From a virus: a stretch of 10,619 nt of DNA. Positions within the stretch are counted from its first letter, which is position 1. Each line of letters begins with the position of its first letter. The position numbers and the translations under genes are program-made. Under the pieces are notes generated by a model. The model was not told where the DNA came from. It saw nothing but the letters and a program-made list of their open reading frames with translations, and searched no databases. Below, piece after piece: positions 1-10,619 of this stretch. Location of the stretch: the UHGV virus genome UHGV-2135452, one strand, 5' to 3'.

Positions 1-135
1 GGCTTTAATGTCATAGGGAGTCGTGACTCCGTTGCGTATCTTTTTTTGTCTCCTCACCGTCTGGTCGGTGTCCTGCTGAGACTTATAACTTCCTGTTTTT
101 GTTGGTGTAGTCCTTACACCGTCCAATCATTATTT

Positions 136-153
136 GGGCTGGCGGAGTTTGAA
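136..153. repeat. Degenerate direct copy of the ssrA 3'-end att core (candidate attR remnant)
   Basis: GGGCTGGCGGAGTTTGAA at 136..153 resembles GGAGCTGGCGGGAGTTGAAC at 10541..10560, same orientation, with mismatches and indels. It lies about 55 bp outside the left arm-type repeats. Confidence 0.3.
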
Positions 154-206
154 TAAATATTGTATTGCTTTGATTTTTAATGATTTTGTTTAATTCATTT
201 TTTGTG

Positions 207-231
207 CGTATACCTAATCGTATACCAATGG
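207..231. repeat. Arm-type repeat CGTATACC x2 (putative Int binding sites, left arm)
   Basis: CGTATACCTAATCGTATACCAATGG is nearly identical to CGTATACCTAAACGTATACCAATAA at 10402..10426 just upstream of int. Confidence 0.4.
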
Positions 232-291
232 CTGGAAGTTAATGTGAAATGAAAGCGCATTTTTACTTGGATTGATGCTATATCGTACAGG

Positions 292-412
292 AAAAAAAAT
301 TTTTTTCGAAAGAACTGTTCACACTGTTCACCTTTCTGTTTTCTCCTTTTATTTCAGAGTGATAGATGGTGAATAATGGGTGAAGGGTGAACATTCGATT
401 CTTCACCTCCGG
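292..412. repeat. crr direct repeat 1 (about 120 bp) with TGTTCACC / GGTGAACA type I iterons (alpha binding sites)
   Basis: Begins with an A8T7 tract and contains TGTTCACACTGTTCACC plus inverted GGTGAA copies. Near-identical copy at 473..592, period about 181 bp. Matches P4 crr (two 120-bp direct repeats with type I iterons) downstream of alpha. Confidence 0.7.
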
Positions 413-472
413 CATTCTGCCGGTGTGACTTGTGCAGGGGATTAATTTCCCGTGCTGAAATCACACCGGAAG

Positions 473-592
473 AAAAAAAGTTTTTTTGATTTGATTGTTC
501 ACACTGTTCACCTTTCATTTTTCTCTATTAATTTCAGTGTGATAACGGGTGAATATACGGTGAAGGGTGAACAGTGGATTGTTCACCTTCGG
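473..592. repeat. crr direct repeat 2
   Basis: Second copy of the roughly 120-bp unit with the same iteron arrangement. The inter-repeat segment 420..469 holds a 9-bp inverted repeat, CCGGTGTGA ... TCACACCGG. Confidence 0.7.
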
Positions 593-605
593 GGAATTCA
601 GGGAT

Positions 606-630
606 AAAAAAAGACCGGCAGATGCCGGTC
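606..630 (-). terminator. Rho-independent terminator downstream of alpha
   Basis: On the minus strand: GACCGGCATCTGCCGGTC hairpin followed by TTTTTTT, starting 17 nt after the alpha stop codon. Confidence 0.6.
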
Positions 631-646
631 AGATGAGTCATGATGG

Positions 647-2980
647 TCAGGTTGTTGCAGGGTCGTCACATTTTGGCAGCCAGTCGCCGTAGCTTTCCTC
701 TTTCAGCGTCAGGTTGGTCTGTATCCCCTGTTTGGTATGGCGCTTCTCGTAATTCAGTCCGTATTCCTTCAGCATCACCGGCAGCCCCAGCCCGAACATT
801 TTCAGACTGAGTACATTCCGGTAGCCGTTTGCCTCCATGTAGGCCAGATAGGCGTGATAGAGGTATTTACGGTAATTACGCGGGATGATACTGGCGTTCC
901 CCATATACATGCCGCTGGTCTGCGGCAGGGTTTCCAGATAGCCGATAAAATCAAACGTCGGGTCGGCATCCCGTTTGATGTTCAGTGCCTCGTCTGAGTT
1001 CTGCTGGGACTGAAGCAGTGACCGGGCGAGCATCGGGTCGCTGAACTTCTGCATCAGGTGACGCACGATGACCGCCAGCTCGCGGGTGATTTTGTCCTTA
1101 AGCTGCGGGTCGCGCTCCTGCGGGGCTATCTGTTCCGGGAAGTGAATAATCACCCGCCGGCGTGACACGCCGCCGCTGCGGTCGGTGAAGCGCATCGGGT
1201 TATTGTTCACGGCCAGAATCACCGCCGGGATATGCGTGGAGTACGCATCCCGGTATTTCGGGTCAACGGACACCGCGTCGCCGCCGGTGATGGCCTTGAG
1301 TCCGGCACCGTCGCCGCTCCATTTTTCCTGGTCCGGCAGGCGTATCAGTGAGAAGCCAGTTAACGCGGCACGTTCACGCGGGGATTCCAGCGTCTCGATG
1401 GTGGCCGACGTGGCGTTATCCTCCCCGGCCAGCAGGGTGGCTATTTCGGCCATGATACTTTTGCCGCTGCCGCCGGGACCGGTCACCTCCAGAAAGAGCT
1501 GCCAGTCGTAGCGGTTTGCCAGCACCATAAACAGTGCGGCCAGAATCACGTCGCGTTTTTCCGCACGGCCACCGGCGGCACGGTCAAGCCAGCGCCAGAA
1601 CGCGGGGGCGTGGGTTTCCAGCGTTTCCCCTTCCACCGGCGGGGTGAAATCCACATCGCACAGGGTACGCATCCAGTGTGACGGACTGTGCGGGTGGAAC
1701 GTGCCGTTCTGCGTGTCGAGCACGCCGTTACGAAAGCCAATCAGGCGGCGGGAGGGGGCTTCCTGCTGCGGAATAATCAGCTTCAGGGTGTCCACCACGG
1801 AGGCCACCTTCCCGGAGGAGAACGGCGCGCGCAGACGCTGAAACAGCCCGGCCACATCCCGGGCAAAGTCCTGTGGTGGCAGCACCTTCCAGACACCATT
1901 TTCATAACGGGACAGAAGCTGGCCGTTGGCATCGACCGCGAGCGCCTCGCCGTAATGCTCATAGATACGCATGGCCTTTTCGCTGGTACTCATGGCGGAA
2001 AACTCCGCTTCGCTCATGGTGTCGAACGGGCTTTCAGCCGGTGGCCGGATGGCATCGTAAATGGCCTTACGGGTGGCCTCCCCGCCGTACTGCGTGAAGG
2101 CATCATTCCAGTCACCGAAGACCGGCGGCAGGGCAACAACGCCCTCACACGCATCTGCGGCTGCGGCGGCTTTTGTCTGGCCGTCACCGCTGAGGTCACG
2201 GTCTGCGGCAAGGACAATCTGACAGGCCGGATACTTCTGTCGGGCAAGGCTGGCCAGAGAAAGGAGGTTCACGGAAGAAAGCGCCACCATCACCGTTTCA
2301 CCGGTCAGGTGATGCACGGTAAGTGCGGTCGCGTATCCCTCCGCTATCCACAGACGTTTTCCTGCCTGATTCTGTCCTTCAAGGGTGTGACAGGTGCCCC
2401 TGACCTGTCCGCCTTTCAGGGTGCGCTTACGGCCGTCAGCACTGATTAACTGAAGGTTAACCAGTTCGCCGCTGTCGTCATACAGTGGCACCACAAGGTC
2501 ACCGGCGCGCCAGCTCACGCCACCGGCTCTGTGTGTGCCGGTCAGCATCCGGCATTCCCGGCCGGGAAAGCCCTTGCGGGTCAGGTAGGCGTTACCGGTT
2601 CCGGGACGGGTTTTCGCCATCAGGGTTTGTGCCAGTGCGGCGGCGTTCTTCCGGGCAGCGTCTGTTTCAGCACCGGCGGCAGCCGTCACTGCCGGGTCAG
2701 CCGGGGGCAGGCTGCCGGTCACGGCAGCCACCTTTGCGGCCGCATCGGACGGGGAAACACCAAACACCTTTTCAACCAGTTTCAGGCCGTCACCGGCACC
2801 ACACTGATTGCAGTACCAGGTGCCGCGCCCCTCCCTGTCATCAAAACGGAAGCGGTCACTCCCGCCACAGACCGGACAGGGCTGATGACGGTTTTTCAGC
2901 ACCTGAATCCCCAGCGCCGGGAGAATACGCGGCCAGTGGCCGAGCGCATGGCTGACGGTGGCGGTTACGTTCATTTTCAT
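647..2980 (-). CDS. alpha: P4 alpha-type replication protein (primase / SF3 helicase / origin-binding), 777 aa
   Basis: Length equals P4 alpha. N-terminal zinc-finger CPVCGG...CNQCG, TOPRIM-like AEGYATAL and AADRD, Walker A GPGGSGKS. ATG start; terminator downstream. Confidence 0.95.
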   Translation of the reverse strand: MKMNVTATVSHALGHWPRILPALGIQVLKNRHQPCPVCGGSDRFRFDDREGRGTWYCNQCGAGDGLKLVEKVFGVSPSDAAAKVAAVTGSLPPADPAVTAAAGAETDAARKNAAALAQTLMAKTRPGTGNAYLTRKGFPGRECRMLTGTHRAGGVSWRAGDLVVPLYDDSGELVNLQLISADGRKRTLKGGQVRGTCHTLEGQNQAGKRLWIAEGYATALTVHHLTGETVMVALSSVNLLSLASLARQKYPACQIVLAADRDLSGDGQTKAAAAADACEGVVALPPVFGDWNDAFTQYGGEATRKAIYDAIRPPAESPFDTMSEAEFSAMSTSEKAMRIYEHYGEALAVDANGQLLSRYENGVWKVLPPQDFARDVAGLFQRLRAPFSSGKVASVVDTLKLIIPQQEAPSRRLIGFRNGVLDTQNGTFHPHSPSHWMRTLCDVDFTPPVEGETLETHAPAFWRWLDRAAGGRAEKRDVILAALFMVLANRYDWQLFLEVTGPGGSGKSIMAEIATLLAGEDNATSATIETLESPRERAALTGFSLIRLPDQEKWSGDGAGLKAITGGDAVSVDPKYRDAYSTHIPAVILAVNNNPMRFTDRSGGVSRRRVIIHFPEQIAPQERDPQLKDKITRELAVIVRHLMQKFSDPMLARSLLQSQQNSDEALNIKRDADPTFDFIGYLETLPQTSGMYMGNASIIPRNYRKYLYHAYLAYMEANGYRNVLSLKMFGLGLPVMLKEYGLNYEKRHTKQGIQTNLTLKEESYGDWLPKCDDPATT

Positions 2981-2994
2981 GGTGTTGTTCTCCT

Positions 2995-3315
2995 TCAGTG
3001 CAGTACCGGCGCTTTTATGTGACGGGCACAGAGTTCATCCATCACAACCAGCCCGAGAAAGGACAGCGACGGCGCGGCCTTCAGGGGGCCGGATTCCATT
3101 AAATCTTCCAGCAGGGCACAGGCTATCTGACGCCCTTTTTCCTCACCGTGCTGGCGCAGATAAAAGCCTTCCAGCTCAGCGGCGATGGCAGCCTCCAGTG
3201 ATTCAAGGGTGAGATGCGGGTAGCGGTGCTGACGTTCGCACACGGTCAGCCAGGCACAGGCGACAGCGCGACGGTAAAGGGCTGCGCGTAAGACGGGCGG
3301 TAAGGGGGGGGGCAT
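2995..3315 (-). CDS. Hypothetical protein of the P4-like left operon (epsilon/orf position immediately upstream of alpha), 106 aa
   Basis: ATG at 3315 preceded by GGAGG with 7-nt spacing. Ends 14 nt before the alpha start. Codons 2-4 (PPP) are encoded by a 9-nt G/C homopolymer at 3304..3312. Confidence 0.6.
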
Positions 3316-3450
3316 TTGCTTTCCTCCCTGTGACAGATGACTGCATTCCGTGCCGGTTGCATTAACTGATAAGGCATATCTGCGTCTCCTGAAGACGTGC
3401 GTATCCCTGCGCGAATACGCACATTTAATTTTTCGGGTGTCGTTTTTTAA

Positions 3451-3906
3451 TTACAGATAATTGCGGTAACTGTTATCCGGGGTGATTTCCGGGTCAGGCT
3501 CCGTGCGGGGAATTTCCCGCCATTCCCGCGCCACCGGTGCCGCCCGGCTGACCGGAACAGGGTCCTGCGGGTAAATATCCAGATATTTCTCCCGCCATTT
3601 CTGTAATTCCGGGTCTCCGGCCATTTCTTTCAGTACCGCATGCCGGTTTACGGGGCTGCGTCTGAACAGGTCAGGACGGTCACAGGTAAATTCCCGCAGA
3701 AAACGCCCCAGCGGGATGTCTGTGGTGCGCCCGTCAGCGAGGATACGCACAAGGATACTGAATTTACGGCGGTACGGATTCCAGACAATGTCCGGGCAGC
3801 GGTACGGCATTTCCCACGGAATACCGTCTTCCAGAATGCCGACCACGGCCACATCGGGAAAACCGGCAGAACGGTAAATCTCACCGGGCTGGGGAAAATC
3901 AAACAT
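3451..3906 (-). CDS. Hypothetical protein, 151 aa (same length as P4 orf151; assignment tentative)
   Basis: ATG at 3906 preceded by GGGGAG. Start overlaps the stop of the upstream ORF (ATGTTTGA), suggesting translational coupling within the left operon. Confidence 0.6.
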   Translation of the reverse strand: MFDFPQPGEIYRSAGFPDVAVVGILEDGIPWEMPYRCPDIVWNPYRRKFSILVRILADGRTTDIPLGRFLREFTCDRPDLFRRSPVNRHAVLKEMAGDPELQKWREKYLDIYPQDPVPVSRAAPVAREWREIPRTEPDPEITPDNSYRNYL

Positions 3907-4342
3907 GCGTCCTGTCTCCCCGGTCTTTCTGCTGGGCGAGAAAATCGCGGCACAGGCCTTTGGCTTTCAGCTCATTCAGCACAAAATCAATATCTTCATT
4001 CAGGTAGCTGAAAATATGCGGAATGTAGAGCTGATGCAGGCCGGAGAGTTCACGGTGAATCAAATCACCCCCAACAAACTGGGATACGGCGCTGGCGCGG
4101 TTGAGCTTATGGTAAGCCTCAATGCTGAGGTGTTCACGGGCGTCATGACGTGCTGAGACGGTCTGAGGGGCTTTTTTATTACGCACGGGACACCTCCACC
4201 ACCGGCAGACGGGCAGCAAGGGAGAGCACATAGTCACGGACAAGGGAACGGCGGGCGCTGCGTTCATCACCGGCGACGGTGCGAAGCATGCAGATACGGG
4301 GATGACGGTCTGCGCGACGGACAGCCGCAAACACAAAGACAA
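3899..4342 (-). CDS. Hypothetical protein, first ORF downstream of the immunity region (kil/eta position); N-terminus uncertain
   Basis: Open frame whose stop overlaps the start of the 151-aa ORF. The track start at 4342 is TTG; in-frame ATGs at 4267 and 4231; none has a clear Shine-Dalgarno. Confidence 0.4.
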
Positions 4343-4384
4343 ATTCAGGGTGTGAAGGGGTAAGGGTTGTAGCCATAAGGCAGT

Positions 4385-4430
4385 CTCCTTCGAGTAGCAA
4401 ATAACTGCTATCGCCGGAGTTCCTACGCTC
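4385..4430 (-). promoter_or_regulatory. seqC-like target element of the P4-type immunity system
   Basis: CCTTCGAG (4387..4394) and GTTCCTACGC (4419..4428) are both complementary to blocks in the seqB region. A 9-bp inverted repeat, GCTATCGCC ... GGCGATAGC (4408..4442), encloses the second block. Confidence 0.45.
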
Positions 4431-4439
4431 GATGGCGAT

Positions 4440-4520
4440 AGCCCAGACGGGGGTAGGAATACCGGCCTCGAAGAATACCGGCCAGCCCGGAGGCTGCCCC
4501 GCCTGAGCTACCATTGACTC
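4440..4520 (-). ncRNA. cI: Candidate cI-type immunity RNA (contains seqB); boundaries approximate
   Basis: seqB blocks GTAGGAA (4453..4459) and CTCGAAG (4467..4473) are reverse-complementary to the repeated blocks in seqA and seqC, in nested antiparallel arrangement. Position about 215-245 nt downstream of the predicted P_LE start matches the P4 layout. Confidence 0.45.
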
Positions 4521-4643
4521 AGTGGCATAACATGCGATTGCGAACAGGATCATACCTGCACGGCAAACCACACGCCACACCATAATCTGGCGCTCTGTGG
4601 CGTTGATTGCGACACAAAAAAAGACGCATGGCGCGTCATATGT

Positions 4644-4672
4644 CGCCTTCGAGTTACACGGGTTCCTACGCC
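4644..4672 (-). promoter_or_regulatory. seqA-like target element in the left-operon leader
   Basis: CCTTCGAG (4646..4653) and GTTCCTACGC (4662..4671), direct repeats of the seqC blocks and complementary to seqB. Lies 20-50 nt downstream of the predicted P_LE start. Confidence 0.45.
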
Positions 4673-4700
4673 CGGCTGCCGATTTTGCGGCAGCGGAAAA

Positions 4701-4730
4701 ACTATATCCGCAAATGCCGGAAAAAGGCAA
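4701..4730 (-). promoter_or_regulatory. Candidate sigma70 promoter (P_LE-like) for the immunity/alpha operon
   Basis: On the minus strand: -35 TTGCCT (4730..4725), 18-bp spacer, -10 TATAGT (4706..4701). Sits just after the vis stop and just before seqA. Confidence 0.45.
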
Positions 4731-4765
4731 GCCAGAAAAAGGGACTTTTTGCAGAGCGGGCATCA

Positions 4766-5032
4766 TCATGCGTCGTACCCCCGTTTGCGTCCGGCAATGC
4801 GCCCGGCCATCCATGCGGTGACTTCAGAGTGCAGCCAGGCCACATTTTTACCGCCAAGACTCACCTGCGGCGGAAATTCCCCCTTACGGATGAGTTCATA
4901 GATGGTCGAGCGTGACAGGCCGCACAGGTGCATCACTTCCGGCAGACGTAAAAAACGCTCCTGCGTGATGTCCGGCAGCGGCATCAGTGGCGTAACAGGG
5001 GCGGGAGACGGGGAAGAAAAAACAGCTTGCAT
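4766..5032 (-). CDS. vis: Vis / AlpA-family HTH regulator-excisionase, 88 aa
   Basis: AlpA/Xis-like HTH core [47 protein letters not shown] at 5032 preceded by GAGG. First gene downstream of the P_LL-like promoter, as in P4. Confidence 0.8.
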
Positions 5033-5084
5033 CGGGCTACCTCGTTAATGTCCATACAGCACCGGATAAGTCCGTCCGGCTTCG

Positions 5085-5152
5085 GGTAGCGCTTTATTTT
5101 GTGAATATTTTCAGCAGACGCAACAGGGGGGATTTGTTCCGGCAGCCTTACA
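5085..5152 (-). promoter_or_regulatory. Candidate Delta/Ogr-activated late promoter (P_LL-like)
   Basis: TGT-N12-ACA dyad at 5135..5152 (TGTTCCGGCAGCCTTACA), about 55 bp upstream of an AT-rich -10 region on the minus strand and about 100 bp upstream of vis. Confidence 0.5.
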
Positions 5153-5310
5153 ATGGCTGTGCATTTTTTGTACATCAGCGCCAGATAGCTTTAAAACGCT
5201 CTGGAAGGAGCTGGAAAAAATTATAGTGAAATACAAATTGTTTTTTCTTATTTATTTCAGTGAATTAATAAAAATAAAAAGTAATAAACAGCACAAAAAG
5301 CCCATCAACG

Positions 5311-5339
5311 GGTGAACAGTGGTGAACAGAGGTGAACAG
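5311..5339. other. ori1-like cluster of three 10-bp-phased type I iterons (GGTGAACAG x3) in an AT-rich tract
   Basis: GGTGAACAGT GGTGAACAGA GGTGAACAGT at 5311..5340. Same octamer as the crr iterons. Flanked by a very AT-rich segment at 5220..5310. About 4.8 kb from crr, consistent with P4 ori1-crr spacing. Confidence 0.55.
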
Positions 5340-5417
5340 TAAAATATAAAAAAACAAACAGTAAGCCGGTTTTTCCTGCGACCTTTTCCTGGCTTGCCGG
5401 TCTGAGGATGAGTCTCC

Positions 5418-5482
5418 TGTGTCAGGGCTGGCACATCTGCAATGCGTCGTGTTGCTGTCCGGTGTACGTCACAATTTTCTCA
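5418..5482 (+). promoter_or_regulatory. Candidate Delta/Ogr-activated late promoter (P_sid-like)
   Basis: TGT-N12-ACA dyad at 5418..5435 (TGTGTCAGGGCTGGCACA), about 90 bp upstream of the sid ATG and divergent from the P_LL-like dyad. Confidence 0.55.
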
Positions 5483-5507
5483 ACCTGAAGTGACGAGGAG
5501 CCGGAAA

Positions 5508-6242
5508 ATGTCTGACAACACCATCCCTGAATATCTGCAACCCGCACTGGCACAACTGGAAAAGGCCAGAGCCGCTCATCTTGAGAACGCCCGCCTGATG
5601 GATGAGACCGTCACGGCCATTGAACGGGCAGAGCAGGAAAAAAATGCGCTGACGCAGGCCGACGGAAATGACGCTGACGACTGGCGCACGGCCTTTCGTG
5701 CAGCCGGTGGTGTCCTGAGCGACGAGCTGAAACAGCGCCACATTGAGCGCGTGGCACGCCGGGAGCTGGTACAGGAATATGACAATCTGGCCGTGGTGCT
5801 GAATTTCGAACGTGAACGCCTGAAAGGGGCGTGTGACAGCACGGCCACCGCCTACCGGAAGGCACATCATCACCTTCTGAGTCTGTATGCAGAGCATGAG
5901 CTGGAACACGCCCTGAATGAAACCTGTGAGGCGCTTGTCCGGGCAATGCATCTGAGCATTCTGGTACAGGAAAATCCGCTCGCCAACACCACCGGCCATC
6001 AGGGCTACGTCGCACCGGAAAAGGCTGTCATGCAGCAGGTGAAATCATCGCTGGAACAGAAAATTAAACAGATGCAAATCAGCCTCACCGGCGAGCCGGT
6101 TCTCCGGCTGACCGGACTGTCAGCGGCAACACTCCCGCACATGGATTATGAGGTGGCAGGCACACCGGCACAGCGCAAGGTGTGGCAGGACAAAATAGAC
6201 CAGCAGGGAGCAGAGCTGAAGGCCAGAGGACTGCTGTCATGA
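5508..6242 (+). CDS. sid: Sid capsid size determination (external scaffold) protein, 244 aa
   Basis: Begins MSDNTIPEYLQPALAQLEKARAAHLENARLMDETV, recognised as P4 Sid. GAGGAG 7 nt upstream of ATG 5508. The track ORF starts earlier at 5442 but has no Shine-Dalgarno. Stop overlaps the delta start (ATGA). Confidence 0.9.
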   Translation: MSDNTIPEYLQPALAQLEKARAAHLENARLMDETVTAIERAEQEKNALTQADGNDADDWRTAFRAAGGVLSDELKQRHIERVARRELVQEYDNLAVVLNFERERLKGACDSTATAYRKAHHHLLSLYAEHELEHALNETCEALVRAMHLSILVQENPLANTTGHQGYVAPEKAVMQQVKSSLEQKIKQMQISLTGEPVLRLTGLSAATLPHMDYEVAGTPAQRKVWQDKIDQQGAELKARGLLS

Positions 6243-6739
6243 TTTACTGCCCGTCGTGTGGACATGTTGCTCACACCCGTCGCGCACATTTCATGGACGA
6301 TGGCACCAAGATAATGATTGCACAGTGCCGGAATATTTATTGCTCTGCGACATTTGAAGCGAGTGAAAGCTTTTTCTCTGACTGTAAAGATTCAGGAATG
6401 GAATACATTTCAGGCAAACAGAGATACCGCGATTCACTGACGTCAGCCTCCGGCAGCATGAAGCGCCCGAAAAGAATGCTTGTTACCGGATATTGTTGTC
6501 GGAGATGTAAAGGCCTTGCGCTGTCAAGAACATCGCGGGGTCTGTCTCAGGAAGTCACCGAGCGTTTTTATGTGTGCACGGATCCGGGCTGTGGTCTGGT
6601 GTTTAAAACGCTTCAGACCATCACCCGCTTCATTGTCCGCCCGGTCACGCCGGACGAACTGGCAGAACGCCTGCATGAAAAACAGGAACTGCCGCCAGTA
6701 CGGTTAAAAACACAATCATATTCGCTGCGTCTGGAATGA
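6239..6739 (+). CDS. delta: Delta late transcription activator (tandem Ogr-like zinc finger), 166 aa
   Basis: Begins MIYCPSCGH. Two C4 zinc-finger units (CPSCGH...CRNIYC and CRRCKG...CTDPGC). Length equals P4 Delta. The track ORF starts at 6182, but ATG 6239 overlapping the sid stop is the likely start. Confidence 0.9.
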   Translation: MIYCPSCGHVAHTRRAHFMDDGTKIMIAQCRNIYCSATFEASESFFSDCKDSGMEYISGKQRYRDSLTSASGSMKRPKRMLVTGYCCRRCKGLALSRTSRGLSQEVTERFYVCTDPGCGLVFKTLQTITRFIVRPVTPDELAERLHEKQELPPVRLKTQSYSLRLE

Positions 6740-6812
6740 GGGCTGCCGGTTAACACCGGCCGTCGCCACACACCGTATTTTTATTCTTCAGCATGATGAG
6801 AAAGAGATAACG

Positions 6813-7385
6813 ATGGAAAGCACAGCCTTACAGCAGGCCTTTGACACCTGTCAGAATAACAAAGCAGCATGGCTGCAACGCAAAAATGAGCTGGCAGCGG
6901 CCGAACAGGAATACCTGCGGCTTCTGTCAGGAGAAGGCAGAAACGTCAGTCGCCTGGACGAATTACGCAATATTATCGAAGTCAGAAAATGGCAGGTGAA
7001 TCAGGCCGCCGGTCGTTATATTCGTTCGCATGAAGCCGTTCAGCACATCAGCATCCGCGACCGGCTGAATGATTTTATGCAGCAGCACGGCACAGCACTG
7101 GCGGCGGCACTGGCACCGGAGCTGATGGGCTACAGTGAGCTGACGGCCATTGCCCGAAACTGTGCCATACAGCGTGCCACAGATGCCCTGCGTGAAGCCC
7201 TTCTGTCCTGGCTTGCGAAGGGGGAAAAAATTAATTATTCCGCACAGGATAGCGACATTTTAACGACCATCGGATTCAGGCCTGACGCGGCTTCGGTGGA
7301 CGACAGCCGTGAAAAATTCACCCCTGCGCAGAACATGATTTTTTCGCGTAAAAGTGCGCAACTGGCATCACGTCAGTCTGTGTAA
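6813..7385 (+). CDS. psu: Psu polarity suppression / capsid decoration protein, 190 aa
   Basis: Length and sequence (MESTALQQAFDTCQNNKAAW ... ASRQSV) as recalled for P4 Psu. Last gene of the sid operon, immediately before cos. Confidence 0.9.
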   Translation: MESTALQQAFDTCQNNKAAWLQRKNELAAAEQEYLRLLSGEGRNVSRLDELRNIIEVRKWQVNQAAGRYIRSHEAVQHISIRDRLNDFMQQHGTALAAALAPELMGYSELTAIARNCAIQRATDALREALLSWLAKGEKINYSAQDSDILTTIGFRPDAASVDDSREKFTPAQNMIFSRKSAQLASRQSV

Positions 7386-7420
7386 AATTTCCCGAAAATC
7401 CGCCTGTTTTTACTGAAAAA

Positions 7421-7447
7421 AGCCATGCATCGATAAGGTGCATGGCT
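7421..7447 (+). terminator. Candidate terminator hairpin downstream of psu
   Basis: AGCCATGCA-TCGATAAGG-TGCATGGCT stem-loop preceded by an A-run and followed by a short T-rich stretch (TTTG). The T-tract is weak. Confidence 0.35.
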
Positions 7448-7549
7448 TTGCATGCGTTTCCCTGCCTCATTTTCTGCAGACCGCGCCATTCCCGGCGCGG
7501 TCTGAGCGTGTCAGTGCAACTGCATTAAAACCGCCCCGCAAAGCGTGCG

Positions 7550-10619: not shown

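Follow-up and report, generated by a model that had tools for sequence, protein, structure and literature searches.

The region at positions 293-592 was very probably the crr of a P4-like satellite prophage, that is, an iteron cluster for the prophage's own alpha initiator, which would act as a cis enhancer of ori1. It was found in the UHGV virus genome UHGV-2135452, and the whole analysed stretch of 10,619 nucleotides is called the window. The region could be read with high confidence as a noncoding cluster of twelve predicted type I iterons (TGTTCACC and its variants), with six in each 120-bp unit. There is little doubt that the two repeats are the already known P4 crr in a near-identical copy, an identification that is correct but ordinary. 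Nothing in the sequence was against this explanation.

The layout of the repeats was compared with the initial annotation, which had described tandem units of about 120 bp. Two direct repeats were found, and their coordinates had been right within 1 nt. However, the units were not head-to-tail, and a diverged 60-nt spacer intervened between them. The two units were 81% identical without gaps over 120 nt, with a start-to-start distance of 180 nt. This agreed with the expectation that they would align to each other at high identity. The A/T homopolymer tracts with which each unit had been said to open were both present (Table 1). The 180-nt period was not reported by Tandem Repeats Finder in the region, where it gave only a 9-bp ACTGTTCAC doublet.

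Table 1. Positions of the repeats, their iterons and the associated replication features in the window
Feature	Position	Strand	Details
Predicted crr, two 120-bp units and 60-bp spacer	293..592	.	Alignment to annotated P4 crr (X51522 4291-4590); direct repeat family D1
crr unit 1, alpha-distal	293..412	+	120 nt; 2 positions differ from P4 unit 1; missing from many single-unit relatives
crr unit 2, alpha-proximal	473..592	+	120 nt; 3 positions differ from P4 unit 2
A8T7 tract at start of unit 1	292..306	.	Read off sequence; unit 2 counterpart A7GT7 473-487
Two direct type I iterons, TGTTCACA 316-323 and TGTTCACC 325-332	316..332	+	Unit 2 copies 496-503, 505-512
35-bp A/T-rich segment between inverted iterons, T/C-rich on + strand	333..367	.	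Unit 2 copy 513-547
Three inverted iterons, TATTCACC 368-375, CCTTCACC 379-386, TGTTCACC 386-393	368..393	-	Unit 2 copies 548-555, 559-566, 566-573
Sixth iteron of unit 1, TCTTCACC	400..407	+	Unit 2 copy TGTTCACC 580-587
Variable 60-bp spacer with inverted repeat	413..472	.	Arms 415-441 / 448-474; perfect 9-bp core 420-428 / 461-469
Rho-independent terminator of alpha transcript	603..630	-	Stem 613-630, T-run 603-612; 'talpha' at same P4 position
alpha gene, 777-aa primase-helicase with C-terminal origin-binding domain	647..2980	-	Pfam Zn_Ribbon_Prim, Toprim_3, D5_N, DUF5906, Pox_D5
ori1 iterons, TGTTCACC three times at 10-bp spacing	5311..5338	-	Aligns to P4 ori minus 76 bp; distant partner of crr

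The iteron content was in agreement with what had been claimed. The double octamer TGTTCACACTGTTCACC was found in both units, at 316-332 in unit 1 and at 496-512 in unit 2, and inverted GGTGAA copies were located at 368, 379 and 386 in the former and at 548, 559 and 566 in the latter. A further direct TTCACC was found at 402 (unit 1) and 582 (unit 2). The octamer TGTTCACC occurred eight times in the window, compared with 0.40 expected, and none of 200 shuffles reached eight. All copies were in crr (five) or in ori (three). The crr octamers comprised five exact copies and five with one mismatch, and the same octamer was present in the element's own origin, as is the case for a P4-type crr. The TTCACC core hexamer was also enriched, with 25 copies in the window compared with 5.5 expected, and 10 of the 25 were inside the 300-bp region.

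To measure conservation, 67 distinct units were aligned, which came from about 50 Enterobacterales loci. The majority-base fraction was 0.86-0.94 at the six iterons, 0.81 at the A/T tract and 0.66 elsewhere. The mean over the iteron mask was 0.90, which was matched by none of the 119 circular shifts. The direct iterons at 316-332 showed a conservation of 0.94 and were annotated as 'ori type 1 repeat' in P4 at equal offsets. In the case of the inverted iterons at 368-393, two of the three were annotated in P4. The middle one was unannotated, and its stretch was conserved at 0.86, a value taken from a scored block that sits 1 nt off 379-386. The 35-bp segment at 333-367 was conserved less than the iterons. 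These results indicated that the constrained parts of crr were the iterons and the A/T tract, and that the spacer was free to vary.

The spacer had been said to carry a 9-bp inverted repeat. This repeat was present and perfect, with the arms CCGGTGTGA at 420-428 and TCACACCGG at 461-469, and the enclosing 27-nt arms were 81% complementary. When the spacer was folded as single-stranded DNA, a free energy of -17.1 kcal/mol was obtained with z = -6.1, compared with z = -0.18 for that of P4. The spacers of other genera were 45-60 nt long and unrelated in sequence, and consistent folding was not seen when they were compared. Nine E. coli spacer alleles were mosaics. Their outer stem was mostly invariant, and their inner stem was paired in 54% of cells, which was equalled by shuffles. 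Compensatory changes in the spacer stem amounted to zero across these nine alleles. The allele of the window was carried, at an identity of at least 99%, by only 42 of 1002 genomes. A functional role of the spacer hairpin was rejected, because the hairpin was missing in P4 and in other genera, showed zero covariation and belonged to a rare allele. The spacer was treated as a variable linker, and its inverted repeat as allele-specific and not as a conserved part of crr.

The same data bear on the idea that the region codes for small proteins or a structured RNA, which was judged very improbable. Two ORFs do exist, one at 354-518 on the minus strand (54 aa) and one at 452-607 on the plus strand (51 aa), the spacer folds strongly, and the RefSeq record NC_001609 has a hypothetical protein under the crr match. 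However, neither ORF had a Pfam match, and both shifted in length or frame or vanished in P4 and other relatives. Conservation tracked the iterons and not codons. No Rfam family was matched in 1-700 and no promoter-like site was found in 1-800, and the pairing of the spacer was without compensatory change and missing in P4.

The likeness to P4 crr that the initial annotation had pointed to was borne out by alignment, and the noncoding iteron cluster could be compared with P4 feature by feature. The region was about 93% identical overall to P4 crr (X51522 4291-4590; also X05623) in an alignment of 348 nt. The GenBank record X51522 has the features 'crr', two 'crr 120bp direct repeat' and ten 'ori type 1 repeat' under this region, followed by 'talpha' and a 777-aa alpha CDS. 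Between each unit and the matching P4 unit, the alignments showed no more than 2-3 differences in 120 positions, whereas the spacer was far more diverged, at about one position in five. The placement just downstream of alpha, as in P4, was also found as described. The end of unit 2 (592) was 54 nt from the alpha stop codon with the alpha terminator in between, and X51522 had the same layout. The region thus had the layout of a P4-type crr, directly past the alpha terminator with two direct repeats of about 120 bp lying about 60 bp apart, together with the homology and a cognate initiator carrying the P4 origin-binding domain. In common with P4 crr, it showed the place past alpha and its terminator, the two 120-bp direct repeats and the ten annotated iterons at equal offsets. 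Unlike P4 crr, it had a spacer that was about 20% different and contained a strong palindrome that the P4 spacer is without. Its partner origin had three iterons, whereas that of P4 has six, and the att/integrase module here targeted ssrA and was unrelated to that of P4. The comparison showed the region to be the orthologue of P4 crr, which is more than mere similarity.

The alpha gene was considered in the same way. The domains of its product include one of the SF3-helicase type, besides a zinc-ribbon primase domain, Toprim, D5_N and Pox_D5. Residues 671-770 of alpha were 100% identical to PDB 1KA8, which was deposited as 'putative P4-specific DNA primase' and which we take to be the P4 origin-binding domain. 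Since the units were within 2-3 of 120 positions of P4 and this domain was identical to 1KA8, the iterons and the inferred DNA-binding domain were both those of P4. The binding of type I iterons by alpha belongs to published P4 biochemistry. By analogy with P4, alpha would be the protein that binds these iterons.

The window itself is a complete P4-like E. coli prophage at ssrA. Positions 293-7549 were 97% identical to 4291-11624 of phage P4 (X51522). Core genes, C4/CI RNA, cos and an integrase at a tRNA/tmRNA gene, which characterize a P4-like satellite, were all present. The core gene set tested comprised alpha, epsilon/derepression, CI RNA immunity, sid, delta and psu, with names taken from a near-identical E. 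coli prophage. The 19-nt cohesive-end sequence of P2/P4, GGCGAGGCGGGGAAAGCAC, was found exactly at 7550-7568, right after the match to the P4 right end. Beyond cos were a SIR2-like cargo gene, a tyrosine integrase (9141-10352) and the 3' part of ssrA (tmRNA, 10537-10619). Prophages with 98-99.5% identity were found at the same ssrA site in E. coli genomes. Rfam matches on the minus strand at 4431-4518, 4617-4694 and 4655-4707 corresponded to C4 antisense RNA (P4 CI immunity RNA), isrK and the c4 a1/b1 target, and together these features are the P4 immunity region.

At the left side of the prophage, the P4 homology started exactly at 293, the first base of crr. It begins at crr because the att/integrase module here differs from that of P4. 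Direct repeats of CGTATACCTAAnCGTATACCAAT flanked the prophage on both sides, at 207-229 and at about 10403-10425 near the integrase gene, and these repeats are likely to be arm-type sites of the integrase. The far att site is marked by an incomplete copy of the ssrA 3' end, GGCTGGCGGAGTTTGAA, at about 135-155. Outside the prophage, the flank 1-135 contained a terminator-like hairpin (22-36, plus strand) and matched the att/promoter regions of the unrelated E. coli phages Ayreon and LLS. Possibly, this flank was left behind by a different element with the same ssrA target. Between the crr repeats and the att-proximal arm repeats there are only about 60 nt, and it might be supposed that the former are themselves part of the integration site, as arm-type binding sites of the integrase. 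This was considered extremely unlikely: the arm-type repeats have another sequence, crr was kept between P4 and the window despite unrelated integrase/att modules, and the homology starts at 293.

The relatives of the element were examined through alpha homologues at 80 Enterobacterales loci (57-99% identity), and the DNA downstream of each was inspected. With the window and P4 included, two crr units were found in 21 of 82 sequences and one unit in 29, and none was detectable by blastn in 32. The sequences without a blastn-detectable unit mostly had an alpha of at most about 61% identity. Among relatives with such an alpha, units were found by blastn in few loci only, and exact 7-mer counts gave no more than hints that the geometry was shared (for example, GTGAACA in L063 or ACTCATC in L074). 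Two-unit forms were seen only where alpha was at least about 82% identical to that of the window, and one-unit forms were more common (29 vs 21 of 82). Since many relatives have one unit, the two-unit layout is not essential. In nearly all unit-bearing loci, the distance of the alpha-proximal unit to the alpha stop codon and the iteron geometry were constant.

Several loci departed from this arrangement. L010 and L033 were the exceptions to the constant distance, and in both the extra distance of the crr units from the alpha stop codon was about 700-850 nt, which points to an insertion. The two units of L052 were 330 nt apart, with an alpha-terminator-like sequence in between. L003 (SFGJ01000059.1) had an alpha of 99% identity, the same att flank and a single hybrid crr unit, whose left part resembled unit 1 and whose right part resembled unit 2. 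Unequal crossover of the two 120-bp repeats is expected to give such a product. The contig was labelled as a Clostridiales MAG, and its DNA was clearly enterobacterial. Among complete E. coli genomes, crr-like DNA was found in 1129 of 5426 (about a fifth) and was always chromosomal. Some of these matches (H49-H52) were just about 190 bp long, which suggests one-unit forms.

In ori1 of the window (context 5150-5470), only three type I iterons were found, compared with six in P4, and the difference was a clean 76-bp deletion between iteron copies. The deletion took out three of the six P4 iterons, the inverted one among them, as well as the A/T-rich segment of 35 bp. The P4 'type 2 repeats' were also missing from the ori1 of the window. 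The closest E. coli prophages retain the 76 bp, and the same deletion junction was found in one other genome, NZ_CP074407, among the top-ranked of 864 matches. The SIR2-like cargo gene (7756-9113, minus strand), which lies in the defence hotspot flanked by cos and the integrase, was split into ORFs of 289 aa and 137 aa. An intact 452-aa orthologue with 99% identity was present in NZ_AP029605, and the split is a frameshift or a sequencing error. Because of the loss of 76 bp in ori1 and the frameshifted cargo gene, the prophage is possibly an inactive copy. These results suggested that it is decaying and may be replication-impaired, in which case crr would be a well-preserved part.

One module could be aligned without gaps between the core of P4 ori and either crr unit. 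It consists of TGTTCACC, 35 bp of A/T-rich DNA, GGTGAAyA, 2-3 nt and GGTGAA. The crr units therefore resemble paralogues of the origin core. Like P4 ori1 (X51522 ~9310-9413), they contain octamer iterons and the module in which inverted iterons enclose an A/T-rich stretch of 35 bp. Unlike P4 ori1, crr is duplicated, several kb away and auxiliary, and has another iteron order on the outer side. This raises the idea that each crr unit is itself origin-like and could start replication, especially here, where the ori1 core is lost. In a gap-free alignment, the inverted-iteron/35-bp module of the P4 ori core was matched by both crr units, and exactly this module is what the 76-bp deletion between the iterons has removed from ori1 in the window. 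However, P4 replication starts at ori1, in vivo and in vitro, and is not known to start at crr. The deletion was rare (a single further E. coli genome had it in the top-ranked part of 864 matches) and was accompanied by a frameshifted cargo gene. Decay is the simpler reading for these two reasons, and initiation at the crr units was regarded as improbable. We consider equally improbable the broader proposal that crr is a latent origin at which alpha opens the DNA, and not an enhancer only, and the related one that the number of units is a variable dial of replication strength set via unequal crossover.

In the preferred reading, in which crr is an enhancer of ori1, replication would proceed as follows. 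Once the prophage is excised, alpha, which is encoded on the minus strand adjoining crr, would bind the octamers at ori and crr. It would contact them via its C-terminal winged-helix domain. The alpha-bound ori1 and crr, about 4.7 kb apart in the window, would then be joined by DNA looping. In this complex, crr would act as a cis-acting enhancer of ori1 initiation, irrespective of distance and orientation, and would also offer extra sites where alpha and the Cnr protein limit copy number. Alpha binding, the cis requirement, ori-crr looping and the role of Cnr have reportedly been described in P4, in studies dating from 1987 to 1999. For the window, these four points are carried over from the P4 literature and not from the sequence. 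On the sequence level, the mechanism was supported by the orthology with P4 crr, by the iterons (their enrichment, their geometry and their conservation across genera), by the octamer at ori and by the identity of the alpha domain.

The cluster could also be mainly a negative element of copy-number control or incompatibility, which titrates alpha or handcuffs origins, as P1 incA and F incC do. This was considered possible but rather unlikely. Twelve iterons outside the origin in two redundant units would suit such a role, and the common occurrence of one-unit forms suggests that the dosage can vary. Cnr reportedly enhances the binding of alpha at both ori and crr, which would also fit a control element. 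However, the annotation of the P4 GenBank record X51522, which comes from the original genetics, is 'cis required region for replication', and this names a positive requirement. Figure legends use the same name for crr, and Ziegelin et al. 1993 is listed by title among the references of PMC8628076. In addition, one role does not preclude the other, and the enhancer mechanism already includes a control role.

Distant iteron clusters are known in other replicons, such as the R6K gamma-origin enhancer with pi-mediated looping, the control iterons P1 incA and F incC, and V. cholerae crtS. These systems are like crr in that a cluster of initiator repeats lies apart from the initiation site and acts in cis via initiator contacts. 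However, the initiator there is Rep, pi or RctB, whereas that of crr is an unrelated primase-helicase with a winged-helix domain. Unlike them, crr would be positively required, by analogy with P4, and it is not known to have a sequence relationship to them.

P4 crr was described in the 1980s, and the present identification has little weight as a discovery. Its practical value is in annotation. For the E. coli prophage that was examined, RefSeq leaves crr unmarked, and automated pipelines sometimes put hypothetical ORFs over crr. The comparative results add modest detail to the biology of this family, in that one-unit forms of crr are common and that this element may be replication-impaired.

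What the first reader, a model, noticed from the sequence alone, without database searches (positions are those of the whole stretch)
3304..3312. 9-nt G/C homopolymer encoding Pro-Pro-Pro at codons 2-4 of the ORF just upstream of alpha
A G9 run (C9 on the coding strand) sits immediately after the ATG of the 106-aa ORF, which has a strong GGAGG ribosome-binding site. Tracts of this length are prone to slipped-strand mispairing and could switch the gene on and off, with possible polar effects on alpha translation. The MPPP N-terminus would also be a ribosome-stalling motif likely to need EF-P.
Basis: seen in the sequence. Interest (0 to 1): 0.4.

Follow-up and report, generated by a model that had tools for sequence, protein, structure and literature searches.

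The report
Slippery nine-C tract starting P4 cnr
In a minority of P4-like phage satellites, the copy-number-control gene cnr begins with nine C's that were built by stepwise A-to-C changes; the run now often gains or loses a base, re-routing or shutting off translation of the protein, so it is a real mutational hot spot but not a proven purposeful switch.

Summary
G9 lies at 3304-3312 (C9 on the coding strand), directly after the ATG of a 106-aa ORF with a GGGAGG ribosome-binding site, 14 nt upstream of alpha.

The ORF is cnr (phage P4 ORF106, Pfam DUF5375), the copy-number regulator of a P4-like satellite. P4 and about 90% of relatives read ATG AAA ACA CCC at this position. Every intermediate allele exists: A4C5, A3C6, A2C7, AC8 and C9. 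All keep a 9-nt spacer, so the run grew by boundary migration, not by insertion.

At nine C's the run is unstable. Public assemblies hold C7, C8 and C10 versions on flanks identical over 3.1 kb to C9 elements, in at least three haplotype groups. About 17% of C9-family contigs are off-length.

The indels do not simply switch the gene off. C10 and C7 fuse Cnr to a 21-codon upstream ORF that has its own AGGAG. C8 puts Cnr in frame with an ATG that lacks a ribosome-binding site.

AUG-CCC-CCC-CCC-U is also a polyproline motif and a known +1 ribosomal-frameshift context.

Hypermutability is supported. Adaptive phase variation, EF-P dependence and polarity on alpha remain untested. I rate it a new member of a known kind, of moderate interest.

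The parts
3304..3312 (-). C9 homopolymer (G9 on the + strand), forming codons 2-4 (CCC CCC CCC, Pro-Pro-Pro) of cnr. It is the hypermutable element.
   Evidence: Length variants C7, C8 and C10 occur on identical flanks.
2995..3315 (-). cnr (phage P4 ORF106, DUF5375), 106 aa. It is the regulator of P4 plasmid copy number.
   Evidence: Pfam PF17345, E=1.1e-62. The surrounding 601 bp (2900-3500) is 98% identical to P4, and the protein differs from P4 ORF106 only at residues 2-3. The role of cnr is described in PMC8628076.
3323..3328 (-). Shine-Dalgarno GGGAGG of cnr, 7 nt from the ATG. P4 itself has GGGAGA.
3246..3377 (-). Upstream small ORF (uORF), ATG at 3375-3377. In standard alleles it has 21 codons and ends in a TGA that overlaps the cnr ATG (ATGA). 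In the C9 allele TGA becomes TGC, so the uORF runs on to 43 codons (stop at 3246-3248). C10 and C7 fuse it in frame to Cnr.
   Evidence: The fusion proteins are found in public data (P0135, P0136, P0138). The uORF is homologous in position and frame to the 3' end of a 74-75-aa gene in distant P4-likes.
3386..3390 (-). AGGAG ribosome-binding site of the uORF, 8 nt from its ATG.
   Evidence: sequence.
3344..3346 (-). Alternative ATG (ATGCAG) with no good Shine-Dalgarno. It comes into frame with the Cnr body when the tract is C8, giving a 116-aa product starting [19 protein letters not shown].
   Evidence: The product P0126 is present on 18 contigs and in 38 index blocks, and the DNA was confirmed.
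647..2980 (-). alpha primase-helicase, immediately downstream. Its AGGAG overlaps the cnr stop codon (2995-2997), so translational coupling or polarity is possible but was not tested.

Best explanation
The tract is a recently evolved, hypermutable mononucleotide run at codons 2-4 of cnr, the negative regulator of replication of a P4-like phage satellite.

How it arose. In a sub-lineage of E. coli satellites, the ancestral ATG-AAAACA-CCC was converted one base at a time to ATG-CCCCCCCCC. The order was A4C5, A3C6, A2C7, AC8, C9. Each step changed the A next to the growing C run. This fits transient-misalignment (dislocation) substitution, or paired -A/+C slippage that restores the frame (inferred).

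What it does now. At nine C's the run undergoes replication slippage (+1, -1, -2) far more often than the flanking DNA acquires point mutations (shown by comparison of assemblies). Each indel takes the Cnr body out of frame with its own ATG and GGGAGG site. C10 and C7 fuse it to a 21-codon upstream ORF with its own AGGAG. C8 puts it in frame with an ATG that lacks a ribosome-binding site. Cnr dose and N-terminus therefore change heritably and reversibly (reading frames shown; expression inferred). Even the in-frame C9 allele should be translated less well, because AUG-CCC-CCC-CCC-U combines a PPP stall, the slowest proline codon and the most +1-frameshift-prone second-codon context (inferred from the literature).

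Most likely status. It is probably a tolerated mutational hot spot rather than a selected switch. By my recollection, cnr is not expressed while the satellite sits integrated and immune, so frame changes would accumulate nearly neutrally there and be purged when plasmid-state copy control is needed (inferred).
For: Identity of the gene:
- Pfam DUF5375, E=1e-62.
- The surrounding 601 bp is 98% identical to P4.
- All 5 differences in codons 2-3 are A-to-C, against about 1% divergence elsewhere.

Stepwise series, read in DNA:
- AAAACACCC x102, AAAACCCCC x5, AAACCCCCC x1, AACCCCCCC x1, AAAACTCCC x2 among 111 contigs, all with a 9-nt spacer.
- ACCCCCCCC and CCCCCCCCC in complete E. coli genomes.
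- Only contiguous A/C combinations were seen.
- C6 and C7 share one 761-nt haplotype. AC8 and C9 share another.

Frequencies in the 15-billion-protein collection (contigs):
- MKPP 209, MNPP 113, MTPP 50, MPPP 157.
- Ten other single-substitution variants of the same two codons: 0-9 contigs each.

Length instability:
- Predicted frameshift products exist. C8 gives P0126 (18 contigs, 38 index blocks). C10 gives P0135 and P0138 (4+7 contigs). C7 gives P0136 and P0165 (2+1 contigs).
- The DNA tracts were confirmed.
- Zero-SNP 3.1-kb haplotype groups hold C7/C8/C9/C10 (group I), C8/C9/C10 (group II) and C7/C9 (group III).
- The same C8 contig was seen in 4-5 independent samples.
- alpha is intact at 777 aa in nearly all off-length loci.
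- No -1 products were found for the AC8 allele (base 50 contigs) or the A2C7 allele (base 113 contigs).

Other support:
- Reading-frame consequences were computed.
- In E. coli, indel rates rise exponentially with run length, and 8-bp G.C runs are already outliers (PMC8510543).
- CCC is the slowest proline codon, and CCC-C promotes +1 frameshifting (PMC8129111). The effect is strongest at the second codon and needs m1G37 and EF-P (PMC6335274).
- Residues 2-8 of the Cnr family are poorly conserved, so K2/T3-to-P should be tolerated.
Against: - There are no read-level data, so within-culture heterogeneity and true switching rates are unknown.
- Some off-length calls could be assembly or sequencing errors at the homopolymer.
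- None of the three C9 elements in RefSeq complete genomes has an off-length relative in that collection. With n=3 this test is weak.
- The jump from 0/50 (AC8) and 0/113 (A2C7) -1 variants to 18/157 (C9) is steeper than a smooth exponential would predict. Lineage age or selection may contribute.
- Over 80% of the C9 family stays in frame. This could reflect purifying selection, or simply that the lineage is young.
- The neutral by-product reading rests on my recollection that cnr is silent in the integrated immune state. The primary P4 literature is not held in the library.
- The predicted effect of the C run on ribosome-binding-site accessibility is small. The opening energy rises from 10.2 to 12.0 kcal/mol, and the site is about 80% paired in all alleles.
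Confidence: 0.62

Rival explanations
1. Adaptive contingency locus. The C tract is a selected three-state translational switch: native Cnr at C9, the uORF-Cnr fusion at C10/C7, and weak or off at C8. It would let a clonal population of satellites hedge between tight copy control (stable plasmid or lysogen) and runaway replication on helper infection.
For: - Length polymorphism occurs on identical flanks in three haplotype groups.
- About 17% of contigs are off-length.
- Every frame retains an ATG-initiated ORF through the Cnr body, and the fusion frame has a good AGGAG.
- Off-length elements keep an intact alpha.
- C8 lineages persist across several samples.
- The run-extension alleles are 10-100 times commoner than other substitutions at the same codons.
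Against: - The tract is absent from P4 and from about 90% of relatives. It is also absent from other genera, where codons 2-4 vary freely.
- The upstream ORF is an evolutionary remnant of a 75-aa gene, not a purpose-built start.
- Open frames of 14-22 codons upstream are not improbable by chance.
- From general knowledge, E. coli is mismatch-repair proficient and is not known to use mononucleotide contingency loci.
- Cnr is not a surface or defence protein under fluctuating selection.
Confidence: 0.15
2. Translational tuning allele. The relevant property is not instability but reduced Cnr output from the in-frame allele. The proposed causes are loss of the favourable AAA second codon, three slow CCC codons, PPP stalling, +1 frameshift-prone CCC-C, a stronger hairpin between the ribosome-binding site and the C run, and loss of the ATGA stop-start overlap with the uORF. 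On this view, stepwise selection for lower Cnr (higher replication) built the run, and slippage is a side effect.
For: - The change is directional and monotonic, from A4C5 to C9.
- The alleles are far more frequent than other substitutions at these codons.
- ATGAAAAC is conserved across distant P4-likes.
- Literature on CCC, PPP and CCC-C supports a translational effect.
- The predicted opening energy rises by 1.8-4 kcal/mol.
- The final step (AC8 to C9) destroys the TGA of the uORF.
Against: - There is no expression measurement.
- The fold differences are small, and the ribosome-binding site is predicted to be mostly paired in all alleles.
- With EF-P and TrmD present, PPP and CCC-C effects are usually modest.
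- A strictly contiguous order of substitutions is what a mutational mechanism predicts. Selection on expression would also accept non-adjacent changes, and none was seen.
Confidence: 0.25
3. Artefact. The C9 allele is real but stable, and the C7/C8/C10 versions are homopolymer errors of sequencing or assembly.
For: - Homopolymers are a known error source.
- No off-length copy is present among RefSeq complete genomes.
- Many off-length contigs come from automated assemblies (Logan, ENA).
Against: - Off-length alleles recur in NCBI, ENA and Logan assemblies from unrelated projects.
- Identical C8 contigs appear in 4-5 samples, plus further similar places.
- One C8 copy is in a finished chromosome (CP012112.1).
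- No comparable -1 products were found for the AC8 or A2C7 alleles, despite 50 and 113 contigs.
- From general knowledge, consensus errors at 9-nt runs are rare in short-read assemblies.
Confidence: 0.08

Closest known systems
Phage P4 cnr (ORF106; UniProt YQ55_BPP4; Pfam DUF5375)
   Same: It is the same gene in the same place, between orf151 and alpha. The surrounding 601 bp is 98% identical at the DNA level, and the protein is identical except at residues 2-3.
   Different: P4 reads ATG AAA ACA CCC (MKTP), has a GGGAGA ribosome-binding site, and keeps the TGA of the upstream small ORF overlapping the ATG. The window reads ATG CCC CCC CCC (MPPP), has GGGAGG, and has lost that TGA.
Simple-sequence contingency loci of Haemophilus, Neisseria and Campylobacter (poly-G/C or tetranucleotide tracts in 5' coding regions; for example H. 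influenzae lic1A, which has alternative ATGs in different frames). This comparison is from general knowledge.
   Same: A repeat tract lies just after the start codon, and its length sets the reading frame. Alternative in-frame starts give more than two expression states. Tract length is polymorphic among otherwise identical strains.
   Different: The host is mismatch-repair-proficient E. coli. The tract is a rare, recently derived allele, not a conserved feature. The gene is a replication regulator of a mobile element. No switching rate or phenotype has been measured.
CC[C/U]-[C/U] +1 frameshift-prone sites at the second codon, and EF-P-dependent polyproline motifs (Gamper et al. 2015, as reviewed in PMC6335274; Krafczyk et al. 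2021, PMC8129111)
   Same: AUG-CCC-CCC-CCC-U places CCC-C at codons 2 and 3 and CCC-U at codon 4, and it encodes PPP followed by LPP.
   Different: Only the sequence context is established here. Frameshifting, stalling and EF-P or TrmD dependence of cnr were not measured.
Coupled 75-aa gene and cnr gene pair of most P4-like satellites (de Sousa and Rocha 2021, PMC8628076)
   Same: A stop-start overlap (ATGA) precedes cnr, and the ribosome-binding site lies inside the last codons of the upstream ORF.
   Different: In P4 and in this window only a 21-codon remnant of the upstream gene is left, with a new ATG and AGGAG. In the C9 allele even its stop codon is gone.

Membership tests
Cnr / DUF5375 (P4 ORF106) | Sequence match to PF17345 above the gathering score, and to P4 ORF106 | tested here: met
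   209 bits against a cut-off of 30, E=1.1e-62. The protein differs from P4 ORF106 only at residues 2-3.
Cnr / DUF5375 (P4 ORF106) | Position in the P4 left operon, directly upstream of the alpha primase-helicase | tested here: met
   The order orf151 - cnr - alpha is the same in the window and in NC_001609.
Cnr / DUF5375 (P4 ORF106) | Negative control of replication through binding of the alpha protein | not testable with these tools
   Known from the P4 literature (recalled: Terzano 1994, Ziegelin 1997; neither is held in the library). The general role is stated in PMC8628076.
Simple-sequence contingency locus (phase-variable gene) | Repeat tract in the coding region whose length sets the reading frame | tested here: met
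   The C9 run forms codons 2-4. A +/-1 change shifts the frame relative to the cnr ATG.
Simple-sequence contingency locus (phase-variable gene) | Tract-length polymorphism among otherwise near-identical strains | tested here: met
   C7, C8, C9 and C10 occur on 3.1-kb flanks with 0 SNPs in three haplotype groups. 32 of about 189 contigs are off-length.
Simple-sequence contingency locus (phase-variable gene) | High-frequency reversible switching within one clone | not testable with these tools
   No read-level or culture data are available.
Simple-sequence contingency locus (phase-variable gene) | Tract maintained across the population or orthologues | tested here: not met
   102 of 111 contigs, and about 1000 of 1007 E. 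coli genomes with the gene, carry AAAACACCC or other short-run alleles. Other genera have unrelated codons 2-4.
Simple-sequence contingency locus (phase-variable gene) | Off-length states abolish or change expression of the product | tested here: inconclusive
   The frames change, but an ATG-initiated ORF through the Cnr body exists in every frame. Expression was not measured.
EF-P-dependent polyproline stalling motif | Three or more consecutive prolines | tested here: met
   MPPPLPP, with PPP encoded by CCC CCC CCC.
EF-P-dependent polyproline stalling motif | Expression depends on EF-P | not testable with these tools
   This needs a reporter in an efp-deleted strain.
CC[C/U]-[C/U] +1 ribosomal frameshift-prone site at the second codon | CCC-C directly after the start codon | tested here: met
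   AUG CCC C. The motif is defined in PMC6335274 and PMC8129111.
CC[C/U]-[C/U] +1 ribosomal frameshift-prone site at the second codon | Measurable +1 frameshifting | not testable with these tools
   This needs dual-frame reporters, with and without TrmD and EF-P.

The most novel reading that the evidence does not exclude
The C tract is a genuine three-state translational phase switch on the copy-number regulator of a phage satellite. C9 gives native Cnr. C10 and C7 give a uORF-Cnr fusion, or Cnr rescued from its own ATG by +1 ribosomal frameshifting at CCC-C. C8 gives little or none. Clonal populations of P4-like elements would then hedge between controlled plasmid or lysogenic maintenance and runaway replication. 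As far as I know, this would be the first mononucleotide contingency locus described in a satellite, in mismatch-repair-proficient E. coli. The natural intermediates would also document how such a tract is born.
Probability: 0.12. Interest if true: 0.7.

Novelty: new member of a known kind. Interest (0 to 1): 0.4.

Why it matters
Cnr sets how far a P4-type satellite replicates. A heritable, reversible change in its dose or N-terminus would alter satellite copy number and perhaps transfer success.

The locus also gives an unusually complete natural record of how a hypermutable homopolymer is assembled. All six boundary states from A4C5 to C9 are still segregating. Length instability was detected only for the C9 allele.

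It is a ready-made natural test case for second-codon CCC-C frameshifting and N-terminal PPP stalling.

Practically, annotators should expect cnr of this lineage to appear as 106-, 116-, 122-, 126- or 127-aa products, or as a pseudogene.

Tried and rejected
1. Pattern scans AGCAAATG-N{4,16}-TTACCGCCCGTCTTAC of viral, genome and metagenome contigs gave 111 loci, all with a 9-nt spacer. At first this looked like invariance. But none of those loci carried C8 or C9, so the scans could not test instability of the long run.

2. BLAST of C8 and C10 versions of the query against 5,426 complete E. coli genomes found no exact match. Only three genomes there carry C9, so this test is uninformative.

3. 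The idea that the C run pairs with the ribosome-binding site: folding predicts only a small rise in opening energy, and the site is about 80% paired in every allele. I kept it as a minor contributor only.

4. P0002 (MKNP) was suspected to be an A5C4 boundary state. Its DNA is ATG AAA AAT CCA from a different element, so I rejected this.

5. P0163 (..ANETP..) was suspected to be a -1 variant of the C6 allele. Its DNA is AAACACCC, the standard allele minus one A, so there is no confirmed slippage variant of the C6 allele.

6. The primary cnr papers (Terzano 1994, Ziegelin 1997) are not held in the library. Statements on Cnr biochemistry are therefore from memory and are marked as such.

7. The search for related loci with a family alignment returned only close relatives. 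Distant loci were obtained instead through the look-up of encoding contigs.

8. The promoter and terminator scan of 2900-3600 found nothing relevant on the coding strand.

Full report
**What is in the sequence**

On the + strand the window reads ...ggtaa-ggggggggg-cat-ttgctttcctccc.... G9 occupies 3304-3312. The complement of ATG is at 3313-3315. The complement of GGGAGG is at 3323-3328, 7 nt from the ATG. The ORF 2995..3315 (-) encodes 106 aa starting MPPPLPPVL. Fourteen nucleotides after its stop lies the ATG of a 777-aa primase-helicase (647..2980, -). That protein carries Zn-ribbon, Toprim, D5_N and Pox_D5 domains, so it is alpha. This is the only homopolymer of 9 or more bases in the window. 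A first-order Markov model expects 0.08 G/C runs of that length.

**What the gene is**

The region 2900-3500 is 98% identical to satellite phage P4. The ORF is P4 ORF106 and matches Pfam DUF5375 (E=1.1e-62). [quoted passage not shown] From memory of Terzano 1994 and Ziegelin 1997, which are not held in the library, Cnr binds alpha and inhibits replication. The window as a whole is a P4-like satellite: integrase, defence hotspot, psu-delta-sid, and the left operon ending in cnr-alpha.

**The tract is a derived allele built one base at a time**

P4 reads ATG AAA ACA CCC TTA. The window reads ATG CCC CCC CCC TTA. That is five A-to-C changes within six bases, against about 1% divergence elsewhere.

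A gapped pattern scan (AGCAAATG-N{4,16}-TTACCGCCCGTCTTAC) of viral, genome and metagenome contigs returned 111 loci. All had a 9-nt spacer:

| Spacer | Count |
|---|---|
| AAAACACCC | 102 |
| AAAACCCCC | 5 |
| AAAACTCCC | 2 |
| AAACCCCCC | 1 |
| AACCCCCCC | 1 |

Among 5,426 complete E. coli genomes, 1,007 carry the gene. Three have C9 (two sister strains from Osaka and a US poultry strain). Two have ACCCCCCCC. The rest have shorter runs. So every boundary state exists (A4C5, A3C6, A2C7, AC8, C9), and no non-contiguous A/C combination was seen.

Flanking haplotypes link the states. C6 and C7 share one 761-nt flanking haplotype. AC8 and one C9 element share another. The window's C9 sits on a third.

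In the 15-billion-protein collection, the corresponding proteins on the common body are seen on these numbers of contigs:

| N-terminus | Contigs |
|---|---|
| MKPP | 209 |
| MNPP | 113 |
| MTPP | 50 |
| MPPP | 157 |
| MKTP (standard) | at least 1000 |

Ten other single-substitution variants of codons 2-3 are on 0-9 contigs each. The series is therefore not just relaxed constraint on a variable N-terminus (residues 2-8 are poorly conserved in the family). Something favours conversion of the base adjacent to the run. I infer transient-misalignment (dislocation) substitution, or paired -A/+C slippage that restores the frame. Selection for lower Cnr output is the alternative.

**At nine C's the run is unstable**

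I predicted the proteins that each indel would produce and looked them up by exact sequence. All but the C11 product exist:

| Tract | Product | Contigs |
|---|---|---|
| ATG+C8 | 116-aa [19 protein letters not shown]... (P0126) | 18 (38 index blocks), including finished chromosome CP012112.1 |
| ATG+C10 | 127-aa [30 protein letters not shown]... (P0135) | 4 |
| ATG+C10 | 122-aa call by NCBI's annotation (P0138) | 7 |
| ATG+C7 | P0136 and P0165 | 2+1 |

The DNA of 22 such loci was fetched, and the tracts read directly as C7, C8, C9 or C10.

Flanks of 3.1 kb (1.7 kb upstream, 1.4 kb downstream) fall into haplotype groups with zero SNPs that nevertheless differ in tract length:
- Group I, identical to the window: C9, C8, C10 and C7.
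- Group II: C9, C8 and C10.
- Group III: C9 and C7.

That requires at least six independent, recent indel events. About 17% (32 of about 189 contigs) of the C9 family is off-length.

The same C8 contig recurs in 4-5 independent samples. alpha is intact in nearly all off-length loci. No -1 products were found for the AC8 allele (base 50 contigs) or the A2C7 allele (base 113 contigs). The only other 8-nt spacers are rare: AAACACCC and AAAACCCC. This agrees with the exponential dependence of indel rate on run length in E. coli, where even 8-bp G.C runs are outliers (PMC8510543). Artefact is unlikely as a general explanation, but it cannot be excluded for individual contigs.

**What the indels do**

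From the cnr ATG, C8 terminates after 22 codons and C10 after 37. But both other frames upstream of the tract are open back to an ATG.

One is a small upstream ORF (ATG 3375-3377, AGGAG 8 nt upstream). In standard alleles it has 21 codons and stops at a TGA that overlaps the cnr ATG (ATGA). C10 and C7 fuse it in frame to the Cnr body. The other is an ATG at 3344-3346 without a ribosome-binding site. It comes into frame at C8.

The states are therefore native, N-terminally extended fusion, and probably weak or off. This is not simply on and off.

The upstream ORF is a remnant. In Klebsiella, Salmonella, Pantoea and other P4-likes, a 74-75-aa gene ends ...GEGNV-TGA in the same frame. It shows the same ATGA overlap, and the cnr ribosome-binding site lies in its last codons. 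This is the 75-aa family noted as absent from P4 (PMC8628076). The final step of the series (AC8 to C9) destroys that TGA, so in the window the small ORF runs on for 43 codons across the cnr start.

**Translation of the in-frame allele**

AUG-CCC-CCC-CCC-UUA encodes PPP followed by LPP. CCC is the slowest proline codon, and CCC/U-C promotes +1 frameshifting even in wild-type cells (PMC8129111). The effect is strongest when CCC-C is the second codon, where m1G37 and EF-P are needed to hold the frame (PMC6335274).

A +1 ribosomal slip on a C10 template would restore native Cnr from its own ATG (inference).

Folding predicts only a modest extra cost of opening the initiation region. It rises from 10.2 to 12.0 kcal/mol in a 132-nt context and from 7.6 to 11.7 in an 82-nt context. 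The ribosome-binding site is about 80% paired in all alleles. Polarity on alpha is conceivable, because alpha's AGGAG overlaps the cnr stop, but it was not tested.

**Interpretation and verdict**

Slippage hypermutability is supported by comparative data. An adaptive phase switch is not. The tract is rare and young. The alternative starts are explicable as leftovers. The host is mismatch-repair proficient. By my recollection, cnr is not expressed in the integrated immune state, so frame changes may simply accumulate there.

I rate the hot-spot by-product reading at about 0.6, with translational tuning as a partly compatible rival at 0.25. An adaptive switch gets 0.15 and artefact 0.08.

Relative to known biology, this is a new member of a known kind: a hypermutable mononucleotide tract at the 5' end of a gene. 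It sits in an unusual place, the replication regulator of a phage satellite in E. coli, and it comes with an unusually complete record of its own origin. Interest is moderate (0.4).

Noticed in passing
window 7756-9113 (- strand); indel near 8249-8253: The SIR2-family defence gene in the integrase-psu hotspot is split in the window into 289-aa and 137-aa ORFs. The near-identical element in E. coli 2022H047 has an intact 452-aa gene (WP_001133507.1). The cause is a one-base loss in an A5 run (A5 to A4 on the coding strand).
   Followed up: yes
window 3246-3390 (- strand); L222-L232 around position 477-704: A small ORF with its own AGGAG precedes cnr. In standard alleles it ends in a TGA that overlaps the cnr ATG. 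It is the same-frame 3' remnant of a 74-75-aa gene that is translationally coupled (ATGA) to cnr in most other P4-like satellites. The C9 allele abolishes its stop codon.
   Followed up: partly
window 3397-3404 and 3415-3422: An 8-bp inverted repeat (GTGCGTAT ... ATACGCAC, 10-nt loop on the coding strand) lies between orf151 and the small ORF. It is annotated as a region of dyad symmetry in the old P4 record X02534. Its function is not known to me.
   Followed up: no
protein P0001 (cluster of 47 members), from ENA metagenome assemblies: This 125-aa protein, [28 protein letters not shown]..., is a fusion of the small upstream ORF to Cnr in a standard-allele background. It implies a 5-nt deletion that removes the cnr ATG (inferred from the protein only).
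   Followed up: no
protein P0149 (82 aa, MCERQHRY...), at least 1000 contigs: A very common gene call starts at the internal GTG (codon 25) of cnr. It may reflect start-codon choice by gene callers, or widespread disruption of the cnr 5' end. It was not resolved.
   Followed up: no
L135 (GCA_964038165.1) 4696-6069; L003 11584-13385: Some C9-bearing elements have insertion sequences in or just beyond alpha: a DDE transposase splits alpha in L135, and IS100 lies downstream of alpha in E. coli 2022H047. In 2022H047, alpha is also annotated 18 codons shorter than in the window.
   Followed up: no
window 3323-3328 vs P4 (L002): P4 itself has GGGAGA as the cnr ribosome-binding site. The window and 106 of 111 surveyed relatives have GGGAGG, so the reference phage carries the minority, weaker version.
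   Followed up: partly

Follow-up and report, generated by a model that had tools for sequence, protein, structure and literature searches.

The window, the whole 10,619-nucleotide stretch of viral DNA analysed here (UHGV-2135452), contains two short sequence blocks that recur as direct repeats with their reverse complements in between. The locus raises the question of whether these blocks form an RNA immunity circuit and, if so, which elements it would recognize. An earlier note on this DNA had proposed the architecture of the cI RNA immunity mechanism of satellite phage P4. That proposal is borne out by Rfam matches, by alignment and gene order with P4, by compensatory substitutions and by the equivalences given in the literature, and we consider it highly probable that a P4-like satellite has its immunity region here and uses the P4 mechanism with recognition boxes of another allele. 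Beyond what the earlier note contained, we found an intrinsic terminator, an overlap of seqC with the kil Shine-Dalgarno sequence, an eta ORF that encloses the circuit, and boxes unlike those of P4. The P4-type circuit itself is textbook antisense-RNA immunity, already known since the 1990s; modest novelty lies only in how widely the boxes vary and reassort across the population.

To place the locus in its genomic context, the window was compared with P4 (X51522), to which it is ~97% identical over 293..7549, with the P4 cos junction at 7549/7550. ORF lengths and order are as in P4 (alpha, 777 aa; cnr, 106 aa; orf151; epsilon, 95 aa; orf88/vis), and sid, delta and psu are found on the opposite strand after orf88/vis, again as in P4. 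The neighbours of the immunity region also follow the P4 order of vis, eta/kil, epsilon, orf151, cnr and alpha, and the downstream left-operon families were recognized as Pfam Derepression and DUF5375 matches, with epsilon matching PF25738. Past cos to the right, the sequence is no longer that of P4; this part encodes a tyrosine integrase of 403 aa as well as a SIR2-like hotspot protein, and includes the 3' end of ssrA. The same element was found in about seven complete E. coli genomes, and E. coli 2022H047 (NZ_AP029605) is one of its carriers. On this sequence evidence, we assign the window to a P4-like satellite prophage of E. coli, inserted at ssrA.

Several features outside the immunity region distinguish the element from P4. 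The integrase gene (9141-10619, minus strand) adjoins the 3' end of ssrA (tmRNA; 77 bits), a junction shared by the ~7 complete E. coli genomes; the P4 integrase is longer, at 440 aa, and no homology links its region to the integrase region of the window. Within the hotspot between cos and int (7756-9113, minus strand), the SIR2-like gene (8244..9113, 289 aa) matches only positions 10-286 of the 517-position PADLOC profile PDC-S25 and is followed by a 137-aa ORF without a family match; this hotspot gene may be split or truncated. Besides the immunity region, differences from P4 cluster in the replication origin (5100-5400; 116 differences, including an indel of ~55 bp), and 33 differences were counted in crr (400-700). 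The divergence of origin and crr may reflect a different replicon specificity.

The features of the immunity region are collected in Table 1. The sigma70 promoter described in the earlier note, TTGCCT-18-TATAGT on the minus strand, was recovered by a promoter scan as the sole sigma-70-like site in 4200..5500, and its hexamers and spacer are the same as those of P4 P_LE in the pairwise alignment. Transcription is predicted to start near 4694, which is also where the match to the Rfam isrK model begins. The leader RNA downstream of this position folds so that box b of seqA is displayed in a hairpin loop and box a is single-stranded, and an intrinsic terminator stands directly after seqA. We take this terminator to be the t1 site of Briani et al. 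2000, at which termination reportedly depends on CI and seqA. Across relatives, the leader helices are 99-100% paired, and the leader hairpins, the terminator and the hairpin that presents seqC are together maintained at 99.2%.

Table 1. Features of the immunity region, with positions in the window, and the recognition boxes of the window and of P4.
Feature	Position	Strand	Window sequence	P4 sequence	Basis or remark
vis / AlpA-family gene (orf88)	4766..5032	minus			Pfam PF05930 Phage_AlpA, E = 7e-21
eta ORF (196 aa)	4179..4769	minus	ATGATGATG (start, 4769..4761)		start overlaps vis stop codon
P_LE-type constitutive promoter	4701..4730	minus	-35 TTGCCT (4730..4725), -10 TATAGT (4706..4701)		18-nt spacer
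c4-a1b1	4655..4707	minus			Rfam RF03163, 49.1 bits (gathering 46.7)
seqA leader RNA (IsrK-like)	4617..4694	minus			Rfam isrK RF01394, 72.3 bits (gathering 50), model positions 1-77
seqA hairpin 1	4694..4675	minus			fold
seqA hairpin 2	4674..4659	minus	box b GUAGGAA (4668..4662)		box b in loop
seqA box a	4653..4646	minus	CUCGAAGG		single-stranded in fold
Intrinsic terminator after seqA	4637..4623 (stem)	minus	U7 after stem		terminator scan and fold
cI RNA (C4 antisense RNA family)	4431..4518	minus			Rfam RF01695, 74.4 bits (gathering 45)
cI long closing stem with two internal hairpins	4512..4437	minus			fold
cI box a'	4474..4467	minus	UCUUCGAG		loop of second hairpin; part of seqB
cI box b'	4459..4453	minus	UUCCUAC		single-stranded junction; part of seqB
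seqC-presenting hairpin	4407..4442	minus	GCUAUCGCC / GGCGAUAGC		seqC box b in loop
seqC	4387..4425	minus	box b GUAGGAA (4425..4419); box a CUCGAAGG (4394..4387)
kil (65 aa, Icd-like)	4179..4376	minus	AUG at 4376		8 nt after Shine-Dalgarno; translation
Box b in seqA and seqC			GUAGGAA	GUGAGAA	pairwise alignment
Box b' in seqB			UUCCUAC	UUCUCAC	pairwise alignment
Box a in seqA and seqC			CUCGAAGG	UUCACAGG	pairwise alignment
Box a' in seqB			UCUUCGAG	CCUGUGAA	pairwise alignment

The isrK model is matched end to end (72 bits) and the seqA RNA has its own intrinsic terminator, both of which would fit an RNA that is more than a passive target and that acts in trans as Gifsy-1 IsrK does, or else titrates cI as a decoy. 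IsrK works in trans in Salmonella (PMC4825925), and IsrK-like elements of P4-like prophages were required in a TraDIS analysis of S. Typhi (PMC3632133). However, a transposon in seqA also parts cI from P_LE, so that TraDIS cannot separate the two roles, and no target of the anrP/orf45 type is present in the window. We hold an active seqA RNA as a tentative possibility, one that would be compatible with the P4-type circuit and would not replace it.

Downstream of the terminator, the minus-strand transcript contains a putative cI RNA of ~76-88 nt. The earlier note had expected a small RNA from 4440..4520, and these bounds have to be replaced by 4431..4518. The cI fold has a minimum free energy of -48 kcal/mol (z = -4.7) and is 100% maintained across relatives (27 pairs, 8 of them with compensatory change). 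As the earlier note had called for, the minus-strand RNA was folded, and both cI and the leader were found to display their boxes in loops or single-stranded stretches. Alignment with P4 likewise placed promoter, seqA, cI/seqB and seqC at homologous positions of X51522, and P4 itself gave C4 and isrK matches at homologous positions with the Rfam covariance models. The Rfam C4 family includes P4 CI, and isrK is the family of the structural homolog of the P4 seqA RNA, in line with the published equivalence of CI with C4 and the description of seqA as IsrK-like (PMC3632133, PMC4825925, PMC10111431).

Box a of seqC overlaps the Shine-Dalgarno sequence of kil (AAGGAG, 4390..4385), and its box b is held in the loop of a separate hairpin, which is 98.6% paired across relatives with three compensatory pairs. 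The 9-bp inverted repeat that forms this hairpin was noticed before; it exists, with arms at 4407..4415 and 4434..4442, one base off the start at 4408 that had been assigned to it. The 5' arm of the hairpin is the 3' arm of the cI closing stem (six shared alignment columns, 272-277). Because this arm is shared, the cI stem and the seqC-presenting hairpin are mutually exclusive.

The repeated blocks are confined to the expected places. On the plus strand, CCTTCGAG occurs only at 4387 and 4646 and GTTCCTACGC only at 4419 and 4662, and between these direct repeats lie the reverse complements GTAGGAA (4453) and CTCGAAG (4467), in the mirrored order that antiparallel pairing needs. Both boxes are exact 7-8-nt complements in the seqA-seqB and in the seqB-seqC duplex. 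To evaluate this arrangement against chance, 20,000 dinucleotide-preserving shuffles of the 319-nt transcript were searched. In 491 of the 20,000 shuffles, a single 7-mer in the centre had its reverse complement on either side; two such 7-mers were present in 18, and the mirrored order seen in the window was obtained once (1/20,000), so that the complementarity exceeds the shuffled-sequence expectation, as the earlier reading required. A duplex-energy test of cI against the leader and the downstream segment was significant but weaker (z = -2.7 and -4.1), since the energies are governed largely by GC-rich stems, and the shuffle test of the mirrored-box architecture was used for this reason.

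To learn whether the pairing is maintained, we collected 80 loci via the adjacent Vis protein, added a small number of distant loci from enterobacteria, and built an alignment of 58 distinct regions. A search of genome contigs with a strict cI pattern yielded no more than 12 loci, and those outside the enterobacteria resemble chance matches. In the 58 regions, 98.0% of the cells of the seqA·seqB duplex are paired, with compensatory change at 12 of 15 pairs, compared with 41-52% in slid-register controls; for seqB·seqC, 99.5% are paired, with compensatory change at 11 of 14 pairs (slid-register controls, 36-48%). The related sequences are close relatives and shuffle controls overstate the significance, for which reason our argument rests on the slid-register control and on compensatory changes among multiple alleles. 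An alignment-free survey, to which 120 metagenome and 120 IMG/VR loci were added, covered 237 unique regions. Both cI boxes were fully paired at both targets in 213 of these (90%), and a cI of foreign type paired fully in 1% of trials.

Differences between the window and P4 are concentrated at 4300..4700, where they amount to 7 to 27 per 100 bases versus 0 to 3 in neighbouring stretches, and they include both recognition boxes (Table 1). The cI of the window leaves three non-pairs with P4 seqA and three with P4 seqC, and none with either of its own targets; P4 cI leaves three and two non-pairs with the corresponding targets of the window. Because both boxes differ in seqA, seqB and seqC together, we infer that the two belong to different immunity groups, and the window element is probably heteroimmune to P4. 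With three mismatches in 14-15 pairs, partial cross-repression between P4 and the window element might still occur. The exact cI of the window was found in 149 complete E. coli genome records and that of P4 in 206, and both alleles are thus common in nature.

The same survey of 237 unique regions yielded 51 box combinations, built from 26 alleles of box a and 8 of box b, and 49 allele quartets show all four combinations with the boxes still matched at the three sites, which all lie within an ORF that has to remain open. We regard it as evenly balanced whether the two boxes form a combinatorial barcode of specificity, one that diversifies among natural satellites; under that reading, the allele of the window (UCUUCGAG / UUCCUAC) would be one common immunity group. 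A broad survey of P4-like elements (PMC8628076) makes no mention of RNA or immunity specificity. If the barcode reading is true, competition between satellites would drive the formation of many mutually heteroimmune groups. Given the matched box changes, P4-like satellites, which a large fraction of E. coli genomes carry, probably comprise many immunity groups, and this would affect the coexistence and displacement of satellites and hence which defence hotspots travel along.

The box differences could alternatively be neutral, in which case the same circuit would make P4 and the element co-immune, and drift and hitch-hiking would account for the alleles. Several foreign combinations leave only one non-pair per target if G·U pairs are allowed, the box-b alleles differ by two adjacent bases so that G·U intermediates are possible, and a few natural loci have a mismatched seqA. 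Against this, both boxes have changed in concert in seqA, seqB and seqC, a cI pairs fully with its own targets at the rate given above for the 237 regions as opposed to the rare full pairing of a foreign cI, and the persistence of matching in the 49 quartets points to selection on exact matching. P4 and phiR73 are also said to be heteroimmune through this region. In P1 and P7, differences in c4, an RNA of the same family, underlie heteroimmunity (PMC12197685). Neutral boxes are accordingly an unlikely explanation, and we retain the reading of the boxes as those of another specificity allele.

Individual loci illustrate the variation of this region. Two of them (L083 and L034, ~1830-2175) carry seqA boxes of another allele with seqB and seqC still matched; they look like natural recombinants, in which the seqA mismatch seems to be tolerated, at least transiently. 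An IMG/VR contig (L224, 6763-10210) contains two tandem vis-eta immunity modules, 2.6 kb apart, that differ in both boxes, and the first of these modules has imperfect seqA and seqC matches. Co-resident satellites were represented by this tandem pair and by one two-element genome (L045 and L090, with both boxes different), which are too few for a rule. The spacer between terminator and cI (4519-4616, minus strand; alignment columns 125-190) occurs as two haplotypes, distinguished by a 9-nt indel and many substitutions, whose assortment is independent of the box alleles; loci of the L017 type have a third form, which is much shorter.

We propose that the circuit works as summarised for P4 (PMC4825925, PMC3632133, PMC10111431). 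In a lysogen, the constitutive P_LE would transcribe the leader, and a cI RNA of ~80 nt would be cut from it and accumulate, as P4 cI is made by processing of the leader transcript (PMC4825925, PMC10111431). This RNA would expose box a' in a hairpin loop and box b' as single strand, and on new P_LE transcripts the two would pair, in mirrored order, with boxes b and a of seqA just before the intrinsic terminator, where pairing would favour a stop. The cI boxes would likewise pair with seqC, with its box b in a hairpin loop and its box a over the ribosome-binding site of kil. This second pairing would block translation of kil, and transcription of the untranslated RNA would end ahead of epsilon, orf151, cnr and the alpha primase gene. 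With the left operon silent, the prophage would be kept from replicating, and the repression would extend to an incoming element whose boxes are the same. If the upstream late promoter were active, ribosomes would translate eta through the region and transcription would read through. Here, cI processing, cI-dependent termination and the immunity phenotype are inferred by analogy with P4. The layout on which this proposal is built comprises P_LE upstream of the leader, a cI of C4 fold, a two-box seqB mirrored to seqA and seqC, a seqC at the start of kil nested in eta and, by sequence, the P4 left-operon gene order downstream.

Repression could also be purely translational, as in P1 c4-icd-ant, with the kil ribosome-binding site blocked, coupling lost and no antisense-dependent termination. 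The overlap of seqC box a with the kil Shine-Dalgarno sequence, the Icd-like nature of Kil and the match to the c4-a1b1 model would all suit such a scheme. However, it leaves the conserved intrinsic terminator directly after seqA without a part, and P4 is described as showing premature termination, with read-through when eta is translated (PMC4825925, PMC10111431). The two views moreover overlap, Rho-dependent termination being the presumed result of the translation block. We consider a mechanism of translation only to be very unlikely and favour the P4-type circuit with termination.

The whole circuit is enclosed in a reading frame. The eta frame extends across P_LE, seqA, the terminator, cI and seqC, and its last part is kil, whose product matches the Icd-like family NF033153 of NCBIfam over residues 12-59 (E = 1.6e-21) and is the counterpart of P4 Kil; kil is predicted to be the first gene translated from P_LE transcripts. 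Directly upstream of eta and coupled to it lies vis, with P4 ORF88 at the homologous position. In the 58 aligned sequences, eight stops were counted in the eta frame upstream of the kil ATG, versus 285 and 142 in the other two frames; the frame is stop-free in 55 of the 58, its indels keep the frame, and the ORF has a length of 196 or 199 aa in 59 of the 80 loci. We had considered this long ORF over RNA genes to be an annotation over-call, and rejected this since the frame is open in 55 of 58 relatives and corresponds to P4 eta. Because the ORF is P4 eta and has been kept open, the RNA circuit sits in a maintained reading frame, and the eta frame limits the possible box alleles. The passages of PMC10111431 that treat this region, citing Forti 1999, describe P_LE as internal to eta, Kil as a truncated Eta, and translation of eta as preventing the termination of late-promoter transcripts.

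That the repeats are a mere by-product of eta coding, or of an old duplication, without RNA function is suggested by their position inside a maintained ORF and is nonetheless barely credible, as protein coding does not predict compensatory substitutions 180-230 nt apart on complementary sense, three RNA families are matched by covariance models, pairing falls to 36-52% in slid-register controls, and the full pairing with own targets in the alignment-free survey (213/237) contradicts it. The locus, read as a P4-type circuit, is a compact natural case of programmable two-site RNA recognition inside a coding frame.

Current annotation covers only part of this arrangement. An identical immunity region is present in the record NZ_CP025916.1 (locus L096; 6300-6890, equal to 4179-4769 of the window), at another chromosomal site and with another hotspot than in the window. 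The RefSeq annotation over this region has no ncRNA feature for cI or seqA, and contains only the 196-aa eta ORF as 'host cell division inhibitor Icd-like protein'. Where an Icd-like CDS is annotated and the RNA genes are not, the annotation misses the regulatory core of a mobile element that is very common in E. coli.

Related circuits are known from several other elements. The leader of the window matches the isrK model over its full length; the seqA RNA has been described as a structural homolog of IsrK, with STnc1160 suggested as the CI counterpart (PMC4825925). Gifsy-1 IsrK of Salmonella activates translation of orf45-anrP in trans, whereas orf45 and anrP are absent from the window. The anti-immunity region (CB RNA) of the N15 family, in phiKO2 and PY54, is ~77-80% identical in nucleotide sequence to the cI and seqA segments; these phages are linear plasmid-prophages whose RNA controls an antirepressor. 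The matching segments in phiKO2 (32519-32744), PY54 (23608-23833) and several Klebsiella phages (77-80% identity) carry no annotation or are labelled 'transcriptional repressor' or Icd-like. A query of cI plus seqC also matches ~890 places on E. coli plasmids (e.g., NZ_CP098198.1, 93110-93225), adjoining genes annotated as 'ash family protein'; C4-type RNAs are thus widespread on plasmids.

The immI system of P1 and P7 shares the Rfam clan (C4, c4-a1b1) and a two-box antisense RNA processed from the transcript under its control. It also has an Icd-like first gene downstream, and box differences give heteroimmunity (PMC12197685). The window contains a c4-type RNA, upstream a1/b1 targets (RF03163) and an Icd-like first gene (NF033153). 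The immI effector is the ant antirepressor, whereas that of the window is the P4 left operon (epsilon derepression protein and alpha primase), and the output of P4 is described as transcription termination, unlike that of immI. No ant gene coupled downstream of icd is present in the window, where epsilon (PF25738) is followed by orf151, cnr and alpha instead; the window would therefore work like immI without being a member of it.

The closest likeness is to P4 itself. Its immunity region has the same promoter hexamers, RNA folds, order and spacing, nested kil/eta ORFs and downstream left operon, and differs in both recognition boxes of seqA, seqB and seqC. The spacer between terminator and cI is of a different haplotype, and because of its 9-nt indel Eta has 199 aa in P4 and 196 aa in the window; the position of the window element at ssrA, its integrase and its hotspot are also unlike those of P4. 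Retronphage phiR73, a P4-like element, is reportedly heteroimmune to P4 through the immunity region (Sabbattini et al. 1996, Virology 216:389). This retronphage would be the same kind of natural variant as the window element, a P4-type circuit with altered specificity determinants.

Follow-up and report, generated by a model that had tools for sequence, protein, structure and literature searches.

Iteron-type replication origins of plasmids and phages carry repeated initiator sites, phased at approximately 10 bp, beside AT-rich DNA. The origin of phage P4 is similarly organised, but differs from the general pattern in being bipartite, comprised of ori1 and the distant crr, and in being served by one protein that is primase, helicase and binding protein and is not known to need DnaA. 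This protein, alpha, binds the type I iterons of both ori1 and crr and, as a helicase and primase, starts bidirectional replication at ori1, with Cnr acting as its antagonist. According to Tocchetti et al. (J Virol 1999, 73:7308), the minimal ori1 is reportedly 123 bp in length, consisting of six iterons and a 35 bp AT-rich region, and the loss of one or more iterons, or an insertion of 6 or 10 bp, is said to have inactivated this oriI. A second site in alpha, termed ori2, reportedly can work with crr but is silenced by Cnr (Tocchetti et al., Virology 1998, 245:344). Besides these two studies, P4 replication is the subject of Ziegelin et al. 1993, Ziegelin & Lanka 1995 and Yeo et al. 2002. The GenBank record of P4 (X51522) annotates a rep_origin at <9086..9809, with six 'ori type 1 repeats' (9310-9413) and three 'ori type 2 repeats'; the type 1 repeats are located at 9310, 9320 and 9331 in direct orientation, at 9353 in inverted orientation, and at 9396 and 9406 in direct orientation again. 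A full-text literature search for papers describing ori1 iterons returned none.

The DNA analysed here, referred to as the window, is a stretch of 10,619 nt from the viral genome UHGV-2135452. Positions 293-7549 were found by megablast against phage records to be 97% identical to positions 4291-11624 of P4, a span that starts with crr, takes in alpha, the immunity region, sid, delta and psu, and extends to the right end of P4. The other 3 kb of the window has no match to P4; in near-identical Escherichia coli prophages, this non-P4 3 kb contains a SIR2-family gene, an integrase and ssrA. The window is therefore identified as a P4-like satellite prophage adjoining ssrA.

Three copies of GGTGAACAG, the complement of TGTTCACC, are found without mismatch on the plus strand of the window, at 5311-5319, 5321-5329 and 5331-5339, both by pattern search and by direct reading, and were aligned with those of P4 and its near-identical relatives; their start-to-start interval is exactly 10 bp. 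When up to one mismatch was allowed, the motif occurred at nine sites in the window, comprising this triplet and six sites in 315-587, compared with 2.19 expected by chance, and none of 200 shuffled sequences reached nine. To the left of the iterons (5311..5339) lies an AT-rich tract (5220..5310), recognised from its GC content and free energy and homologous to approximately 9210-9309 of P4, and to the right of the last iteron is a conserved A-rich flank, TAAAATATAAAAAAACAAACAG (5340..5365), which is identical in P4. The GC content of 100 bp windows is 0.22-0.30 across 5200-5349, and 0.52-0.60 to either side. A first-pass annotation of this sequence had described an origin-like triplet of iterons at exact 10 bp phasing following a strongly AT-rich stretch, and both the phasing and the base composition were borne out.

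Positions 5050-5520 of the window match 9048-9595 of P4 at 91.5% identity across 471 nt, the flanks being identical over long stretches, placing the triplet under the annotated P4 rep_origin and at the homologous location. Like P4 ori1, it sits between the late promoter on the ORF88/alpA side and sid. By position as well as by sequence, the triplet is the homologue of P4 ori1, a known and already annotated element, not a new one. The two sites have in common their position between ORF88 and sid, identical or nearly identical flanks, the iteron sequence itself, an alpha initiator that is 99% identical and the same partner, crr, at the same distance: 4,719 bp separate the end of crr from the first iteron in the window, and 4,720 bp in P4, in agreement with an earlier remark that the spacing of about 4.8 kb was that of P4. 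However, the window has three iterons where P4 has six, is without the inverted iteron and the 35 bp AT-rich spacer, both part of 76 bp present in P4, and has unrelated sequence in place of the three type 2 repeats. As it departs from the six-iteron layout and lacks the internal spacer, the site is better classed as a deletion derivative of ori1 than as a standard member.

The native layout was defined through a search for a two-iteron pattern over one genome per GTDB species, which yielded 63 loci, approximately 20 of them from Enterobacteriaceae; 18 of these were aligned, drawn from Phytobacter, Kluyvera, Enterobacter, Buttiauxella, Klebsiella, Raoultella, Citrobacter, Tenebrionibacter, Superficieibacter, Cedecea and Pseudescherichia. 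The full array is found in P4 and in all 18 of these relatives from other enterobacterial species, and P4, the 18 relatives and three assemblies with an alpha identical to that of the window each have at least six iterons. Their order is three direct iterons, one inverted iteron, the 35 bp AT-rich spacer and two further direct iterons, and in a census of all loci the start-to-start spacing was 10-11-21(inverted)-44-10 in every P4-like locus examined other than the window, which has three direct iterons spaced 10-10 and from which the spacer has been deleted. The six-iteron form was considered as a possible P4-specific insertion, and this was ruled out by its being shared by elements from about a dozen genera. 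Some P4-like origins from IMG/VR and metagenome contigs have seven or eight iterons (L065-L076, L080, L082, L084, L085, L094); the extra 10 bp units in these elements are always in the left direct cluster, and the 11-21-44-10 remainder is unchanged. The addition of one or two 10 bp units on the left side is the sole natural variation seen. The left iteron cluster behaves, in this respect, like a slippage-prone microsatellite. So rigid a spacing rule could be used both to annotate P4-like satellites and to flag decayed ones.

The type 2 repeats are distributed differently. At the position of the three 10 bp repeats of P4 (9176-9205), the window has unrelated sequence of similar length (5177-5215), which contains an imperfect palindrome (5181-5204), and the same replacement is shared by relatives whose six-iteron origin is complete. 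In other genera, this position is occupied by four or five TGGCAA(A/T)-type motifs with a spacing of roughly 10-12 bp. Since relatives with a complete origin are also without the P4 repeats, and other genera have different ones, the type 2 repeats are probably not defining for ori1; the arrangement resembles a repeat cassette specific to each lineage, set next to an iteron core that is conserved.

Pairwise alignment with P4 places a single 76 bp gap in the window, equal in length to the interval between iterons 2 and 5. The P4 array reads GGTGAACAGT GGTGAACAGAC GGTGAACAG TCATTACTGCGA TTGTTCACC, then the 35 bp AT-rich spacer, then GGTGAACAGA GGTGAACAG; that of the window reads GGTGAACAGT GGTGAACAGA GGTGAACAG, with the 30-mer GGTGAACAGTGGTGAACAGAGGTGAACAGT across the junction. 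Given that the gap corresponds to the distance between iterons 2 and 5, the first iteron of the window is P4 iteron 1, the second is iterons 2 and 5 fused into one, and the third is iteron 6. Relatives have two copies of the 11 bp direct repeat TGGTGAACAGA, one at iteron 2 and the other, 76 bp away, at iteron 5, and the deletion extends exactly from one copy to the other; the sole remaining copy, on the plus strand of the window at 5320..5330, marks the junction at which relatives carry the extra 76 bp. The lost sequence comprises iteron 3 and the inverted iteron, together with the 35 bp AT-rich spacer and one of the two copies of the iteron 2/5 repeat. Replication slippage or short-homology recombination between the copies of TGGTGAACAGA is the likely cause. 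The exact 10 bp phasing is itself a product of the 2/5 fusion, as the second interval in the native array is 11 bp. The origin-like character assigned to the triplet in the first-pass annotation stands as far as homology with P4 ori1 is concerned, but the regular triplet is a deletion scar and not a native design.

The deletion is recent and private to the window. An E. coli prophage that is 99.5% identical to the window, in NZ_AP029605.1, has the 76 bp present. Three further assemblies, GCA_048793145.1, GCA_000176555.2 and GCA_964049745.1, encode exactly the 777 aa alpha of the window, and across 5030-5520 they are 100% identical to it outside the 76 bp that they keep; over 8.9 kb, GCA_048793145.1 (L098) differs from the window by two mismatches and one gap besides the deletion. 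All four of these prophages adjoin ssrA and carry a SIR2 defence gene, as the window does, and NZ_AP029605.1 has a single base different from the window in the ORF88-sid intergenic region, the other three having none outside the deletion; unlike the window, all four retain the 76 bp and, with it, the full set of six iterons. Two of the three assemblies that share the identical alpha (L098, at approximately 3618-3625, and L100) have TGTTAACC in place of TGTTCACC as the inverted iteron, a C-to-A change that hits an otherwise near-invariant site.

The short allele was not found in any of 5,426 complete E. coli genomes searched with a 111 nt query across the site: 897 matched, none of them in one piece. 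Even the best-ranked match was a two-piece alignment over 187 nt, corresponding to the 111 nt of the query and the 76 bp, and therefore no complete E. coli genome has the short allele. Likewise, the window junction was present in none of 95 loci from GTDB representatives, IMG/VR and metagenomes. A search for three iterons at 10 bp spacing, which returned nine loci from IMG/VR and 21 from metagenome contigs, also did not recover the junction; the P4-like matches among these loci all keep the inverted iteron, the spacer and the right-hand pair, and the remaining matches are unrelated tandem repeats or other replicons.

Conservation across the region was calculated as the majority-residue frequency per column in the 19 sequences other than the window, namely P4 and the 18 relatives. 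It is highest in the 76 bp that the window has lost (0.90), with the 35 bp spacer alone at 0.89, the right flank downstream of the last iteron at 0.88 across genera and the retained iterons at 0.87, and lowest in the upstream AT-rich tract (0.63). The spacer has a near-invariant core, CTTACTGTATTACTTAT, and conservation there therefore goes beyond base composition. The tract at 5220-5310, which had been emphasised earlier, is the least conserved part of the region, and it is the conserved spacer that has disappeared. In nearest-neighbour calculations, the least stable 30-mers of the region are those of the retained upstream tract (5230-5290), at approximately -29 kcal/mol across 5250-5290, and those of the deleted spacer have values of -31 to -33 kcal/mol; easily melted DNA therefore still adjoins the remaining iterons.

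The other components of the replication system are intact. The alpha gene (647..2980, minus strand) encodes a 777 aa primase, helicase and origin-binding initiator, 768 of 776 residues of which are identical to P4 alpha; at the nucleotide level, 36 of 2,334 positions differ from P4, and 62% of 36 nt windows are identical. Residues 671-770 match PDB entry 1KA8, which was deposited under the name of a P4-specific DNA primase and is the origin-binding domain, with an E value of 1e-63. The negative regulator of alpha, cnr (ORF106; 2995..3315, minus strand), shares 104 of 106 residues with P4 ORF106, and the Pfam family DUF5375 is detected on the cnr of identical relatives. The cis-required replication region, crr (293..592, plus strand), aligns with 4291-4590 of P4 and consists of two 120 bp direct repeats (293-412 and 473-592) bearing type I iterons, with every annotated type 1 repeat unchanged from P4. 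The suggestion that triplet and crr share an octamer is supported, the same 9-mer being present in the crr repeats across 293-592.

The iteron was also seen outside the Enterobacteriaceae. In Oceanisphaera sediminis (L024) and in an IMG/VR sequence (L070), more distant alpha homologues that are 50-59% identical over the C-terminal half are followed, just past the 3' end of the gene, by GGTGAACAG iterons, a placement like that of crr. The same motif is found, with a layout similar to that of ori1, at 1720-1870 of an uncultured Clostridia metagenome-assembled genome (L062) and in two metagenome contigs (L077 and L081). The Clostridia-type array consists of one direct iteron, three direct iterons at 10 bp, one inverted iteron, a spacer and two direct iterons; it lies directly downstream of a 546 aa ORF with a VapE-like/DUF5906 helicase domain and adjoins an AbiEii toxin-antitoxin pair. 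No pairwise similarity was found between this 546 aa ORF and P4 alpha, and the element may represent an independent replicon that employs the same motif.

The array is flanked by two dyads of the form TGT-N12-ACA, as had been noted from the sequence. That on the ORF88 side (5135..5152), a pattern match, is presumably the Delta/Ogr activator site of the leftward late promoter PLL, and that upstream of sid (5418..5435), a pattern match identical in P4, is taken to be the Psid activator site, at about -55. A third match lies 38 bp downstream of the sid-side dyad, at 5456..5473, and may be the second Delta site reported for Psid, at about -18. Six such dyads are present in the whole window, a number weakly above chance, as seven of 200 shuffled sequences reached six. 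A scan of 5000-5550 for the sigma-70 consensus found no promoter-like site, a result to be expected with activator-dependent late promoters and therefore of no informative value. The earlier proposal that replication initiation and late transcription control are interleaved at this site holds for the window, and is equally true of P4 itself.

As PMC4234260 states at second hand, alpha uses a winged-helix domain to bind the origin repeats, after which it unwinds the DNA and primes synthesis. On the intact form of the element, the C-terminal winged-helix domain of alpha binds the six type I iterons, which are roughly in helical phase, as well as the iterons of crr 4.7 kb away, before unwinding the DNA and priming bidirectional replication under the restraint of Cnr. 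In the window, deletion between the copies of TGGTGAACAGA has fused this array into three in-phase iterons, with the inverted iteron and the conserved spacer gone. The remnant probably still binds alpha, yet is inactive or strongly impaired as an origin, a reading that draws on the reported deletion mapping, on how strictly the array is conserved and on the fact that its best conserved half is gone. Integration, excision and packaging could still take place in such an element, but its amplification would be poor unless ori2 inside alpha were to take over; replication through oriII is possible, and with cnr intact ori2 may not compensate. The locus has little significance beyond its correct annotation as a textbook P4 origin with a private, probably disabling mutation. 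Against such impairment, three perfect, in-phase putative alpha sites are left, with easily melted AT-rich DNA on both sides, and weak or alternative initiation is therefore possible. That the short array might still be a working origin, three alpha sites with their AT-rich flanks and an intact crr being enough in vivo, seems rather unlikely. The iterons are indeed perfect and in helical phase, the window has kept both the most meltable DNA (5230-5290) and the conserved right flank, there is no damage to alpha, cnr or crr, and iteron number varies naturally from six to eight in P4-like elements. That variation, however, is confined to gains on the left side, and no other P4-like element examined is without the inverted iteron, the spacer or the right-hand pair; moreover, the deleted part is the best conserved, the allele is private, and the loss of even one iteron is reportedly inactivating. 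It is quite improbable that a three-iteron satellite replicates or persists without the inverted iteron and spacer, or that loss of ori1 has been selected, locking the satellite into the chromosome and shifting replication to ori2. Were three iterons to support replication, the six-iteron architecture, conserved in at least a dozen enterobacterial genera, would not be strictly required in vivo. The short allele and its near-identical six-iteron relatives would together provide a ready natural control for testing what ori1 requires.

The short allele might alternatively be an artefact of sequencing or assembly, with a six-iteron array in the real genome, as the allele was found nowhere else, there is hardly any other difference between the window and assemblies in which the 76 bp is present, and the end points of the deletion lie in repeated sequence. 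Nevertheless, the shared repeat, at 11 bp, is far below the k-mer and read lengths at which assemblers collapse repeats, for which reason assembly collapse is judged unlikely; a clean loss of 76 bp is also atypical of read error, and precise end points from repeat to repeat are the expected product of a genuine slippage deletion. An artefact is accordingly considered very doubtful. The position of the repeats between two TGT-N12-ACA dyads might be taken to mean that they serve mainly in transcriptional control of the divergent late promoters and not as an origin. This is barely credible, however, as the same 9-mer is the annotated origin repeat of P4 and also fills crr, the array is conserved as a unit in P4-like elements that themselves encode the initiator recognising it, and nothing found here indicates a promoter function. 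The preferred reading of the locus is still that of an ori1 remnant, probably impaired by a genuine deletion.

Elsewhere in the window, Rfam matches include the C4 antisense RNA, of the P4 CI immunity RNA family, at 4431-4518, and isrK with the c4 a1/b1 target sites at 4617-4694 and 4655-4707, all on the minus strand. These immunity-region RNA matches are all intact, consistent with a functional immunity region. A further Rfam match, to the 3' part of tmRNA (10537-10619, minus strand), is one inside which the window ends. Both the integrase (9141-10352, minus strand) and the insertion site differ from those of P4, which integrates at leuX, and bases 8-129 are similar to the tmRNA-pseudogene/attP region known from other phages. 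The SIR2-family gene (7756-9113, minus strand) occupies a defence hotspot between psu/cos and the integrase. A T run near 8249 is one T short, and the resulting frameshift divides the gene into two ORFs, of 289 and 137 aa. It is intact in NZ_AP029605.1, where it encodes 452 aa, and in GCA_000176555.2. The 289 aa product is also found in GCA_048793145.1 and GCA_964049745.1, and the frameshift is therefore a trait of the lineage, not private to the window.
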